From: a bacterium HR30
GTDB lineage: Bacteria; Desulfobacterota; Binatia; HRBIN30
Length of the DNA: 64,000 nucleotides
Reading direction: 5' to 3'
Assembly: GCA_002898795.1 (NCBI GenBank)
Contig: BEIG01000001.1
Coordinates: 192-64,191, forward strand
Below are positions 1 through 64,000 of the stretch, one piece after another (positions within the stretch are counted from its first letter, which is position 1; each line of letters starts with the position of its first letter). A program made the position numbers and the translations under genes. Below the pieces are notes generated by a model that was not told the DNA's origin, made no database searches, and was given only the letters and a program-made list of their open reading frames with translations.

Positions 1-306
1 TGCCGTGAGGACGGCGACGGCACCATTCTGTTGGCAGAGCTGCGGACTTGCCGGCTCGAGCTGGAGAGCGGCGAGATTCTAAACGCTACCGGGCAACTGC
101 AGCTCGGCTTCCGCGCTGCTGGCACGTGCCCTCGACCAGTTTCCGAACCTTGTGGCCCCGTAACCATCGAACAAGCTCGCACGGTTGCCACCGTTACTGA
201 CCAACATGGGAAGGTCTTGCGTGTAATGGACCTCTCCAACTTACCAGCGCCCCGCACGATTGTCGTTCCCTGCGCAAACGGAGCCCCCGCGCAACCTCGG
301 TCATAG
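1..306 (+). CDS. C-terminal fragment of a hypothetical protein; the gene begins upstream of the window
   Basis: The open frame runs from the window edge to a stop at 304-306. No recognisable motifs. Confidence 0.3.
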   Translation, partial: CREDGDGTILLAELRTCRLELESGEILNATGQLQLGFRAAGTCPRPVSEPCGPVTIEQARTVATVTDQHGKVLRVMDLSNLPAPRTIVVPCANGAPAQPRS

Positions 307-482
307 CTGCCTACCTGGGAGCGCAGGTGTCCCTGGGAACGCAGGCATCCTCGCCTGCATCCCTACACCTCTCCACCCACGCCCCGATCTGCACGCGGGA
401 CCACCGCTGTGGTCCGCGCCCCTGTTTTCGCGTACGGGCCGTCCGCACGCCCAGCAACTTTCTCGCTTCCAGGCGTCCTCGC

Positions 483-1115
483 CTACGTCTCGGAGTGCAG
501 GCGGCGCCCGAGGTCATCCAGGAGGTGTTCCACACCTAAGCGAGCGAGTTCCTCGGCGCTGAACCAACGCGGACCGCCACGCCAAAACATCCACCAGTTC
601 AACAAGTTTGTGGCTAAGGGCTGCTGCGTCCGGTCGAATCTTCCTTGCCACAGCACCTTGCCGGATTTTACCGAAATCAAGGCTAGCCCAAACGACACAC
701 TGGCGGGTGCCTTGGCTCCGTACGGTCCACCTTGTCGTTCGACAAACCGCTCCACGGTGCCATACAAAACCGCGTCAGCCTTCACTGCCCGACCCAGGGC
801 CATGGCACGTTGCTGCAGCTCGAGGTTGCGACCCACGTTGCGCAAGGCCTCGAGCACGGTCAGATCGGGAACGAACCGAAACCGGGGTGATTCGGCAAGT
901 ACTGCATATACCTGCGCCGTCACGGTTTCCTCGGCTCCGGGTGGCAACCGGGCGGGGTCGGCGTTGTCGGCCCGATCCAAGGGGAGTACGGCGATCAATT
1001 CCACCGGTTCCTCCAAAGGAGGCCCCGTGCGCAACCAGGCGCAGCCGGCAAACACCGCTGCCCAGAAGCACAGCGCAAGTAAGCCCCCAACAACGATCGG
1101 TTTGCGTCTGTTCAT
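483..1115 (-). CDS. Hypothetical lipoprotein, directly downstream of aspS
   Basis: N-terminus MNRRKPIVVGGLLALCFWAAVFAGC carries a lipobox. No catalytic motifs. The stop lies 4 nt after the aspS stop. Confidence 0.6.
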   Translation of the reverse strand: MNRRKPIVVGGLLALCFWAAVFAGCAWLRTGPPLEEPVELIAVLPLDRADNADPARLPPGAEETVTAQVYAVLAESPRFRFVPDLTVLEALRNVGRNLELQQRAMALGRAVKADAVLYGTVERFVERQGGPYGAKAPASVSFGLALISVKSGKVLWQGRFDRTQQPLATNLLNWWMFWRGGPRWFSAEELARLGVEHLLDDLGRRLHSET

Positions 1116-1118
1116 GTT

Positions 1119-2924
1119 TCAGGTCGCCAGTTTGATGCCGAGTTCTCGCAGTTGCTTCGCATCGACTTCGCTCGGCGCATCGGTCAAAGGGCATACCGCT
1201 TTCTGGGTTTTGGGGAAGGCGATCACATCGCGTAACGATTGTGCTCCGGTCAGCAACATCACCAGGCGGTCGAAGCCCAGCGCGATGCCCCCATGGGGCG
1301 GAGCGCCGTAGCCCAAGGCATCGAGCAAGAAACCGAACTTTTGCCGGGCTTCTTCTTCGCCAATCCCAAGAAGGCGGAAAACCTTTTCTTGGATGTCCGG
1401 CCGGTGAATTCGGATGCTGCCACCACCGAGTTCCGTGCCGTTGAGCACGATGTCATAGGCCAAAGCTTTTACCCCGGCCGGATCGGCGTCGAGTCGGTCC
1501 CAATCTTCCTCCCGCGGCGAGGTGAACGGATGGTGCACAGCCACGTAACGCTTTTCCTCGTCGTCCCACTCCACCAGTGGAAAGTCCGTTATCCAGACGA
1601 ACTCCCACCGGTTCGAGGGAATCAGCTCCAGTTGGTGGGCGAGATGCAAGCGCAAGTGAGCTAACGACTCATTGACCACTTTGGGGCTATCCGCAACGAA
1701 CAGCAAGAGGTCGCCAATTTGCGCACCGCAGGCTTGCTCGATGGCAGCCTTTTCTGGTGCGGACAAGAATTTCGCGATTGGGGATTGCCAGCCATCGCTT
1801 TGCACGCGAACCCAAGCCACTCCCTTGGCGCCAAACGGGGCAACCACTTCGGGCAGGGCATCCAGTTCTCGGCGTGACAGACGTTCGCCCTGCGGCAGCC
1901 GCAACACCTTGACCATCCCGCCCGCGTCGAGCGCCGCGCGAAACACTTTGAACTCCGTCGTGCGAACTGCGGCGGACACGTCGCTCAGTTCCAAACCGAA
2001 GCGCAAATCAGGCCGATCGATGCCGTACCGGGCAATCGCCTCGTCGTACGTAAGCCGCCGAACCGTTTCTGGGAACTCCACTCCAGCCAAGGAACACGCC
2101 ACACGCAAAATGCCTTCGGTAACGCGCATGACGTCCTCCGGGCGCGCAAACGACATCTCCAAGTCAATTTGGGTAAACTCCGGTTGCCGGTCGGCTCGAA
2201 GGTCCTCGTCGCGAAAACAGCGGACGATCTGAAAATACCGATCGAACCCGGAAACCATGAACAGCTGTTTGAACAGTTGGGGCGACTGGGGCAGGGCGTA
2301 AAACTTTCCTGGGTTGACGCGGCTCGGCACGAGATAATCCCGTGCTCCCTCTGGCGTGCTTCGGGTCAGGAAAGGAGTTTCGAGTTCAATGAATCCTTCG
2401 CTGTCCAAGTAGTCGCGCACAGCTTTGGCCAACCGGTGGCGGAAGATGAACCGCCGCTGTACTTCGGGGCGGCGTAAATCGAGGTAGCGGTACTTTAGGC
2501 GCGTGGCTTCGGCGACCTCTTGTGCCCCATCGAGCGCGAACGGAAGGGGTCGGGAGCGATTGAGCACGCGCGCCTCTCGGGCCACGAGCTCCACTTCCCC
2601 AGTGGCAATGTTCAGGTTGACCGTATCGGGAGTCCGCTCGGTCAATACTCCACGCACCGCCACCACCGACTCGTTACGGAGCATCTCGGCAATGCGAAAC
2701 GCTTGGGGGCCGCGGGCTGGGTCGAACACCACCTGCACCACACCGGTTCGATCCCGCAAGTCAACGAAGACGAGCCCCCCGTGATCGCGCCGGCCGTCCA
2801 CCCAACCCATCAAGGTGAGCGTCTGGCCCGCATGTTCCCGCCGGAGCGTACCGCAGCAGTGGGAACGAACCCAATCGCCCAGTCCTTCGAGAGTCACTGA
2901 TTCGGTATGGTCTTGTTCCTGCAT
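1119..2924 (-). CDS. aspS: Aspartyl-tRNA synthetase
   Basis: Class II aaRS motifs FYALPQSPQLFKQ, FRDEDLRADRQPEFTQID and GGGSIRIH. Start taken at the internal ATG (cat at 2922-2924), giving about 600 aa. Confidence 0.95.
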   Translation of the reverse strand: MQEQDHTESVTLEGLGDWVRSHCCGTLRREHAGQTLTLMGWVDGRRDHGGLVFVDLRDRTGVVQVVFDPARGPQAFRIAEMLRNESVVAVRGVLTERTPDTVNLNIATGEVELVAREARVLNRSRPLPFALDGAQEVAEATRLKYRYLDLRRPEVQRRFIFRHRLAKAVRDYLDSEGFIELETPFLTRSTPEGARDYLVPSRVNPGKFYALPQSPQLFKQLFMVSGFDRYFQIVRCFRDEDLRADRQPEFTQIDLEMSFARPEDVMRVTEGILRVACSLAGVEFPETVRRLTYDEAIARYGIDRPDLRFGLELSDVSAAVRTTEFKVFRAALDAGGMVKVLRLPQGERLSRRELDALPEVVAPFGAKGVAWVRVQSDGWQSPIAKFLSAPEKAAIEQACGAQIGDLLLFVADSPKVVNESLAHLRLHLAHQLELIPSNRWEFVWITDFPLVEWDDEEKRYVAVHHPFTSPREEDWDRLDADPAGVKALAYDIVLNGTELGGGSIRIHRPDIQEKVFRLLGIGEEEARQKFGFLLDALGYGAPPHGGIALGFDRLVMLLTGAQSLRDVIAFPKTQKAVCPLTDAPSEVDAKQLRELGIKLAT

Positions 2925-2943
2925 CGAATCACCATCTTTTGCT

Positions 2944-4248
2944 TCACTCGTGCCGCGGGGCTTCCTCCGCAGACTCGCCAAGCGACCGTAAGTAAGCACG
3001 CACCTCCGGCACCGTCCAACGAAAACTCACAGCGCAGCGGTAGTCGCGCTTGCGCAACATATCGCGAACAGTAGCCGCCCCTGCCTCGAGTTCCGCCTCG
3101 CCAACGATGAACACAAAAGGTGCCCCGCTTTTGTCCGCTTGGCGCATTTGACTCTTCAGGCTACGGCTTGCTGAGCCCAACTCGATTTTCAAACCTTCCC
3201 GCCGCCACCGGCGGGCAACGGCCAGAGTCTGGAGCTCGGCCTCGGCATCCAGAGGGGCGACAAACGCTTCCAAAGGAGGTTCCAATTGCTCGTCGACCGC
3301 TGCGCCCAGAACCAGGAGCACCCGCTCGAGCCCCAGAGCGAACCCGATGCCCGGCACATCCGGGCCGCCCAAACTTTTCACCAAACCGTCGTAGCGCCCC
3401 CCGCCACCCACAGCGTTTTGTGCACCAAGCCCCTCTGCTTTGACCTCGAAGGCGGTGCGCACGTAGTAATCTAGACCACGCACGATGCGGGGAGCCACTT
3501 TGTAGGGTACGCTTGCGTGGTCGAGCATGTGACGTACGGCCGCAAGGTGCTCGCGACACGGTTGGCACCAAAAGCTTTCCATCGTCGGGGCAGTAGCCAT
3601 TAGCGCCGTGCAGCTCGCCACCTTGCAGTCGAGCAACCGCATAGGGTTGCGTTCGAGGCGCCGTTGGCAGTTCTCGCACAGGTGCCCGCGATGCGCTTCG
3701 CCGAAGGCGCGGATGGCCTCGCGAAATGCCGGGCGACAACGTTCGTCACCCAAGGAGTTCAACTCGATGGTGAACGAGCGCAAGCCCAATTCCACGAGAA
3801 GGTCGTGCAGCAACATCAACACTTCGGCGTCGATGGCCGGGTCGTCGCGTCCTAAGACCTCGACACCAATTTGATGAAACTGACGCAGTCGGCCTTTTTG
3901 CGGGCGCTCTCGGCGGAACATGGGCCCGAAGTAAAACAGCTTCGAGACCGGCTCCTGTTGCGCCAGTGCGTGCTCCACATAAGCCCGCACCACACCAGCA
4001 GTACCCTCGGGGCGCAAAGTGAGCGACGTACCGTCGCGGTCCACGAAGGTGTACATTTCCTTTTCCACGATGTCCGTCGTGTCGCCGATAGAACGGGTAA
4101 ACAACTCGGTCCGCTCTAGAATCGGAATTCGAACCTCGCGAAAGTGGTAACGAGCAAAAACCTCGCGGGCACGCTGCTCCACCCATGCCCAGCGCGCGGT
4201 CTCTCCCGGTAGGATGTCGTGAAACCCCTTAACGGAAGCGATTTTCAT
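2944..4248 (-). CDS. hisS: Histidyl-tRNA synthetase
   Basis: [17 protein letters not shown]-terminus and the GGGRYDGL class II motif. Start ATG at 4246-4248. Forms a hisS-aspS tandem. Confidence 0.95.
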
Positions 4249-4321
4249 TTTAGGACCTTGCGCTGCAAGGTGCGGCTCGGTAACAGAGGGGTTTCTGCAA
4301 GTCAACGAACGGTCCACGCCC

Positions 4322-7300
4322 GTGGAGCACAAACGTCAGCTCACACGACGGTTTCGGCATCGCATCCCAATCGGTGCCGCGCTTCGTTGGCTCTGGATGC
4401 TTCTCCTGGTGGGGCAAGCTCCGATCACGTCGGCAGCGGGCGAAACCGTGTGCTGCCTTTGCATCTTCACCAACGAACAGAACGAGGTGTTTTCCTTTTG
4501 CGGTATGTCCGACCCGCAAGGGAACTGCGCGCCCGGGTGCGACCCTGTGACGAATGCCGACTGCGTCCAGGGCACGTGCGTGTTGTTCACGCCGACACCA
4601 AGTTTTACCCCGACTTTAACCCCGACACCCACCCTGACGCCCACTGCCACTCGCTCGCACACGCCCACGGATACACCTCTTCCCACGGCAACGCCCACGC
4701 CCACGCAAACCAACACCTCGACTCACACCCCTACCCGCACACCGACGCGCACGCCTACACCGACCAACACCTTGACCCCCACGCGCACTCTCACCCCGAC
4801 GATTACCCAAACCCCCACCATAACTCCCACACCGACAATCACCCCAACGCCAACGGCAACCCCAGGGCAATCTGACTGCTGCCAAGCGGTGCTCGTGGGG
4901 CAGCTCGTGTGTGCTGCTCCGGCCAATCACGACTGTGGGCCGGGGGTCATTGTTTACGGTGCCACATGCCTGGAGACGGGCGCTTGCGCTACCTTCACGC
5001 CCACTTTCAGCCCGACACTAACGCCCACCGTCACGCGAACACCGACGTTCACTCCTACCCCGAGCCCTACCGCCACGTTCACGCCAACGCTGGGAGGCAA
5101 CGACTGCTGCCAAATCATGTCGGGTTCGCAACTCTTTTGTGGAGTGCCTGCCGGTGCCGCCTGCCCTTCTGGGGCTACTCCGGTTTACGGTGCCCTGTGC
5201 ATAGCCGGAGCTTGCATCACCATGACCCCGACCATCACACCCACACCGACGATTACGCCAACGCCCACCAATACGCCAATCGCTTTTCCGACCTCGGGCC
5301 CCAACTGCATGGCGCTGGCACCGAACGGCCCGGCTGAGGCTCCCGCAAACTTTGCTTTCAACTGCGCGCAGAATTGGCAGTGCGTCGGCGGGCACGATGG
5401 CGACGCAACTTACGTGTACTTCAACCAAGACACGGCAGCGCTCGGCCCCAGGATCGACATGTACCAGATCGAAGACGTCGTCCCACGTACGGAACGGATC
5501 ATCTCGGTGGACGTTCACGTCGTGTCGCGGTCGCTCGCCGGCAGCCCGCGCAGCACTGCGGCCCCTTTGCTGCGGGGCGGAACGAGCACGATTTTCGAGG
5601 GTCCGGCGCGGCAACTGACTACGCAGTACGTGGACTACTCCCATCGTTTTTGCCAGCGCATCGCGCCTACGCCCGGACCGCCGCCTTGTTTGAACCCTGC
5701 CTTTGGTGCCGAGTGGACCTGGGCTGACATCAATCGCATGCAAGCGGGCGTATCGCACCAAGTCGGCAGCGGGGACACTGTCCGCACCACCAGCGTATGG
5801 GTGGAAGTTTGCTGGGAAGTGCCCACGCCAAGCCCCACACCAACGAATACACCCTCGGCAACGCCAACGGTCACATTCACGTTTACTCCTTTGCCGACGC
5901 CAACTCCTACGGAAACACCAACGCTGACGCCAACCCCCACCATTACGCCAACCCCCTCGCCCACACCGACATATACACCCACGCTAACTCCCAGTATCAC
6001 GCCCACGTTCACGTTTACCCTGACTCCGTCGCTCTCGCCGACCCCGAGCTCCACTCCTTCGGCAAGCCCATCCAATACGCCCACTTCGTCATTCACCGCC
6101 ACTTCCACGCCGTCGAGTACGCCGACGCATACCAGCACGCGATCGCCAACCCTAACCGCAACATTTTCTTCGAGCCCAACGCCAAGCTCCACGGCAACGC
6201 CAACCCCCTCGGCAACCTCGACCGCAACCCGTACACGCACCGTCGCACCCAGCCCAACACAAAGCCCCACTGCAAGCCCCACGGCCACGCAAACCCCGAT
6301 ACCGCCAAGCCCAACTGCAACCGCCACGAACACCGTAACCCCGAGTGCTACGGGCTCTCCCCCCACAGCCACGCCGACGCCCGCACCGAGAATTCCGTTC
6401 CTTTTTGGATTTGGATCCGGAGGGAATGAGTCCCCTTGTGCCTTCGGTCTCGCTAGCTCCTTGTTCTCCGAAGGCGCGAGCACTCAACCCTTGACGCAAA
6501 TCGAAACTCAGGACCCCCTGTTCCAGCGCCAGCGCTTTCAGGTGATTTACGTGGGACCCGACCTCGGTTTGGACGATTACCTGGTGTTACAACGTTTGGC
6601 TGCACCTGGTGGAGTGATCGAACGGTTCGTGGCCGACGGAGGCGTGGCGGTGATCCATGCTGGCGGCCGCTTCAACGATCAGAACAACATTGCCCCGGGC
6701 GGGGTCGGCTTCGCTCGCGTGGGCAGCCACAATGCGGAGACGATCGAGACACCGACGCACCCGTATTTCACGGGCGAAGGATTTGGTGGCGTGCCACTGA
6801 CCCAGGACGATTTTGCAAACTGGGAGAACACCGACGAAGGCATTCTGACGAATCTTCCCGCCGACGCCACCGTGCTGCTCCGGAACAGTGATGGGCCGAG
6901 CATGGCCGAATACGTTTACGGCAATGGCCGGGTGATCGTGAGTACGCTGGCCTTTTGCTGGGATGGCCGTCCGCGCTCCACCGGCGTAGCGACGACGAAC
7001 CTGCTGCGTTACGCGCCTTTCTTCCTAGGCAGCGCCCTGACTCCGGCTCCCACGGTCACACCTACCGGCAGTCCGACTCCCACGTTTACCCGCCCGGCCA
7101 CGCGCACCCCGACGCCAACGCGCACGCGTACACCAACCCGAACCCCGAGCCTGACGCCGACGGCTTCCTACCTTGTCGGAGATGCCGACAAGAATGGCGT
7201 CGTCGACGGGAACGACCTCCTCTCGCTTCTTGCCATGTTGTTCCAGGAAATTCCCGAGGTTCCGGAAGCTGACGTGAACCGCGACGGCCGACTTACCGCC

Positions 7301-7351
7301 GCCGATATTTCCGCCTTACTCGAACTTCTGGACGCAGTGGGCCGGCGTTAG
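4322..7351 (+). CDS. Large secreted modular protein (1009 aa): signal peptide, three 6-Cys modules, Thr/Pro-rich linkers, two globular domains, C-terminal type-I dockerin
   Basis: GTG start. N-terminus [23 protein letters not shown] is signal-peptide-like. TPTPT linker repeats throughout. C-terminus [18 protein letters not shown]...[21 protein letters not shown] matches the duplicated Ca-binding dockerin loops. Confidence 0.8.
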
Positions 7352-7382
7352 GGCTGCAGGAGAGCCGGCAACCGAGCTGCCA

Positions 7383-7814
7383 CTAGCGTGGGCGGCTGCC
7401 GCCGCCGGTGAGCGGCGCCCTCGGTTTCGGGGGCCCAGACTTTTCCACGAATTCCAGCAAGTCCCCTTCGAGCGAGCGTACTTGCTCGATGATCCTTCTC
7501 GCCAGAGGACGAAGCTCTGCTTTTTCTTCGGCCTCCGCCAGCGAGTACTGCTTGGAAGCTAATGTCCGGGTCTTCCCATCTCGTTCCTCAGCCACCTCGG
7601 TGGCTTCGAAGGTGACGACCGTGTCCCCACCAGGGCTATTCTGTACCGTGAACGTCGTAATCAGGCGCTTTTTCTGCGCCGGCGCCGGTGTGGGCGCGGG
7701 AGTAGGCTCGAAGGGGCCGAGGTCCAAAATCACGGGTGGTGGCCCGAGGCGAGGTTCCGCCACTGCAGCCACCGCCCACAGCCAAACGACAAACGAGAAG
7801 GTTTTTCCGTACAT
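7383..7814 (-). CDS. Small secreted hypothetical protein with a PTPAPTPAPA linker
   Basis: Signal peptide MYGKTFSFVVWLWAVAAVA. Convergent with the giant dockerin protein gene. Confidence 0.5.
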   Translation of the reverse strand: MYGKTFSFVVWLWAVAAVAEPRLGPPPVILDLGPFEPTPAPTPAPAQKKRLITTFTVQNSPGGDTVVTFEATEVAEERDGKTRTLASKQYSLAEAEEKAELRPLARRIIEQVRSLEGDLLEFVEKSGPPKPRAPLTGGGSRPR

Positions 7815-8031
7815 GTCCGCCTACTCCATCGCAGCGCTTGTACCAGCACGACAGCGCCGGAACAACGCACGTCCATTCGAAGCGCTCCCCGGAAGGCACA
7901 GGGTACTTACCCAACGCCCCTGGCCGCAATCTTCTTAGGCGCCCCATCATCGCGTGGATCAATCTTTGGCGCCACGCCATGATCGTCCCGCCACTTCTGG
8001 TGCCAGCGCTGGTGCGGGTGCGGCCAAGAAC

Positions 8032-8952
8032 CTAGTGCCGCCACCACCGCCTGACTTCGCGCTCCCACAAAGCAACTTCGGGAGGCAACCAGGCCACAAT
8101 CGGTTCGCGCCGGAACCACGTAAGCTGCCGCTTCGCGAAGCGGCGGGTGGCTCGCGCCATTGCAGCAATCGCTTCGTCGAGTGCTACTTCGCCCCGCACG
8201 TAAGCGCCAATTTCCCGGTATCCCAGGCTTTGCAACGCAGGAAGGTGCGCCGAGTAGCCACGATCGTAAAGGCTGCGCACTTCCTCGACGAAGCCCGCTT
8301 CGATCATCTGGTGGCAACGAAGGTCGATGCGGCGGTAAAGCTCCGCCCTCGGCAAATCGACGGCAAGCAGCACGACTTCGTAGCGCCCAGTGGCAAACCG
8401 GTGCTGAGCCTGCCACGAGCTCATGGGCTGCCCAGTCTTGTGATAAACCTCCAGGGCACGAATGAGTCGGACATAATCGTGCGGGTGCAACCGGCGCGCA
8501 CTCTGCTCGTCGACCTCTGAGAGTTGTCGATGCAAAAAGCCCGGCTCCGCACGCTCCCTGGCCATCCACTGCGCCCGCAGAACCGGATCGCGCGAAGGCC
8601 CGGGGAACAAACCACCCCGGAGCACCCGCACGTAAAGGCCCGTTCCACCCACCACCAACACGCGGCGACCACGGCCACGTACCTCCGCGATGGCCTCGTC
8701 GGCCAACTGGAGAAACCGGGCGCAGTGAAATTCCTCGTCAGGGTCCACCACGTCCACGACGTGATGGCGCACCCGTTGCCGCTCAGCCTTCGTCGGCTTT
8801 GCACTCCCGATGTCTAAACCGCGATACACCTGCCGCGAGTCGGCATTGATAATCTCCGCGCCGAACCGTTCGGCGAGTTCGAGGGCAAGCCCGGTCTTGC
8901 CCGCAGCGGTCGGGCCAACGATGGCAAGAATTGGCTCGGAAGGTGGATTCAT
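8032..8952 (-). CDS. miaA: tRNA dimethylallyltransferase
   Basis: P-loop ILAIVGPTAAGKTGLALELA with an IPPT-family body. The ATG at 8950-8952 overlaps the upstream ABC ATPase stop as ATGA. Confidence 0.9.
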   Translation of the reverse strand: MNPPSEPILAIVGPTAAGKTGLALELAERFGAEIINADSRQVYRGLDIGSAKPTKAERQRVRHHVVDVVDPDEEFHCARFLQLADEAIAEVRGRGRRVLVVGGTGLYVRVLRGGLFPGPSRDPVLRAQWMARERAEPGFLHRQLSEVDEQSARRLHPHDYVRLIRALEVYHKTGQPMSSWQAQHRFATGRYEVVLLAVDLPRAELYRRIDLRCHQMIEAGFVEEVRSLYDRGYSAHLPALQSLGYREIGAYVRGEVALDEAIAAMARATRRFAKRQLTWFRREPIVAWLPPEVALWEREVRRWWRH

Positions 8953-10016
8953 CTGCGTGTTCGGCCTGCGCTCCAAGACGGACCGTCGAGTGGTGGATCG
9001 ATCCAATGAACTGCGCTCGATTTGAAAGTAACAAACACCGACTCCCCCACCGCAAGGCCCAATTCCGCAAACGCACGTGCGGTGATGCGGGCCACGAGCT
9101 CCACACCGCAGTCCACGTGGATGAAAAAGCCCGATTCGCTCCCTTCCACCCGAGTGACCACGCCGGCCAAGCTATTGCGCGCGCTCGAGTGCAGTGGCTG
9201 CCGCGACAGGAGCAAGCTTTCGGGATCGATCGCCACGGTCGCCGGTCCTTCACCCAAGGGACGGGGCGGCACCACGATGTGCAACCGCCCGGTATCAAGC
9301 ACTAGATCCTCGCCGTGCTGGCGCAGGCGGCCGCGCACGACATTGACAAAGGGGAACGGCACCATGCGGCCACCGTCGAGGCTAATGATTTGATCCGCCA
9401 GCCGATACGCCTGGTCGAGAGCGTGGGTGGACAGCACGACCGTACGCCCTCGAGCCACCAACTCCCGCACCAACGACTCGAAAACGGGCACGAAATCCCG
9501 ATCGAGGTTGGCCGTAGGCTCATCGAACAAAAAAATCGGCGGATCGATGGCCAGCGCTCGCGCAATGGCAACCCGTTGCGCTTCGCCCCCAGAAAGCTTC
9601 CACGCCGGCCGGTGGGCGTAATGTGCTAGACCTACTCGTTCCAAAGATTCCCACACACGTGTACGATCGTACTGCCCGCGTACGCGCAGTCCGTAGGCCG
9701 CGTTCGCGAAGACACTGCGACGAAACAAGCACGGACGCTGGGCAACGTAAGTGGCTACCCGGCACAGCCGCTGCCCGTTCGTGGCAAGGGGCGCGTACGT
9801 GGTCCCGAGGCACTCGAAGTACGAGGCCACCGCAACGCGCAATCCGGCCAACACCTCGAGGAGCGAGGTTTTGCCTGCACCGTTCGGGCCCACCACTGCC
9901 GTCACCTGCGAGGCAGGAACTTCCAGTTGGTCGATCTGCAAAAGGGTGCTGGGCCCCTCGACGACGCGCAACTCCTGCAGGAAGAATGCGAGGGGCGCTG
10001 TGGTCACGGTAGCCAT
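8949..10016 (-). CDS. ABC transporter ATP-binding protein with a C-terminal TOBE/MOP domain (ModC/TupC/WtpC-like)
   Basis: Walker A GPNGAGKTS, signature LSGGEAQRVAIARAL, Walker B IFLFDEP. C-terminal SARNSLAGVVTRVE fits the TOBE motif. Confidence 0.85.
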   Translation of the reverse strand: MATVTTAPLAFFLQELRVVEGPSTLLQIDQLEVPASQVTAVVGPNGAGKTSLLEVLAGLRVAVASYFECLGTTYAPLATNGQRLCRVATYVAQRPCLFRRSVFANAAYGLRVRGQYDRTRVWESLERVGLAHYAHRPAWKLSGGEAQRVAIARALAIDPPIFLFDEPTANLDRDFVPVFESLVRELVARGRTVVLSTHALDQAYRLADQIISLDGGRMVPFPFVNVVRGRLRQHGEDLVLDTGRLHIVVPPRPLGEGPATVAIDPESLLLSRQPLHSSARNSLAGVVTRVEGSESGFFIHVDCGVELVARITARAFAELGLAVGESVFVTFKSSAVHWIDPPLDGPSWSAGRTRR

Positions 10017-10698
10017 CTCGGGCTCCACCACCAGGCCAACAGGTTAACAGCCAGCGCAAGCCCTAGCAGCAAAATGCCTAGAGCGAACGCTAAAGCGAAA
10101 TCGCCCTTGCTCGTTTCTAAGGCAATGGCCGTGGTGAGTGTCCGCGTCGAGCCCCGAATGTTGCCGCCCAGCATCAAGGCTACACCGAGCTCGGACAGGA
10201 GTCGGCCAAACGTCGTGACGGCAATCCCGACGATTCCGTAACGAAGCTCGAACAACAGCGTGAGCAGTGCTTGCGCAGGCGACGCGCCCAAAGTTCTTGC
10301 TGTCGCCTCGATACGGGGGTCTGCCTCGGCAACGAGGGAAAGCGTGAGAGCAGCCACGAGTGGGAACACCAGTGCAGCTTCGCCCAAAATCATTGCGGTA
10401 GGGGTGTAAAGCAGACCCAAAACGCCTAGCGGCCCGCTGCGGGAAAGTAACGCGTAAAAGAGCAAGCCCACCACCACGGTGGGCATGGCGGTCAGCGTCT
10501 TCACCAGCACTTCTACCAGAGTGCGGCCGGGGAAGCGGTAGCGAGCGAGTGCGAGGCCACACGGAATGCCACCGAGGCCGGCCAAAGCGGTGGCCACGAG
10601 CGAGACGTATAACGACATCCACGCGGCTTGCACGACATCCGGCTCAGCTCGCCAAAGCAAACGGAGCGCTTCACGCCATGCCTCGCTCAACGGCGTCA
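10004..10698 (-). CDS. ABC transporter permease (ModB/TupB-like)
   Basis: The N-terminus resembles ModB, and EADPRIEATARTLGASP is the EAA loop. The exact start is uncertain (GTG near 10696-10698 or ATG at 10615-10617). Its stop overlaps the ATPase start by 13 nt. Confidence 0.75.
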
Positions 10699-10843
10699 CA
10701 GTGCCAAAATGCAAGCACGGGATAGTGCGAATCACAATGCAGGCGAGCGAGGCCACGGGTTCGGCGGCCACCAAGAAGCTGCGCGAGGCGGCACGGTTCC
10801 TGTCTGGAGTAACCAAGTAGCACCGTGCTAAACGGGCGGGCGT

Positions 10844-11680
10844 ATGAACACGGCGAGAACACGCAAGGCGCTCGCGTTCGCGCTCGTAATCGGCTCGGTG
10901 GTGAGTCTGGCGAGCCCCAATTTGGGCACGGCACAGGAGGGCGCGCAGACTTCCGGGATTGTCCGCTCGCGCCTCGTGCGTGTGGAAACGAGTCGCCTGG
11001 TGGCGATTTTGGGCGGCCAAGCCACAGAGCCAGAACACGTATTCGCCCTGCCAATGGAGCGCCTTCTTGCCCTCGCCAAAGATCCTGGCAGCGGTGTCAA
11101 GCTGGAAGAACACGAGCTTCGACTCAGTGGCCGCCGCATTCGAATCGACCAAATTGCCTCCAAAGAGCCGAGCTATGTGATCGTAGACGTGGCCGGGGGT
11201 ACCATGCAGTGGGTCCACCCCCAAAAGCGCTCCTACGTGGAATGGCGGAAGCCTCCCGCACCCGCCAAAAACCCGACACCACTCCCGCAACTGGAACCGC
11301 TGGAACGCGAGGCCAACATCAACGGCTTTCGTACGCGAGGCTACCGGCTACGGACAGACTCGGGCACGGCTTGGTTGTGGATTGCGCAAGAACCGCAAGC
11401 GCTAGTTTCGGTGCTTCAAGCGCTGGCCGAGCTTCAAACCCTCGTGAAGCCAACGATCGAGTCCTTCGAACAGTTGGCCACCTTACGCGGCATGCAAGAG
11501 GGAGTGGTGATACGTATGCAAGCACTCACTCCAAAGGAGTACATCGTTCAGGAGTTGGTTTCCTTCACGCCGAAAAGGTGGGATACGGCAGATTTTCGCG
11601 TCCCGCCGGGGTGGAAAGGTGTGCCGGTGGAACGCGCTGGGGCGGCAACGCAAGGCGGAAGTTGTCAGAACTGTGAGTAA
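10844..11680 (+). CDS. Secreted hypothetical protein
   Basis: Signal peptide MNTARTRKALAFALVIGSVVSLASP. Divergent from the ABC operon. Stop TAA at 11678-11680. Confidence 0.55.
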   Translation: MNTARTRKALAFALVIGSVVSLASPNLGTAQEGAQTSGIVRSRLVRVETSRLVAILGGQATEPEHVFALPMERLLALAKDPGSGVKLEEHELRLSGRRIRIDQIASKEPSYVIVDVAGGTMQWVHPQKRSYVEWRKPPAPAKNPTPLPQLEPLEREANINGFRTRGYRLRTDSGTAWLWIAQEPQALVSVLQALAELQTLVKPTIESFEQLATLRGMQEGVVIRMQALTPKEYIVQELVSFTPKRWDTADFRVPPGWKGVPVERAGAATQGGSCQNCE

Positions 11681-12515
11681 CGAAAAGATCCATCCAGCCC
11701 TCGCGGCCTTTGCTCCCGGATTGTTTCGGGGGCAGACTGCTTTAGTCACGGGCGGCGGGCGCGGCATTGGCCGCGCGATCGCCCTGGCTTTTGCCCGGTT
11801 TGGGGCCAACGTGGTGATTGCGGCACGAACACCCCAACCGCTGGAGCAAACTTCTCATGACATAGCTGCACTAGGAGCAGAGTGCCTTGCGGTGCCAACC
11901 AACATCCGAGAAATCGAACAGGTCGAGCAGCTCGTGGCACGCTCGGTGGAGCGCTTTGGGGCCATCGACTTCCTGGTGAACAATGCGGGTGGGCAGTTTC
12001 CCGCTCGCCCGTTCGACATTAGCGATCGCGGTTGGCGCGCAGTGATCGACCTGAACCTCCATGGCACTTGGAACATGTTGAGCCGAGTGGGTCGGCACAT
12101 GACCGAGCGCAAGTTCGGGGCCGTGGTCAATATCGTTCACATTTACTCCTTCGAGCGCGGTGCACCGGCCTTTGCGCATTCGGGTGCAGCGCGCGCAGGC
12201 GTGGTGAACCTCACCCGCTCGTTGGCTTACTACTGGGCACGCCACGGAGTAACCGTGAACGCCCTTGCGCCGGGCACCGTTTCGACCCGTGGCCTGCGAG
12301 AGGAGGAGTTCAGTCGCGCGGAAGTGAGCGATTACGAAGCGCTGGCCGTGCGGGATATCCCGGCCCATCGCCTTGCCGATCCGGAAGAAATCGCTGCGGC
12401 GGTGCTTTTCTTGTGCTCTCCTGCCGCGCGCTATATCAACGGTGCCGTCTTGGTCGTCGACGGTGCTCTCTCTTTGGACAACTGGACTCCCATGTGGGAT
12501 CCAGAAACGAGTTGA
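11673..12515 (+). CDS. SDR-family oxidoreductase
   Basis: TGGGRGIGRAIA cofactor motif, NNAG, and the YxxxK region. The likely start is GTG at 11673, overlapping the upstream stop; the ORF track starts at 11619. Confidence 0.85.
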   Translation: MSNEKIHPALAAFAPGLFRGQTALVTGGGRGIGRAIALAFARFGANVVIAARTPQPLEQTSHDIAALGAECLAVPTNIREIEQVEQLVARSVERFGAIDFLVNNAGGQFPARPFDISDRGWRAVIDLNLHGTWNMLSRVGRHMTERKFGAVVNIVHIYSFERGAPAFAHSGAARAGVVNLTRSLAYYWARHGVTVNALAPGTVSTRGLREEEFSRAEVSDYEALAVRDIPAHRLADPEEIAAAVLFLCSPAARYINGAVLVVDGALSLDNWTPMWDPETS

Positions 12516-12544
12516 ACCGTCACCTGCTCGCGAGGTTCGAACCC

Positions 12545-13552
12545 ATGCGAGAGGTGGCGTACACCGATGTCGTCGACGCCCAAGGGCGGATCGCCTCCCT
12601 GATTCACCGCACGCCGCTGCTTCGGTGCTCCAGCCTGGCTCAAGAACTAGATTGCCTCCTCTGGTTCAAGTGCGAACACTTTCAGCGCACTGGCTCGTTC
12701 AAATTTCGCGGCGCCTCGAACGCGGTGTTGTCCTTGCCTGCGGAAGTGGCAGAACGAGGGGTGGTCACTCACAGTTCGGGCAATCATGGGCAGGCATTGG
12801 CTCGCGCCGCAGCGATGCGCGGTGTACCAGCGTATGTGGTCATGCCCCAGGGCGCCGTACAGAGCAAAGCAGAAGCCGTAACCGCGTTTGGCGCCAAGCT
12901 CATTCGTTGCGCCGACACTCTAGCGGATCGGGAGCGAACAGCAGCAGAAGTTCAACGTGCAACTGGCGCTCATTTCGTGCATCCTTACGACGATGCGCGC
13001 GTGATTGCTGGCCAAGGCACCGTCGGCCTGGAACTGCTCCAACAGCTCCCGGAGGTCGACGTCGTGGTGGCCCCCGTGGGCGGCGGGGGACTGCTGAGCG
13101 GTGTTTGTCTTGCCATACACGAGCATCACCCGCGGGTGCGTATCTTTGCTGCCGAGCCACGCGGTGCGGACGATGCTGCCCGATCGTTGCGTAGCGGCGT
13201 CCGGCAATCGCTCGACCGAGCGTGTACGGTCGCCGACGGCCTGCGGGCGCAACTGAGCGACCGCACGTTCACGATTTTGCGGCAACATCTCGAAGACGTG
13301 GTGGTGGTGGACGACGCGGCAATTGTTCGCTCGATGCGTTTGCTCTGGCACCGAACGAAGTGGGTGGTCGAACCGAGCGCCGCCATTGCATTTGCCGCGT
13401 TGTGCGAACCTTCCCTGCTCCGGCAATGCCGTGGACGCAATGTGGTGGTCATCCTGACTGGGGGAAACGTCGATTTGGATTCCTTGCCCTGGGTCAACCC
13501 TACGAGGCAGGAACTTCAGCAAAAGCAAGAACGAGAGAAGGAGGGTCCATGA
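12545..13552 (+). CDS. PLP-dependent serine/threonine dehydratase-family enzyme (threonine ammonia-lyase or serine racemase-like)
   Basis: SFKFRGA PLP-lysine motif and the GGGGL glycine loop. ATG at 12545. The N-terminal extension shown in the ORF track is alternate-frame junk. Confidence 0.85.
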   Translation: MREVAYTDVVDAQGRIASLIHRTPLLRCSSLAQELDCLLWFKCEHFQRTGSFKFRGASNAVLSLPAEVAERGVVTHSSGNHGQALARAAAMRGVPAYVVMPQGAVQSKAEAVTAFGAKLIRCADTLADRERTAAEVQRATGAHFVHPYDDARVIAGQGTVGLELLQQLPEVDVVVAPVGGGGLLSGVCLAIHEHHPRVRIFAAEPRGADDAARSLRSGVRQSLDRACTVADGLRAQLSDRTFTILRQHLEDVVVVDDAAIVRSMRLLWHRTKWVVEPSAAIAFAALCEPSLLRQCRGRNVVVILTGGNVDLDSLPWVNPTRQELQQKQEREKEGP

Positions 13553-14184
13553 AAGCCGAAACGATTGCACCATTGTTCGCCAACAACCGTGCATGGGCGG
13601 CATCGATGACTGCGCGGGATCCCGAGTTTTTCCTGCGTCTATCCCGGCAACAAGCACCACAGTATCTGTGGATCGGCTGTGCCGACAGCCGCGTACCGGC
13701 AAACGAGATCGTCGGGCTCTTACCCGGCGAAATTTTCGTCCACCGCAACGTCGCCAACATCGTGTTCCACGCAGACCTCAACTGTCTCTCCGTGCTCCAG
13801 TATGCCGTAGAGGTTCTACGGGTGCGCCACATCATCGTGTGCGGGCACTACGGCTGCGGGGGCGTGGCTCACGCCATGGGCCACGGCGAGTTAGGGCTGA
13901 TCGACAACTGGCTTCGGTGCATCAAAGACCTCTATTTGCAGCATGCCAACGAACTCGATCGGCTCGACGAGGCATCGCGTCTTCGCCGGCTCTGCGAGCT
14001 CAACGTGCGCCAACAAGTGGCCAACACCTGCCACACAACGATTGTGCAAAAAGCGTGGGCAAACGGCCAAGAGCTTACGGTTCACGGACTGATCTACGAC
14101 ATCCGTGACGGTTTACTGCACGATCTCGAGGTCAGTACGAACGACCCCCGACAGGTGCCGTCGATCTATCGCCTCCAACGTTAA
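13549..14184 (+). CDS. Beta-class carbonic anhydrase
   Basis: CADSRV and HYGCGG zinc-ligand motifs. ATGA overlap with the upstream stop. Confidence 0.9.
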   Translation: MKAETIAPLFANNRAWAASMTARDPEFFLRLSRQQAPQYLWIGCADSRVPANEIVGLLPGEIFVHRNVANIVFHADLNCLSVLQYAVEVLRVRHIIVCGHYGCGGVAHAMGHGELGLIDNWLRCIKDLYLQHANELDRLDEASRLRRLCELNVRQQVANTCHTTIVQKAWANGQELTVHGLIYDIRDGLLHDLEVSTNDPRQVPSIYRLQR

Positions 14185-14260
14185 TCGCTCGTGGGCTTGC
14201 TCCAAAAACGCCCGCACATAAAATCGGCTGTGCTACTTTGCATCCAAAAGGAGGGTTCCG

Positions 14261-15646
14261 TTGGCCGGGATCATTCGGTACGGCAGTTACGTGCCCTATT
14301 TTCGCTTGCAGCGCCAAGCAATTGGGGCTGGGCGCGGCGAAAGGGCTGTGGCCAGCTACGATGAAGACGCTGCGTCGCTGGCGGTGGAAGCAGCGCGCGA
14401 TGCTGTCCGCGGTGGACTTCGTGTCGATGCGCTACTGTTTGCTACCACCAGTCCCCCGTACGCAGAGAAGCTCAATGCGGCAACGATTCAGGCAGCTTTG
14501 GACTTGGCCGAATCCATCGCCAGTTTCGAGCTTTCTGCCACCACGCGCGCCGGTGCATCGGCTTTGGCCTTGGGTCTGGATCTGGCCATGGCCGGACGCA
14601 CGGTACTCGTGTGCGCCAGCGACATTTCTGTTGGAGCCCCCGGTGGGGTCCGCGAGGCTCAAGGGGGTGATGCCGGCGTCGCGTTCGTGGTTGGCGGAGA
14701 CGGGGATGCCGTGGCGCGGCTCCTCGGCAAGGCCACATGCACGATCGAGATCCTCGACGTGTGGCGAATTCCCGAAGAACGCTTTCCGCGTTCCTGGGAG
14801 GAACGGTTTGCCGCCGAGAGTATGGGTCCGGCCGTGCTCGACACCGTTCAGCAGGCGCTTGCGGTGGCGGGCGTGAGCCCCCAGTCGCTCACACACGTGG
14901 TTCTGGATGGAGTCAACCCTCGTACGCTGGCACAATTGCCGCGAGCGCTCGGGCTGGAGCCAGCAAAACTTGTCGACAACCTGACGCAAACAATTGGTCG
15001 TTGTGGCTGCGCCCATGCCGGACTCGGGCTCGCCCACGTCCTCGATCGGGCTCAACCTGGCGACCGGATTCTGGTCGTGAGCGAAGCCGATGGCGTGGAT
15101 GCCTTGGTGTTCGAAGTGACCGATCGCATTCGTTCCTTCCCGAAACCACGACCCGTGCAGCGGTGGATCGACTCCAAGCGGAACGATCTCGCGTACCCAA
15201 CCTACCTCAAATGGCGCGGTATCCTGCCGTTCGAGCCACCGCGGCGGCCCGACCCCGAGCGGCCGGCTGCGCCCGTGATGCGACGGCACGAGCGATGGAA
15301 AATGGCCTTCGTCGGCTCGCGTTGTCTGCGCTGTCAAACCGGGCATCTACCCCCACAGCGGGTGTGCGTGCACTGCGGCGCGGTCGACGAAATGCGCGAA
15401 GAGCGTTATGCCGACACCTCGTGTCGGGTCACGACCTATACCCTGGACTACCTCGCCTACTCCTTGCAGCCACCTGTCGTCGTGGCCGTCGCCGACTACG
15501 AAGGCGGTGGACGCTTTAGTTGCGAACTAACCGACGTCGATCCGAAACAAGTGAAAATTGGCGGCCAGTTAGAAATGACCTTTCGCCGCCTCTACACAGC
15601 AGAGGGAGTGCACAACTACTTTTGGAAAGCACGGCCCATGCGCTAA
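14261..15646 (+). CDS. HMG-CoA synthase-like (thiolase-fold) domain fused to a C-terminal DUF35 Zn-ribbon/OB-fold domain
   Basis: GIIRYGSYVPYFR, DEDAASLAVEAAR and QPGDRILVVS...VFEVTD are collinear with archaeal HMGCS. The C-terminus CLRCQTGHLPPQRVCVHCG is DUF35-like. TTG start with RBS AAAGGAGGG. Confidence 0.8.
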   Translation: MAGIIRYGSYVPYFRLQRQAIGAGRGERAVASYDEDAASLAVEAARDAVRGGLRVDALLFATTSPPYAEKLNAATIQAALDLAESIASFELSATTRAGASALALGLDLAMAGRTVLVCASDISVGAPGGVREAQGGDAGVAFVVGGDGDAVARLLGKATCTIEILDVWRIPEERFPRSWEERFAAESMGPAVLDTVQQALAVAGVSPQSLTHVVLDGVNPRTLAQLPRALGLEPAKLVDNLTQTIGRCGCAHAGLGLAHVLDRAQPGDRILVVSEADGVDALVFEVTDRIRSFPKPRPVQRWIDSKRNDLAYPTYLKWRGILPFEPPRRPDPERPAAPVMRRHERWKMAFVGSRCLRCQTGHLPPQRVCVHCGAVDEMREERYADTSCRVTTYTLDYLAYSLQPPVVVAVADYEGGGRFSCELTDVDPKQVKIGGQLEMTFRRLYTAEGVHNYFWKARPMR

Positions 15647-15675
15647 ACCCCAGGCGAAACGAGGAGGACGTTTCC

Positions 15676-16851
15676 ATGGCAAGCAAAGGAATCAAAGACC
15701 GGGTAGCGATCGTGGGTATGGGTTGTACCCCGTTCGGAGAACACTGGGACAAGGGTCCGGAGGACCTCCTCATCGAGGCCGCGCGCGAGGCTTACGCCTC
15801 GGCAAACATCGAACCCGAGCAAGTCGACGCCTACTGGCTCGGCACGATGGCGAGTGGGTTTTCCGGGCTCATGTTATCCGAAGCGCTGAAGATCCCCTAC
15901 AAACCTGTCACCCGCTTGGAAAACATGTGTGCGACCGGAAGCGAGGCACTGCGCAACGCTGCCTACGCCGTGGCCAGTGGGGCGTACGACCTGGTGATGG
16001 CCATCGGAGTGGAGAAACTCAAAGACTCGGGTTTTTCCGGGCTCGCCATGGCCAATCCACCCCACGATGGCACGATCTCCAGCATGACCGCGCCAGCGAC
16101 CTTTTCCCTGCTCGCCCCAGCTTATTCCAAAAAGTACAACGTACCGGAGGACACGCTCAAGCAGGTGCTCGCCCGCATTGCTTGGAAAAACCACAAGAAC
16201 GGCGCGCGTAACCCGAAGGCGCAGTTCCGCAAAGAAGTTTCCATGGAAACGATTTGCAATGCGCCGCCCGTGGCCGGCATGCTCGGGATTTTCGACTGCT
16301 CGGGCGTCAGCGATGGCGCGGCAGCAGCCATTCTCTGCCGTGCCGAGGATGCCCATCGGTACACAGATAAGCCAATTTTCATCAAGGCACTGGCGTTCGC
16401 GGCTGGTCCCGCTGAAGGTTACTTCAGTCAGCATTATGATTTTACGACGTTCCCCGAAGTCGTGCGCAGCGCCGAAGATGCATACCGCCAAGCTGGCGTA
16501 ACCAACCCGCGGGAAGAAATCAGTATGGCCGAGGTGCACGACTGCTTTACCCCAACGGAACTCGTACTGATGGAAGACATGGGCTTTTCCGCCCGCGGGC
16601 AAGCGTGGCGCGATGTGCTCGACGGCCGGTTTGACGGCGATGGCCCCCAGCCGATCAACCCTGACGGTGGGTTGAAGAGCTTCGGTCATCCCATTGGTGC
16701 CAGCGGACTGCGGATGATGTACGAAATGTGGCTCCAACTCCGGGTCGAGGCTGGCCCGCGGCAAATCCCCAACCCCAAATTGGGGCTCACCCACAATCTC
16801 GGCGGCGCTCCCGGACGATGCGTGAGCTTCGTTTCGATCGTAGGGCTGTAA
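15676..16851 (+). CDS. SCP-x / archaeal-type thiolase (acetyl-CoA C-acyltransferase family)
   Basis: NMCATGSEAL catalytic Cys, HDCF, and GGLKSFGHPIGASG. ATG at 15676 with RBS GAGGAGGA. Confidence 0.85.
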   Translation: MASKGIKDRVAIVGMGCTPFGEHWDKGPEDLLIEAAREAYASANIEPEQVDAYWLGTMASGFSGLMLSEALKIPYKPVTRLENMCATGSEALRNAAYAVASGAYDLVMAIGVEKLKDSGFSGLAMANPPHDGTISSMTAPATFSLLAPAYSKKYNVPEDTLKQVLARIAWKNHKNGARNPKAQFRKEVSMETICNAPPVAGMLGIFDCSGVSDGAAAAILCRAEDAHRYTDKPIFIKALAFAAGPAEGYFSQHYDFTTFPEVVRSAEDAYRQAGVTNPREEISMAEVHDCFTPTELVLMEDMGFSARGQAWRDVLDGRFDGDGPQPINPDGGLKSFGHPIGASGLRMMYEMWLQLRVEAGPRQIPNPKLGLTHNLGGAPGRCVSFVSIVGL

Positions 16852-16853
16852 CC

Positions 16854-17366
16854 TCAGTCGCCAGACCGGGGCGACTCGGTCGTCGACTCGCTCCCTTGCC
16901 TCTGGGAGCGGCGAGAACGTAAGCGCTCGGCAACGGGAGGCACGGCTTTCAGAAGCATATCGAAGTAAGCCAGATCCCGCCCCACTGCCGCTTCCAGTGC
17001 GGCTTCGTACGCAGCCAGCGCGGGCTCCAACTCGCCTTCTTTCTCGGGGATGATTTCATCGTTTTCATCGAGGCAGGCATTCACCTTTTCCGCCAGTTGT
17101 TCCAGGCGTTCTTCGCCATCCTCGCCGAGCTTGCCGTGCAAGGTTTCGTTCCAGACGGCAAAAAAACCAAAGGTGGCTGCGCTCTGGCGGCGCAGCCCTC
17201 CGCTGAGCAAGTAAAGCTGCTCGGCAAGCTGTTCCGCCTCAGGCCGGCCGCGCCGCGTGACCAAGGCTCCCACCCGCACCAGCTTGTCCCGCAAGCGCTG
17301 CACTCCGAGCTCGCGTGCAAGCAAGCACACCGCCTCGCGAAATTCACTCGCCGTCAGTTGTGCCAT
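16854..17366 (-). CDS. Hypothetical acidic protein
   Basis: ATG at 17364-17366 with a GGAG RBS. No recognisable domain. Lies downstream of thiI. Confidence 0.5.
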   Translation of the reverse strand: MAQLTASEFREAVCLLARELGVQRLRDKLVRVGALVTRRGRPEAEQLAEQLYLLSGGLRRQSAATFGFFAVWNETLHGKLGEDGEERLEQLAEKVNACLDENDEIIPEKEGELEPALAAYEAALEAAVGRDLAYFDMLLKAVPPVAERLRSRRSQRQGSESTTESPRSGD

Positions 17367-17487
17367 TCCCCTCGTTCTCCTCTCGCCGATTTTCTGAGTT
17401 GAATCCCGTTCTACCGGAGTTCCCTAGAAAGCCTCGTCTCCTGGAGCAATGGCGCTTCGAAGCCAATCCCGCATGGGTCGCGCACCC

Positions 17488-18684
17488 TCAAGGGAAGGAG
17501 TACTCAAACGTCTCGATGCCGGCCAAAGCCTCTGCCACCAATGCGGGAATGTTCAACGGCTCCTCGGCTCGTCGCGCCTCGGCTGCCGACATCCGCGTTG
17601 CTGGCAGTGGAGGCACGAACAGTTGGCAGCAGTCTTGGTCGGGCTGGATGGAGATTTCGTAAGTGCCAATTCGCTCCGCTTGGGCACGAATTTCGTTTTT
17701 GTCCATGGCAATGAGCGGGCGGAGTACCATGGAGTCTACCGCATCCTCGATTGCGGCTAAATTCTCGAGAGTTTGAGAGGCCACCTGGCCAAGACTTTCT
17801 CCGGTGACCAAAGCTTGCGCTCCAACACGGGTGGCCAGCTCTTGCGCAATCCGCAGCATCATCCGGCGATACAAAACCACGCGGTACGGACGCGCCACCG
17901 CAGCCACAATTTGCCGTTGAATCTCCCCGAACACGACGCAGTGCAGGCGCGAGTGAAGCTGGTAGCGGGTCAATAGCCGTGCCAATTCTTGTGCCTTTTC
18001 TAGGCTGCGGCGGTCTTGGTAGGGAGCACCGGAAAAATGAAGGAATTCCACGCGGCAACCACGGCCCATCATCCGCCAAGCGGCAACGGGCGAATCGATG
18101 CCACCACTGAGAAGCGTCAGCACCGTTCCACTCACCCCCACGGGCAGCCCACCCAGCCCGCGCAGCCGTTCCACAGAAACAAACGCCTCGCGTGCCAAAA
18201 CCTCGATGTGCACTTCCACGTCTGGGTGCTCTAGATCCACTTTCCAACCCAACTCGTCCTTCAGAATCTTTCCAACCTGACGGGCAATCTCTGGCGAAGT
18301 GAGCGGATAACTCTTATCCGCGCGTTTCGCCCGCACGGCAAAACTTCCCGCTTGCCGGCCAGCCAAGGCCTTCAAGGCTGTGGCCGCGAGACTTTCGATC
18401 TGCCTCTCGCTCTTCCAGGCAAAGGCGAAGTTGGCAATCCCGAACACCCACCCCAGGCGTTCGCGAATGACCGGCCACTCCTCAGGGTCCGGAACGTGAA
18501 TCACGACCCGTCCCTCCGCAGAGCGCACCAGCGAGCAGGCAGTATCGCGCAGCACGCCTTCGATGTTGCGCATGAGCTGGCGCACGAACATAGGCCGATT
18601 GCGCTGTTTCAGGGCGATTTCGTGATAGTGGACGATCACGCGTTGCACGGGCGGGATCCCTTTATCCCCACGGTGCCGGGGCAC
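17488..18684 (-). CDS. thiI: tRNA 4-thiouridine(8) synthase ThiI (short form, no rhodanese domain)
   Basis: THUMP-like N-terminus and PP-loop LLSGGIDSPVAAW. Confidence 0.9.
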   Translation of the reverse strand: MPRHRGDKGIPPVQRVIVHYHEIALKQRNRPMFVRQLMRNIEGVLRDTACSLVRSAEGRVVIHVPDPEEWPVIRERLGWVFGIANFAFAWKSERQIESLAATALKALAGRQAGSFAVRAKRADKSYPLTSPEIARQVGKILKDELGWKVDLEHPDVEVHIEVLAREAFVSVERLRGLGGLPVGVSGTVLTLLSGGIDSPVAAWRMMGRGCRVEFLHFSGAPYQDRRSLEKAQELARLLTRYQLHSRLHCVVFGEIQRQIVAAVARPYRVVLYRRMMLRIAQELATRVGAQALVTGESLGQVASQTLENLAAIEDAVDSMVLRPLIAMDKNEIRAQAERIGTYEISIQPDQDCCQLFVPPLPATRMSAAEARRAEEPLNIPALVAEALAGIETFEYSFP

Positions 18685-18721
18685 GGCTTGTAATGCAACG
18701 AAGCTCGGTTCGCCACCGTTC

Positions 18722-18769
18722 CAACAGCAAAAGGAGGCCGCGCGCTAGCTCAGCCTTGCGGGGCGGCCT
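18722..18769 (-). terminator. Rho-independent terminator after the TPR/peptidase gene
   Basis: Hairpin AGGCCGC...GCGGCCT (18735-18769), followed on the minus strand by CCTTTTGCTGTT. Confidence 0.5.
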
Positions 18770-18848
18770 TGCGTCTCGCCGAACCTTGGCGCCGGGAACA
18801 CCCCCCTGGGCCTCTCTTAGAAATGCAGCAGGCGTACGGCGCCTACAC

Positions 18849-20222
18849 CTAGCGAAGCGACGCGGCAAAGTCGTCGAAACTCTGCCCGAATGCTGCGGAG
18901 AACGCATCCCGCCACGGCTGTTCTGCCGTCGCGCGGACGAAGCCCAGAACCCGGTGCATCCCGTACTGCTCGCTTAGCGACACAACGGCCAGGTAACTGG
19001 CCGCGTAAGCAACTTCAGCGGCATGCTTCTCCAAAGCCGAAAAGGATTGCGGCAACGTATGTAAGGATACTCCCTCTTGCTCCGTCTGCAGCCCTTCCGC
19101 CCAGTGCCATCGTTCTCCCGGGTGGTCATCTTCGCACCACATCGCCAAACCTTCTTGCAACCATGCCGGAGCTCGGTTGCGACTCCACTCCGTCACCAAG
19201 GCGTGCGCCAGTTCGTGCCGGGCTACCCGCTCGAGATGTCCGCGGTCACTGTCCCTCAACCCACCGATCGGCAACTGGATACGCCCTGTGTATACGCCGC
19301 CCGCCCAATCCGGCGATCGAGTGACGGCATAGAAGTCTGAAGAGGGATACAGCACGACGCGCACCGGAGCGGCTGGACCGGCTCCGAGGCGTCGCAGAAG
19401 CGAATCGTACGCATCCTCGAAACCGGAGATGACCAAATCCAATACTGCTGCGTCATCAAAGGCAGGATGGCGAAAATCGAACCGCGCACTGCGAGTGGTT
19501 ACGTACTCCCACTCGGCGTCTACTTCGCGGCTCAGCCGCTCGATCTTCTGCCGCAGCTCAGGAGAGTCGAGTCCGGCCGCGCGGGCTCGCGTGAGGTAAT
19601 CCAAGGCCCGCGGGCGATCGTCGCGTTGTTCCGACAGTTCTGCCAAAGCCAGCAGCAAACGAGGATGATCCGAGAACTGCAAGAGCGCCTTCTCCCAAAT
19701 GGCCTGCGCCCGCGCGGCCTCTCCCTGGTGGAGCCATGCCTGTCCGAGCCAGTACTCCACCTCTGGGTCGGCTTGCAGCTCCGACGCTTCTCTCAAGAGC
19801 TCCGCTGCTGCGGCAAGCCGGCCAGCGTGGAATTCATCAACACCCCACGCCAGCAACACTTGCTGAAGATTCCGGCGCATCGAGTCGTTGCCCGGATCCA
19901 AGCGCAGCGCATGACGCAAATGCTCTGCCGATTGCGGCCACTGGCGCCGTCGCGCAAAGGCGACACCAGCGTTGTTATAACCCACTGCTTCGGGAACAGT
20001 GGAATCTTGCGAATCTTCCAGCAGCGTGGTGACCCCGCTTTCGGACTCAACTCCTCCACTCGGCTTTGGCGGTGTGTTGCTACTGTCAGAAAATTCTCGA
20101 GAAAGCTTCCACGGACTTACTGGCAGGAGCAGCCCCAAAGACCAAGCTACTGCCAAACCGGCAGCAAGGCCGGCAACCAAGGCGCGCACGACCGCACTCC
20201 TAGGGACGCTTGGCTTTGCCAT
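18849..20222 (-). CDS. Membrane-anchored TPR-repeat protein with a C-terminal peptidase MA-like HExxH domain
   Basis: N-terminal TM AVVRALVAGLAAGLAVAWSLGLLL, TPR-like helices, and HELAHAL...E zincin motif. Confidence 0.75.
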   Translation of the reverse strand: MAKPSVPRSAVVRALVAGLAAGLAVAWSLGLLLPVSPWKLSREFSDSSNTPPKPSGGVESESGVTTLLEDSQDSTVPEAVGYNNAGVAFARRRQWPQSAEHLRHALRLDPGNDSMRRNLQQVLLAWGVDEFHAGRLAAAAELLREASELQADPEVEYWLGQAWLHQGEAARAQAIWEKALLQFSDHPRLLLALAELSEQRDDRPRALDYLTRARAAGLDSPELRQKIERLSREVDAEWEYVTTRSARFDFRHPAFDDAAVLDLVISGFEDAYDSLLRRLGAGPAAPVRVVLYPSSDFYAVTRSPDWAGGVYTGRIQLPIGGLRDSDRGHLERVARHELAHALVTEWSRNRAPAWLQEGLAMWCEDDHPGERWHWAEGLQTEQEGVSLHTLPQSFSALEKHAAEVAYAASYLAVVSLSEQYGMHRVLGFVRATAEQPWRDAFSAAFGQSFDDFAASLR

Positions 20223-20530
20223 ATCGTTCCGTCCTAGGATACCTTATTAGCCAAACGATCCGTGGGCACCGAGAGCAAAACCGGTGTTGTTGGAAAAACG
20301 CACCCCCACGCGAACAGAAGGGCGGCGCGAGCCAACTAGCCTGCAGGGCAACATCATCGCCCGAACTGCTTCGACGAGCGCTTCGAGGTGGTCGATCACT
20401 CGAAGCAGAACTAGCACTGCCTTGCTGGGCTAAACGGGTGCCCGGTAGCAGCGTTCGGCTGCCTAACCGGTGGTGTTAGACTCCAAGGCCGCCAGTGAGG
20501 TGGTCTTCCTTGTGGCCTTTGCCACGGTGA

Positions 20531-20815
20531 CTAACGCCGCTGCTCCATTGCCCGCACAGCCTGACTGCGCTGCTTTTGAACGGCTTCGAACTCTTCCTGG
20601 GCTTTTTTGATTTCCTCAGGGTTTCCGCGCATGCGGGCCGCGAACAGCGCCTTTTGCTTTTGCAGCACGATGTCGTCGAGCGAGCGAAGGGTTTCCTGCG
20701 GGTCCTCCGGTTGCTGGAATACTTGGGACTCCTCTTCAGCCCAAACACCAGTTCCGAGGCTCAACGCAACGCCCAAAACTCCCCAAAGCAAAATTCCTCG
20801 GAGCCGGTGCCTCAT
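20531..20815 (-). CDS. Small secreted protein (94 aa) at the end of the minor-pilin operon
   Basis: Signal peptide MRHRLRGILLWGVLGVALSLGTGVWA followed by a charged helical region. Confidence 0.5.
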   Translation of the reverse strand: MRHRLRGILLWGVLGVALSLGTGVWAEEESQVFQQPEDPQETLRSLDDIVLQKQKALFAARMRGNPEEIKKAQEEFEAVQKQRSQAVRAMEQRR

Positions 20816-20816
20816 C

Positions 20817-21986
20817 TTACATCACCTCTTGCCACGACGTGATCATCATTGCCTTTGGCATATACCCGCCTCCGCTCGGTGGTACGATAAGGTTCAAACA
20901 TGACTCACAAAAGTCGATAATGGCGCTGCCACCCACTCGGATGACCATGTGGGCTGTCCAGAGTGACCCCATCACCGTAGCGTTACCGAGCACAGCGGTT
21001 TGGTCGTCGGAGCTAGGCCCACTAATCACCGTGCTTCCGCGTACGATGATCCACCCGACGAAGTTCAGATTTCCATTGATGGTGAGCGAGCCGTCGACAA
21101 TGAGAATGCCGGCACCCGAAGCGTTGCCGTTAGCGTGAATGGTGACGTCCGAAGCCGTCAGGTGCGTAATTTGTGGACTCTGCAGCGTCCCAAACGTGAC
21201 GTTTCCATTGATTCGGCTCGTGTTATTCCGTACCACTCGCGGATCGGCCAGAATCGAGTTTACGACGCGGTTTAGGTCGGACCAGTCTGGTCCCCCGCTT
21301 GTCACCACACTCGGGTTCAAGGGACTAAGGGAAAACTCGGAACCGCGCACATTATCCTTTTGCTGGGCATTCAGGGCAGATTTGACTGCATTCGTTACAT
21401 TGTCATTGCGTGTGGCAACTCCCGGCGCCACGGTGCCGGCAACCAAGTTCCCGTACGGGTCGTGGTTGTTGCCGTCGATATCAAACGCATTTCCCGAGAA
21501 GCTCGGGGTCACGCTGTCGGCGGCCAGATAAATCGCCCCGATTCCGCGACCAATGGGGCCGCGTTTTACGCCAATACGGACAATCCGACGTGCACTGTAC
21601 GGAGCCCACCCTGTAGCCGTGATCCATCCCCGATCTGCCGGATTCGTGGGGTCGGCTTCCACGGTCGCAGTAAACGTAAACTGTGGGTAACCAACGAGGG
21701 ATTGTAGGCTTGGCGAGAACAACGTGTTCCAGCGTGTAACGACGTCGTTGGCAAAATGGGTCACGCCCGACTGATTCATGACGTTCACGGCACGCAACGC
21801 TCCCGCCTCGGCAGCAAACAGGGCCTGGTTACCAGTTTGGAAGTGGTTCATGGAGCGGAACTCGAGGCCGGCATAGAGTGCGGCTGCGGCACCCATGGTG
21901 ACGAGCAGCAACAAGAGCATGAGGGTGCTCGGCAACGCGAAGCCGGTTTCCTTTTTATTTTGGTTCCCGAAGCAGTTCACGTGCAT
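20817..21986 (-). CDS. Type IV pilus minor component, PilX-like
   Basis: N-terminus KETGFALPSTLMLLLLLVTMGAAAALYAGLEF resembles PilX_N. ATG at 21984-21986. The long upstream extension in the ORF track was rejected. Confidence 0.7.
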   Translation of the reverse strand: MHVNCFGNQNKKETGFALPSTLMLLLLLVTMGAAAALYAGLEFRSMNHFQTGNQALFAAEAGALRAVNVMNQSGVTHFANDVVTRWNTLFSPSLQSLVGYPQFTFTATVEADPTNPADRGWITATGWAPYSARRIVRIGVKRGPIGRGIGAIYLAADSVTPSFSGNAFDIDGNNHDPYGNLVAGTVAPGVATRNDNVTNAVKSALNAQQKDNVRGSEFSLSPLNPSVVTSGGPDWSDLNRVVNSILADPRVVRNNTSRINGNVTFGTLQSPQITHLTASDVTIHANGNASGAGILIVDGSLTINGNLNFVGWIIVRGSTVISGPSSDDQTAVLGNATVMGSLWTAHMVIRVGGSAIIDFCESCLNLIVPPSGGGYMPKAMMITSWQEVM

Positions 21987-22642
21987 CCCACTTTGTTTAC
22001 GAAAAAGCGGTTCCTCAAATCGGTGCTCGACGATGCAGTAGCCGTCAGGGACAGCGAGTTTTGGGGATCGACCGACCTGCGCTGGACGTTGACCACAACC
22101 TGTACTCGCCGCACTTGCGCACGCTGGGTCGCGGTCAAGCCGTTTGTGCCCGGATTCAGTTCCGCGCCGGAGACGTCGAAGTACCGGAACTGCAAACCAG
22201 TCACACGGACCGTGGCGTCGGAAAGTGCCTCGGTGGTCCCACCAGCAGTTCGCCAAAGGATCCCGGAAGGATCGAGGCTGTACGTGACATCCTCACCGGG
22301 TAAGTCAATGGCACCGCTCCCATCGAGGTCACTCATCAATCGGAGCCGGTCCCGCTTGGCCTCAGCAATTCCATCGAAGGTTTTCGCGCAACGGGGATCG
22401 GCACCGGCACGCCGAATTTCCGCAACGACCAATTGCGCAATATTCCGGGCGGTGGTTTGCACATCGAGCTGCGCAGTTTGGCCACGCAAGCCAAACAGTT
22501 GCACCCGATACAAGCCCAGCACTGCGGCAATTGTGGTGAGGCCCAACACCGTTGCGACTAACGTGTCCGCAAGGGAATACCCCCCCTGACTACGCAACAG
22601 GAGCAGCTTCTTGCCGACTAACTGCAGGTGGCGGTGGTGCAT
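21977..22642 (-). CDS. Type IV minor pilin, PilW-like
   Basis: Leader MHHRHLQLVGKKLLLLRSQGG followed by YSLADTLVATVLGL (G-1, Asp at +5). The start at 22640-22642 overlaps the PilV-like gene end. Confidence 0.65.
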   Translation of the reverse strand: MHHRHLQLVGKKLLLLRSQGGYSLADTLVATVLGLTTIAAVLGLYRVQLFGLRGQTAQLDVQTTARNIAQLVVAEIRRAGADPRCAKTFDGIAEAKRDRLRLMSDLDGSGAIDLPGEDVTYSLDPSGILWRTAGGTTEALSDATVRVTGLQFRYFDVSGAELNPGTNGLTATQRAQVRRVQVVVNVQRRSVDPQNSLSLTATASSSTDLRNRFFVNKVGCT

Positions 22643-23037
22643 AGGTAGGTGACCCCCGTGGCGGTGAATCGTGCTGGTCCGGAAAAATCCACACGCACCT
22701 CGACACGGGACAAACCCAGCGCCGGGGTGTTTGGCGTAACTGTCCACGACCGCACAAACTTCCCACCACTAATCCCGCTCGCCGTGATCGGGTTGTTCGG
22801 ATCGTTATACGTTCCCCCTTGGAGCTGCCATGGTTTTGTGGCTGGGTCTAACGCTCGCAATTGCTCCACCAGGTCTTCCACCAGCCCATTTGCTGCCGTC
22901 GCTAATTTACTCCTGGTCGTTTGCCGCGTAACGGTCATGGTGGTCGCAGCCAGACCTGCAGCGGTAATGGCAAACAGCGACAGCGCCACCAGCACCTCCA
23001 TCGTGCTAATGCCGCGCGAGTTCTTGAGCATGGTCAT
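22618..23037 (-). CDS. Type IV minor pilin, PilV-like
   Basis: MTMLKNSRG followed by ISTMEVLVALSLFAI (G-1, Glu+5 prepilin N-terminus). ATGA overlap with the upstream gene. Confidence 0.7.
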   Translation of the reverse strand: MTMLKNSRGISTMEVLVALSLFAITAAGLAATTMTVTRQTTRSKLATAANGLVEDLVEQLRALDPATKPWQLQGGTYNDPNNPITASGISGGKFVRSWTVTPNTPALGLSRVEVRVDFSGPARFTATGVTYLCTTATCS

Positions 23038-23534
23038 TGTACCGTCACCCTGCCGATGGAATTCATGGTCACCACGCGCCACTGATAGGATTGGTTGTAG
23101 AGCCACAGTGTGAGCGGCGCACTCGCCAGCCCCTGGCGGTTAAATTGGACCTCCTGCGGAAAAGCATAGAAGTTGACCCCGGCAGCAATCGAACTGGGTG
23201 GGCCAACACTCGTAAAGGTGACACCGTCGGTACTCGTGCTCACCTGATACGTGGAACCAAAACCAATCGAACCAAAGCTTTGCGCACCAAACCGCACGCG
23301 TACGTGCACATTTTCCCCAATTGCCTTCATGCGAGCACGGGCAACATCCACGGCAATTTGATTCGCTCCGCCACTCAGCCGGTACTGCTGCGCATAGGAA
23401 CTCAGCCTCGGGACGCCAATCGCCGCGACGACGGAGGCAACGGCCAGTGCAGTCAAGAGCTCGATCAGCGAGTAACCCCGGCCCGCGTTCAAATGCCCCA
23501 AGCTTAGAGGATGCTTTCGCCAGAGGTCCCACAT
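23034..23534 (-). CDS. GspH/FimT-like type IV minor pilin
   Basis: NAGRG followed by YSLIELLTALAVASVVAAIG, a classic prepilin methylation motif. ATG at 23532-23534. Confidence 0.7.
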   Translation of the reverse strand: MWDLWRKHPLSLGHLNAGRGYSLIELLTALAVASVVAAIGVPRLSSYAQQYRLSGGANQIAVDVARARMKAIGENVHVRVRFGAQSFGSIGFGSTYQVSTSTDGVTFTSVGPPSSIAAGVNFYAFPQEVQFNRQGLASAPLTLWLYNQSYQWRVVTMNSIGRVTVQ

Positions 23535-23798
23535 GGCACCCCAGTGGAAAGCAACACCCACGCCACATTGCCCCCCGAAGATGCCTCTGCGAAGGAAGGC
23601 CTCATTCGGCTGTTGTTGTGTCAACAGCGTCTACCCTGCGGCACAAAGGTAACTCAGTGGCCGTACAGGCAGTCCACGGTCGTCGGTTACCATGTGTTCC
23701 CGGCGTTTTTAACGGTTCTGCGCTACGCGCACTTGGGCAGGAGCTTTCTAAAGCAAAACGCAAAGCTTAACGATGTTCGCGTGGCGCGCACCCCGCGG

Positions 23799-24347
23799 TC
23801 ACTCCTCGATGACCGATGATCCAGCTTGATAGCGCAGGAACTCCCGCAGGAAGGACAGCGACTCCAACGAACGCATGCGGTCGAGATAGACTTTGCCAAA
23901 CAAGTGGTCGGTTTCGTGTTGGATGACGCGAGCGTGGAACCCAGTAGCCGTGAATTCGAACGCCTTGCCGTGACGATCGATGGCTTCCACCCGAATGCGA
24001 ACGAAACGTGGAACCTTACCGCGCAAGTCGGGAACGCTTAAACATCCCTCCCAATCTTCCTCTTGCTCTTCCCCGAGCGGGGTGATGCGCGGATTGATCA
24101 GCACCGTGAGGGGGATGGAAGGGGCTTCGGGGTACCGTGGGTTCGATTCCACCGCGTAGACGGCGATTTGCTTGCTCACGTGGACCTGTGGGGCAGCCAA
24201 GCCAGCGCCGTCGTATTCGATCATCGTTTCGATCATGTCGTCAATCAGCCTTTGGGTCTCCGGACGACGCACCTCCGAAGGAGCCACCGTGGCCGCGACC
24301 TGACGCAAAATGGGATGTCCCAACCGGGCAACCTTGAGTATGGCCAT
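23799..24347 (-). CDS. def: Peptide deformylase
   Basis: GCLSVPD, EGCLS and HETDHL metal-ligand motifs. ATG at 24345-24347. Confidence 0.9.
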   Translation of the reverse strand: MAILKVARLGHPILRQVAATVAPSEVRRPETQRLIDDMIETMIEYDGAGLAAPQVHVSKQIAVYAVESNPRYPEAPSIPLTVLINPRITPLGEEQEEDWEGCLSVPDLRGKVPRFVRIRVEAIDRHGKAFEFTATGFHARVIQHETDHLFGKVYLDRMRSLESLSFLREFLRYQAGSSVIEE

Positions 24348-24626
24348 GATAACCGCATATCGCAGCTCAAAGCTCTCTTCTAGCGGCGACGGAGCAAACC
24401 CCTCGTGCCCAATGACAACCGAACCAACAAAACGATTTTCGCCCCTCCTGCTGCAGGTCCAAGCGCTCGCAAGCACCACCTGAAGGCGTAGCAAAGCCTT
24501 CTCGACTTCAGGCAAAAGGTCTCACCAGCGCCTTGGGTACCGAGGAGACATGCTTCCCTTGACTGCCGCACACCCATACCACGCGTAGGATTGCGGTTTG
24601 GCGTGCTTGCGGGTAAGCGGCGCAGC

Positions 24627-26405
24627 ATGAACTGGCGCTTGCTTTGGGAGGACCTGCGCGAGCTTCCAGTTCTGTTTCGGCTGGGCCGAGCTTTGCAACG
24701 CTGTGGCCCAGAGGGTCGGGAAACACTGGGGGTGCTTGCGCGGGAGCAAGCGGAGCGCTTCGGCGATCGCATTTTCCTGCGGTTCGAGCGAGAGACGGTC
24801 ACGTTTGCCGAGTACAACCAGGAGGTAAACCGCTGGGCTTGGCTGTTGCGCCAGGCTGGCGTCTCTCCCGCGGAGCCGGTCGCGATTCTCATGGAAAACA
24901 GCCCGGCATTTTTGTTTGCCGAAGGGGCCGTGGCCAAGTGCGGAGCTATCGGCGCGCTGCTCAACACCCACTTGCGAGCCGAGCCGCTGGCCCACGTCTT
25001 ACGGATTTCCGGGGCTCGGCACGTACTGGTGGACCAAGCATGTCTTCCCGCACTGGTGGAACTCCCGGAGGCTGCCCAGTACACCATCTGGGCCTTGGGC
25101 GACCCAGCCGAGCTTCCGCCCCACGTGGAACCACTGGAAAGTGCCCTGGCGGCCGCAGAAACCCGCGAGCCCCCACTGCCCGACGTTCGGGGCAAACACG
25201 TCTTTCTGTACATTTACACCTCGGGAACGACCGGCTTCCCCAAAGCTGCGATCGTGCGCCACGCGCGCTTTATGATGGGAGGGCTCGGGCTATCGGCCCT
25301 TCTTGGCATTGGCCGCGAGGACGTCGTGTATGCGCCGCTCCCGCTTTACCACGGCGAAAGCAATTTCGTCGGTTTCGCTGTGGCGTTGCGGGCGGGCGCT
25401 GGTTTCGCCTCGCGTCGTCGCTTCAGTGCCAGCGCCTTTCTCGACGACGTGCGGCGCCACGGTGCCACAGCCTTCGTGTACGTGGGAGAACTCTGCCGCT
25501 ACCTTTTGCGCCAGCCCCCTCGCGCAGAGGATCGCCAGCACCGACTGCGGCTTGCCGTGGGCGCGGGTTTGCGACCCGACATTTGGGAAGCCTTTCAACA
25601 GCGCTTCGGCATCGCACGCATCGTCGAGATGTACGGTGCCACCGAAGGCAACATTGCACTGATCAACTTGCGCGGGCGCGTCGGCTCCGTGGGCCGAGCC
25701 CATCCGTTTCAGCATCATCGTTACAAGCTCGCACGTTACGACGTGGAACGCGGAGAGTTGGTTCGGGGCGCCGACGGATTTCTTGTCGAATGCGACGTCG
25801 GGGAGCCCGGAGAGTTGCTGGGTCGCATCACACGCTCGGGACCCATGCCTTACGACGGGTACACCGATCGTGATGCGAGTGAACGCAAGGTGGTGCGGGA
25901 TGCCTTCGAGCGCGGGGACGCCTACTTCCGAAGCGGCGATTTGCTGCGGCGCGACGCGGACTATTACTACTACTTCGTCGACCGCATTGGCGACACGTTC
26001 CGGTGGAAAGGGGAGAATGTTTCCACGCAAGAGGTTGCCTTGATTCTCAACCGTGCGCCCGGTGTCAGTGAAACGAATGTCTACGGCGTGACGGTTCCGG
26101 GACACGATGGCCGTGCGGGAATGGCAGCCGTGGTCCTTTTTCCCGGGGCTTCATTCGACGGCCGCCGCTTTTACGAAACCGCAGAAGAATTGCCAAGTTA
26201 CGCCCGGCCTCTCTTCGTGCGGCTGGTGCCGGAGATGGACGTCACCGGCACCTTGAAGCAACGCAAGCTCGAACTTCAGCGCCAAGGCTTCGATCCGAGT
26301 CAGATTACCGATCCCCTCTACATTCGCGACGACAACCTGCGCACATACGTTCCCCTCACGGCCGACGTTTACGAGGCCATCCTCCGCGGCGAGCGCAAGC
26401 TTTGA
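24627..26405 (+). CDS. Very-long-chain acyl-CoA synthetase / FATP-family adenylate-forming enzyme
   Basis: YTSGTTGFPKAA AMP-binding motif and FATP-like YRSGDLL...YFVDRIGDTFRWKGENVST. Confidence 0.85.
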   Translation: MNWRLLWEDLRELPVLFRLGRALQRCGPEGRETLGVLAREQAERFGDRIFLRFERETVTFAEYNQEVNRWAWLLRQAGVSPAEPVAILMENSPAFLFAEGAVAKCGAIGALLNTHLRAEPLAHVLRISGARHVLVDQACLPALVELPEAAQYTIWALGDPAELPPHVEPLESALAAAETREPPLPDVRGKHVFLYIYTSGTTGFPKAAIVRHARFMMGGLGLSALLGIGREDVVYAPLPLYHGESNFVGFAVALRAGAGFASRRRFSASAFLDDVRRHGATAFVYVGELCRYLLRQPPRAEDRQHRLRLAVGAGLRPDIWEAFQQRFGIARIVEMYGATEGNIALINLRGRVGSVGRAHPFQHHRYKLARYDVERGELVRGADGFLVECDVGEPGELLGRITRSGPMPYDGYTDRDASERKVVRDAFERGDAYFRSGDLLRRDADYYYYFVDRIGDTFRWKGENVSTQEVALILNRAPGVSETNVYGVTVPGHDGRAGMAAVVLFPGASFDGRRFYETAEELPSYARPLFVRLVPEMDVTGTLKQRKLELQRQGFDPSQITDPLYIRDDNLRTYVPLTADVYEAILRGERKL

Positions 26406-26776
26406 GCGGCACAACTTCTTCTGCAACTTCAAACGCACGGCAAACCCAAACAGGCGGAAGCTGATGTCGCAGCCGGTTACGACGCGACTGCTCGCGATTT
26501 CCCCTCTCCTCGATTGGTTTCCCGGTGCGACCCACGAAGGACACCGGCCCCAATCGCGGAGAATGGCGCCCGTTCAACCACGTGGAGCCGCGCCCCAATC
26601 GAGCGGGCTGCCTAAAGAATCTTCGAGAAACGCGAGCGCCATGCCTCCTTTCCAGCCTTGGCACCTTCCCCGCCACTCGACTCTCCGAAAAAACTTGCCC
26701 CCCACAACGAAACCACTGCCGGAGGTCAGGTCCGTCGTGGCAATTCGCCGGAATGCGCGCTCACGCGAGCAGGCGA

Positions 26777-27481
26777 TCAGAGGTTTCTCAAACGGCCCTT
26801 GCCCACGTTTGCGGCTAGGCTTGCCGTGGCGACCTTTGCAACTCGGCTCATGTTGCCACTCCGCGCAATCTTTGCTTTCCACCAAATCTCATTTGCTTTC
26901 ACCGAGTAAAGCGCCACCTGAACGCTATACACCGGCACGCGGACCATCCTGGGCTGACCGGTTAACAAGTCAACCTGCTGCTCCAGCTGACTGTCTATGC
27001 GGTAGGAGCCGATCAAAAATGCATCGAGGCCGTGCTTGGCTTGGAGCGCACGGAGAAATTGAATCGTGGATGGGGTCAACATCAACAAGCCCTGTAGTGA
27101 GCTATTGTGGTCTGCTTGGAGCTGTTTGTACCCCTGCCCCAAACCTGATTGGTTGATGTAGTCTAACAGCTCCCGGTGGGTATGAATTCGCCACGCGCCT
27201 CCCTGACGGTTCTGGAGCTCAGCTCCAAAGCCATTGTTTAGCAAGTCTGCCAACTGGTCGTTCTCGTCGCCGAGCGGGAAGAACGGGAATACTCCCACGC
27301 TACGAATGTCCTCAAATTTCATATTCGGCGAGACAAAAGCTTCGTCTGGAGCTTCAGTGCCCGTTTCATGTGGTTGCGCAACGGAAAGTAACTCCACACA
27401 ACCGCTCACAACTAAAGCCGCTAGGGCAATAGCCACCAGCGTATCTCGCTGCCGTACGAGTAAGCTCACACACTTCTTCAT
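26777..27481 (-). CDS. Hypothetical lipoprotein
   Basis: MKKCVSLLVRQRDTLVAIALAALVVSGC lipobox. ATG at 27479-27481. The upstream extension was rejected. Confidence 0.55.
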   Translation of the reverse strand: MKKCVSLLVRQRDTLVAIALAALVVSGCVELLSVAQPHETGTEAPDEAFVSPNMKFEDIRSVGVFPFFPLGDENDQLADLLNNGFGAELQNRQGGAWRIHTHRELLDYINQSGLGQGYKQLQADHNSSLQGLLMLTPSTIQFLRALQAKHGLDAFLIGSYRIDSQLEQQVDLLTGQPRMVRVPVYSVQVALYSVKANEIWWKAKIARSGNMSRVAKVATASLAANVGKGRLRNL

Positions 27482-28363
27482 CGTGCCCCTCCCGTGTATT
27501 GTTCTCTCTAACCCGACCCAGTGCAGTACCCTGCTGGCCTGACCACTTTCGGCTAACAGACGGTCCGCGGGGTCTGCCGATTTCTGAGCAGTACCACCAA
27601 GTACCCACTTACAGTGCCAACCAGCTTGACCATGAGTTGGAACCGTCGACCCCGCTACCGTCAAACGCTGCGGCAGCTCATACATGCTCAACTTCGCTGT
27701 GTCAACATGTGGACGGACCGCACAACGGTAAAGTTGTGGCATCCAGATTCTATAGTGGTGGGGAAAACACGCTGACAAGTTTTGCGGCTAACATCTTCAG
27801 CAGCTGAGGAGGTGCTGGCGTTCGTGAGTGTGTCCTCAGAGCATCTGCGATCACTACTGTGCTTCATGTTAGTCAGCAGCGTGGTACGTTTACACTGAGC
27901 AGCCACCGCCTAGCATTTAGGCACACGCAGCGGCGGCCGTGTCGCCCCGCGCGTTCGCTCGGCACCGGACGCTGACGTTATGGAACTGCCCCATGCCCCT
28001 GGGGCAACCGAAACTTTATTCGGCGTCACCCAGTAGTGCCGCTGACCGCGACGGCCGTTTCCGCTCCCATGCGGAATGTCTGTGGTTGCCAGCACATTTC
28101 ACACTCGCTGCTTCTCCGTTCGCAAGAACGCAGCCAGTCCTCGCGACCGCCACGCGCTCGAGCGAGGGCCCCCGGCCTTCAGACACCGGCGCCATCCTCC
28201 GCACTCCATTGGCACGAGCGCGTGTACCGTAGGGTCTGCAACTATGCACTCCGCCTCCGGCGGAAGAAGTTGCGTTGGCCATCGTGGAAAGAAGTCGGCC
28301 AGGTACCGCGCTTCCGCCAGGCACAGGCGGTGGGGTCTAGCTGCGGTTCCTGCTGCTAGTGTG

Positions 28364-30583
28364 TCAGGACGGAGGCTTCTCCACTGGGTGCACCGCACCG
28401 TCGCGGAGAAAAACCAAGATGGTATCCAATGGAACAGGGAATCTTACCCACGCCGGCCCTTCGTAAACTTCGTCCGTGTCCCAAAAATTTCGCCAGCGCC
28501 CGCGGGGGAAGTAGACCACGCGTTCCCGCTGCCCAATGCGCCACACTGGTGCGACCATCAGGTCCGGCCCAAACAGGTACTGATCCCAGCGGTCTTGGAG
28601 TTCGCGATCGCTGGGGTCGAGGAACGGCATGGGTCGCACGAGGGGCAGGCCGCGGCGGGCATCGCGGGCTGCAGCCACGATGTACGGTTGCAGAGCATGA
28701 CGCAGCCGAGTGTAGCGGCGGTAAATGTCGATCATCTCGGTGTCGTACTTTGGTTCTGTGGGCATGTCCCAAGGAGCATGGGAACCTTTTCCCCCAATTT
28801 CCATAATGCCAGAGAAGGCACTGAATTCGATCCAACGCGCAAAGACGTCTCGGTGCTTGAACTGGTAGTAGCCGCCCGTGTCGGAACCCCAAATGGGGAA
28901 ACCCAGAAATGCGGCTCGCTGTTGCGAGATGATCGCACTGCGCATGCCGAGATCGGTCCCAGCCCCTTCACCGAAGTCCTCACTGCCTGCAGTATCGCCG
29001 CCCCAAACGATCGAATCTGCCTGAGTTCCCGTATAACCGGCGCGGGCGATCAGCACGTAATTGCCGTCGGGGCGAACGAGGTCGAGTGCTTCTCGGTGCA
29101 TTCGGGTTTGCAGCACCACGTAGTCGTTGTGCACTTCGCGGCCCGAGCGACCGTCAGCCCAAATGTCGCTGCGTTCGGACGGGATGTGCTCCTCGCCGCG
29201 GTCGAGCTTGATGCCGTCGATACCCTCGTCGCGCAGAAAACGCGCTAGCCGCTCTTGGAACCACTCGCGCGCGGCAGGGTTGGTCACATCGAGGATGAAA
29301 TTGCGGCCCCGGACGTCGTCGCAAAACGGGGCGCCGGTGCGCCGCATCGGGGCAATGAACCCTAACTGCTGTGCTTCGTAACCATTGTCGCCAGGATTAC
29401 TGCCGCACACCCACGCCGCACTCCATGTCACCAGCCGGTACCCACGCCGCCGCAACGCATCGAGCATCGCGCGCGCGTTCGGTAACCGGTCCTCGTCCCA
29501 CGCGAAGCGCGCAAAGCCAAAGTTTCCCTGCAAAACCGGCCGGTCGAGCAAATACACCCCGGAAGGGATCCCTAGTTGCTCGTACATCAAGACATCTTCG
29601 GCTACCGCTGCATTGATGGGTACGCCGTCGAGCTCACCCGGAGGTCCAAGCGGTAATTCGTCGCGCCAACGCCAGTGCAGGAAGGCCCATGCCGGCGCTA
29701 CTAATGGGCGCCCGGTCAGGCGTGTGTACTCGTCGAGAATCGTGGAAAACTCTGGCCCGTAAAACAGGAACATGGTGAGATGTTGGTTTTCTGGCCGGCT
29801 CCCGCTTTCGAACACGAACGACACGGTGTTCGGCTCCGTGGCGGCAAGGTCGTATAGTCCCGGCATCGTACCCGCCACGCTGAGCCCGTACCCGCGCGAA
29901 CTTTGATAAAACGGTGCGTATACCGCGATGGTCGGCCGAACGAACATCTCCACGGTCTCGCCACGGCGGTCGAGAGAGCCCACCTCACGCGGTCGTGCCT
30001 CCTCTTGGGGAACCTCCACAACGCCGGGAAGCAAGGGTGGCGAGTCGCGCAGCCGTTCGGTGAGTCCGTAAATGCGCTCGTCACCCGGGCTTTCCCAACT
30101 TGCTCCGACGGCGGTGGTCTCCGCGCCGCGTGGGGGGACGAAGTCCAACCGCACCGTACGCTCCGTCACGAACGCAACCACGAGCTGCCCCTGCTCCCCC
30201 TCGCCCGTTTCCACGGTGAGGCGAACTCCTGCATGCTCTGCCGTAGCAGCGCCGACAGCGGTAACTTCCGCGGCTCCGTTTCCCCGGCGATAGAACAGAC
30301 CATTGTGTGCTGCGGTTCGCGTGAGCGGATCTCCCTGGTCGCGCGCAGCAAACTCTAGGCGGAAAGGATTTCGCTGCACAATCACCTTCAGCACGGGCGA
30401 TTCCACCGCGATCGTGCTGGGCCCGATGAACACCTGCACGTTCGCCCGCGCAGGGGGTTCGCCATCGTCCCCACAACCGCTGAGCAAGCACCCACCAACC
30501 GCTAACGCTACGAGCCAGCCAACCACGGGGCCATTAGCTTCGTGGAAAGGAAACCCCTGGGCAAGTAGGAACGAACCTCTCAT
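28364..30583 (-). CDS. Glycoside hydrolase family 31 (alpha-glucosidase/alpha-xylosidase-like), probable lipoprotein
   Basis: GIDGIKLDRGEE and IVWGGDTAGS match the GH31 catalytic region. N-terminal ...LVALAVGGCLLSGC. Confidence 0.8.
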   Translation of the reverse strand: MRGSFLLAQGFPFHEANGPVVGWLVALAVGGCLLSGCGDDGEPPARANVQVFIGPSTIAVESPVLKVIVQRNPFRLEFAARDQGDPLTRTAAHNGLFYRRGNGAAEVTAVGAATAEHAGVRLTVETGEGEQGQLVVAFVTERTVRLDFVPPRGAETTAVGASWESPGDERIYGLTERLRDSPPLLPGVVEVPQEEARPREVGSLDRRGETVEMFVRPTIAVYAPFYQSSRGYGLSVAGTMPGLYDLAATEPNTVSFVFESGSRPENQHLTMFLFYGPEFSTILDEYTRLTGRPLVAPAWAFLHWRWRDELPLGPPGELDGVPINAAVAEDVLMYEQLGIPSGVYLLDRPVLQGNFGFARFAWDEDRLPNARAMLDALRRRGYRLVTWSAAWVCGSNPGDNGYEAQQLGFIAPMRRTGAPFCDDVRGRNFILDVTNPAAREWFQERLARFLRDEGIDGIKLDRGEEHIPSERSDIWADGRSGREVHNDYVVLQTRMHREALDLVRPDGNYVLIARAGYTGTQADSIVWGGDTAGSEDFGEGAGTDLGMRSAIISQQRAAFLGFPIWGSDTGGYYQFKHRDVFARWIEFSAFSGIMEIGGKGSHAPWDMPTEPKYDTEMIDIYRRYTRLRHALQPYIVAAARDARRGLPLVRPMPFLDPSDRELQDRWDQYLFGPDLMVAPVWRIGQRERVVYFPRGRWRNFWDTDEVYEGPAWVRFPVPLDTILVFLRDGAVHPVEKPPS

Positions 30584-30902
30584 CTGCGCAAAACCCTCCG
30601 TGCCCGTGGGTGCTCCTGTCTTTCCAATCGATCGTCCCTGCTACGTTGCCGAGCCCCGGCGCGCGGAAAGGAAAGTGCGGTTGACGGAGCCGTTTCGGCG
30701 CTGCCCGCCTTCGCCCGTACGTGCTCTCGACCATTGGACCGACACAGCAAGTGGAACTAGACCGATCGTCGGCCTGCCCACCCGTCGCGTCGAGCACGGA
30801 GTCGCGCACAAATGGACGATCGATTTTTCCCTGCCCTGAATTTCCCCGGTTGCGCAAGAGGAACGGTCACGGTACCCTCGACTGGCGCAAAAGGAGGCTC
30901 TG

Positions 30903-31180
30903 TGAAAAAGTTCGCCATCGTTGCTCTGATCTCGTTTGGCCTGCTTGCGTTTTCCCTACAGGCGGAGGAAGCCTCAACAGCAGGTGGCGCAGCAGCCCAG
31001 GAGCAAGCAGCATCCTCTGCCGAGGGCTGCATGCCCAACGGCGGTTGTTGCGGTGCGTGCGTGGCAGCACGCGCTCAAGCCAAGGCCCAAGAGGGACAAA
31101 AGCACCACGAGGGCCAAGTGGGACAAGACGAAAAGCCTAGCGGTTGCCCCTGTAAGCAAGCCAAGCAACAAAGCATGTGA
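30903..31180 (+). CDS. Small secreted Cys/His-containing protein (about 92 aa)
   Basis: GTG start 7 nt after AAGGAGG. Signal peptide VKKFAIVALISFGLLAFSLQA. Mature part carries CMPNGGCCGACV ... QKHHEGQ ... GCPCKQ. Confidence 0.55.
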
Positions 31181-31197
31181 GTGACCTGGGCAACGCC

Positions 31198-32220
31198 TCA
31201 CCACGGCCGTGGTAAGATGCGTTCCCACCGGTTTGGTGTGGGCCGCTCCTGGGGCGTGTTTACCGGTGTCGGGAGGGCGTGAAACTTGGCGGGGAAGTTT
31301 TTTGCCCCGTAGGCGCTGGTGTCGAACGCGGGCAACACCTCGACTTCGGGCACCAAGTCGCGCAGGCGTTTGACGCGCCAGAAGGTTTTCCACCACTCAT
31401 CGCCACTCCACAGCGCGCGCGGTTCTGCGGCGGTGCGGAAGCCCTCTCGGGTGAGCACCACGTCACTGGCCCAGAGCAGGGCATGCTGCGGGAGGCGGGC
31501 CAACACGAGCGTGGTGCCCGGGGTTGGTCCGCTCCCCTCGATCACGAAAATGCTTCGGTCGCCGAGGAGGTCGACAGCGCGGGGAAAAGTACCGAGGGGC
31601 TCGCTTTCGGTAAAGTCAATCACGTGCCAGTTCCGCACGTTCGACCAAAGCTCAGGGTCGTATCCGCTCGCCACGCGCCACGCGTGATCGAGCTCGGACC
31701 GCGTCGTGACCACTTTCGCCTGCGGAAATTCCGCCAGCGTCCCCGCGCGGATCGCTCGCAAGTTCGTCTGCACCACCCAGCGCACCGCCTCGGGTCGAAT
31801 CCCTGCCTGTTGCAGTCGTTGTGGCAACGCTTCGTTCGCTCGAACCGTCACAAAGCCTTCGTTCGGAATCAAGAATGAACGAGGCCATACCCGTTCGCTG
31901 CTCACTTCCTTTGGTAGCCCCGTATCGATCAGCACCACTCCTTTGCTCGGGTGTTGCAGCACGAGCACGGCTACGGGCAACTGCACCGTTCGGAACCACG
32001 AGCCACCTCGATACACCCAAGCATGCGGCAACTCGACAAACCCAGTGACAATCACGTGGGCAGCAAGGCCAGCAACGCCGCGGTAGGGCTGCGGCCAATT
32101 CTCCAGCTTCGGGGGAATGTAGGGAAGCCGCCTCTGTTCCGGCTGGCAGTGGATTACGGTTACTGCCAACAAAGCCAGTAGGGCACGGACTACGCGGGGC
32201 AAAACGAGCTTTCCTCTCAT
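31198..32220 (-). CDS. Secreted hypothetical protein (possible metallo-hydrolase-like fold, not supported by motifs)
   Basis: Signal peptide MRGKLVLPRVVRALLALLAVTVIHC. No canonical HxHxDH motif. Confidence 0.45.
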   Translation of the reverse strand: MRGKLVLPRVVRALLALLAVTVIHCQPEQRRLPYIPPKLENWPQPYRGVAGLAAHVIVTGFVELPHAWVYRGGSWFRTVQLPVAVLVLQHPSKGVVLIDTGLPKEVSSERVWPRSFLIPNEGFVTVRANEALPQRLQQAGIRPEAVRWVVQTNLRAIRAGTLAEFPQAKVVTTRSELDHAWRVASGYDPELWSNVRNWHVIDFTESEPLGTFPRAVDLLGDRSIFVIEGSGPTPGTTLVLARLPQHALLWASDVVLTREGFRTAAEPRALWSGDEWWKTFWRVKRLRDLVPEVEVLPAFDTSAYGAKNFPAKFHALPTPVNTPQERPTPNRWERILPRPW

Positions 32221-32307
32221 CGCTCGGGGATGGGGTTGGATTGCAGCCTTTGATTATCGCTGCTGGCTGCTCGTTACCAGCCACATGCAGCGTTGATCGC
32301 GTGGTAG

Positions 32308-32991
32308 CTAAGCTGCTCCGCCCCGTTCGAGCCTGAGCCGCACGAAGGAGGGGGTGATGTCGGACAAGTGCTCGACCAATTCTGTTCCGGGTGGAAAGGT
32401 GCAAACGCGGGTGAACTCGTTCGGTACAGCTACCGCTCGCAGGCCCGCTGCCCGAGCAGCAAGAACTCCGCGAGGCGAGTCTTCCACCACAAGGCAATGT
32501 TCGGGCGGTACGGCCAACTGCGATCGCGCCGTGAGGTACGCATCCGGAGCCGGTTTCGCCTCCCGGTAATCTTCGCGACCCACCACCACCTCGAAAAAGT
32601 GCTGCCAGCCAAGCTGGGACAACACCCAATCCACATCGGCGCGACTCGAGTTGGTGGCAATCCCCAGGGCAAACTCTCGAGAAAGCTGCTCCAGCACGAG
32701 CTGGGCTCCGGGCATCGGTTGCAGGCCCGCCTGTAACAGCCGCCGGTACACTGGCGCCTTGCGAGCGCGGAGTTCTGCCGGGGTAACGGGCAGCGAGTAC
32801 GTTTCTACTGCGTACTCCGGGCCATGACCTGCAGCGATCCAATGCTCCGCGTATTCCTGCCTTCCCACGACGACGCCGAAGGCGGCGAGCACCTCGCTGT
32901 AAGCGCGATAGTGGAGTTCCTCTGAATCCAGCAACACGCCGTCGAGATCGAACACAACGGCCGCGCGCTCCTTTTGTCCTTGCGCACTCAC
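32308..32991 (-). CDS. HAD-superfamily hydrolase (beta-phosphoglucomutase-like subfamily)
   Basis: [13 protein letters not shown] motif I, a GIATNS-like motif II region, and EDSPRG. Confidence 0.85.
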
Positions 32992-33566
32992 TTCTCGACG
33001 ACGCGAACAGAGTGAATGACCACTGGCTCCTTTGGAACAGCTTCGTGCATCCCAACCCGCTGCGTGGGCACCTGGGCAATCTTGAGGACCACGTCCATCC
33101 CCTCGACCACCTTGCCAAAGACCGCGTAACCAAAACCTGCGGGTGTTTCGTCGCGATGGTCCAAGAACCCGTTATCCTTCACATTGATGAAAAACTGAGA
33201 AGTGGCACTGTCGACCACACCCGTTCGTGCCATGGCGATCGTTCCGACCACATTCTTCAGCCCGTTCGTCGCCTCGTTTTTAATTGGTGCCTTGGTCGGC
33301 TTTTGCTTCAGGTCCTTGTCGTAACCCCCGCCTTGGATCATGAAATTCGGGATCACGCGGTGGAAAATGGTGCCATCGTAAAAGCGGTCGTTGACGTAAT
33401 CCAGAAAGTTCTTCACCGTCACTGGAGCCTTGTCGTCGAACAATTCGATTTTGATGTCTCCCATGGACGTTTTCATCAGGACCATCGTGTGTTTGGCCTC
33501 CTCGGCCCACAAGCGAGTGGGGAACAGCAAAGCCGTTAGCGTCACGGCCAACAGCCAACGTACCAT
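32988..33566 (-). CDS. Cyclophilin-type peptidyl-prolyl cis-trans isomerase, secreted
   Basis: Signal peptide [29 protein letters not shown] and MARTG cyclophilin motifs. ATG at 33564-33566. Confidence 0.9.
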
Positions 33567-33669
33567 ACCCAAACCTCCGTGAGCATGAGATGTTGGCGCC
33601 AGATAGCAGGCTCCGTGCGTCGCGCAAAGGAAGAAACCTTGACGGTGAACGACCAAAAAGGGGAAGACC

Positions 33670-34617
33670 GTGACTGACCTCGAATTTGCCGTCGACGTGC
33701 GCGGGCTCACGCGGGTGTTCGATCACTTCGTAGCTGTAGATCACATCGACCTGCGCGTGCGGCGGGGGTTGGTGTTCGGCTTCCTCGGCCCCAATGGCGC
33801 TGGGAAATCGACCACAATCCGGATGCTTTGCGGGATCTTACGGCCAACAGCCGGAAGCGGCACAGTCGGTGGTTTCGACTTGTGGCGCGAAAGCGAAGCG
33901 CTCAAAAGCCGTCTTGGTTACATGTCGCAAAAGTTCTCGCTTTACGAGGACCTGACGGTCGAAGAAAACCTGCAGTTTTTCGCGGGCGTGTACAACGTCC
34001 ACGGCAGCCAGCGCCGGCGGCGCATCGCCTGGGCATTGGAAATGGCGGGCCTGGTCGGAAGGGAACATGTTCTCACCCGCGACCTCGCCGCTGGTTGGCG
34101 GCAACGGCTGGCTCTGGGTTGTGCTGTACTCCACGAGCCGCCGCTGCTCTTTCTCGACGAACCGACCTCCGGTGTCGACCCGCTGTCGCGACGCCGCTTC
34201 TGGGAGATGATTGCGGAGCTCTCCGACCGAGGGGTAACCGTGTTCGTGACCACGCATTACATGGACGAGGCCGAGCACTGCGACGAACTCGCGTTGATTT
34301 ACGCTGGCAAGGTGGTGGCTTGCGGGAGCCCCGCGCAACTGAAGTCAGAACACGTTCCGCACGCGCTGTTAGAACTGACGCCGTCCCCGCTCATGCCCGC
34401 GTACGCCGCGTTGAAGGAAGCGCCCGGGGTACTCGGGGTAGCGATTTTCGGCGACCGGCTGCATGTCACCGTTGCCGACGCCGATCAAGCGAAACAGGAC
34501 CTGCCACTTTTCTTAGGCCAACGGGGCATCGTCGTTTCCAAAGTGGACCGCATCGAGCCATCGCTCGAGGATGCGTTCGTGGCGATTATCGAACAAAGTG
34601 GGGTTCAGGAACGATGA
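33670..34617 (+). CDS. ABC-2-type transporter ATP-binding protein
   Basis: GPNGAGKST, LSGGMxQRL-like signature, LDEPT. GTG start. ATGA overlap with the permease. Confidence 0.9.
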
Positions 34618-35759
34618 TTTGGGCGCGCTATCGCCTTTCCCGGCGCACCATTCGTGCGATTATGCGCAGAGAATTCACCGATGTTCTCCGCGATCGGCGA
34701 AGCTTGCTGCTCACGTTCTTGTGGCCCATCAGCATGCTGCTCCTCTATGGCTACGGGATCCGGTACGACATCAATAACGTGCCGCTCACGGTGCTCGATT
34801 ACGACCGTAGCAGCCATAGCCGTTTGCTCGTGGAGCAAATGATCGAATCCGGCTACTTCCAGTTGGTACGGCAGGCAGAGCACTACGGCGACGTGGAGCG
34901 TGATCTCATTACTGGCGCCAGTCAGGCTGCCCTCGTCATCCCGCCGGATTTCGCTCGGAGACTGAGGGCCGGAGAAGTGGTCACTCTCCAAGCCTTGTTC
35001 GACGGCACCGATTCGAACACGGCAACCATTGCGCAAAGTTACGTGCTCGCCATGGTTACCAGCTTTGGAGCCCGGCTCGAAGTTGCTCACCTCGAGCGGC
35101 AATCAGCGGCGGCGGGGATCAGTGTGGCCAGCCGTGTGTGGTACAACCCGGAGCTGCAGAGCGTGAACTTCATCGTGCCTGGGGTCATTGCCGTCATCAT
35201 GATGATCGTCGGGGCCATTTTAACCGCCCTCAGTATCGTCAAAGAAAAAGAACGGGGCACGATCGAGCAAGTGTTGGTTTCGCCCATTCGCCCGCTGGAA
35301 CTCATGATTGGCAAAATCGTGCCCTACGTTCTTATCGCTTTACTCGATCTCACGCTGGTGATCACCGCTGGGTACTTCGTCTTCGGTGTACCGATCAAGG
35401 GAAGCTTGTGGCAACTTGCGGTGTTCTCCGTGCTGTATCTGACCGCCTCTCTTGGCATCGGCGTTTTCGTGTCGACCATTGCTGACACCATGCAGTCTGC
35501 CATGCTGGCGGCCATTTTCATCTCGTTGCTGCCGGCGGTGCTGCTTTCGGGGTTCGTCTTCCCCTTGGAGCACATGCCGGTGGGGATTCGAGCTCTTTCG
35601 TACTTTTTCCCCGGCCGCTACTTCGTGACCGCCATTCGCGGAATTTACCTCAAGGGGGTTGGACTGGAAGTACTTTGGCCAGAGGCCTTGATGCTGGCCG
35701 CGTTTTCCGCGGGCATCGTGTGGCTCAGCGCCAGCCGCTTCCAGGAAAAGCTCGGATGA
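34614..35759 (+). CDS. ABC-2-type transporter permease
   Basis: Six predicted TM helices in an ABC2_membrane-like layout. ATG at 34614. Confidence 0.85.
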   Translation: MIWARYRLSRRTIRAIMRREFTDVLRDRRSLLLTFLWPISMLLLYGYGIRYDINNVPLTVLDYDRSSHSRLLVEQMIESGYFQLVRQAEHYGDVERDLITGASQAALVIPPDFARRLRAGEVVTLQALFDGTDSNTATIAQSYVLAMVTSFGARLEVAHLERQSAAAGISVASRVWYNPELQSVNFIVPGVIAVIMMIVGAILTALSIVKEKERGTIEQVLVSPIRPLELMIGKIVPYVLIALLDLTLVITAGYFVFGVPIKGSLWQLAVFSVLYLTASLGIGVFVSTIADTMQSAMLAAIFISLLPAVLLSGFVFPLEHMPVGIRALSYFFPGRYFVTAIRGIYLKGVGLEVLWPEALMLAAFSAGIVWLSASRFQEKLG

Positions 35760-36892
35760 CCGCCTCGCTGTCGCGCATTACGCACGTCGTGTGGAAGGAG
35801 TTCATCCAGCTCTCGCGTGATCGCCGCATGTTCGGCCTGGTATTGCTCATGCCGGTCATCGAACTGATCATCTTCGGCTACGTGGTCGCCACCGACATCA
35901 CCAATATCGCGCTGGCCGTGTGCGACTATGACCGATCGGCGTCGAGCCGGAATTACGTGGACCACTTGGTCCACAGCGGATACTTTCGTATTGCCGCCCA
36001 GTGTCATCACATCACCGAAGCCAACCGCCTCTTGGACCGCGGCGTCGTGAAAGTGGTGCTGACCATTCCGCCCGACTTCTCGGAAAAACTGCGGAGAGGT
36101 AAAACCGCCGAAATCTCGGCGCTGGTCGACGGTAGCAACTCCAACATTGCGATGATCGCCTCCGCTTACCTCGAGCAAATCACCCTGACCCGTGCGGTGC
36201 AGGTGCGTTTCCCCGACCGAGGAGCGGGCGACCGCATCGTGGTTCATCCACGCGTGGAGGTGGAACCGCGGGTATGGTTCAACCCCGAGTTGCGCAGCGT
36301 GCGCTACATGGTGCCCGCGATCCTTTGCGTCGTGCTGATGGAGTCGCTGGTTGTCCTCACGGCCATCGCCATTGTTCGAGAGAAGGAACGGGGGACGATC
36401 GAGCAGATTATCGTGACACCAATCCGCGCTGGAGAGTTTGTCCTCGGAAAGGCAATCCCGTTTATCGTCATCGGGTACATCAATATGGGCGCGGTTATGC
36501 TGGCTGGGCGCTACTGGTTCGGGGTCGAGATGGCGGGATCCATGAGTTTGCTCCTGTCGCTGAGTCTGCTCTTCATCATGACCTGCCTTGGCATGGGTCT
36601 GTTGGTATCCACGGTATCCAACACCCAGCAGCAGGCCTCCATGCTGGGACAGTTTTTGTTGCTCCCCAACTTGTTCTTCTCCGGTTTCATATTCCCGATC
36701 TCCAGCATGCCCGAAGTGATCCAGCGCCTAACGGTCATCGTCCCCCTCAAGTACTACATCACCATCGTGCGCGGCATTTTCTTGAAAAACGCGGGCTGGG
36801 CCGAACTGTGGGACGAAAGCTTGGTGTTGCTGGCCTTCGGAGTCGTGATCCTGACCGCAGCAAGTTTCGTGTTCCGAAAAGAGGTGCGGTAA
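35756..36892 (+). CDS. ABC-2-type transporter permease, paralogous second subunit
   Basis: Paralogous to the upstream permease. ATGA overlap at 35756-35759. Confidence 0.85.
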   Translation: MTASLSRITHVVWKEFIQLSRDRRMFGLVLLMPVIELIIFGYVVATDITNIALAVCDYDRSASSRNYVDHLVHSGYFRIAAQCHHITEANRLLDRGVVKVVLTIPPDFSEKLRRGKTAEISALVDGSNSNIAMIASAYLEQITLTRAVQVRFPDRGAGDRIVVHPRVEVEPRVWFNPELRSVRYMVPAILCVVLMESLVVLTAIAIVREKERGTIEQIIVTPIRAGEFVLGKAIPFIVIGYINMGAVMLAGRYWFGVEMAGSMSLLLSLSLLFIMTCLGMGLLVSTVSNTQQQASMLGQFLLLPNLFFSGFIFPISSMPEVIQRLTVIVPLKYYITIVRGIFLKNAGWAELWDESLVLLAFGVVILTAASFVFRKEVR

Positions 36893-36922
36893 GCTTCGCA
36901 GCAAAAGCCTGCGGGCGTGGCC

Positions 36923-36958
36923 GCAGCGTTACCCTCGGCGGCAGCGTTGCCCTCGGCG
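36923..36958. repeat. 18-bp tandem direct repeat, 2 copies with one mismatch
   Basis: GCAGCGTTACCCTCGGCG then GCAGCGTTGCCCTCGGCG, directly downstream of the permease stop. Confidence 0.7.
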
Positions 36959-37218
36959 GCATCGCCACTCCTGGCTGCGGTGCCGTACTCCAAGCATCAG
37001 GCAAGTGCATCCCCCGTAAGGGCTGGTCGAGGGAGCCTTTTTCAAGCCATGAGGCGGGAGAACTGGTGGCGCTCCCTTCCTCTATGGTGCTGGCTCGCAG
37101 GCGCAAGTCCTGCGGAGTTAGCTCGAACCCGTGAGCGGTTAGCTAACGGCCAACGCTTCCTTTGCTCGCGGCATGGTGTTCTGCGGGCCGCAGTGTCCGC
37201 TGTTCGTTTTGCTCCAGC

Positions 37219-39030
37219 TCAGGCAACGGTTACCGACTTCGCCAGCGACCTAGGCTTGTCTACGTTTCGCTTCAATGCGGTGGCGGTAAAGTACGCGAGC
37301 AACTGAGCGCCAACCAACGGCAAGAGGGGGGCTGTGATCGCGTGGGCAGGCGGAAACAAAATGATTTCGTCGAACAGCCCTGGCGCCGGATCGAAGGCAA
37401 AGCCAATGACAAAACCGCCCCGTGCCCGCACCTCTTCGACACACGACACGGTCAGGGTGTAGAGTTCTCCACTCTCTCGCGGGGGCACGAACACGAGTGT
37501 GTACAAATTCTCGTCGACAAGCGAAAGTGTGCCATGTTTGAGGAACCCGCCCGGCATACCCTCCACGTGCAAGTACGTCACCTCTTTCATCTTCAAGGCG
37601 GACTCGAGGGCGATTGGGTAGTAGATACCGCGTCCCAGAAACAACCAGTTGTGCATGTGTGCATGCCGGTAAGCAGCGGCACGAATTAGCCCTGAGCGTT
37701 CGTTCAGCAGGGTTTCGATTTCTCCGGGCAAGCGATGGAGGGCATCGCAAGCCGCTTCTTGCGAGCCCCGACTCAGTTTGCCCCGCACAACGCCAAGCTC
37801 GATTGCCAGCCGGGTCAACAGCACCATTTGCGCTAAAGCTGCCTTGGTGCTGACGACGCACACCTCGGGCCCCGATCCCTGCAAGAGGACGTGATCCACC
37901 AACCGGGCAATCGAGGAGCCGACCACGTTCACGATGGCGGCGGTTTTCGCACCCCGTTCCTTCGCGTGGCGCAAGCTCATCAAGGTATCGTACGTTTCGC
38001 CCGACTGGGAAATCGCGAGCACTACGGTATTAGGGTCGCTTTTGTCCAAGTATCGGAACTCGTCGGAACTCACCGGAAGCACATCGACGTCAGCCAGCTC
38101 CGCGAACAGATACTGCCCGTACAGCGCGACATAGTAGGTGGTACCCACGCCGATCAGGTAAATGCGGCGAGCCTCGGCCATCGCCTGCACCAGGGCGAGA
38201 ATGGCACTATTTTCGATGGCCAGAGCGGCCCGTGCTGCCTGGGGCTGCTCGTGAATTTCTTTGAGCATGAAATGCGGGTAACCCCCTTTTCGGGAGAGCT
38301 CCGAGTCCCAAGGGATCACCATGACTGGTTTTTCGACCACCTCGCCATCGCGCACGCGTTTGATGGCGTAACTATCTTTGGACACGATTCCGTACTCCCC
38401 GTCATCGAGGATCACGGCATTTTTCGTGTATTCGATGAAAGCGTTGAAGTCAGAGCCAACGTAGTTGGCATCCGTGCCCACACCAATGATCAGGGGGCTT
38501 TCCTGCCGCGCGCAATAAATTCGATCGGAGTCGTGCACCGAAATCATCGCCAAGGCGTAACTTCCTTCGAGCTCGCGGAGCGTGGCGACCCAAGCTGCCT
38601 CCACGTTGCCTGTTCGCCGGAAGTGATCCTCCACTAAATGGGCGATGGTTTCCGTGTCGGTTTCCGAACGAAAGCGATGCCCCGCTTGCTGCAGGCGTTC
38701 GCGCAACGCGCGGTAATTCGCGATAATGCCATTGTGAACCACGGCAAAGGCGCCGTCGCAGCTCACGTGCGGGTGAGCATTTTCCCGGGTTACCTTACCG
38801 TGTGTGGCCCACCGGGTATGGGCAATGCCCACATGGGCTTCGAGGTTCCGCAGGTTGGCACGGCTATCCACCTCGTCTACCGTGCCCACATCCTTGCGCA
38901 CCTCGATATGCCGATTCTCGACAAAGGCAACGCCGCAGGAATCGTAACCGCGGTATTCGAGCTGGTGCACGCCCTCGTACAAGCGATCGTGGATGGGGTG
39001 AAAACTTGCAACCCCGCTAATGCCGCACAT
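37219..39030 (-). CDS. glmS: Glutamine--fructose-6-phosphate aminotransferase
   Basis: N-terminal MCGISGV (Ntn Cys), two SIS domains, and a C-terminal ...VE-like tail. ATG at 39028-39030. Confidence 0.95.
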   Translation of the reverse strand: MCGISGVASFHPIHDRLYEGVHQLEYRGYDSCGVAFVENRHIEVRKDVGTVDEVDSRANLRNLEAHVGIAHTRWATHGKVTRENAHPHVSCDGAFAVVHNGIIANYRALRERLQQAGHRFRSETDTETIAHLVEDHFRRTGNVEAAWVATLRELEGSYALAMISVHDSDRIYCARQESPLIIGVGTDANYVGSDFNAFIEYTKNAVILDDGEYGIVSKDSYAIKRVRDGEVVEKPVMVIPWDSELSRKGGYPHFMLKEIHEQPQAARAALAIENSAILALVQAMAEARRIYLIGVGTTYYVALYGQYLFAELADVDVLPVSSDEFRYLDKSDPNTVVLAISQSGETYDTLMSLRHAKERGAKTAAIVNVVGSSIARLVDHVLLQGSGPEVCVVSTKAALAQMVLLTRLAIELGVVRGKLSRGSQEAACDALHRLPGEIETLLNERSGLIRAAAYRHAHMHNWLFLGRGIYYPIALESALKMKEVTYLHVEGMPGGFLKHGTLSLVDENLYTLVFVPPRESGELYTLTVSCVEEVRARGGFVIGFAFDPAPGLFDEIILFPPAHAITAPLLPLVGAQLLAYFTATALKRNVDKPRSLAKSVTVA

Positions 39031-39034
39031 AACG

Positions 39035-40243
39035 CTACTCCGCTCGGGGCACCGTGGTGTGATGCTCGATGACGGCGTCCGCCTCGACGATCGTTCCGGC
39101 TGCAAGCGTGTTGCCAGCCCCGATTTTTGCACGATCACCAATGAAGGACCCGAGCTTCTTCAGCCCTGAATCAACCTTGGAGCCACGAATGTTCAAGGCA
39201 ATCGGTTGGCGGTCCAACGTCTCGTTCACCGTCATGGTTCCCGAACCGATATCCACCTCTTCACCGACCACGCTATCGCCAATGAACGAAAGCCGACCGA
39301 TCCGGGCTCGTCCAAAAACCACGCAATTTTTCAGTTCCACTCCGTAGCCCACGATGGAACCAGGGCCCAACGACGAGTAACTCCGAACGAGCACATTGTT
39401 GCCAACGTAACAATCGCGGCCAATGTAACAGGGACCAGCCAGCACGGCCCCTGCGCGGATGGTCGATCCGGCTTCGACGCGAACCGGTCCGACGATGGTC
39501 ACGTTGTTGTCCAGTTTCGCTTCCCGCGAGATGCGCGCCTCTTCCCACGTATCCATGACCAGCCGGTTCGCCGCGAGCACGTCCCATGGGTATTCTACGT
39601 CGATCCAACCCTCCTCCCAAATCGACGCGTGCACGCCCACGGTGGTGGTCAACCGGTCGAACACTCGCTCCATGTCCCGGCCCGCCTCCTCCACCCACGA
39701 AAACAACTCCGTGGGCAGCACGAAGAACCCGGACAACACGTAGTTACCCAACCCTGGGGTCTGCGGCTTTTCGATGATTTTCGTAATGCGTGTGCCGCTC
39801 AAATATACGTTACCGTACCGGCCCGTTGGTGGCCCTGGCAGACACACGCCGGCAATCGGGCTCTTGAACGTGTTGAACGACTGAAGGAGTTGGAGAAACG
39901 GGTTGCTAGAAGTAACCACGTCCCCGTACACCAGAACGAAGTATTCCGCCGGCGTGAATTTGCTGCGCGCGCGCAAAATCGCATCGGCAATACCCTGAGC
40001 GCCTTCCTGGCGCACGTAAGTCAAATTCAAGCCCAAGCTAGAACCATCACCGAAGGTGTTCTCCACCACGTGGCCATGCTGGCCGACAACGATGGCGATG
40101 TCGGTAATCCCTGCTTCCCGTAGGTGCTGGAGCGTGCGGCGCAAGAGCGAGCCACCGGCCACAACCGTCATGGCCTTCGGGCGGGTGGCCGAAAACGGCA
40201 CTAGGGTACGCCCCGCACCACCAGTCAAAACTAGAGCCTTCAT
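39035..40243 (-). CDS. Bifunctional sugar-1-phosphate nucleotidylyltransferase / left-handed beta-helix acyltransferase (GlmU-like, archaeal/Thermus type)
   Basis: MKALVLTGGAGRTL NTP-transferase motif and C-terminal hexapeptide repeats. Lies immediately upstream of glmS. Confidence 0.8.
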   Translation of the reverse strand: MKALVLTGGAGRTLVPFSATRPKAMTVVAGGSLLRRTLQHLREAGITDIAIVVGQHGHVVENTFGDGSSLGLNLTYVRQEGAQGIADAILRARSKFTPAEYFVLVYGDVVTSSNPFLQLLQSFNTFKSPIAGVCLPGPPTGRYGNVYLSGTRITKIIEKPQTPGLGNYVLSGFFVLPTELFSWVEEAGRDMERVFDRLTTTVGVHASIWEEGWIDVEYPWDVLAANRLVMDTWEEARISREAKLDNNVTIVGPVRVEAGSTIRAGAVLAGPCYIGRDCYVGNNVLVRSYSSLGPGSIVGYGVELKNCVVFGRARIGRLSFIGDSVVGEEVDIGSGTMTVNETLDRQPIALNIRGSKVDSGLKKLGSFIGDRAKIGAGNTLAAGTIVEADAVIEHHTTVPRAE

Positions 40244-40383
40244 GGAGTTGCTCGCCGCCCTCCCTTGTCTGCCTCGATCGCCACCTCGGGCTTACCACCA
40301 TAATCCGAACGTGCGGCATTTCTCAAGCGCCTCGCGACGTCGCCATTGCCCACCTTGACGGCCGCTACTTCTCCGGGCATTCT

Positions 40384-40818
40384 TTGCCCATGAAGTCACG
40401 GGGCATGGGAACTTACTGGCTAAAAGCTTTGCTGTTCACCACCACCCTTCTTGCACCCGTTGGTTGCGTTGGGTGGGAACAAACTCGGGTTCGTAAGAAC
40501 CCCGTCCTTCCCGACGAATACATCATCGAAAAACACGGCGTCCGGCAGGGCACGGTTCGCCGCAATCCCGTCTTTCGCGACCAGTGGGACGTGTACGACA
40601 ACACCGGGCGGCGGCTGGAATCGATTCGCCCCAACCCTGTCTTCAAAGACGAATTCGACATTTACTCGCCTTCAGGCAGGCGAGAAATGACGATCCGGAA
40701 GAGTCCGGTTTTGAAGGACGAATTCGACGTTTTAGACACCACCGGCCGCCGCACTCACCGGGTACGGCCAGACCCAGTACTTCCCGACGAGTGGAAAATC
40801 GAAGGTTACGACCCGTAA
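40384..40818 (+). CDS. Lipoprotein with five tandem ~22-aa repeats
   Basis: Lipobox LLAPVGC. Repeat consensus (V/I)R-x-NPV(L/F)-x-DE(Y/F/W)-x-(I/V)...GRR occurs 5 times. Confidence 0.6.
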   Translation: MPMKSRGMGTYWLKALLFTTTLLAPVGCVGWEQTRVRKNPVLPDEYIIEKHGVRQGTVRRNPVFRDQWDVYDNTGRRLESIRPNPVFKDEFDIYSPSGRREMTIRKSPVLKDEFDVLDTTGRRTHRVRPDPVLPDEWKIEGYDP

Positions 40819-41129
40819 CCTCGACACAACCGCTTGACTCCGCAACCATTTTGGTCCCGCACCGCGACCACGGAATAAAATGCGACTTCATTCGCGGCCG
40901 CCCGGCGAAGAGAACTGGGCCGATCGTGGCCAACAGCGGGCCGCGGAAGCAGCCGCCCACGTGGGTCACGCGTCGTCATCGCGAAAGAACTTGCTCACAC
41001 GCGCTTGCAGCCACCGCAGGCTCGGTCTTTACGGGAGAAGTGACAAAGCACCCAGTGAGATAGCGCCGCGCGCCTTAGCGGCTGAACCGCTCGAGGCTGG
41101 ACTACCGGAATCCGCCGCGCCGTGCCGCG

Positions 41130-41396
41130 TCAGATGGCCCGACCAAGTCCGGCTGCGCGAAGGACCGCCTCGTCCGGACCGCGGCCCGCGCAGCAGTCGG
41201 CAAGCTTGCCATCCATTACCACCGCGGGAACCGAGCGGACGCCCAGGCTTTTCGCCCGCTTGGCAACGGTCGGCTCGTTCATGTCGAGGATGCTCACCTC
41301 ACAGGACGGGCATGCGATGCGCTTGACCAGTTGAACCGTGTCCTCGCAGGCGGGGCAGCCCGCGCTAAACACCTCGATCTTCCTCTTCATCGCCAT
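41130..41396 (-). CDS. Small thioredoxin-fold protein with CPAC active site and C-terminal vicinal Cys pair
   Basis: KIEVFSAGCPACEDTVQLVKRI...VPAVVMDGKLADCCAG. ATG at 41394-41396. Confidence 0.65.
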   Translation of the reverse strand: MAMKRKIEVFSAGCPACEDTVQLVKRIACPSCEVSILDMNEPTVAKRAKSLGVRSVPAVVMDGKLADCCAGRGPDEAVLRAAGLGRAI

Positions 41397-41409
41397 GCTG
41401 AACCTCCTT

Positions 41410-42174
41410 CTACCGTGCGTTCTGGGTGTCCATCGCCGACTCCTGCGAAACGCACGTAGGGCAGGAGACGACGCTTTCTTTCCCTTTGGGCCACGCGTTC
41501 CACACCGACGCGCCAACGAGCAGTGCGATTCCGCCGTACATCGCAGCGTCGGACTCCAAGACAAACTTACCGAGCAACACGACAACGACCGCCACGAGCC
41601 CCGCGGCAAGTGGACCGTATCCCCAGCGGGTTCGCGCGCGGAACGCCAGCGCACCCACGGCCAGAAGCAGGAACGCTACCGTGAGCGCGAACAGGTACGC
41701 CGTGTCCAGCAGGAACCCCAGCCCCACCGAGCTGAGCAGGCCCGCATACGCTGGCCAGCATGCGGGGCACGCAAGCTTAGGGAGAAATGCGAACGCGATC
41801 CCTGGCGCGGTCGCTAGAGAACTTTGCCATCCCGAAGACAAGGGCTTGCTGATCGGCGATTGGCTGCTGGCGGCACGCAAGGCCTGTGCAATCTGTTCGA
41901 CGGTCGGAACGCCCTGGAGCAAACCGGAACCGCTGCGATACAAACGGCAACTCGAATATCCTGCGCCGGGTGCGACCCCCGCGACATCGCGCCCATCCAC
42001 AAGGATGGTTGGAGACCCGTATCCACGGGCGTAGGCCGGGCACTCCGGTGACTTCTGCTCCCACTCCGTCCACGAAGGTTGAAGCCCGACCAGGCGGAAA
42101 GCCTCGAGGAGCACCTTCCTGGCAGCGTCGACGTTCGGACAAACCTTGTCGTACACCAGCTCGACACGAGTCAT
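41410..42174 (-). CDS. Glutaredoxin-like N-terminal domain fused to a polytopic membrane domain with CPAC and SCPTC motifs
   Basis: VELVYDKVCPNV...SPTILVDGRDVAG is a Grx-like fold. The TM region carries LACPACWPAYAGLL, and the C-terminus carries SCPTC. ATGA overlap with the upstream regulator. Confidence 0.6.
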   Translation of the reverse strand: MTRVELVYDKVCPNVDAARKVLLEAFRLVGLQPSWTEWEQKSPECPAYARGYGSPTILVDGRDVAGVAPGAGYSSCRLYRSGSGLLQGVPTVEQIAQALRAASSQSPISKPLSSGWQSSLATAPGIAFAFLPKLACPACWPAYAGLLSSVGLGFLLDTAYLFALTVAFLLLAVGALAFRARTRWGYGPLAAGLVAVVVVLLGKFVLESDAAMYGGIALLVGASVWNAWPKGKESVVSCPTCVSQESAMDTQNAR

Positions 42175-42584
42175 GATACGTCTTCCTCCGAACCCATGGC
42201 CTCCAGAATCGGGCACTGGCTCACTGGCCCGCTACCCGAGCATTCGCCGATGAGCTTGGTCAGGGCCCTCCGCATCGCCTGAAGCGTTCGGACCTTGTCG
42301 TCGATGTGCTTCACCTTGGCCTTCGCCCGCTCACGAATTTCGCCACATCGGGTTCGAGGCGTGGCACGAAGTGCAAGAAGCTCCTTGATCTCCTTCAGCG
42401 TAAACCCCAGCTCCTGCGCCCGCTTGATGAAGCGCACCCGCAGCACGGCCTCCGCTGGATAAGACCGGTAATTCGACCCCGTGCGAGGCGGCCGGGGCAA
42501 AAGTCCCCGGCGTTCGTAGTAGTAAACCGTTTGCACCTTCACGCCCGCTTGCTTGGCAACTTCACCAATCTTGAGACCTCGCAT
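42171..42584 (-). CDS. MerR-family transcriptional regulator with MerR-type (Hg-binding-like) Cys spacing
   Basis: N-terminal HTH IGEVAKQAGVKVQTVYYYERRGLL. Cys80, Cys115 and Cys124 compare with MerR C82/C117/C126. Confidence 0.85.
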   Translation of the reverse strand: MRGLKIGEVAKQAGVKVQTVYYYERRGLLPRPPRTGSNYRSYPAEAVLRVRFIKRAQELGFTLKEIKELLALRATPRTRCGEIRERAKAKVKHIDDKVRTLQAMRRALTKLIGECSGSGPVSQCPILEAMGSEEDVS

Positions 42585-42594
42585 CGCCGATCTC

Positions 42595-42634
42595 CTGCAT
42601 GCAGTCTACAGCCTGTGCTTAGGTATAGGGTCAA
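42595..42634 (-). promoter_or_regulatory. Putative MerR-type promoter with a 10-bp perfect palindrome
   Basis: On the minus strand: TTGACC, a 19-bp spacer, TAGACT, then palindrome CTGCATGCAG (42595-42604), then AGGAGA RBS and the ATG. Confidence 0.35.
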
Positions 42635-42860
42635 GCCCTTCGACTCCTTTCTCGAAGAACGACGTAGAACTCACGAAAACCTCCAACCGCTTCCGCACAA
42701 CAACAGGTTCGCCCGGCAGTTGACTCTGTGGTCCGCTGCCGAACCGCAGGCTAGGCAGCGGTACCAATCAAGCGTCGTGTGACACCGCTGACTATGGCGA
42801 AAGCAAGGGCTTTCCGCCGCTCCTGCCACGTTTTCAGACCAAGATCGCTCCTGAAAAGCG

Positions 42861-43322
42861 GTGCTGATCGAAAGATACAACGGGGAAAGGAACGCACCAG
42901 GCTCGGAGCACCGGCGTGTTGGTCGCTACATCATCGCGGCGCGCAAGCGCGGCGTCCAATTCGAAGGCCTGGCTGAGAGTCCCAGCGTGCTGGTTTCCAG
43001 GCTGTTCGCCAAAGGCCAGCGGGTCCTTGAGGAAAACGGCATCGTCTACGTGGAGATTGCCTCCCTGCTGAATGGATCGCCGTGCGACGACACCACCACT
43101 CGTTTGGCGAGGCATAACCCCAAATTGCGGGCCCGGCTCCGCTACACCCGCGACATCTCTACCCGCGTCGCACCACGCCCCCGCGGGTCCATGAGAAGAT
43201 CGGGCGTTTGGCGCTCCAACCGTGATCGCATCCCACCGAGCGCGGGCATGAGCTCCTGCAATCGCTCTTATCTCCGTGGGATACGGCATCCGCAAAACTC
43301 TCTCGTGGCCGCTCTTCCATGA
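42861..43322 (+). CDS. Doubtful ORF in a 1.4-kb region without recognisable genes
   Basis: GC3 is moderately high, but there is no homology and no RBS. An equally long ORF overlaps it on the other strand. Confidence 0.15.
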   Translation: MLIERYNGERNAPGSEHRRVGRYIIAARKRGVQFEGLAESPSVLVSRLFAKGQRVLEENGIVYVEIASLLNGSPCDDTTTRLARHNPKLRARLRYTRDISTRVAPRPRGSMRRSGVWRSNRDRIPPSAGMSSCNRSYLRGIRHPQNSLVAALP

Positions 43323-44038
43323 AGTCCACCTACCGTATCTGGTTTTGAAGATGCGCAACCCCTTCGCTCACCGAGCGCAACCGCAGCATCGAGCGCGGCC
43401 GGTGGACCATCGAGCCCCATCTGCTCCACCGGGGCGGGCCGCCCGACATGGGATTCTCACCTACCTTCATCGGCCAGGAGGACGTCGTCTTCTGCGAGGA
43501 TCGTCCCGGTAGAGCTTCTGCCCACGCGTGCGCGCCGCATCGAAACCTAAAAGCTGGGGGTATCTCAACGACCAGGGCACCTGATGCATCTACTGGGGCG
43601 ACAACCAACAGAACATCGCTGGTGTTGGGATCGGCACGCGGGAGCGCGAGGCGCCAGCCCAGGATCCCTTTCCGCCCGCCCTCAGTGCAATCGTTGGAGG
43701 TCGCGGGGGATCGCAGCACCGACAGCACTCGTGCTGTACGGTCCGCTTCACTCCAGGACGGCAAGGTCTCACGGCCCAGTCCAATTGCCGGCTACCCTGC
43801 CGGTAAAACTAAGCCCAGCGCCAAAACCACTTGTTGACGGTCGAGAAAGCTGCCCGCTCGGACACCCAGGGTTGCGGGAGTTTACCAAGCGAGCGGGGCA
43901 ACCAACTGCGTCCCCCTTGCTTGCTTTCTTTCAACCTCACCCCACGCAACTCAACATACCGTCAATCTTGACTGTTATTGTCCAGCATGGCAGGTAGGGG
44001 TTGTCACGACGACCCACTTTCGAGTGCAGAGGGTGAGT

Positions 44039-44596
44039 ATGGTTACGTCATTGTTTTCCGCACTGATCGTTGTCGCCTCGTTGGCCCTGACGATGTACAT
44101 CGTCTCTCTGCTGCTGTCCGCGGCAGCGGAACCGCTGGAGCAACTCTGGGAGTACCGCCGCTTCGAGCAGCACCGGCGGCAGGCCAGCCAGTCTGACATT
44201 TGGCTACAGTCGGGCGCGTTTGACTTGGCTCTACAGTCCTTGCGAGCCGGTTTTTACCTGCACCCGGTTCGGCAGCGCCGCTTATCTGGAGAGATCGTCA
44301 ACCACCACGCCGCTTTGCTGGCGCGCCTCATCGCGCTCACCCACGAACTGTGCGGAGGTAGCGTACGACTGTTTTCCCTTGCACGGGCAGATCGGCTTTT
44401 GGCAGATCGGGCGGAGCTTCAGCGGCGCTTTCTTCGGGCGTGCGAACTTTCGAGCCCAGCACAACAACGTCAACTCCTCGAGCAGCTCGAGCGAAACAGC
44501 CACGATTTGCGTGCGGCACTCGACCAACTGTTTGCAGAAGTGCAAACGATCGTTCGCACTCGCTCCGCGAAAGCCACGGTCGCACGCGGGCACTAG
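44039..44596 (+). CDS. Membrane-anchored hypothetical protein
   Basis: ATG at 44039 with GAGGG RBS. N-terminal TM MVTSLFSALIVVASLALTMYIVSLLL. Confidence 0.5.
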   Translation: MVTSLFSALIVVASLALTMYIVSLLLSAAAEPLEQLWEYRRFEQHRRQASQSDIWLQSGAFDLALQSLRAGFYLHPVRQRRLSGEIVNHHAALLARLIALTHELCGGSVRLFSLARADRLLADRAELQRRFLRACELSSPAQQRQLLEQLERNSHDLRAALDQLFAEVQTIVRTRSAKATVARGH

Positions 44597-44744
44597 GCGG
44601 TCTTTTCGAGGAGTACTCAAAAGCCATCGCGGCTCGGTGCTTTTGCCTCTGATCGCGGGCGAGGAGGTGTTTCCTTCGTCAGCCGAGTGCGTTTCGGGTA
44701 CCGCTCCCTACCCCCCAAATTCCGCCGACGCAAAGCAGCGGCGC

Positions 44745-46865
44745 CTACCAAAAGCAGTCGGGAACAGCGGCCGTGCGGCCGAGCACAAGGTCCAGTTGCG
44801 CTAATTCGCGACGCCAGTAACACAGGGTGTGGGCCTTTTGCAGGTAACCGTATTGGTAGAGCGTGGGATTCCGCCCCGCGGCTGTCAGTCGTGCTCCCAT
44901 TGGGTCCAGCAAGGCTGCATGCCGCCGATCGACCACGGACTGGGCCCGCGCAAGTGTCTCCAGCGCGGTAGCCCGCAACCGCTGCGCCGTGTCGGCATCG
45001 CCTCCGGCCACCGCCAGCGCCGCGCGATAAACGCTTTCGATGAACCTGGCCCGTAAGGGCTGCATGGCCAACCCGTCGGAAAGCTCTGCCAACCAGAGAT
45101 TCTCCACTTCCCTCACAGCACCCTGGAACTCCGCAACAACCCGGTCCGATTCTTCGGCCAGCACGGCTAGCGGCTCGAGCACACTCGCTGCAAAACGCGC
45201 CCTTTCGTCTTGAGACCAACGCACGACCTCGCGCAGTTCCGGCCGGTCCGGCTGCGAGTGAATTCCCAGGCGGTCTCCCAAGTCGATGATGGCATCTCGG
45301 CCTGCCAAATATGGCGCCAAACGTTGATGAATGGCTGCGCGAGCCTGCAGTTCTGCCAAGCGTTCGACTGCACTCGCCGCAGCCAAACCCGCTGGTCCCA
45401 TGGGTTCGAAGATGTACCTCGCCAGTTCTTGCCACTGGTTGGGCAAGTGGAAGGACATCCACAAACTCGCCAAGTCATTTTGCCAGTACCCCCACTCCCA
45501 CCCGGAGGAAAAGATGACGTTGGCACGCAACGACGAGGTCGGAGCAAGGCGGCGAATTTCCGCCAAGTCGAGCCAACGGGAGCGGAGGTAAACCGGGAAA
45601 TACAAGGGCACCGAGTTGTCAAACGCAATCCAATAGGCCGACTCGGGATGATAACCCACCGGAACGCCTGCGCGGAGTTTGGTCAATAGGTACTCGCGAT
45701 GCTCGGCAAACTCGTCGTAGTCGTACGCCCCCGCCGCAGGCTCGAACAAATTAAAGTACATCACGGTGTGCACCCACGGCTCGATCGGCACCGACGCAAA
45801 ATCGACGAGGAAATAATACAGTAGTTGTCGTCCGCCGTACTCCACCCGCAAGTTTGGGTAGTTTCCCAAGTGCACGGATGCAGACATCTGCACCCCCGGC
45901 GCGACTCGTTGCAGCGTGTCATAAGCACGCTCCACCATCCGCACAAACGCATCAGGGCTCTCGCCGAAAAATTCGCCAAACGAGAGCATCACCCAGTCGA
46001 AGCGCGCCGCATTGAAAAGAAGCCGCCAACGGTTGACCATGGTTGCGTCCGGATCGGGGTCATCCGGGCGATCGAGGAGGTCGAAAGCGTTTTGCAAGTT
46101 CGAAGAACTGAACAATTGCACAGCGATTCCCACCTGCATGCCGCGGGCATGCGCCGCGTCGACGATCGCTCGGGTGTGAGCGGCCCATTGCTGGTAACGC
46201 TCAGGGTCGCGCGCAATGTCGTTGAGCGCCACCCACTGCACGTAATTGCCGCGGTTCCACGCCACCCAGTCGAGAGTTCGCTGCGCGCGTTCGAAGGCCT
46301 CAGGACCCGTGAGCCAAAAATCGTAGAGCGATTCAATTGGGTGAAGCGTATGGAGTTGTAAGCCCCGCAAAGGGATTTGCGGCTGCTGCAACTGGCCAAA
46401 CGACCGACCCGCGCCTTGCAAGTCGAACACGGCCGGCACAAAGGTACGAAATGGGTGCAAGAACCGCACGCCGAGACTTTCGAACCACGCCGCTAGGCCA
46501 AACACGCAACCCAGCACATCTTCTTGTCCGCAGCGGACCACAGCCGAGGCTGGCACTCCCTGCAAGCGAAAGCACTCCCGACACGGCAGATCTTGTTCCA
46601 CCAACACCTGCAACTCAGCTCCGGAACGTGGAGCGTGGCCGGATCCTTCCGAGTTCTCCACGCGCACGTTCAGCGGGACGGAAGCAACCATCTCCCCAAT
46701 CCGCTGCCGTAAACTCTCCGGCATCCGAACAGAAATCGGCGTTGTCGCTGGCAGGGACGCTTGCTCAACCTCACCATCGTCCCCACATCCGACACCAAAC
46801 CACAGGATAAACCACAGGCACAGAACCCACCGACTTGCCCGCCCCACCACTCGTCCAACTCCCAT
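44745..46865 (-). CDS. Large hypothetical lipoprotein (about 700 aa; possibly glycoside-hydrolase-like, unsupported)
   Basis: MGVGRVVGRASRWVLCLWFILWFGVGC lipobox. ATG at 46863-46865. Confidence 0.6.
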   Translation of the reverse strand: MGVGRVVGRASRWVLCLWFILWFGVGCGDDGEVEQASLPATTPISVRMPESLRQRIGEMVASVPLNVRVENSEGSGHAPRSGAELQVLVEQDLPCRECFRLQGVPASAVVRCGQEDVLGCVFGLAAWFESLGVRFLHPFRTFVPAVFDLQGAGRSFGQLQQPQIPLRGLQLHTLHPIESLYDFWLTGPEAFERAQRTLDWVAWNRGNYVQWVALNDIARDPERYQQWAAHTRAIVDAAHARGMQVGIAVQLFSSSNLQNAFDLLDRPDDPDPDATMVNRWRLLFNAARFDWVMLSFGEFFGESPDAFVRMVERAYDTLQRVAPGVQMSASVHLGNYPNLRVEYGGRQLLYYFLVDFASVPIEPWVHTVMYFNLFEPAAGAYDYDEFAEHREYLLTKLRAGVPVGYHPESAYWIAFDNSVPLYFPVYLRSRWLDLAEIRRLAPTSSLRANVIFSSGWEWGYWQNDLASLWMSFHLPNQWQELARYIFEPMGPAGLAAASAVERLAELQARAAIHQRLAPYLAGRDAIIDLGDRLGIHSQPDRPELREVVRWSQDERARFAASVLEPLAVLAEESDRVVAEFQGAVREVENLWLAELSDGLAMQPLRARFIESVYRAALAVAGGDADTAQRLRATALETLARAQSVVDRRHAALLDPMGARLTAAGRNPTLYQYGYLQKAHTLCYWRRELAQLDLVLGRTAAVPDCFW

Positions 46866-47351
46866 TGCGTTACCCCAGCAATCCCCGGTTGCAAGTGCCA
46901 TTATGCCCAAGATTTCTAACTCTGCAACCACCGTCTGTCACGGTTCAACGTGTGCGTTGCTTCACTGCCGTCGGGCCCCCACCAAGAAATCGGTTACACA
47001 CGCCAACGTCACCGACCGGATGCCCATGCTCTCGATCCGGCTGGCAAGCCTTGGCGATGATCTCGAGCAGGCAAGGTCTCAAAGCCGTCAGAGGCACGGT
47101 ACTTTCCATACCCTCGTTCCGTGGCTGACGGCACATAACGCACAGCGGCGTGCGGAGGAAAACGGCGCGCGGCCTATTCCCTCGCGTTCTGCAGAAGAAT
47201 CCTGAGGCGCCGAGTGTCGCACTAGAGTGCCTGCTCGACGACGCGGAACTCCTTTCCCGCCCTCGAGCGAGAGCCGGTCGGTTCGCCTCCGTGCGACCGT
47301 GCTGGCCAAATCCCTTTGCACCGAACCTGCGTGCCAGGCTAGGGAGCAGTC

Positions 47352-48170
47352 ATGCAATTTGCTCTACAGCGGGAGTGGGACGTCGCGATCGAGGCAGCGA
47401 GGGCGGCCGGCGACGTGGTGCGCCACTACTATCGCCGCAAAGTCAGGGTACGCTACAAAGAGGCCGGCAAGCACAACCCTGTGTCGGAGGCAGACCTGGA
47501 AGCCAATCGGGTGATCGAAAGCCACCTCCGCGCCACTTTCCCCGAAGACGGTTGGCTCTCCGAAGAAACCCGCGACTCTCCAGAGCGCCTTCAGAAACAG
47601 CGGGTGTGGATTGTCGACCCCCTCGACGGTTCGCGGGAATTCCTCGAACACATTCCCGAGTTCGTGGTGTGTGTAGCTCTCGCCATCGAGGGACAACCTG
47701 CTCTGGGCGTAGAGTACAATCCAATTCGCGAGGAACTTTTTGTTGGCGCTGTGGGACGGGGCGCCTTTCTGGGCGAGGAGCCTGTAAAGGTCTCCACAAC
47801 CCAGACCCTCAGCGAAGCTCGTTTTCTAGCGAGCCGCAGCGAAGACCGGCGCGGGGAGTGGGACGAGTTCAAAAGCGAAATCCGGGTAGAGCTAACCGGC
47901 AGCGTGGCTTACAAGCTGGCGCTCATTGCCGCAGGGCGGGCCGATGCCACTTTTAGCCTCACTCCCAAAAACGAATGGGACATTTGCGCCGGTGCTGCAC
48001 TGATCGAGGCTGCCGGCGGCCGCATCACCGATCGCTTTGGCAATGCGTTGCGTTTCAACCAACGGCACACGCGCCTTCCCGGCATCATTGCCACCAATGG
48101 CCACCTTCACGAACCAGTGTTGCAACTCCTGGCGCGACACGGGAAGTTGGTGGAAAAAGCAAAGGGCTAG
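47352..48170 (+). CDS. Inositol monophosphatase / CysQ-family phosphatase
   Basis: WIVDPLDGS and EE..D metal-binding motifs. AGGGAG RBS. Confidence 0.85.
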   Translation: MQFALQREWDVAIEAARAAGDVVRHYYRRKVRVRYKEAGKHNPVSEADLEANRVIESHLRATFPEDGWLSEETRDSPERLQKQRVWIVDPLDGSREFLEHIPEFVVCVALAIEGQPALGVEYNPIREELFVGAVGRGAFLGEEPVKVSTTQTLSEARFLASRSEDRRGEWDEFKSEIRVELTGSVAYKLALIAAGRADATFSLTPKNEWDICAGAALIEAAGGRITDRFGNALRFNQRHTRLPGIIATNGHLHEPVLQLLARHGKLVEKAKG

Positions 48171-48460
48171 TTTCAAACCCGAGGCGAGCAGCGCGCGAAC
48201 ACCCCGCGGCGACAAGCTCGCCGCAGCAATTTCTCTTCTAGAACAAGACCGGCGCAAATTCCTCTGCCGGCCGACGCTCCCGTAGGATCGCGAGCCGAGA
48301 AAAGCCGCCGTTGCCCCAATGCTTCCGCGCTCGCCAACGGCGGCCACAGCATAGCCGCCATCGATAACGGCCATCGAACGATACAATTGGCGGTCCAACT
48401 GCAGCCAACGTTATTTTGTACGCCGCAATCGCAATCTTCATTCGGCAGGAGGTGAACCGT

Positions 48461-49000
48461 ATGCTGACCGTTGGTGATCGTTTTCCCCATTTCCAACTCA
48501 AGGCCGTGGTGAGCCGTGAGCCTGGGCGCGAGTTCGCCGAGCTCACAAACGAAAGTTTCCCTGGAAAGTGGCTTGTCGTGTTTTTCTGGCCCATGGATTT
48601 TACCTTTGTGTGTCCGACAGAAATCGCCGAGTTCGGCCGGCGCGAAGCGGAGTTCCGTGCACGCAACGCGCAAGTCCTTGGCGCTTCCACGGACACACAC
48701 TACGTGCACCTTGCCTGGCGGCAGCAACACCCCGAGCTGCGCGACCTGCCCTTTCCCATGCTCGCGGATACCAAGCGGGAACTCAGCACCGCGCTGGGCA
48801 TTCTGCACAAAGACGAAGGCGTTGCCTTGCGGGCGACATTTATCGTCGACCCGGAAGGCGTCATCCGCTTTGTGAGCGTGAACGATCTCGCCACTGGCCG
48901 CAGTGTCGACGAGGTGCTGCGGGTACTCGCCGCACTTCAGACCAATGAGCTCACACCGTGCAACTGGCGACCAGGGGAACCCACGCTCAAAGTGGCGTAA
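48461..49000 (+). CDS. Peroxiredoxin (AhpC/TSA family)
   Basis: FTFVCPTE peroxidatic Cys motif, with the resolving Cys near the C-terminus (TPCNW). AGGAGGTG RBS. Confidence 0.9.
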   Translation: MLTVGDRFPHFQLKAVVSREPGREFAELTNESFPGKWLVVFFWPMDFTFVCPTEIAEFGRREAEFRARNAQVLGASTDTHYVHLAWRQQHPELRDLPFPMLADTKRELSTALGILHKDEGVALRATFIVDPEGVIRFVSVNDLATGRSVDEVLRVLAALQTNELTPCNWRPGEPTLKVA

Positions 49001-49066
49001 CTCGGCCCCCTGGTAACGGCCACGGTTGTCTGGCAAGAGGCAGGGGCAAAGGGAGGTGTCGATAGG

Positions 49067-49756
49067 ATGAGCGAGCCGTGGTCGCGACGTTCCGTACTCA
49101 AACTCGGGGCTGCCGCTGCCGTAACCTTTTGGGTACGCCGTGCCTCGGGGGAAACCGCACCCTTTGCCCTACCTCCCCTCCCCTGGGAGGAGAACGCCTT
49201 AGCCCCGACCATCTCGGCGCAGACGATTTCGTTCCACTACGGCAAGCACCACCGGGCCTATGTGGAGAACTTGAACAAACTGGTCGCGGGTACCGAGTTC
49301 GCCGACTTACCCCTCGAACGGGTCGTGCAGCAAACAGTGGGAAAGCCTGAGAAGGTGGCCATCTTCAATAACGCGGCGCAAGCTTGGAACCACACATTTT
49401 ACTGGCGGAGCTTGAGCCCGAAAGGTGGGGGCAAACCAACCGGAAAACTTCTGGAACAAATCGAGCAAGACTTTGGCGGATTCGACCAGTTCCGCGCAAA
49501 GTTTGCGCAAGCCGCTGTCGGCCAGTTTGGCAGCGGGTGGGCTTGGCTGGTTAAAAGCAGCGGGCGCTTAGAAATTCTTGCCACGCCCAATGCCGACACG
49601 CCCATCACGATGGGGAAAACGCCGCTGCTCACCATCGACGTGTGGGAACATGCCTACTACCTGGACTACCAAAATCGACGCGGCGATTACGTGAACGCCG
49701 TGATCGACAAACTCCTCAACTGGGAATTTGCCACCCAGCAGTTCACGTCGGCTTAA
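49067..49756 (+). CDS. Fe/Mn superoxide dismutase with twin-arginine (Tat) signal peptide
   Basis: [14 protein letters not shown] Tat motif. HYGKHH and [18 protein letters not shown] signatures. GGGAGGTG RBS. Confidence 0.9.
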
Positions 49757-49787
49757 CTTGGGCAGAGTTTCCCGAGCCAACGGCTTT

Positions 49788-51425
49788 TCAGCGGGCTCGA
49801 CCGAACCACTGACGCACCCGCTCGGCAAGCGACCTTGGTTCCTCGCGAGCCTGGAAGGTCGTCTCCACCCGGTATACACGCTGGCCACGCCGCACTACCC
49901 ACGCCACCGTGTTTTCTCGGGGGAATTCTGGTCCCCACAGCACTGCATCGAAGGAAAAGACGCTTTCTCCATCGAGCACAGCCACCATGCGCTTTTTCCA
50001 GGTTGCCTCCCAAGCCAAGTGCTTTCCGTCCGGCGAAAAGCGCGGCCGCCAGGCCTCGGAGTACGCTAGCGGAAACGCACGCCCATCGATGAAGTAACGC
50101 CACGTCGTGCGCTCCACATCATCGGCTGCTGCGTAAGCCAGCCGCCGCCCATCGGGGGAAAATGCTAAACCCCAAACCGCGTAGTACGGCCCCCAGCGCA
50201 CGCCGTCGGACACCACATCCAACAACACGTCGCGGCTAACCGGCAGCGCCCGCCAGCACGGAAACGCGACGCGTGCGCCATCGTCGGAGAGCAGCGGCGG
50301 TCCCTGCTCCCAAAAGTGCTCGCACACGGGTTCCACGGCTGCACCGCCGTGCACTACACGCCACTGCGTTTCCTGCCCTGGAACCTTTTCCCACCAAGCC
50401 ACCTGAGGGGCTTCGTCTGCACTGGTCAACGACCCGGCCAGGATCGTCGGCGAAGTTCGAAATTGGTCGAAACCAACCGCAAAGTCGCCTTCCACGCTCC
50501 ACACATGCGCGAAAGAGGCGAGACGTTGGTCGTTGCGGTACACCGCCCAGCCGTCGGCATCGTAAACCAACGTGACCAGGCTACCGTCTTTCAAGTACAC
50601 TGCGCGAAATTGGCGCAAGCCAGGAGGTCGGTTGGACAAACGCATCGGTGGCGACGCCTTGTCGGGTGGGGCAGGGGAGAGAATCCGCCGTTCCTCCCCA
50701 TCGACAACCAACACATGCTTGCCGTCTTCCCGCTCTGCAACAAAGGCAATGTGGGTTCCATCCGCGCTCAACGCCGGGACAGAAACGTCGCGGAACCTTC
50801 CGATCAAGGCGCCGTTGGAGATCACGCCTACCAGGGGTGGGCTACTTTCTGTTTGCTCTCGGGGGGCGAGGCTGCACACGGTTGCCCATCGACGGCCGTT
50901 TCGGCTGAGCCAGAAGAGGTTTGGACCCATGCATTCCGTATCCACGACGCGCCCGTTCTCCACGATCACGAGCTTTTCCGCCCCAAGGCGCCGCTCGATG
51001 GCCCAGTAAATCCGGGTGTGGGTCTCGCGCAGGAACACGGGGTTGCCCACCTCCTCGAACTCTGGGTCGACCCCGTCCCGGAACACCACGCGTTGGCCAG
51101 CGGTGGTGCGATCGACGTAGGCGTAGTGTTCCCCGTCGGAACCAATGGCCAAGCTCGTGCGGCGTGCGCTTCCGGGTAAGCGCACGAGCTCTTTCACCAC
51201 GGTGGCTTTTGTCGTGCTCACGCGCGAATCGTTTTTCGAGCACGCAGCGGTGGAAGCAATCAGCGCAAGCGCTAGCGCGGTTTGCCTTCTCCAACGGGCA
51301 CTGCTGGCGATGGGGTACCAACGGCGGCCTCCCGGAGTTCGGAGTGATCCCGTTTCGTTCCACCCGCTGGCAGTGGAGTGGCTACGACTTTTCCTCGGGT
51401 GCATCACCAGACTTACGCCGCCCAA
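49788..51425 (-). CDS. Lipoprotein with PD40/TolB-like beta-propeller repeats
   Basis: ALALALIASTAAC lipobox and recurrent FSPDG(K/R)(H/R)LA(Y/W) motifs. Confidence 0.6.
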   Translation of the reverse strand: MGGVSLVMHPRKSRSHSTASGWNETGSLRTPGGRRWYPIASSARWRRQTALALALIASTAACSKNDSRVSTTKATVVKELVRLPGSARRTSLAIGSDGEHYAYVDRTTAGQRVVFRDGVDPEFEEVGNPVFLRETHTRIYWAIERRLGAEKLVIVENGRVVDTECMGPNLFWLSRNGRRWATVCSLAPREQTESSPPLVGVISNGALIGRFRDVSVPALSADGTHIAFVAEREDGKHVLVVDGEERRILSPAPPDKASPPMRLSNRPPGLRQFRAVYLKDGSLVTLVYDADGWAVYRNDQRLASFAHVWSVEGDFAVGFDQFRTSPTILAGSLTSADEAPQVAWWEKVPGQETQWRVVHGGAAVEPVCEHFWEQGPPLLSDDGARVAFPCWRALPVSRDVLLDVVSDGVRWGPYYAVWGLAFSPDGRRLAYAAADDVERTTWRYFIDGRAFPLAYSEAWRPRFSPDGKHLAWEATWKKRMVAVLDGESVFSFDAVLWGPEFPRENTVAWVVRRGQRVYRVETTFQAREEPRSLAERVRQWFGRAR

Positions 51426-51459
51426 GTGTCTCGATCGGTTTTCCGCCTGGGGCCAGCCC

Positions 51460-51942
51460 TCACTCCGGCGTATACCGGATCAGAACCCGCTTGCCATCGC
51501 GAAAGCCATGGCGAAAGCTTTCTTCGTAACGCGACCATCCGTCGCGATACTTGGTGGCATATACCTCGAGCATTTTCTCCACCGTAGAGGGCTCGTCGAC
51601 GATGGCCCCTTTTGCATAAAACGTCGGCCCATCGGGCTTACCCACAGCAATCTTCGCTCGCGGCCGCCCCCAACGGATGCGTTTGACCCGCCACGAATCC
51701 GGCCGAGTGCCAACGTAAACAGCGCCCTGATGATACAAAAACCAAATCTCTGCCGGGCGGCTCCACGACCCATCCTTGCGCTGACTGGAGATGTAAACGT
51801 ACTTGCTCGACTCCAATGCTTTGACCAACTCGGGGCTCAAGCCTGCCCGGCTGGGGACGGGAAGGGCGCAGGAGAGGAGGAGCAACAGGAGAGTAGTCCA
51901 CAGGAACGTACGCATCATCACCGATCCTCTCTTTCCAGCCAT
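51460..51942 (-). CDS. Secreted hypothetical protein
   Basis: Signal peptide MMRTFLWTTLLLLLLSCALPVPSRA. Confidence 0.5.
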   Translation of the reverse strand: MAGKRGSVMMRTFLWTTLLLLLLSCALPVPSRAGLSPELVKALESSKYVYISSQRKDGSWSRPAEIWFLYHQGAVYVGTRPDSWRVKRIRWGRPRAKIAVGKPDGPTFYAKGAIVDEPSTVEKMLEVYATKYRDGWSRYEESFRHGFRDGKRVLIRYTPE

Positions 51943-51975
51943 GTGCGTGCTTTTTGCCGAGTTCGAGGGCCCGAC

Positions 51976-52824
51976 TCAAGACAGCTTGCGCTCACCGAAC
52001 TGCTGCCGAAGCTGTTCGCGATACGGGCGGCTCAAGGGGAGCACATTGACCGCGCCGGTGAGGTCGTTCAGATCGACATACACCTCGGTTTCGTAAACCT
52101 CGGTGATATTCTTGTAGGTAATCACTTCCTCGGGAGTGCCGGCGCAAAACACGCGGCCCTGGGAGAGCAACACCACTCGGTCGCAGTAAAGGGCGGCCAA
52201 GTTCAAATCGTGCAAGACGGTCACGATGCTCCGTCCTTCCTCAGCTAGGTCGCGAAGCAAGTCATAAATGGCAACCACGTGGTGCAGGTCGAGAAACGCA
52301 CTCGGCTCATCCAGCAACAACACGGGCGTGTCTTGCGCCAAGGCCCGCGCCAACACCACGCGCTGGCGTTCACCCCCGCTCAACTCTTGCACCATCCGCC
52401 TCGCCAAGTGCGCGACACCCATCCGTTCCATGGCTTCTCGGGCACAGGCAATGTCGGCTTCCGACTCGAAAGCGAAACCACCCAGATAAGGTGCCCGCCC
52501 CATCAACACCATTTCCATCGCCGTAAACGGAAAGTCCACGTGGGTTTCTTGCGGCACCACGGCAATTTGGGTGGCAATCTCCCGCGCGCCGAGCCGCCCG
52601 AGCGGCTCGCCCCACAACTCCACCACTCCTCGCTGCGGTTTCAGCCAACCGCTCAACAATCGGAGCAGTGTCGATTTGCCGGAACCGTTGGGGCCAAGAA
52701 TGCCCAAGATTTGCCCTTTCTCGACTGTAAGGCTCACGTCGCGCAGCACCGCCTCTTCGCTGCGGTAACCAAAGTGCAAGTTCCTGGCTAAAAGCGGAAT
52801 GCGGTTGGGGTCGCTTTGCGCCAT
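51976..52824 (-). CDS. ABC transporter ATP-binding protein, iron-siderophore/heme/cobalamin (FecE/HmuV/BtuD) family
   Basis: GPNGSGKSTLL, LSGGERQRVVLARAL, LLLDEP. No cognate permease or binding-protein gene is adjacent. Confidence 0.85.
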   Translation of the reverse strand: MAQSDPNRIPLLARNLHFGYRSEEAVLRDVSLTVEKGQILGILGPNGSGKSTLLRLLSGWLKPQRGVVELWGEPLGRLGAREIATQIAVVPQETHVDFPFTAMEMVLMGRAPYLGGFAFESEADIACAREAMERMGVAHLARRMVQELSGGERQRVVLARALAQDTPVLLLDEPSAFLDLHHVVAIYDLLRDLAEEGRSIVTVLHDLNLAALYCDRVVLLSQGRVFCAGTPEEVITYKNITEVYETEVYVDLNDLTGAVNVLPLSRPYREQLRQQFGERKLS

Positions 52825-52916
52825 GGCACCTGTTCATGGCACTCCGGGTGTTTCGTGCAAGGGTGGCATACGAAACCCGTTGACCTGCCCATGCCTTTTG
52901 GCCATCGTGGCGCCCG

Positions 52917-54149
52917 ATGAAGAGGTGGCCGATAGTTCGGAGGGTGGTTGCGGCATTGGTGGGTGGCGCGCTTTTGTGGCTGCCTTCCCTGGCACGGTCG
53001 GAACCGTACATTGCGGTGCGCGAGGGGATGCGTTGTAGTTCTTGCCATACCAACGTCACCGGTGGCGGAAAGCGCACGGATCTGGTGAGTACCCATGCCA
53101 AGGATTTGCTGCACTATCCCGATTTCCTCGGACCGTTTTCCCGTCCGCTCGAGTACTTTACCGGCGAGATCAATCCCTACCTCGCTCTTGGCGGCGACCT
53201 CCGCACGAGTGCGACCTTGATTTTCCAGTCCCTCGGGGCCAGCGGCAGGGTGCGCAACGACCAAGTGTTTCGTGGGCGGCTGGAACAGACCCGACTCGAG
53301 ACGACCCAAGCAACCCTTTATGGGGAGCTAAAATTGATTCCCGATCGAGTGACCTTTTACCTCGATCAGCGCTTTCAACCCACCGTAGACAACCGCGAGG
53401 CCTTTGCCCTGCTGAAGGGATTCCTTCCGTGGAACGGGTTTTTCAAAGTCGGACGCATGTTCTTGCCCTATGGCCTCCAGTTGCAAGACGACGAAGCGTT
53501 CATTCGTGGCGGGCGCTCGCGCGGCTCGAGCTCTGCTGCCAGCGGTTTCAGTTTCAATTTGCAAGAGCCGGGAGCGCTCGTGGGCTTCGAGCCGGGCAAC
53601 TGGTCGCTGCTGTTTGCCGTCACCGACGGCAGTGGCGGCGACCGCGATGTTCGCACCGTCGGCACGGTTTACGCGGTATACGACGACGTTCCACTCCTAC
53701 GCACCTTGTTGATCGGTGGCTCGGCATCGCGAGTCGCCCCGCCAAGCGGAGAAACCCTGCTCTTTGGCTTTTTCGCTGGTACGAATTTGGGCCCCGTGAC
53801 GATTTTGGGAGAGGCTGACTTTCGCAGCGACAAAGGGCGCACCACGTTGGGTCGCCGCGTGGGGCAATTCCTCGCCTACGGCGAGGCCAACTATCTGTTA
53901 TTCGGCTGGTTGAACGTGAAGGCCGCGATCGACTACGCCGACAGCGATGGACGGCTAACCCGGCAAGTTGGCGGAGTCACCGTTCTCGACACGGCCAACG
54001 ATGCGGAGCACCGCGTGAGCTTTGGCCTCGAACCATTCTTGAATCGGTTCGTACAACCACGGCTCTTTTATCGCATCAACAACGGGATCCGCTCCGACCC
54101 CACTCACAATCAAAACGTGCTTTTGCTCGAAGCCCACGTGTTTTTCTAA
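52917..54149 (+). CDS. Putative outer-membrane beta-barrel protein with an N-terminal CxxCH motif
   Basis: Signal peptide MKRWPIVRRVVAALVGGALLWLPSLA. MRCSSCH near the mature N-terminus. Alternating amphipathic strands and a C-terminal F. Confidence 0.6.
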   Translation: MKRWPIVRRVVAALVGGALLWLPSLARSEPYIAVREGMRCSSCHTNVTGGGKRTDLVSTHAKDLLHYPDFLGPFSRPLEYFTGEINPYLALGGDLRTSATLIFQSLGASGRVRNDQVFRGRLEQTRLETTQATLYGELKLIPDRVTFYLDQRFQPTVDNREAFALLKGFLPWNGFFKVGRMFLPYGLQLQDDEAFIRGGRSRGSSSAASGFSFNLQEPGALVGFEPGNWSLLFAVTDGSGGDRDVRTVGTVYAVYDDVPLLRTLLIGGSASRVAPPSGETLLFGFFAGTNLGPVTILGEADFRSDKGRTTLGRRVGQFLAYGEANYLLFGWLNVKAAIDYADSDGRLTRQVGGVTVLDTANDAEHRVSFGLEPFLNRFVQPRLFYRINNGIRSDPTHNQNVLLLEAHVFF

Positions 54150-54248
54150 GAAAACCTCGCCCTACGAACCACACGGACGGGCACGGCCTGCGCTTGGGCT
54201 CGCGCCTACGCACACCAGGCCACCACCGAACCAGGGGCACGACGGAAA

Positions 54249-54286
54249 GGCGCGGGCCTCCGTCGGGGCCGGCCTTTTGTTTTTTT
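54249..54286 (+). terminator. Rho-independent terminator
   Basis: GC-rich palindrome GGCGCGGGCCTCCGTCGGGGCCGGCC followed by TTTTGTTTTTTT. Confidence 0.45.
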
Positions 54287-54681
54287 CGCCGCGCATGGTG
54301 CCACGGGTTGCGGCTGCTTTTATGCGCGGGAGAGCCTGGCCTCGCCCACGCCTGCGCAGCGACCCGACGGTGCGGTTATAAGCAACGCCACACCCGTGTG
54401 GTTCGAGAAAGCCTTGCTACCAGCGACAACCGACGTAACCCTCGAAACACCAGGCATGGCCGCACACACGACGTGGGCAGCAGCCGAAAGAGTGCAGCGC
54501 AGTGCCGCGCAAGTGCCCGAGCTGCCACCGCATGACGAACACCGAGCGGGCAGCTTTTGGGGAAGTTGTGGAACCGTGGACGAGCTCCGTTGACCGCCGC
54601 GGATCGAAAGCAGCCGGCGCCCGAGGGCTGAGGCCGAGTGTCGCTTGCCACCCTGCTGTGTGCTCGTTAATCCCCCAGCGC

Positions 54682-55023
54682 ATGGCGCAAAAGAAGTTGC
54701 TGTACAAAGTCATCTTCCAAAACCAAGGGCGGGTGTACGAGCTTTACGCAAAGAACGTGAGCCAGGCACCGCTTTTCGGTTTCATCGAGCTCGAGGGGCT
54801 CATTTTCGGGGCAAAATCCAACGTAGTGGTCGATCCTTCCGAGGAGGCCTTACAGCGCGAATTCGAGGGCACGGAGCGGACCTACATCCCCATTCATTCC
54901 GTGGTACGCATCGACGCCGTAGAAAAACGGGGGCAAGCCAAGGTGTATGCCTTGTCGGAAAGCGGGGGCAAGGTAACCCCCTTGCCGACACCGATTTACA
55001 CTCCGGTGAAACGCGATTCTTAA
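54682..55023 (+). CDS. DUF1820-family protein
   Basis: MAQKKLLYKVIFQNQGRVYELYAK N-terminus. Confidence 0.55.
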   Translation: MAQKKLLYKVIFQNQGRVYELYAKNVSQAPLFGFIELEGLIFGAKSNVVVDPSEEALQREFEGTERTYIPIHSVVRIDAVEKRGQAKVYALSESGGKVTPLPTPIYTPVKRDS

Positions 55024-55037
55024 GAGCGCGCCCGCGT

Positions 55038-55790
55038 TCAGGAAATTACCAGGCCAGCGTCGACGGAGAGCACCGCGCCGTTGACGTATCTGGCCTCGTC
55101 CGACGCCAGATAAGCCACGGCTGCGGCCACCGCTGCGGGCGGGGCTTTTTCGTCGACCAACTTGAGGCGCGTAATCAAGTCGATCTCCGCACCGGCTGGA
55201 GGACGAAACCCAGCCAAGAACGGCGTGTCGATTCCCCCAGGGCACACGCAGTTTACCCGAACACCGCGCCGCGCGAATTCTACCGCTAGCGCTTTGGTAA
55301 GTTGCACCACGCCTCCTTTGGACGCACAGTATGCTGCGCTGTACGCTTGGCCGATCAAACCGGCTGACGATGCCATGTTCACAATGGCGCCGCAGCGGTC
55401 GAGCAACGCTGGCAGCGCTGCTTGGCACATAAAAAACGTGCCCGAGAGATTCACTGCCAGCGTACGATTCCACTCCTCCACGCTCACATCCAAAGTGTGC
55501 TGAAAGCGGCCCACGCCAGCGATGTTGGCCAGTACGTCGAGGGCGCCGAAATGGTCCAAGCACGATTGCACACTCTGCCGCGCGCAGTCCGGTCGGCTAA
55601 CGTCGCACCACTCGGCGTGTACCACGCCACCCTGCTCCCGGATCACCGCCACCGTTTCCGCGAGTCCAACTTCGTTGACGTCGGTGCAAAAAACCTTGGC
55701 TCCCTCGGCCGCTAAGCGCTCGGCTGTGGCGCGGCCGATGCCCGAGGCAGCGCCCGTAATCAAGGCTACCTTGTCGCGAAATCGTTCCAT
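55038..55790 (-). CDS. SDR-family oxidoreductase (3-oxoacyl-ACP reductase-like)
   Basis: TGAASGIGRATA, NIAG, and YxxxK (YCASK). GGAGG RBS. Confidence 0.85.
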   Translation of the reverse strand: MERFRDKVALITGAASGIGRATAERLAAEGAKVFCTDVNEVGLAETVAVIREQGGVVHAEWCDVSRPDCARQSVQSCLDHFGALDVLANIAGVGRFQHTLDVSVEEWNRTLAVNLSGTFFMCQAALPALLDRCGAIVNMASSAGLIGQAYSAAYCASKGGVVQLTKALAVEFARRGVRVNCVCPGGIDTPFLAGFRPPAGAEIDLITRLKLVDEKAPPAAVAAAVAYLASDEARYVNGAVLSVDAGLVIS

Positions 55791-56278
55791 CCATGCCTCC
55801 GTCGCGTGCTTCCGGCGTCGCGCAAAACCGTTCTCGTGTCAACGCGGAGAATCCTCGAACCGCCGCCCAGCGCCTGGACGGTACCGGCACAAATCAACGA
55901 ACGTTTTCCCAAGCCAATCCAGGTGCGGAAATCGAAAGTCGGAACCTTGCAAAGGCAAGATTCCATCGAAGGCTGCATGTCGAAGTCGCACTTGCGCAAG
56001 CCCACTAGAAGCGACACCGTTGGGTTGCGAACTCAGCGCACCCGTAGCCTGCCCTTTCAAAAATTGTTGTCGCGACATCTCCCTCGGGCGGCAGGACTGT
56101 CCGCACCTGCACGCGCCTGCGCGCTTACCAGCTCGCGCTCGGGTGGGCCTTCGAGACCACGCAATGGCGCCTGCGTGTCTGCCGGATGGCAGCAGCACCG
56201 ATGCACCAACGCAGTGCTACTGCCGCCGCAGCCAGTGTGACCACCAGCCCGCACCGGGCCTACGCCGTGCAAAGCCGT

Positions 56279-57613
56279 CTAGGGCGTCGGGCTCGCACTC
56301 GCTTCCGGCGAGTCGTGCAGCGCCCTTCGATCGGTGCTTGGCGCTCTGGGGTTGCTTTCGTCCGCGCTCTTCCCCCCACCCGCGGGTTTTCCAGAAGGCC
56401 CGAACTCCTGAAACAGCTTCACCACCAGCGACGCTACCTCCCCCGGCTTGGCCGTGAGCACCTCCCGCCTCAATTGCTCGAAGCGGCGCGGCGACAAACG
56501 ATGGGCCAGCTCTATCCGAGCTCTCAAATCCCGAACGGTGTCGTCTCTTACGAACCTCACAAACTCGAGTTCCTTTTCGCTCATCTCGCCCAACTTGGGG
56601 CCATACAACCGAGCAAGGTCGAAGTACGTGTCGTAATCGGCGTAGAATTTCGCTTTGATGAGCAACCACACTAGCTCATTTTCCGGATCGGCCAGCAGAT
56701 TCCGCCACGCCCTGCTGCAAGCCTGATCCCCAGGTTCCTCGCCAAAACAACGGGCAGCCATGTAATAGGACAACGCTAACGGAGCCGCCAGGTGGGGGCT
56801 ACGTCTTTCCACTTCTCTTGTAAAGGCGTCCCGAAACGCTCCGCACTTTTCTACGGTGCTGTCAGCAAGGCAAGAGGCTAACTTTTCGCCCACTTCAGGG
56901 CCAAGCTCGCTCAACGATCCTCTGGGAATTCGCAAGCTAAAGGGGCGCGGGGTTAGAGCTTGCCCGTTCTCGACCCAGGCCTTCCTTGCCATGTCGGCCC
57001 AGACTACCTGTTCGCGAAGCAACTCCACAAGTCCCGGGTCGCCATGTTCTTTCGCCTCTTCCCATTGGCGCACCGTTTCGTTCTGCAAGAGTTCGAACCG
57101 TTCGGGGTCCAGGCGGGCCGCAACCTCGAAGACGTACCTAGCTCTCACCGGGTCATTACCGCCCACCTGCGCCCGCCGCACCGCCCGGAGGTAGCTCCAA
57201 AAGATCTCCGTTTGCCGCTTCTTCAAAAGAGCCAAGTAACGTTCCCCCATCTGTCTTAGCTTGTCCTTCCAAACCTCTTGCTCCTTCATATCCCATTCGG
57301 GTGGGCTGTCGAAAAAGGGGTAATGATAGATGGCTCGCTGGATGGCATCGTAATGGTCCAAGGCACAATACGGGAAGAGCGCCCCGGAGCGCGTGCACAT
57401 TTCGAACTGGAGCCGGTACACCACCAGTGCCGAAACAAAGCCATAGCCGGACAGTCCATGGAGCGGGCGCTCCTGCAGCGGCTTTTTCAGCCATCGTTCG
57501 AGGAGCTTCACGGAGAAGTCAACGCTGGAATCATCGCTCGCCCCACCTCGTTGAGGACCGCCCGCAAGTCCTGCAACCGCTACCAGCAACAGGGGCAAAA
57601 GCAAGCGCCTCAT
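56279..57613 (-). CDS. Secreted hypothetical protein
   Basis: Signal peptide MRRLLLPLLLVAVAGLAGG and a strong AGGAGGTG RBS. No known domain. Confidence 0.55.
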   Translation of the reverse strand: MRRLLLPLLLVAVAGLAGGPQRGGASDDSSVDFSVKLLERWLKKPLQERPLHGLSGYGFVSALVVYRLQFEMCTRSGALFPYCALDHYDAIQRAIYHYPFFDSPPEWDMKEQEVWKDKLRQMGERYLALLKKRQTEIFWSYLRAVRRAQVGGNDPVRARYVFEVAARLDPERFELLQNETVRQWEEAKEHGDPGLVELLREQVVWADMARKAWVENGQALTPRPFSLRIPRGSLSELGPEVGEKLASCLADSTVEKCGAFRDAFTREVERRSPHLAAPLALSYYMAARCFGEEPGDQACSRAWRNLLADPENELVWLLIKAKFYADYDTYFDLARLYGPKLGEMSEKELEFVRFVRDDTVRDLRARIELAHRLSPRRFEQLRREVLTAKPGEVASLVVKLFQEFGPSGKPAGGGKSADESNPRAPSTDRRALHDSPEASASPTP

Positions 57614-57675
57614 TGTCGTGTGCACCTCCTGGAGACTACCACACTCCCTCGTCACTGCGCATAGTACAACTGCAC

Positions 57676-58083
57676 CTAGTCCCACCGGCAACCAGGGCAC
57701 TCAGCACGCGTACCCTTCAGCACCCATTTCGGCACCCACGTCTTCCCATATGGCGGGCCCCAATCGTATTTGAAATAGTCCGCCTCGTTGCCCGGGGCCG
57801 GCAGGGATGCCGCCGTCAAACTGCGCACCGATATAAAATGCGTCGGCCCTTTCGGGTTCCCGATACCCGTTCTCAGGAACTCCTCGGCCAAGGCGAAATC
57901 CTCCGCGGTCGGAACGAGCTTCGGGTTCGGGCTCCTGCAGCCAACGTAAGCGCTGCACACATCCGCTACACTGGTAGTTCCCCTCCGTGCCATGCGGTTG
58001 AGCACCGTTTGCAAGATCGCTCGCCGCTCCTCCGCGCGGCACTGCTGCGAGCCACATTCGTTGGCCAGCAACCTCCCCAACAT
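57676..58083 (-). CDS. Putative cell-wall hydrolase (SleB/CwlJ Hydrolase_2-like)
   Basis: AILQTVLNRM and GPTHF resemble the Hydrolase_2 LNR and GATHY motifs. Weak support. Confidence 0.45.
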   Translation of the reverse strand: MLGRLLANECGSQQCRAEERRAILQTVLNRMARRGTTSVADVCSAYVGCRSPNPKLVPTAEDFALAEEFLRTGIGNPKGPTHFISVRSLTAASLPAPGNEADYFKYDWGPPYGKTWVPKWVLKGTRAECPGCRWD

Positions 58084-58440
58084 TTTTTCTCGTCCGTGTC
58101 CAACCCCGTCCCGGGCGACGCATCGCTCATCGTATCCGTGCGCTGCGCCACCTCCATTGCAGCGGAACCAAGGCATTATGTGCCAGCGCGCTAGCAGCCC
58201 GGCGACGGCGGGAATCGCTACATCCTAACGCGTCTTCCCACCGCCACCCTCTGCCTGCGCTCGGTCTTTGCTCGCTGGAGCGCCCCGGGGAGTAGCGTCG
58301 TCTCCACCAGGCCCCTCCGAGCCTCCACCCTCCCACCCAACACCCAACTCGGAAAACTCTCTCCCCCGCCGCCGCTCGGTCAAGGCATCAACACAGGCCC
58401 ACCTACCTCCAACAGCCGGTAGCCCAAGGCGCGGGCCTAC

Positions 58441-59060
58441 CTAGCTAGTCGGGGTCGGAGAAGGCTCGGGCCCACCGAGCCGGAACGGCGGGTAGCCCAA
58501 GGCGCGCTTGATTTCCTCCCACTCCACCAACTTCAGACGACCTCGAGCGTCGATAAAAAGGTACCCCGTGTCCCCACGACAGGGACCTACCGTGCCAAGC
58601 CTGTAGTACATCTCTCGCTGCAGCGTCTTGGGTCCCTCCAGCACCTCGTACCCTTTCGGAGCTTCCCCCTCCAGCACAAACTCGCCGCCCCACCCCGGAC
58701 GGTACCGTAACCGCACGGTGCTGGCAAAAAAAACCGGCCTGACCTTTCTGATCTGAGGCGCAGCACCGTACTCGTGTTTGCGGTATGCAAAGGCTCGGGA
58801 TGGGGATCGGCCGGGTCGTATGGGTAGAACATCAAAACCGAAAGGCCCGACGGGCGGGCATCTTCCCAGAGCTTGCGAACGCCCCTCACCTCCAGCACGA
58901 TCGTCAGGTCGTCGAGCTGCTTCACCGTGCAGTAGTAGGGAGGGATGCAACTCCCCACCGGCAACAGCACCGCCAAAAGCAACCCTACGAGCCCGAGGTG
59001 CCCACGCTTACCACGGTTACGGTCCAGCCACACGGCGAAACTCCCAGTACAACCGTTCAA
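58441..59060 (-). pseudogene. Lipoprotein gene split into two frames at an A8/T8 homopolymer (frameshifted or phase-variable)
   Basis: The N-terminal frame (lipobox LLPVGSC) runs from 59060 to about 58740. The C-terminal frame runs from about 58735 to 58441. The two frames meet at the T8 tract (plus-strand A8 at 58726-58733). Peptide repeats STVLRLRSERSGRFF and STVRLRYRPGWGGEF flank the tract. Confidence 0.5.
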
Positions 59061-59349
59061 TCGTACGCGCGTCTAGCCCGGTCTCTCGGTCCAAGAATGG
59101 CGCGCGCTTTAACACGAAATAATCCCCCACCACGGCAGCTTGCTGTTCGAAGTTGAGATCCCAAAAACTTCCGCGGAACGATGGCCCAACGACGTAGGGA
59201 TCGCTCCCCGTCAACCACGCCCTGAGGTGCAGCCAGGAGCCGCGGAAGTTGTCGAGCAAGCCGTGCTGTCGCTGCCAAATGTACACGCCCTCGTGCACGA
59301 GTAAACTCAAGCGTCGTACCGGCGTCCGCCCTGAGTATTCCGACGTCAC
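59017..59349 (-). CDS. Doubtful small ORF (GTG start, no RBS)
   Basis: Open frame only. It overlaps the lipoprotein start, and the tandem repeats abut its start codon. Confidence 0.2.
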   Translation of the reverse strand: MTSEYSGRTPVRRLSLLVHEGVYIWQRQHGLLDNFRGSWLHLRAWLTGSDPYVVGPSFRGSFWDLNFEQQAAVVGDYFVLKRAPFLDRETGLDARTIERLYWEFRRVAGP

Positions 59350-59350
59350 A

Positions 59351-59382
59351 TTGATTTCGTAATTTGTTGATTTCGTAATTTG
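59351..59382. repeat. Exact 16-bp AT-rich tandem direct repeat, 2 copies (TTGATTTCGTAATTTG)
   Basis: Two perfect adjacent copies in a low-GC intergenic stretch upstream of the frameshifted lipoprotein gene. Confidence 0.85.
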
Positions 59383-59707
59383 ACCTCACCTGCCCGTCGG
59401 CAAATCTTTCGCCGAAGAAACCTTCGTCTAGCTTTACCCTTTCCCAATCGACACATTCCCCACGGATTCCTCTAGAGCTTTCCGCTCCTCTTCCGTCAGC
59501 GGCCGCGGCTTCGGATCAACCCCCTGCTGACACCTTTCTGGATCCCGCGCGGGGCAGTCGCCACCGGCTCTGCTTCCCAGCCTTGCCTCCACGGTGAAGT
59601 CTGCACGCGCTGCGCTCTGTGCTGTTACTCAAGAAATCTCTAGCGCGAAGACGCTTCCGTGCTGTCCCATCGTTTCGTTTACGGATTTCCCACCGGTGTG
59701 CCCGATC

Positions 59708-60103
59708 TCATCGGCCAAAGCGCCTCTGAACGATTGTGTAGTCCTTTAGGTCGATCGTGTAATGCACCCCTCCACCGAAGGTTAACGGCGTCCTCCCTTC
59801 AAAGATGTCGACTTCAACTTCGTCACCCTTTTTTCTGTAAAGCACACCATGGACCCGCGTCGCTAGCTCTGGAGCTGAGTAACCTCGGTCCCAATGCTTG
59901 TTCAACCGTTGGTAGTCCGTCATCGCCACCAGTAACGCAGCAGCGATTTGCGCCGAGAGAATGCCCGAGTCGCTCACGCGCTCTTCTAGCTGAGCTTGCG
60001 AGACCCGCGGATCCAGAAGCAACACAGCGAGCAGGGTGGTGCATAGGGTGATCACCCCCGCTAACCTTGCCAAGCACCTTCGACCGACTTCATATACCCT
60101 CAT
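59708..60103 (-). CDS. Small secreted or membrane-anchored hypothetical protein
   Basis: N-terminal hydrophobic segment LAGVITLCTTLLAVLLL. Confidence 0.45.
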   Translation of the reverse strand: MRVYEVGRRCLARLAGVITLCTTLLAVLLLDPRVSQAQLEERVSDSGILSAQIAAALLVAMTDYQRLNKHWDRGYSAPELATRVHGVLYRKKGDEVEVDIFEGRTPLTFGGGVHYTIDLKDYTIVQRRFGR

Positions 60104-60897
60104 CTGATCGGCACCCTCCCAACGTAGCGCCCCAGCGTGAACTTGGGCTCGGGCAGTTCACCTGCAGGATAAAACCGCAAATTTCCACCCGGGGTTCCAA
60201 GGTAAGACCCGAGAAAGCCTGGATACCTCGCTCCGAGCTGGTTCGTCGCCCACACATCCGCCGGGGAAAAATACTCGAAGCCCGTTCTTGCACCGTGAGT
60301 GTGCCAAACCGCTAAGGGCCGTGCACCCTCTGGGAGGAACGCCAGCGCATCGTAAGGCGATGGACCCGCGCACACGGCGGCTCCGCCACACGGAGCCCCG
60401 AGGACGCCGGTAGTCGAGGAAATGCCCTCAGGCCCTTCAAAGATGATTCCTAAGTATTCCGTGTCGCTTTGAACCGAGGGCGGGTTGTGCAAGGCAACAG
60501 CATCTCTAGCTACTTCATCGACCTTGGCCACAGTCGGATGATTGGGATCGATGAGGCTACCGCTGGAAGCAACATCCGTCCTGCGTCCTCCGCCCAACGT
60601 CACTTCGCCGTCCGCTCTGCCACCTCCGTTGCCCGGGCCTTTCTGCGCCTCCCGTGCCATTTCGCTGCCAACGCCGTTAGCACGGGTACCACGGGCACCA
60701 CGGCTGCCACCCGCAGTGAACACAGCTCCCGGAGAGAACGGTTCCCCGCGGGCGCGCCTGCGTTCACCGATCGCGCGTGCTTGCGGCCAAGCGTATGGAG
60801 TGCGGTAGCGGTGCTCCCGCAAGCCCGGCCGCAAGGCAGGGGCTGAAACGGGCCACAGGGGCATGGGTGGTACGAATGGGCGCGCGGTGCGTACCAT
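60100..60897 (-). CDS. Protein with a C-terminal JAB/MPN-like (DUF4329-type) domain and a Gly/Arg-rich N-terminal region
   Basis: C-terminal motif WHTHGARTGFEYFSPAD (H-x-H...S-x-x-D). The N-terminal 100 aa are low-complexity, so the true start is uncertain. Confidence 0.45.
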   Translation of the reverse strand: MVRTARPFVPPMPLWPVSAPALRPGLREHRYRTPYAWPQARAIGERRRARGEPFSPGAVFTAGGSRGARGTRANGVGSEMAREAQKGPGNGGGRADGEVTLGGGRRTDVASSGSLIDPNHPTVAKVDEVARDAVALHNPPSVQSDTEYLGIIFEGPEGISSTTGVLGAPCGGAAVCAGPSPYDALAFLPEGARPLAVWHTHGARTGFEYFSPADVWATNQLGARYPGFLGSYLGTPGGNLRFYPAGELPEPKFTLGRYVGRVPIR

Positions 60898-61097
60898 GGC
60901 AGGGCTTAGCAGCGCGGCCGCACGCTATGGCGGCGGCTGAAGCGGCTGTGCTCCTGCCCGAGGTGATCCACACCATCCTGCTGTTACCCCCAACCAAGTT
61001 CAGCGGCGCACGAACTCATGGCGCCTGCGTGTCCGCGCAAACTAGGACGGCGGTGCCACTATGCTCCCACCACGTTGGATGTAGGCATCACGCCCTC

Positions 61098-62180
61098 CTA
61101 CCGGCCGTTGGCGCCGCGCTCCGCTAGCGCTGCATCGTCGGGTTTAGCGTGCTGCGGCGTCGCCTCACTCCCTCTGGGCCCATTCCCCCTTCTCTCCACC
61201 TTCGCACTCCCTGTGCCTGCAGTACGCCTCTTTCTCTTGTGCTGCTCCTCCTCTCCCAACAAAATCTCCCGCTCGATACCTCGCGCCCGGATCTGCTTGA
61301 TCTCGTACGCCTTGGCTTCCGCGTTCTCTGAAGGGGTGTATCCGGTTCCGTAGGTTGCTCGAGGCGTGACAAAGTATCCGTGTTCGTCCGTCTGGTACCG
61401 CTCCTCTTCTCGCTGTGGATCTTCGTCGTACTGGCATAACCACCAGCAGTGCAAGTTGACCTCGAGGATCTCGAAAGGGTCCTTCACCAGCACCCTCGTG
61501 CTGTCCTGGTCCACATTGAAGTCCTCGATCACGACGCGAACCTTGTTCGGATAATACCGCTTCTCCCCACGCCTCGCGCTCAATTCGTTAATCCTGACGC
61601 ACCAGTTCCGCACCGACAGCACAACCCTCTCCACCATCCACTCCTTTTCCGGCGACGGCGGATCGATCGGCGGCTCCTCGCGCGTGCAACGCCAAGGCAC
61701 CCTCACCGTGAACGACACCTTCTCCCGGCCCTGCAGTAAGCTGTAAGATTTTCGATAGAGTTTGTCCCTATCATCGCTAAGCCCCTCCAGAAGATGCGCG
61801 GCCACAAGGGCGTGCCCACGCCACACGACTAGGTAGTAATACCTATCCTCCAGCTCGCCCGGCCTGCACGTTCCAAGGCAGGGTCCGCAGATTGCCGCGT
61901 AACGCACGCGCGCATAGAACACACCCACCCTCGCAGGATCCTCCACCGCCTCCGCCACCAGCGGCACGCCGACACGGATAAGGTCGCACGGGGGGGAGCC
62001 TCCAACCCACCGCGCCTCCCGACAAAGGTCACGTTCCAGAGCGCTGCGCAACAGCGGCACATGCTGCTCTAACCGCCCAAGCTCTGCCCCAACAACCATT
62101 GCCGGCCACGCCCCGAGCCACCACGCCAGTAACCCCACTACGGCCAGGTGCTTGCTGCCCGTTCTGCTCGGAGACATCAT
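61098..62180 (-). CDS. Secreted hypothetical protein
   Basis: Signal peptide LAVVGLLAWWLGAWPAMVVGA and a charged C-terminal tail. Confidence 0.5.
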   Translation of the reverse strand: MMSPSRTGSKHLAVVGLLAWWLGAWPAMVVGAELGRLEQHVPLLRSALERDLCREARWVGGSPPCDLIRVGVPLVAEAVEDPARVGVFYARVRYAAICGPCLGTCRPGELEDRYYYLVVWRGHALVAAHLLEGLSDDRDKLYRKSYSLLQGREKVSFTVRVPWRCTREEPPIDPPSPEKEWMVERVVLSVRNWCVRINELSARRGEKRYYPNKVRVVIEDFNVDQDSTRVLVKDPFEILEVNLHCWWLCQYDEDPQREEERYQTDEHGYFVTPRATYGTGYTPSENAEAKAYEIKQIRARGIEREILLGEEEQHKRKRRTAGTGSAKVERRGNGPRGSEATPQHAKPDDAALAERGANGR

Positions 62181-62487
62181 CTCAGCCTCCCAGCAAAGAA
62201 GTCGTGCGCGAACCCCTTGTCAACCGGAACTTTTACCAGCTTCCCAGCGTCTAACGCCCTCTGCCATGATGGCGGTAGGGGTTGTGTCTTGAGGTTAAAA
62301 AACACCGCCTTCTGCGTACAACACACGCTCGTGCTCTGCCCCCTCGACACCTCCAACCATGCTAGAAGACTCTGCTGGTAGCCCTTTCGGATCGTCGGAT
62401 CGGTGCCGATGAAGTTTCCACGAGAGCGGCGGTGTTCGTTCCACGGTCTGTTACCCTCACGCCCCAACGCGCCACTGCGTGCACCCC

Positions 62488-63189
62488 TCATCCCTCGCGT
62501 ACGCTCTGAACGTGTTGCCGGGTCCCGCAAGGCACCTGGCGCAGCCTCTCGAGGTCTCCCTCCCATTCCAACTTCGTCTCCTCGGAATACTTGTCCACCG
62601 ATACCCGCAGCTTCACGGCGCCCTGTGCATCCGCGTACTCCCACTGAAAGACGTAGTACCAGTCCTCCTCCGCCACCTCCCCGCCACCAGGGCGCATCTG
62701 CGACGCCAGATAACGCTGCGTAACAACACCCCAGTCTTCCTCCGGCACCAACTTCGGCCCCTGAAATGCATCCGGGTTGAAGCAAAGCCGCCTGGCCGAT
62801 CGCTTGAGCTCCAAGATCGCCCGTTGCAAAGCTCGCCCCGGGCTGCATGGCCGCGGGTATCGTGACACTCTCCAAAGACTTCCCTCGTGCGCAAAATCCA
62901 CTTCTCGATAGTAGCGGTCCACCAACACCCAGAGCTTTACTCTCCCCCGCGGATCGGAGTACTCCCACTCGAACAAATACGCCCAGTCGCACTCCCGTGC
63001 CAATTTCGGCCCGCGAAATATGTTTAGGTCTACCGCGCGCTCCTCCGCCACTCGCCGCGCCTCCGCAATCGCTAGCTTCTCCGCTTCCGCTCTTGTGGCG
63101 GGGTAAAGAACGTAAAACAAAATGTTCAGCCAGCGAAAGCCTACGGCAAGGAAAAGGAACGCCGCGGCAATCTTCATCGCTCGCCACAT
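62488..63189 (-). CDS. Membrane-anchored or secreted protein with two internal FRGPKL...WEY-D modules (paralog A)
   Basis: N-terminal TM KIAAAFLFLAVGF. Two ~55-aa repeats: NIFRGPKLARECDWAYLFEWEYSDPRGRVKLWVLVD and AFQGPKLVPEED...YVFQWEYADAQGAVKLRVSVD. Confidence 0.6.
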   Translation of the reverse strand: MWRAMKIAAAFLFLAVGFRWLNILFYVLYPATRAEAEKLAIAEARRVAEERAVDLNIFRGPKLARECDWAYLFEWEYSDPRGRVKLWVLVDRYYREVDFAHEGSLWRVSRYPRPCSPGRALQRAILELKRSARRLCFNPDAFQGPKLVPEEDWGVVTQRYLASQMRPGGGEVAEEDWYYVFQWEYADAQGAVKLRVSVDKYSEETKLEWEGDLERLRQVPCGTRQHVQSVREG

Positions 63190-63358
63190 GGTCCCGAACC
63201 TCGCCCCGCCCCTGTTGGGCTTGCGCGCTCCTCGATCATCACGTCAGCAACTGACCCCACTGGCCAGCTTGGCACCCCTGACAGGCTAAGCCACCAGCCT
63301 TTCACCCAGACGCGCCCCACTCGTGCAACCCCTTCCCGATCGTTCGCTCTCAAGGGAT

Positions 63359-63960
63359 TCACCACGAGCTGCAGGGCACCCGGCGCAGCCTGTCGAGGTC
63401 TCCCTCCCATTCCACCGCGGTCTCCTCGGAGTACTTGTCCAGCGATAACCGCAGCTTCACGGCACCCTGTGCATCCACGTACTCCCACTGGAAAACGTAG
63501 TTCAAGTCGTCCTCTTCCACCAGCTTCGGCCCCCGAAATCTACGTGGATCGAAGGAAAGCCGCATCGCTGCCAGCTTGAAATGCACCCTTGCCAGCTCCT
63601 CCGCTCGTTCGAGCCAAACAGGCGGTATCCGTGTGAGTCTGTCCCAGTCGCCTGGGAACGAAGCCTCGGTCCACCGGTCTTTCTTGCCAACTAAAACTTG
63701 CAGCTCGGCTCTACCCCAGGTGTCCGAATACTCCCAAACGAACATGTAATTCTCGGGATCGTCCTGCACCAACTTGGGCCCGCGAAACATGCTTAGGTCA
63801 AATCCCCCCCCCAACCTGCCGCTCGATTTGCTTGGTCGATCGCTAGCTTCTCGGCTTCCTCCTTCGTAAGCGGGTAAAGGAAGTCGTGTACAGTGTTGAC
63901 CCCGTGAAAGGCTAGCCCAAGCAAAAGCAACACTGCCACAACCTTCATTGCCCGGCGCAT
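63359..63960 (-). pseudogene. Paralog B of the FRGPKL/WEY-D protein, interrupted by a G9 homopolymer frameshift
   Basis: N-terminal frame MRRAMKVVAVLLLLGLAF...AIDQANRAAGW. The G9 tract is plus-strand C9 at 63803-63811. The downstream frame reads GGFDLSMFRGPKLVQDD...YVFQWEYVDAQGAVKLRLSLD. Ten G would restore a single ORF. Confidence 0.55.
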
Positions 63961-64000
63961 AGTCTCGAACCTCACGGCGGCACAGGCACCGTGCCACGGA

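What the first reader, a model, noticed from the sequence alone, without database searches (positions are those of the whole stretch)
58441..59060. Lipoprotein gene split at an A8 homopolymer tract: phase-variable contingency gene, pseudogene, or homopolymer sequencing error
Seen in sequence: a frame with a good lipoprotein signal (LLPVGSC) runs from 59060 down to the T8 tract (plus-strand A8 at 58726-58733). A second frame with coding-like composition continues from the tract to 58441. The two halves share a duplicated peptide on either side of the tract (STVLRLRSERSGRFF and STVRLRYRPGWGGEF), which argues they belong to one protein. A one-nucleotide change in tract length would fuse them. An 8-nt A/T run is rare in this roughly 67% GC DNA.
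Basis: seen in the sequence. Interest (0 to 1): 0.5.

Follow-up and report, generated by a model that had tools for sequence, protein, structure and literature searches.

The report
Frameshifted immunity-like lipoprotein pseudogene
A small envelope-protein gene in a hot-spring bacterium is indeed broken in two, but by a 5-base tandem duplication just upstream of the A8/T8 run, not by the run itself. It sits in a decaying toxin–antidote-like gene pair, so it is an ordinary pseudogene and not a genetic switch.

Summary
The split is real. On the minus strand, a gene runs from GTG 59033 to TAG 58441, with a signal peptide and a loose lipobox (VGSC), and it changes frame. The A8/T8 run (58726-58733) is not the lesion.

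- **Tract:** two intact relatives with DNA (L002/L006 and L007) carry the same T8 in frame, as GTT TTT TTT = Val-Phe-Phe.
- **Closest relative:** P0007, known only as protein, reads LRLRKVRPVFFA.
- **Lesion:** the window has a 5-nt tandem duplication, TCAGA|TCAGA (58747-58756), 14 nt upstream of the run. Deleting one copy gives a 195-aa protein, 171 residues identical to P0007.
- **No tract variation:** T8 is the same in all five DNA copies. An A8 run is expected about twice per window by chance.
- **Not an assembly error:** the duplication appears in the MAG and in separate assemblies of two read sets.

The gene overlaps by 17 nt an upstream HExxH gene homologous to the P. aeruginosa VgrG2b metallopeptidase effector domain, whose cognate immunity proteins are envelope-targeted and sometimes lipoproteins. 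In the window that partner is also decayed: a 16-nt tandem duplication, a 1-nt deletion, HEGVH changed to HEGVY, and no leader.

Verdict: a fixed pseudogene in a leaderless orphan toxin/immunity-like cassette of a Binatia (bacterium HR30) genome. Interest is low.

The parts
58441..59033 (-). Whole disrupted gene: GTG start 59033-59031 to TAG stop 58443-58441. It is annotated in GenBank only as a 148-aa frameshifted product, HRbin30_00058 (59033-58587).
   Evidence: P0002 equals the window ORF from MWLD. Intact homologues P0006 (193 aa), P0007 (194 aa) and P0003 (185 aa) span both halves.
59041..59045 (-). Shine-Dalgarno-like GGGAG, 7 nt before the GTG start.
   Evidence: Read directly from the sequence. 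Conserved in L002.
58947..59033 (-). Signal peptide plus a loose lipobox (L-P-V-G-S-C; Cys29 codon at 58949-58947).
   Evidence: It fits the loose lipobox pattern and fails PS51257 (Pro at -4). The Cys is conserved in L002 and P0007 but not in P0003.
58747..58808 (-). Hypervariable segment of the gene. It is about 50% identical to L002, against about 93% in the flanks. The net length difference is +11 nt: a 5-nt duplication plus two extra codons.
   Evidence: alignment A2, columns 293-354; dS 0.43, dN 0.57 in this segment.
58747..58756 (-). The frameshifting lesion: a perfect 5-nt tandem duplication, TCAGA (58756-58752) and TCAGA (58751-58747).
   Evidence: Deleting one copy gives a 588-nt, 195-codon ORF with no stops, reading ...VLRLRKVRPVFFASTVRLRY. 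P0007 reads ...MLRLRKVRPVFFARTVRLRY. BLOSUM62 global scores are 911 for this repair against 875 (T9) and 874 (T6) versus P0007.
58726..58733 (-). T8 run (A8 on the plus strand). In the native frame it encodes Val-Phe-Phe (GTT TTT TTT). It is not the lesion.
   Evidence: The same T8 and flanks (AAGGTCAGGCCGGTTTTTTTTGCCAG) sit in frame in the intact genes of L002/L006 and L007. The length is the same in L001 and L005. Chance expectation is 1.96 per window.
58587..58589 (-). Premature stop reached in the N-terminal frame after 45 out-of-frame codons (54 codons after the duplication).
   Evidence: the P0002 tail ...FFLPAPCGYGTVRGG...TGLAR has no counterpart in the intact homologues.
58441..58746 (-). 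C-terminal two-fifths of the gene (KVRPVFFASTVRLRY...SPTPTS*), now out of frame with the start. It contains the best-conserved block of the family, FVLEGxxPKxYxVLEGPKxLQR.
59017..59592 (-). Upstream partner: a leaderless, multiply disrupted HExxH gene homologous to the VgrG2b C-terminal effector domain. Its stop overlaps the lipoprotein-like gene's start by 17 nt.
   Evidence: The intact homologue L007:416-1033 hits PDB 6h56 at E=4.6e-12, with the HExxH motif aligned. The 17-nt overlap is conserved in L002, L003, L004 and L007.
59351..59382 (-). Perfect 16-nt tandem duplication (CAAATTACGAAATCAA x2 on the minus strand), absent from L002. It frameshifts the HExxH gene.
59454..59455 (-). Site of a 1-nt deletion relative to L002 and L007, in the N-terminal part of the HExxH gene (...EESVGN|VDWERVKL).
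   Evidence: L007 reads ...EEFVGKSVDWERVKLDEG in one frame.
59281..59295 (-). Degenerate metal-binding motif HEGVY. TAC at 59283-59281 replaces CAC.
   Evidence: six homologues keep HExxH (HEGVH, HEGTH or HESAH). One search shows the single C-to-T change. The equivalent H939A mutation abolishes VgrG2b toxicity (PMC6899460).
59708..60897 (-). The preceding cassette: a DUF4329-domain protein (60100-60897) and a 131-aa protein (59708-60103). In L002, the N-terminal leader of the DUF4329 protein is the same leader that L007 fuses to the HExxH domain.
   Evidence: DUF4329, E=5.7e-11; shared leader ALAALGAYGLLRSLRAP.SGVASESQKEMQKGPG.

Best explanation
The locus is a lineage-specific pseudogene of a small envelope-targeted, lipoprotein-like protein in 'bacterium HR30' (Binatia, order HRBin30).

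**Shown**
- The reading frame is lost at a 5-nt tandem duplication, TCAGA|TCAGA (58747-58756). This kind of change is typical of replication slippage.
- The T8/A8 run 14 nt downstream has the ancestral, in-frame length and encodes Val-Phe-Phe.
- The partner gene has lost its leader and carries a 16-nt tandem duplication, a 1-nt deletion and a His-to-Tyr change in the zinc-binding motif.

**Inferred**
- The gene is the downstream, translationally coupled partner (17-nt overlap) of an HExxH protein homologous to the VgrG2b/Tpe1 periplasmic metallopeptidase toxin domain. It is therefore most likely that toxin's envelope-located immunity protein.
- In this genome the pair is a leaderless 'orphan' cassette sitting behind a DUF4329 cassette, and it is decaying as a unit.
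- Translation from GTG 59033 would yield only a 148-aa product with a 45-residue nonsense tail, lacking the most conserved C-terminal block.
For: 1. The intact orthologue on L002/L006 (90% nt identity over 2286 nt, syntenic) and the one on L007 carry the identical T8 in frame.
2. P0007 (194 aa, the closest relative; 171 of 195 residues identical) reads LRLRKVRPVFFA. That is exactly the window minus one TCAGA.
3. BLOSUM62 global scores against P0007 and P0006 favour deleting TCAGA (911 and 707) over T9 (875 and 671) or T6 (874 and 670).
4. The same sequence, with both TCAGA copies and T8, is found in the MAG, in a Logan assembly of DRR101366 (L005, 100% over 1061 nt) and in one of SRR27730026 (L001, 100% over 1330 nt).
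5. The neighbouring gene carries independent inactivating lesions.
6. The HExxH partner is homologous to PDB 6h56, the VgrG2b effector domain (E=4.6e-12, motif aligned). It is also related to the C-termini of Vgr and PAAR proteins on plasmids.
7. Wood et al. 2019 (PMC6899460) show that this toxin family is followed by a small envelope-targeted immunity ORF. That ORF is a lipoprotein in some lineages and TM-anchored in others, and both His residues of HEXXH are needed for toxicity.
8. L007 fuses the HExxH domain to the leader that L002 uses for its DUF4329 protein, the kind of domain swapping seen in polymorphic toxins.
Against: - No raw reads could be inspected, so minority alleles cannot be excluded.
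- DNA for P0007 could not be retrieved. Its T8 and single TCAGA are inferred from the protein.
- The distant homologue P0003 reads KREGGRLYG at this spot. That fits the tract-frame reading (RSERSGRFF) slightly better than KVRPVFF (scores 329 for T6 and 320 for T9, against 318). An older compensated frameshift involving the tract is therefore not excluded.
- The immunity role is inferred only from gene order, the overlap and envelope targeting. There is no Pfam, NCBIfam or PDB match and no detectable homology to a putative immunity ORF behind a B. thailandensis Vgr. The AF2 model is unusable (pLDDT 43).
- dN/dS is about 1.3 in both halves. This cannot separate diversifying selection from relaxed selection.
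Confidence: 0.82

Rival explanations
1. Phase-variable contingency gene. Slipped-strand changes in the A8/T8 tract length switch the lipoprotein on (T9 or T6) and off (T8).
For: T9 or T6 would join the frames without stops. The tract is the longest A/T run in the window. The distant homologue P0003 fits the tract-frame reading marginally better.
Against: T8 is in frame in the intact genes on L002/L006 and L007. The length is 8 in all five DNA copies from three lineages and at least three samples. An A8 run is expected by chance 1.96 times per window. A T9 product would replace the conserved KVRPVFF with SERSGRFFF. The partner gene is independently decayed.
Confidence: 0.04
2. A sequencing or assembly artefact, either a homopolymer miscount at A8 or a spurious 5-nt duplication. 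The real gene would then be intact.
For: The window comes from a metagenome-assembled genome, and the reads could not be inspected.
Against: Eight is the correct in-frame tract length in relatives. The whole region, including TCAGA x2, is 100% identical in independent Logan assemblies of two different runs, DRR101366 and SRR27730026. A perfect 5-nt tandem duplication is not a typical base-calling error. A second perfect tandem duplication (16 nt) lies 600 nt away.
Confidence: 0.04
3. The lesion is real but partly bypassed. Transcriptional slippage on the A8 template run (U8 to U9), or -1 ribosomal slippage on U UUU UUG in the N-terminal frame, restores the C-terminal frame 14 nt after the duplication. 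The result would be a near-full-length protein with only about 7 residues altered.
For: The geometry is right. ORF1 to ORF2 needs -1 (equivalently +2) at the ribosome, or +1 nt in the mRNA. In the N-terminal frame the run reads CGG TTT TTT TTG, which contains an X XXY YYZ heptamer. From general knowledge, A/T runs of 8 or more are known slippage sites in other bacteria.
Against: There are no expression data. No stimulatory element was looked for or found, and Rfam gives nothing. The tract predates the lesion, since it is present in intact relatives, so it is not an adaptation to it. The toxin partner is dead, so there is no obvious selection for rescue.
Confidence: 0.05
4. The truncated 148-aa product (signal peptide, about 70 native mature residues and a nonsense tail), or an internally initiated C-terminal fragment, is itself functional. 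This would make it a split gene and not a pseudogene.
For: Both frames remain free of stops over the native coding sequence. Gene callers predict both pieces (P0002, P0004).
Against: The most conserved block of the family (FVLEGxxPKxYxVLEGPKxLQR) lies in the C-terminal part, which would lack a signal peptide. Long open frames are common in DNA of this GC content (one search lists many overlapping ORFs). All other family members are single ORFs.
Confidence: 0.05

Closest known systems
VgrG2b C-terminal metallopeptidase / PA0261 (the Tpe-Tpi family) effector-immunity pairs of type VI secretion (Wood et al. 2019, PMC6899460; PDB 6h56)
   Same: The upstream partner is a sequence homologue of the VgrG2b effector domain, with the HExxH motif and the downstream NxEQQxxVxDYF block aligned. 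As in that family, a small ORF follows and overlaps the toxin gene. Its product is sent to the cell envelope by a lipobox in some members and by a plain signal or TM segment in others.
   Different: The lipoprotein-like family shows no detectable sequence similarity to anything known (Pfam, NCBIfam, PDB), nor to the putative immunity ORF behind a B. thailandensis Vgr. The toxin domain is not fused to VgrG, PAAR or Rhs here. In L007 it follows a short hydrophobic leader. No T6SS genes were recognised nearby in the window. In the window both genes are inactivated.
Orphan toxin/immunity cassettes downstream of polymorphic toxin genes (as described for CDI and Rhs loci; from general knowledge)
   Same: It is a leaderless toxin C-terminal module plus its downstream partner, lying behind another toxin-like gene (DUF4329) and its small partner. 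The same leader is joined to different C-terminal domains in related contigs. Lesions have accumulated.
   Different: No CdiA, Rhs or other delivery domain was identified. The toxic activity of either domain is untested. The family is known from only a handful of hot-spring metagenome contigs.
Homopolymer-tract phase-variable surface or lipoprotein genes (contingency loci of Neisseria, Haemophilus, Campylobacter, Mycoplasma; from general knowledge)
   Same: A mononucleotide run of 8 lies inside the 5' half of a gene for an envelope protein. A change in run length would alter the frame.
   Different: The tract has the in-frame length in intact relatives and shows no length variation among five copies. 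It is not the site of the frameshift and is no more frequent than chance.

Membership tests
Phase-variable contingency gene (homopolymer switch) | The frame is lost or restored at the repeat tract itself. | tested here: not met
   T8 is in frame in the intact orthologues. The frame is lost at TCAGA x2, 14 nt upstream.
Phase-variable contingency gene (homopolymer switch) | Tract length varies among strains, samples or reads. | tested here: not met
   The length is 8 in the window, L001, L005, L002/L006 and L007. Read-level heterogeneity cannot be tested with these tools.
Phase-variable contingency gene (homopolymer switch) | The tract is over-represented relative to composition. | tested here: not met
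   One A8/T8 is observed against 1.96 expected, and 76 of 100 shuffles have at least one.
Bacterial lipoprotein (Lgt/LspA substrate) | An N-terminal signal peptide ending in a lipobox with an invariant Cys. | tested here: inconclusive
   VGSC (window, P0007) and LGSC (L002) fit a loose lipobox, but they fail the PS51257 core because of Pro at -4. P0003 has Trp in place of the Cys. No dedicated predictor was available.
VgrG2b C-ter / Tpe1-like metallopeptidase toxin domain (the upstream partner gene) | Sequence homology to the solved effector domain, including HExxH. | tested here: met
   The family member L007:416-1033 hits 6h56_A at E=4.6e-12, with residues 20-177 aligned to 72-232 and HEGVH aligned to HEMTH. 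The window copy itself has HEGVY and frameshifts.
VgrG2b C-ter / Tpe1-like metallopeptidase toxin domain (the upstream partner gene) | Pfam DUF4157 signature, which the paper says often annotates this family. | tested here: not met
   No DUF4157 hit at E<=10 for the reconstructed window protein, the L002 protein, the L007 protein or the L003 protein. There is only a sub-threshold DUF6782 'putative metallopeptidase' hit.
VgrG2b C-ter / Tpe1-like metallopeptidase toxin domain (the upstream partner gene) | Delivery by T6SS (fusion to VgrG, PAAR or Rhs, or a T6SS locus nearby). | tested here: not met
   No such domains were found in the ORFs scanned between 49 and 64 kb. The L007 version has only a short hydrophobic leader. 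Plasmid relatives are Vgr or PAAR fusions.
PA0261/Tpi immunity family | A small ORF immediately downstream of, or overlapping, the toxin gene, with its product targeted to the envelope. | tested here: met
   The 17-nt overlap is conserved in the window, L002, L003, L004 and L007. A signal peptide is present in all members.
PA0261/Tpi immunity family | Sequence homology to PA0261 or its orthologues. | tested here: inconclusive
There is no similarity (hhalign probability 0.4%) to the ORF in the equivalent position behind a B. thailandensis Vgr-metallopeptidase. The PDB profile search found nothing.
PA0261/Tpi immunity family | Neutralises the cognate toxin. | not testable with these tools
   This needs co-expression in the periplasm, as in PMC6899460.
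Pseudogene | A disrupted frame relative to intact orthologues, reproducible in independent data. | tested here: met

The most novel reading that the evidence does not exclude
The lipoprotein-like family is known from only four protein clusters among 5.8 billion, all from geothermal Binatia-type contigs. It may be a previously undescribed immunity family for VgrG2b/Tpe-like metallopeptidase toxins. In these bacteria the toxins would be exchanged as cassettes on a short hydrophobic leader instead of on VgrG, PAAR or Rhs, implying a delivery route other than the known T6SS spike fusions. A further possibility is that the T8 run 14 nt after the lesion lets transcriptional or ribosomal slippage rescue some full-length protein.
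Probability: 0.3. Interest if true: 0.4.

Novelty: new member of a known kind. Interest (0 to 1): 0.15.

Why it matters
It matters mainly as a correction. A conspicuous homopolymer next to a frame break is not necessarily the cause. Here, comparison with intact relatives moves the lesion 14 nt upstream to a 5-nt tandem duplication, which removes the phase-variation reading. It also adds some context: an uncultured hot-spring Binatia genome carries decaying cassettes of a toxin domain so far characterised in Pseudomonas and Acinetobacter T6SS, paired with an unrelated envelope protein. For annotation, HRbin30_00058 should be flagged as a frameshifted pseudogene, and the region upstream as a disrupted HExxH gene.

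Tried and rejected
- **Tract repair.** That query found the homologues, but their alignment showed KVRPVFF read through T8.
- **Ancestral state reversed.** I considered the opposite history: TCAGA x2 with T6 or T9 as ancestral, and L002 compensated by a deletion. The reason was that P0003's GGC CGT CTT TAT shares codon phase with the window's N-terminal frame. I rejected it as the recent history because the window's closest relative P0007 and the more distant L002 both have the single-copy reading. An ancient event of this kind stays open.
- **Family searches for the split protein.** Pfam, NCBIfam and PDB sequence searches found nothing.
- **Structure.** The AlphaFold2 model built on a 3-sequence alignment had pLDDT 43, so no fold search was run.
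- **Collection scans.** Two scans of GTDB species representatives and one viral scan found no relatives. The exhaustive 1.8-billion-representative search found only the same small family.
- **P0007 DNA.** Look-up failed.
- **dN/dS.** The N and C halves do not differ (1.75 against 1.26, based on few changes), so this gives no dating of the inactivation.
- **RNA and signal scans.** Rfam and the promoter/terminator scans of the region gave nothing informative.
- **Sample origin.** A literature search for the run accessions gave no information on the samples.

Full report
**1. What is in the sequence**

All of this is on the minus strand.

- An ORF runs from 59060 (TTG) to a stop at 58587. Its likely start is GTG 59033, preceded by GGGAG at a 7-nt spacing.
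- A second frame is open from 58950 to the stop at 58441.
- The plus-strand A8 lies at 58726-58733 and is the longest A/T run in the window.
- The N-terminus is MWLDRNRGKRGHLGLVGLLLAVLLPVGSC. It has a charged n-region and a hydrophobic core. Its VGSC fits a loose lipobox but fails the PROSITE core because of Pro at -4.
- The window is 60.8% GC and the finding's interval is 61.8% GC, not 67%.
- Dinucleotide-preserving shuffles give 1.96 A8/T8 runs per window, and 76 of 100 shuffles have at least one. The tract is therefore not a statistical anomaly.

**2. Source organism**

The 148-aa N-terminal-frame product is identical to GenBank 'hypothetical protein HRbin30_00058 [bacterium HR30]' (P0002). 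HRBin30 names an order of the uncultured phylum Binatota that has been recovered from thermal springs (PMC8262859). Homologues of the neighbouring gene are annotated 'Candidatus Binatia bacterium'.

**3. The two halves are one gene**

The family is tiny. There are four clusters among 5.8 billion proteins, nothing further in an exhaustive search of 1.8 billion representatives, and no relatives in the GTDB species representatives or viral contigs. Three intact full-length members span the junction:

| Member | Length | Source | Identity to the repaired window protein |
|---|---|---|---|
| P0001/P0006 | 193 aa from the conserved GTG | contig L002 = L006, LJSS01001678.1 | 74% |
| P0007 | 194 aa | NCBI and Logan | 88% |
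| P0003 | 185 aa | L003, L004 | 41% |

A further intact copy lies on L007 (VAPR01017527.1).

**4. Where the frame is lost**

L002 is 90% identical to the window over 2286 nt and is syntenic.

- In the DNA alignment, the stretch AAGGTCAGGCCGGTTTTTTTTGCCAG, including T8, is identical in the window and L002. L007 has the same T8.
- In those intact genes it is read AAG GTC AGG CCG GTT TTT TTT GCC = KVRPVFFA. This is the window's C-terminal frame, and it extends upstream of the tract.
- The frame change must therefore lie upstream of KVRP.
- There the window reads CTC AGA TCA GAA AGG TC, where L002 has CTC AGC AAG GTC. The window contains a perfect tandem duplication, TCAGA|TCAGA (58756-58752 and 58751-58747).
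- Removing one copy yields a 588-nt ORF with no stops, reading ...TSTVLRLRKVRPVFFASTVRLRYRPGWGGEF....
- P0007 reads ...TTMLRLRKVRPVFFARTVRLRYRPGWGGEF....

Global BLOSUM62 scores for the three possible repairs:

| Repair | vs P0007 | vs P0006 | vs P0003 |
|---|---|---|---|
| Delete one TCAGA | 911 | 707 | 318 |
| T9 | 875 | 671 | 320 |
| T6 | 874 | 670 | 329 |

The duplication sits at the 3' edge of a roughly 60-nt hypervariable segment (58747-58808). In that segment the window also has two extra codons, giving a net +11 nt.

**5. A residual puzzle**

The distant homologue P0003 reads LHLKREGGRLYGRTVRL at this position. Its GGC CGT CTT TAT is in the same codon phase as the window's N-terminal frame, GGC CGG TTT TTT, and tract-based repairs score marginally better against it. 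This may reflect an old compensated frameshift in the HR30/L002 clade, or plain divergence in a variable loop. Because both the window's closest relative (P0007) and the more distant L002 share the single-copy reading, the recent event in the window lineage is most simply the 5-nt duplication.

**6. Real or artefact**

- A Logan contig from DRR101366 (L005, 1061 nt) and one from SRR27730026 (L001, 1330 nt) are each 100% identical to the window across the gene. Both include TCAGA x2 and T8.
- Tract length is 8 in all five DNA copies from three lineages.
- I could not inspect reads, and the literature search gave no metadata for these runs.
- A perfect 5-nt duplication reproduced in two read sets is unlikely to be an error. 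A homopolymer miscount is excluded as the cause, because 8 is the in-frame length.

**7. Context: the partner gene**

The gene's GTG overlaps by 17 nt the stop of an upstream ORF. This overlap is conserved in L002, L003, L004 and L007.

The full-length form of the upstream gene is on L007 (205 aa). It consists of a hydrophobic leader, a linker, then ...PRPLTDEERKALEEFVGKSVDWERVKLDEG...LLVHEGVHIWQRQHG...NFEQQANVVRDYF....

- It has no Pfam or NCBIfam family.
- It matches PDB 6h56, 'Effector domain of P. aeruginosa VgrG2b', at E=4.6e-12, with HEGVH aligned to HEMTH.
- It matches the C-termini of Vgr and PAAR proteins on plasmids.

Wood et al. 2019 (PMC6899460) report the following for that domain:

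- It is a periplasm-acting zinc metallopeptidase toxin.
- H935A, E936A and H939A abolish its toxicity.
- A small downstream ORF (PA0261) is its periplasmic immunity protein. Orthologues reach the envelope as lipoproteins in Enterobacteriaceae or through a TM helix in A. baylyi.

The split gene occupies that position and has that targeting: a lipobox in the HR30 and L002 clade, and a plain hydrophobic N-terminus in P0003. I therefore infer, but have not shown, that it is the cognate immunity gene. It has no detectable similarity to the equivalent ORF behind a B. thailandensis Vgr.

**8. The whole cassette is decaying in this genome**

Relative to L002 and L007, the window's HExxH gene shows four defects:

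- It lacks the leader.
- It has a 1-nt deletion at about 59454/59455.
- It has a perfect 16-nt tandem duplication at 59351-59382.
- It has HEGVY in place of the HEGVH, HEGTH or HESAH found in six homologues. The change is at the position equivalent to H939.

L002's copy is also leaderless and has a +1 insertion, but it keeps HEGVH and an intact partner gene.

In L002 the leader ALAALGAYGLLRSLRAP.SGVASESQKEMQKGPG heads the upstream DUF4329 protein. In L007 the same leader (98% nt identity over 105 nt) heads the HExxH domain. This is the C-terminal-domain swapping, with displaced 'orphan' modules, that is typical of polymorphic toxin loci (general knowledge).

dN/dS between the window and L002 is about 1.3-1.4 across the lipoprotein-like gene, against 0.76 for the 131-aa neighbour. 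This is compatible with an arms race or with relaxed selection, and it does not decide between them.

**9. Verdict**

The feature is an ordinary lineage-specific pseudogene. The only mildly new element is the family context, a VgrG2b-type metallopeptidase cassette with an unrelated envelope partner in Binatia. Untested possibilities are slippage-mediated rescue at T8 and a non-T6SS delivery route.

Noticed in passing
window 59351-59382: A perfect 16-nt tandem duplication (TTGATTTCGTAATTTG x2 on the plus strand) frameshifts the upstream HExxH gene. It is absent from L002. It is the second slippage-type duplication within 600 nt.
   Followed up: yes
window 59281-59295: The zinc-binding motif is HEGVY here, while six homologues keep HExxH. 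It is a single C-to-T change relative to L002, at the residue equivalent to VgrG2b H939, which is needed for toxicity.
   Followed up: yes
L007 1-1431 (VAPR01017527.1) compared with L002: L007 starts with the 3' end of another lipoprotein-like gene copy (identical to L002:2235-2423). It then carries the leader that L002 uses for its DUF4329 protein, fused directly to the HExxH domain. This suggests tandem cassettes and C-terminal-domain swapping.
   Followed up: partly
window 58396-58433 and 58469-58506: A 38-nt imperfect direct repeat (81.6%, spacing 73 nt) brackets the last ~22 codons and the stop of the gene. The distant homologue P0003 ends (…RALGYD*) inside the first copy, so the C-terminal tail PPFRLGGPEPSPTPTS may have arisen by a duplication or recombination junction.
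   Followed up: no
window 59708-60897: A DUF4329-domain protein (E=5.7e-11) is followed, with a 4-nt overlap, by a 131-aa protein with a hydrophobic N-terminus. This may be a second toxin/immunity-like pair. The window's DUF4329 ORF lacks the hydrophobic leader seen in L002 in the same frame.
   Followed up: partly
L002 about 1283-1290 (alignment A3, column 245): The 'intact' comparison contig has its own +1 insertion (GGAAAAC where the window has GGAAAGC). It separates the N-terminal RPLTxEERK segment from the rest of its HExxH gene, so the orphan toxin module is also damaged there, while its partner gene is intact.
   Followed up: partly
window 63804-63812: A C9 run is the longest homopolymer in the window. 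It was not examined.
   Followed up: no
window 56279-58176 and 61098-63997: The flanking minus-strand ORFs (473, 166, 360, 336 and 212 aa) have no Pfam hit, and the four of them also scanned against NCBIfam (473, 166, 360 and 336 aa) have no significant hit there either. The region looks like an island of orphan genes next to ordinary housekeeping genes, an SDR at 55038-55790 and SodA/B at 49067-49756.
   Followed up: no

Follow-up and report, generated by a model that had tools for sequence, protein, structure and literature searches.

We analyzed a 64,000-nucleotide stretch of DNA from bacterium HR30 (GCA_002898795.1, BEIG01000001.1:192–64191; referred to as the window, with positions counted from its first letter). 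HR30 is a metagenome-assembled genome (MAG) and is unclassified at NCBI. An order HRBin30 of the phylum Binatota has been recovered from thermal springs (PMC8262859), and from the matching name we infer that HR30 belongs to this order. Chromosomal genes of an ordinary kind occupy the first ∼55 kb of the window, among them Asp- and His-tRNA synthetases, a GlmS-type amidotransferase, a GH31 glycosidase, ABC transporters, and an SDR. Beginning at ∼56 kb, the ORFs all run on the same strand, and one DUF4329 protein represents the sole curated family match among seven neighboring ORFs. We found no tRNA genes in our searches and no promoter or terminator signals above chance level. Two tandem paralogous genes, termed A and B, are located at the far end of the window (Table 1).

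Table 1. Features of the A/B locus in the 64,000-nt window
Feature	Position	Strand	Description
Paralog A	62488..63189	(-)	Intact 233-aa ORF, two-module gene of the putative immunity family; HRbin30_00064, GBD24751.1
Paralog B	63359..63960	(-)	Two-module gene of the putative immunity family, frameshifted; ATG at 63960, stop at 63359
G9 homopolymer at the frameshift of B	63804..63812	(-)	C9 on the plus strand; G10 or G7 restores the frame
N-terminal hydrophobic anchor of A	63115..63171	(-)	aa 7–25, after MWRAMK; from hydropathy and flanking charge; predicted N-in, C-out
Module 1 of A	62842..63093	(-)	aa 33–116; one helix, four antiparallel strands, short helix
Module 2 of A	62521..62841	(-)	aa 117–223; from alignment and AlphaFold2
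Insertion in the β1-β2 loop of A module 2	62659..62730	(-)	72 nt (24 codons); from alignments; low pLDDT at residues 156–175
Homogenized 3′ tract of A	62527..62677	(-)	Putative gene-conversion tract, 151 nt, 87% identity to the B tract
Homogenized 3′ tract of B	63371..63521	(-)	Partner of the A tract
B-A intergenic region	63190..63358	(-)	169 nt between B and A
Spacer, toxin stop to B ATG	63961..63971	(-)	11 nt; GAGG ribosome-binding-like motif overlaps the stop
3′ end of the putative partner toxin gene	63972..64000	(-)	Cut by the window end; last 8 codons and stop (RGTVPVPP-stop), preceded by 2 bases of a probable Phe codon

The original prediction described tandem paralogs with a shared N-terminal membrane anchor, each built from two copies of a module of ∼55 residues. 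Gene content and coordinates are as described: A and B align with 47% sequence identity (BLASTP, E = 2e-43), and each consists of one anchor followed by two modules. The strand (both genes run on the minus strand), a frameshift in B, and the toxin-immunity context outlined below had all been missed. Off-diagonal BLASTP alignments of A and B (E = 2e-14 and 1e-7) reveal that each protein contains two copies of one module, in agreement with the proposed internal duplication, and the four aligned modules share 16 invariant positions (F, GPKL, Y-F-WEY-D, G, L, G, R, P). The module is longer than had been suggested, comprising ∼80 residues that form an 18-residue helix and four strands. By tblastn, the entire 64-kb window contains exactly four module copies, all of them in A and B. 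The two genes are deposited as “bacterium HR30” proteins on a 91,819-bp contig (HRbin30_00064 and HRbin30_00066), the latter entry (P0002 in our protein set) covering only the 143-aa C-terminal part of B. GenBank numbering skips HRbin30_00065 between them, so the depositors annotated some feature there; the only candidate that we see is a 55-aa ORF on the plus strand (63122–63289).

B is split into two frames, one containing its N-terminal 55 codons (ORF 63793–63975) and the other the remainder (ORF 63359–63997). The break coincides with a run of nine G residues, which exceeds every other homopolymer of the 64 kb in length and is the sole G/C run longer than seven. If the run is read as G10, B is predicted to encode a 200-aa protein. 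The interruption could be an assembly or sequencing error, with both paralogs intact and expressed, as the sequence comes from a MAG, the frameshift falls exactly in the longest homopolymer of the window, and a single added G yields a full-length B that aligns with A end to end. The G9 tract is, however, also the most mutable site in B, and a true slippage mutation, generating either a pseudogene or an on/off switch, is equally expected. We thus regard an error as a serious candidate, to which we give slightly less than even credence, and note that it bears on the state of B only and not on its function. The tract could represent a MAG assembly error, a real slippage mutation, or a switching tract.

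A direct repeat of ∼128 bp and roughly 90% identity had been reported between the two genes, and we calculate 89.1% identity for the corresponding segments (62531–62658 and 63375–63502). When we compared A and B codon by codon, identity at third codon positions was 0.80–0.93 over the last ∼50 codons and 0.2–0.6 elsewhere. The high synonymous-site identity of the 3′ module suggests recent homogenization by gene conversion or recombination, the rest of A and B being old. The similarity of the 3′ ends, as judged from sequence, fits gene conversion or recent recombination and lends support to the earlier suggestion that the repeats could drive such exchange, as the tract is homogenized even at synonymous sites. 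In the intergenic region, only the last ∼25 nt before the start codon of A (GAGGTTCGGGACC, containing the ribosome-binding region) resemble the region upstream of B. The 24-codon insertion in module 2 of A is missing from B and from every other family member. It is flanked by 12-nt direct repeats (62659–62670, ccagtcctcctc, and 62731–62742, ccagtcttcctc), which are identical in 11 of 12 positions and located exactly 72 nt apart; loss of the DNA between them would give the canonical loop length found in B and in all other members. A 21-nt repeat had suggested ORF 58441–58950 as another related module, and this candidate was ruled out, as no module is detected there by tblastn.

We next describe the family to which the module belongs. 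A profile of the four A/B modules was scored against 1.84 billion (1.84e9) representative proteins and matched 30 of them at E < 1e-3 and 11 at E < 1e-10. Most family members measure 105–135 aa, with a single module that follows a short basic N terminus and one hydrophobic segment. Two modules are present in A, B, P0003 (214 aa), P0004/P0007, and P0031. The family is characterized by the motifs E-A-x-x-x-A (located in the helix), F-D-x-x-x-F-x-G-P, Y-x-F-x-W-x-Y-x-D-x-x-G, and G-D-L-E-R-L-R. In a distance tree of the modules, the first modules of A, B, and P0003 are separated from the second modules of the same proteins, and the internal duplication thus is older than the split between A and B. 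The metagenome proteins P0004, P0007, and P0031 underwent an independent internal duplication, their own two modules being mutually closest in the tree. P0003 is the closest relative of A and B, and P0038 (from locus L036) belongs to its 90% cluster.

No known family had been recognized in the original prediction, and the curated resources return none: A and B have no match above curated thresholds in Pfam, NCBIfam, and PADLOC (the sole chance-level match is HYR_4C, with E = 0.085 and 13.5 bits at a cut-off of 27), and the family profile matches no PDB sequence. The outcome that was to refute the original prediction, a hit to a well-known domain, thus did not materialize. When 26 members were compared with Pfam, we obtained chance matches of single members only (best E = 0.0032) and no family common to two members; the PepSY model (PF03413) matches 0 of the 26 even at E ≤ 1. 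A word-indexed homolog search with A and B returned only the two HR30 proteins themselves. Scans of genome collections produced 38 false candidates with a protein pattern and 12 chance matches with a degenerate DNA pattern, with no family member among them, and no members were found in viral contigs (DNA pattern) or in plasmids (tblastn).

Hydropathy and flanking charge define the same N-terminal arrangement in 25 of 25 members, namely a hydrophobic segment with a K/R-rich flank on its N-terminal side and a neutral or acidic flank on its C-terminal side. All 25 thus obey the positive-inside rule, and this predicts an N-in, C-out orientation with the module outside the cytoplasm. AlphaFold2 models A alone (pLDDT 70.9) as two similar helix-plus-strands units with disordered linkers and a helix at residues 2–28. 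Module 1 of A, modeled with a 25-sequence alignment (pLDDT 95.3, pTM 0.84), folds into an 18-residue helix that is followed by four antiparallel strands and a short helix at the C terminus. Foldseek searches of the PDB returned nothing significant for either model. In structural comparisons, the module scores 7.3 with a designed cystatin fold (PDB ID 4r80), 6.7 with the YpeB PepSY domains (5boi), 6.5 with a fungalysin propeptide (4k90), 6.0 with the PepSY protein FoxB (7abw), ∼5–6 with DotI/VirB8-like domains, 5.3 with a type VI immunity lipoprotein (4kt3, chain B), and 4.8 with the colicin M immunity protein (2xgl). Members of the cystatin superfamily have a helix wrapped by an antiparallel sheet and a protease-binding Q-x-V-x-G loop, and cystatin/PepSY-like helix-on-sheet folds are frequent among inhibitors and immunity proteins. 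The modeled fold appears to be a generic unit of this cystatin/PepSY-like type without a close structural relative.

We then compared about 15 related loci, located on metagenome contigs that were fetched for family members. In 10 of these, the family gene lies directly 3′ (≤11 nt, or overlapping) of an unannotated, toxin-like domain of ∼150 residues. A profile of this partner domain matches ahead of the family gene in L001, L002, L004, L005, L006, L022, L025, and L036/L037, with E-values from 1e-86 to 3e-60 (3.4e-60 for L036/L037). The family gene either overlaps the partner gene or starts 7–10 nt after the partner stop in L001, L002, L004, L022, L025, and L036/L037; in L005 and L006, the toxin tail is found just upstream of the family gene, at the contig edge. 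Remnants of the partner domain are present in L008 (48 aa, E = 7e-6) and in L024 (18 aa). The profile detects no trace of the domain in three or four further loci (L003, L007, and L023/L030), and L003, L007, and L030 thus represent orphan family copies without toxin. Orphan copies are usual for immunity genes. The L024 member, an orphan next to the 18-aa toxin-tail remnant, is located inside an island rich in mobile-element and toxin-antitoxin genes (361–9833), whose predicted proteins read as relaxase-, integrase-, AbiE-, HipA-, ParE-, and HigB/HigA-like.

The partner domain is characterized by the motifs Y-F-E-V-R-P-P-D-x-D-G-Y-L-T-L-G-E-A-x-W-Q-W, L-V-H-G-S/T-x-T, and N-F-D-x-K-P-W and by a C-terminal motif that runs to the stop codon (G-P-G-x-x-F-x-I-x-F-R-G-S-V-x-x-P-P); H-G, N-F-D-x-K-x-W, and G-x-G are invariant. 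Comparison with Pfam, NCBIfam, and the PDB revealed no relative, and a homolog search returned only three short proteins, which lack annotated domains. The partner domain is called as a stand-alone protein of ∼155 aa in several metagenome contigs (L001, P0034, P0036) and does not form the end of a large toxin there, which weighs against a toxin function. Overall, it is found as a short protein, behind hydrophobic segments in L004 and L036, or behind an RHS core in L022. In each of three different trunks, a hydrophobic, Gly/Ala/Ile-rich stretch precedes the domain by a few dozen residues (L004, 2–553; L036, 2–589; L022, 4744–6009, at residues ∼205–225), and the toxin may itself become inserted in, or pass through, a membrane. 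No library that we searched contains either of the two rare families, the putative immunity module and the partner domain, which our alignments now define.

Locus L022, from a soil/sediment metagenome, places the pair in a defined genetic context. An RHS repeat-associated core domain (TIGR03696, E = 3.7e-22) directly precedes the partner domain, the family gene begins 7 nt past the partner stop, and an orphan RHS core fragment follows 9 nt past the family gene. Further upstream is an RHS-repeat protein whose tip is a colicin E5 ribonuclease (tRNase) domain. This is the standard RHS layout of toxin, immunity gene, and orphan cassettes, and the family gene occupies the site where the immunity gene for a variable toxin C-terminal domain is found. 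Among the loci compared, an RHS trunk before the partner domain is seen in L022 only. The array (165–2060, 4744–6009, and 6359–7150) consists of the colicin E5-tipped RHS protein and, after it, two orphan RHS core fragments that differ in their tips; a Y1 (IS200-like) transposase gene is located between these elements.

The same junction is found at the end of the HR30 window. The window tail (RGTVPVPP at the stop codon) resembles the C-terminal ends of partner domains in P0036 (RGAVPIPP), L022 (EGSVPIPP), L036 (FRGAVAIPP), and L001 (RGSVAVRP), and the DNA junction CCGCCGTGAGGT is common to the window and to L036 (the full junction reads CCGCCGTGAGGTGCAAGATG in L036 and CCGCCGTGAGGTTCGAGACTATG in the window). 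Tail and junction together indicate that the window ends inside a putative toxin gene. It had been suggested that the window might end inside a larger array of A/B-like genes; its last 27 nt instead correspond to the 3′ end of the partner toxin and not to another copy. These 27 nt are all that the window contains of the HR30 toxin gene, the trunk lying beyond position 64000. By sequence, B appears to occupy the cognate position behind the toxin, and A represents a second copy 169 nt further on. We searched the region between B and A (63190–63358) for a toxin remnant as a sign of a displaced cassette and found none. As A is intact and has a homogenized C-terminal module in common with B, which is broken or phase-shifted at G9, the immunity gene that works in this assembly is probably A.

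From this context, that is the pairing with the partner-domain gene, the RHS array in L022, and the junction in the window, A and B are most likely tandem paralogs of a rare, unannotated immunity family that belongs to a polymorphic (RHS-type) toxin system. We further consider it probable that they are periplasm-facing, membrane-anchored immunity proteins and that the C-terminal domain of the cognate toxin acts on the cell envelope. In the proposed mechanism, the toxin would end in the ∼150-aa C-terminal domain encoded immediately upstream of B. A and B each comprise a short positively charged N terminus, one hydrophobic anchor, and two tandem modules of ∼80 aa that are predicted to be extracytoplasmic, and the anchored module would bind the toxin domain and block it, either within the periplasm or on the outer side of the inner membrane. 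The protected cell would be the producer, or a sibling hit by the toxin. An immunity protein that is exposed in this way implies an envelope target for the toxin. Independent origins in two lineages hint that the two-module form may be a covalent version of a dimer.

A more elaborate scenario would combine several of these elements. The partner domain would represent a new envelope-acting toxin activity, neutralized by a new cystatin-like and normally dimeric immunity fold; the G9/G10 tract would serve as an on/off switch for B, and gene conversion would keep A, as a back-up, matched to the toxin. A normally dimeric fold would explain why covalent two-module versions appeared twice (in A/B/P0003 and in P0004/P0031). 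Taken as a whole, we regard this combination as unlikely.

The tight pairing with the partner domain would equally be found if the family were an accessory factor of the toxin, such as a membrane-anchored chaperone, maturation factor, or export helper, that is co-inherited because the toxin depends on it. Folds of the PepSY-like and propeptide-like types are able to serve as intramolecular chaperones or inhibitors, and given the hydrophobic stretch ahead of the partner domain in L004, L022, and L036, both proteins may meet at the membrane. However, family copies outlive the toxin in L008 and L024, where remnants are left, and in L003, L007, and L030, where nothing is left, which argues for protection rather than assistance. 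In RHS/T6SS loci, the accessory genes (Eag/DUF1795, DUF2169, DUF4123) are located upstream of the toxin, and the gene directly downstream of the variable C-terminal domain is the immunity gene. The family gene occupies this downstream position, and an accessory role thus appears quite improbable to us. Marginally less credible still is that A and B are generic PepSY- or cystatin-like periplasmic proteins (protease inhibitors or envelope regulators) in a non-antagonistic operon, since no Pfam model, PepSY included, consistently matches any member even at E ≤ 1, Foldseek finds nothing significant, and functions other than toxin biology would hardly account for a partner domain that follows an RHS core within an array that also contains a colicin E5-tipped RHS protein and a further orphan.

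A block of ORFs between the chromosomal genes and A/B (56279–62180, minus strand) may be an orphan-cassette island. It includes ORFs of 473 and 360 aa with signal-peptide-like N termini and ORFs of 166, 169/157, and 110 aa, all without a match in Pfam, NCBIfam, or PADLOC. The DUF4329 domain mentioned above is located in an ORF at 60100–60897 (minus strand; Pfam E = 5.7e-11). The next ORF (59708–60103, minus strand; 131 aa), which has a hydrophobic segment near its N terminus, begins within the stop codon of the first (ATGA). DUF4329 is an RHS-associated domain, and its presence in the neighborhood is in line with the proposed RHS-type toxin system. The two ORFs could form a second toxin-like/immunity-like pair downstream of A. 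The 110-aa ORF (59017–59349, minus strand) has no Pfam match at E ≤ 1 and contains the motif LVHEGVYIWQRQHG, which resembles the H-E-x-x-H-x-x-Q motif that marks metallopeptidase-like toxin domains of the DUF4157 type, except that Tyr replaces the second His.

With A and B most likely being immunity proteins, two “hypothetical proteins” from an uncultured hot-spring lineage become part of a testable toxin-immunity pair. An immunity protein that faces outward points to an envelope target, and toxins of this kind can usefully be mined for new antibacterial mechanisms. How immunity genes evolve is also illustrated by the locus, with an internal duplication that happened twice independently in the family, a tandem duplication, a conversion-like homogenization of one module, and one copy that may have been lost or switched at a homopolymer.

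Systems of this kind are well known, and our findings leave the established logic of polymorphic toxin systems unchanged. The colicin M immunity protein and periplasmic type VI immunity proteins bind and block their toxins within the periplasm or on the outer side of the inner membrane. The A/B family has no sequence relationship with the colicin M immunity protein Cmi (PDB IDs 2xgl, 4aeq) and a low structural score, and its partner domain is unrelated to colicin M by sequence. There is likewise no sequence similarity to the type VI immunity lipoprotein from the Pseudomonas protegens effector-immunity complex (4kt3, chain B), and we saw no type VI genes in the parts of the window examined. PepSY proteins (PF03413), such as YpeB and FoxB, differ from the family in that the F-x-G-P, Y-x-F-x-W-x-Y-x-D-x-x-G, and G-D-L-E-R-L-R motifs are specific to the latter. 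In comparison with known RHS (YD-repeat) loci, neither the toxin domain nor the immunity family matches a Pfam, NCBIfam, or PADLOC model, and in several relatives the toxin domain is part of a short protein or follows a hydrophobic segment, with no RHS part in view. The organization nevertheless is that of RHS loci: L022 has a variable C-terminal domain after the core, a small immunity gene a few nucleotides 3′ on the same strand, and then orphan cassettes, and the HR30 window shows the same junction of toxin end and immunity gene. Tandem and orphan immunity copies likewise occur in the family.

Follow-up and report, generated by a model that had tools for sequence, protein, structure and literature searches.

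The HR30 MAG, which belongs to bacterium HR30 of the Binatota order HRBin30, carries on a 91,819-bp contig two tandem paralogous genes, B first and then A. Paralog A is intact, and B is split between two reading frames at a run of nine G residues. What does this break represent: a mutation, a sequencing error, or a switch? A reading made earlier from the DNA letters (hereafter the sequence-only reading) had proposed slipped-strand phase variation of a duplicated secreted-protein gene and had held long-read homopolymer error to be an equally valid explanation. Here, we follow up that proposal in the 64-kb stretch of DNA that was analyzed (64,000 nt, hereafter the window), which holds both paralogs and the last bases of the gene upstream of them.

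The G9 tract and the frame break in paralog B

The longest homopolymer of the window is a C9 run on the plus strand at 63804-63812 (G9 on the coding minus strand), one base away from the 63803-63811 given by the sequence-only reading, and it is where the frame of B breaks. The 5′ segment of B (codons 1-49; 63813..63960, minus strand) encodes an N-terminal hydrophobic helix and helix alpha-1 and is 49% identical in amino acid sequence to the matching part of A. Its ATG start codon (63958-63960) is preceded by GAGG at 63970-63973, with a spacing of 9 nt. Read from this ATG at 63960 on the minus strand, the N-terminal frame gives MRRAMKVV..., a protein that starts with MRRAMKVVAVLLLLGLAF and ends with AIDQANRAAGWGGDLT at a premature TAA stop (63793-63795, minus strand), four codons past the tract. 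The 3′ segment (63359..63803, minus strand; FDLSMFRGPKL...VPCSSW) is open in the -1 frame, where it reads GGGFDLSMFRGPKL and GGGFDLSMFRGPKLVQDD on to a stop codon at 63359-63361. This segment encodes two tandem alpha/beta domains and is otherwise free of lesions. In GenBank, annotation is limited to the 143 aa of it that start at a Met, as HRbin30_00066 (P0002), to which the sequence is 100% identical.

A single ORF of B is regained with ten G, as the sequence-only reading had stated (200 aa), and with seven G as well (199 aa), while G9 and G8 are out of frame. The G10 product aligns with A (62488..63189, minus strand) from end to end at 46% identity (E 2e-54) and is unbroken at the tract, which bears out the collinearity of both B frames with A that had been claimed. 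Codon-position base composition swaps frame at the tract. Upstream of it, GC1/2/3 is 0.69/0.35/0.61 in the N-terminal frame; downstream, it is 0.62/0.41/0.73 in the other frame, which is the coding signature of the genome. The homologues require the N-terminal frame through 'RAA' and the other frame from 'FD', so that the shift must lie within a stretch of 14 nt, and the tract accounts for nine of them. The sequence-only reading was right in taking the G tract as the point at which one member of the duplicated gene pair is split.

The extra residue present in the G10 form is absent from all 13 aligned relatives, and G7 gives the length of the family, which suggests that the tract of B had already drifted. 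From its position at codon 50 of 200, the tract separates the part of the gene that encodes the membrane anchor from the part that encodes the domains. Dinucleotide shuffles give an expectation of 1.1 G9/C9 runs per 64 kb. The existence of the tract is thus within chance expectation; what is not random is where the frame breaks, namely at this run.

Paralogs A and B and the gene upstream

Paralog A (P0001, 233 aa) is 100% identical to HRbin30_00064 and consists of a membrane helix and two cystatin/PepSY-like domains. Its AlphaFold model (mean pLDDT 80) has helices at residues 2-28 and 33-50, and after the helix at 2-28 comes a unit of a helix and four strands, twice. Relatives of A and B came only from an exhaustive HMMER search, which gave 24 matches. 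A word-indexed protein search with A and B returned the two HR30 entries alone, alignment scans of genome_contigs and metagenome_contigs found no relatives, and neither protein has a Pfam, PHROG or NCBIfam assignment. Most relatives are ~110 aa in length and share the architecture of an N-terminal hydrophobic membrane helix and one cystatin/PepSY-like domain of ~80 aa, which has the motif EA..IA...A..L.FD...F.GPEL...Y.F.W.Y.D..G.V...V.VD..G....W.GDLERLR. Two such domains in tandem are found in A, B, P0003 and P0004.

The two HR30 paralogs share a 151-nt direct repeat of 87% identity, at 62527..62677 in A and 63371-63521 in B (minus strand). Over the last 46 aligned codons, which encode the C-terminal domains, nucleotide identity is 86%, compared to 54-66% in the rest of the genes. 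From this pattern, the C-terminal domains of A and B appear to have undergone gene conversion recently, with the repeat as the putative conversion tract.

The second domain of A contains a 24-residue insertion, GVVTQRYLASQMRPGGGEVAEEDW (residues ~155-178; window 62650-62730), which is absent from B and P0003 and whose residues 165-174 are modeled with pLDDT below 50. P0008, from another metagenome (L085 971-1504), has lost its reading frame through a 25-nt deletion when compared with the 89%-identical P0004 (L083 1074-1655); it is an independent case of decay in the family, not at a homopolymer. P0025 and P0026 (L082 2-409) start with the C-terminal half of an immunity-type domain (..WECDLERLR) and run into the domain described below; they are apparently recombinant chimeras of adjacent cassettes.

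The last 29 bases of the window (63972..64000, minus strand) encode the 3′ end of another gene, ..RGTVPVPP, with a TGA stop at 63972-63974; 11 nt that include GAGG bases follow, and then the ATG of B. Most of this gene lies beyond the window. A profile search with a C-terminal domain of ~120-135 aa that is conserved between loci and unannotated (hereafter domain X) recovered HRbin30_00068 (P0044, 255 aa), a protein from the same contig that ends in FRGTVPVPP. This ending matches the window edge, and B therefore lies directly downstream of a domain-X gene. The same adjacency is found in six loci, where a gene of the A/B family lies 2-40 nt downstream of domain X (L001, L082, L083, L084, L086 and the window); in the first three of these, it starts 2-10 nt after the domain-X gene. 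In five more distant homologues (P0049, P0057, P0061, P0062 and P0064), the TIGR03696 Rhs-associated core scores above cut-off directly N-terminal to domain X. No Rhs core was found in P0044 itself. In Rhs systems, the variable toxin domain follows the core, with its immunity gene coming next.

The model of P0044 is confident for domain X (pLDDT 78-98) but not for the N-terminal 117 residues. The model of domain X matches only colicin-M-family bacteriocins; its predicted fold is colicin M (ColM)-like. Profile comparison with colicin M, using a sequence verified against PDB, aligned 50 columns around the catalytic-motif region (E 2.3e-4), where DKYDF of ColM stands against DKFNF of P0044. The catalytic motif of ColM is DxYDx5HR. 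The corresponding segment of P0044 is DKFNFDMKPWK and the consensus of the domain X family is DxYNFDxKPW; the first D and the Y/F are retained, N replaces the second D in most members, and there is no HR. Because the motif is only partly kept, enzymatic activity of domain X is something that we infer.

None of 24 members matched the Colicin_M model PF14859 in Pfam, even at E values up to 10, and a PDB profile search with domain X did not return ColM. The YebF/Cmi model PF13995 had no match to A or B, and domain X and most genes of the surrounding region match nothing in Pfam, PHROGs or NCBIfam.

The membrane helix, the periplasmic-type domain and the position downstream of a ColM-like module make A and B immunity-like. 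Most likely, they are membrane-anchored, periplasm-facing, Cmi-like candidate immunity proteins against a colicin-M-like toxin. The label of secreted-protein gene given to the pair by the sequence-only reading is imprecise. Domain X of HRbin30_00068, in turn, looks like a candidate new family of ColM-like toxins with Cmi-like partners. Toxin and partner each independently resemble one half of the ColM/Cmi pair.

The accessory island and a second frameshift

Both paralogs lie in an accessory island of minus-strand genes, mostly without a family (55845..64000), that continues past the window and is absent from the closest genome. Synteny with that genome (L002, the closest available, whose SDR protein is 94% identical in amino acid sequence) stops at 55844, just after the SDR gene. 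None of the island proteins (56-64 kb) is encoded in L002 or in any of the 79 further loci that the SDR query retrieved along with it (L002-L081). Within the island, genes come in pairs: domain X with B and A, a DUF4329 gene with a small gene, and a 110-aa gene with a lipoprotein gene broken at a T8 run. Similar arrangements are found in L086, a locus from a related Binatia MAG, where a DUF4329 gene is followed by an unrelated small gene and a domain-X gene by two family paralogs, and in L084, where two family members lie near a domain-X gene. The locus looks like an accessory island of toxin-like/immunity-like gene pairs. The window showed neither a delivery system nor, among the ORFs other than the largest ones, a full-length rhs gene.

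The DUF4329 gene (60100..60897, minus strand) is the sole Pfam/PHROGs/NCBIfam match among the island genes. Its protein holds WHTHGARTGFEYFSPAD, a spacing that we take to be reminiscent of JAB/MPN metalloprotease motifs. A stretch of ~200 nt in the 5′ part of the ORF (60631-60837) is a repeat of the HRbin30_00068 5′ leader, with 88% identity at the amino acid level, and a shorter echo of the leader, VAQRTDTMSDAS, is present at 58116-58169. No Rhs core motif is recognizable in the repeated leader (60550-61110, three frames). The translation of the leader is Arg-rich and modeled as disordered, and the repeat is therefore probably a non-coding or recombination leader and not protein.

At one of the other loci, a phage major capsid gene (PF19821, phrog_3437; L083 1973-2983) lies 300 nt downstream of a cassette composed of a domain-X gene and the two-domain P0004, and some domain-X cassettes may travel on phages. 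This capsid gene prompted us to consider a prophage reading of the HR30 island, which we rejected because no island protein matches PHROGs.

The second-longest run of the window, A8 on the plus strand at 58726-58733 (T8 on the coding strand), divides two overlapping minus-strand frames of a lipoprotein-like gene (58441..59060, minus strand). As at the G9 tract, the coding signature swaps frames at the run. T9 or T6 restores a protein of ~205 aa, and the repaired product aligns collinearly, in one match, with a 185-aa lipoprotein that is intact in L086 (7559-8116). The sequence-only reading had noted a second tract-associated frameshift nearby, and this holds: the two frameshifts are ~5 kb apart, and both need one additional nucleotide. 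Directly upstream of the T8 gene is a 110-aa gene (59017..59349, minus strand), and the same pair occurs in L086 (7135-8116) at 52% identity. Because the pair recurs there, it is a second two-gene cassette. In each of the two affected cassettes of the accessory island, the frameshift is in the second gene, the immunity-like one.

Origin of the frame break and known systems

The HR30 MAG comes from a 65 °C bioreactor and was sequenced on an Illumina MiSeq from KAPA Hyper Prep libraries (Kato et al. 2018, PMC5877337). The co-assembly, made with SPAdes 3.9.0, combined seven samples (PMC5877337 supplement). HR30 is covered at 3.87x and 4.34x (~8x in total) in two replicate libraries of one sample and is essentially absent from the remaining five libraries. 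The MiSeq data exclude the long-read homopolymer error that the sequence-only reading had put on a par with phase variation. What survives of that explanation is a short-read or PCR-slippage error at low coverage.

At about even confidence, we favor a slippage frameshift in the redundant immunity paralog B. Replication slippage would have left a real G tract that is 1 nt short (or 2 nt long) in the sequenced population. The G9 length would then be genuine and B off: translation would halt four codons past the tract, the product being only a 55-aa stub. With A intact, B would be a recently inactivated allele in a redundant array; that the inactivation is recent is suggested by B having kept its coding signature apart from the one lesion. 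As G9 is inherently unstable, reversion would be possible, and the tract would be an accident of a Gly-rich linker, GWGG(G), rather than an evolved switch. Slippage mutation is supported by the short-read platform and by the tract being unique to B among ten family genes. The ~8 kb of adjacent backbone contain no frameshift relative to L002, with runs of 6-7 nt in frame. The broken copies elsewhere in the A/B family fit decay, and gene decay is expected in an accessory island such as the one where both frameshifts sit.

We consider it unlikely that the true genome has G10 (and T9) and that the consensus lost one base at each of the two longest homopolymers, whether through low coverage, library-PCR stutter or trouble of Illumina chemistry with G tracts. 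The low coverage of HR30 favors such an artifact, as does the fact that both runs of at least 8 nt are exactly one base short of in-frame. Illumina indel error climbs at long homopolymers and GC-rich motifs (PMC4719071), and Illumina struggles through G-tract templates to the point that database tract lengths can misrepresent cultures (PMC9187656). An intact toxin domain beside a broken immunity gene is functionally odd as well. On the other side, the platform is MiSeq and not long-read, 454 or Ion Torrent sequencing. The per-read indel rate of Illumina at runs of 8-9 nt is low. Given such rates, a wrong consensus at two independent sites would be unlikely unless the local depth was 2-3 reads. 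The intact backbone and the in-frame runs of 6-7 nt also speak against an artifact, and G10 would add a residue that is seen in no relative.

We strongly doubt that the G tract is an evolved contingency locus, kept for the reversible on/off switching of B so as to vary an immunity or surface profile, with the T8 gene behaving likewise. The tract is long enough to be unstable and lies early in the ORF, G10 and G7 would be ON and G9 and G8 OFF, the product of B is predicted to be located in the envelope, and another envelope gene is broken at a tract 5 kb away. In high-GC Bifidobacterium, moreover, intragenic G tracts that separate a signal-peptide ORF from the remainder of a surface protein act as ON/OFF switches (PMC9187656). 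However, the tract is not conserved. The sequence-only reading had proposed looking for the same tract in orthologs, and no homopolymer is present at the equivalent position in A, in P0003 or in seven other family genes, whose longest run is at most 7 nt. Besides G9 and T8, there are no runs of at least 8 nt in the window, and there are none in 73 kb of related Binatia loci; TRF found no contingency-type tandem repeats in the window.

Length variants of the tract were likewise not found in public protein or contig collections. Exact-protein look-ups of P0001, P0002, P0044 and the 212-aa ORF returned no record in another assembly, and an exact DNA pattern of the locus that allowed G6-G12 had no match in metagenome_contigs. 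The presence of the tract is no more than the dinucleotide shuffles predict, and immunity switched off beside an intact toxin would be hard to call adaptive. Together with the extra residue of the G10 form, these results leave the proposed phase variation unsupported. It is more doubtful still that G9 and T8 are genuine reversible switches by which an uncultivated thermophilic Binatota population varies the expressed immunity proteins of its island. If this were true, it would amount to phase-variable immunity and so to stochastic kin discrimination, which is undescribed for Rhs/ColM-type systems.

Full-length B could also be made from G9 by programmed recoding, either through -1 ribosomal frameshifting on G GGG GGG or through RNA polymerase adding one G, and the T8 gene could be read likewise on U UUU UUG. 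Both sites formally fit the slippery heptamer X XXY YYZ in the zero frame and need a -1 shift or one added nucleotide, and at B a zero-frame stop follows closely; the fit is trivial for any homopolymer of at least 7 nt. We regard recoding as highly improbable, because no stimulatory RNA structure is found downstream of the frameshift sites (fold z-scores of -0.26, +1.02 and -0.82 against shuffles), no Shine-Dalgarno-like stimulator is visible in the sequence upstream of the B tract, the site is conserved in no homologue, every other family gene being a single ORF without it, and productive transcriptional slippage is documented for A or T runs, typically of 9 or more (PMC1088944), and not for G9 or T8.

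With slippage in a redundant paralog as the preferred reading, the frameshift itself is ordinary. As one further homopolymer-associated break in a MAG of low coverage, it would need evidence from reads before being catalogued as phase variation. The useful outcome is annotation: two hypothetical 'secreted proteins' can be read as candidate Cmi-like immunity paralogs, and their upstream neighbor as a candidate colicin-M-like toxin. If confirmed, lipid-II-targeting ColM-like toxins with membrane-anchored immunity would extend to Rhs-type delivery, to Binatota and to hot-spring communities. The candidate toxin/immunity pair, none of whose proteins has a Pfam assignment, would then offer a concrete test case.

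Among known systems, intragenic poly-G phase variation, as in Bifidobacterium breve and in the contingency loci of Neisseria and Campylobacter, is similar in that the tract of B lies in the 5′ part of an envelope gene, parts the anchor from the rest and sets the frame by its length. Tracts of that kind, such as those in the pilus genes of B. breve, however, recur in different strains and species and at more than one locus of a genome, and have been shown to vary in length (PMC9187656). The tract of B is found in a single paralog and with a single observed length, and B is immunity-like, not an adhesin or pilin.

The DUF3289/DUF943 effector-immunity pair of the T6SS, in which a ColM-like fold was recognized only by structure (PMC11148199), shares with the HR30 locus both this structure-only likeness and the adjacent immunity gene. 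In Pfam scans, however, domain X has no DUF3289 and A and B have no DUF943, and no link to a T6SS was seen.

Cmi, the immunity protein for ColM and the second half of the classical pair, is 117 aa long and combines a single membrane helix with a small domain in the periplasm (Ghequire et al. 2018, PMC5821083). Paralog A resembles it in having an N-terminal membrane helix and small alpha/beta domains, and the family gene adjoins a ColM-type toxin domain. The system described here differs in that domain X and A/B do not match PF14859 and PF13995, that domain X keeps DxYDx5HR only in part, and that, in other bacteria, domain X is joined to Rhs cores and not to the receptor-binding or translocation domains of bacteriocins. 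The immunity gene runs in the same direction as the toxin gene and is frequently duplicated or, in the case of A and B, carries an internal duplication, and the hosts are Binatota and other environmental bacteria.

The arrangement of the genes is also akin to Rhs polymorphic toxin cassettes with orphan arrays. HRbin30_00068 departs from them in lacking an Rhs core, and the leader that it shares lacks a recognizable core motif. In the five homologues with a core, by contrast, domain X follows it directly, and the small downstream partner gene is conserved in six loci. As in such arrays, several unrelated two-gene cassettes are gathered in one variable island that is missing from the closest genome, and the modules have a repeated 5′ leader and include chimeric and broken copies.
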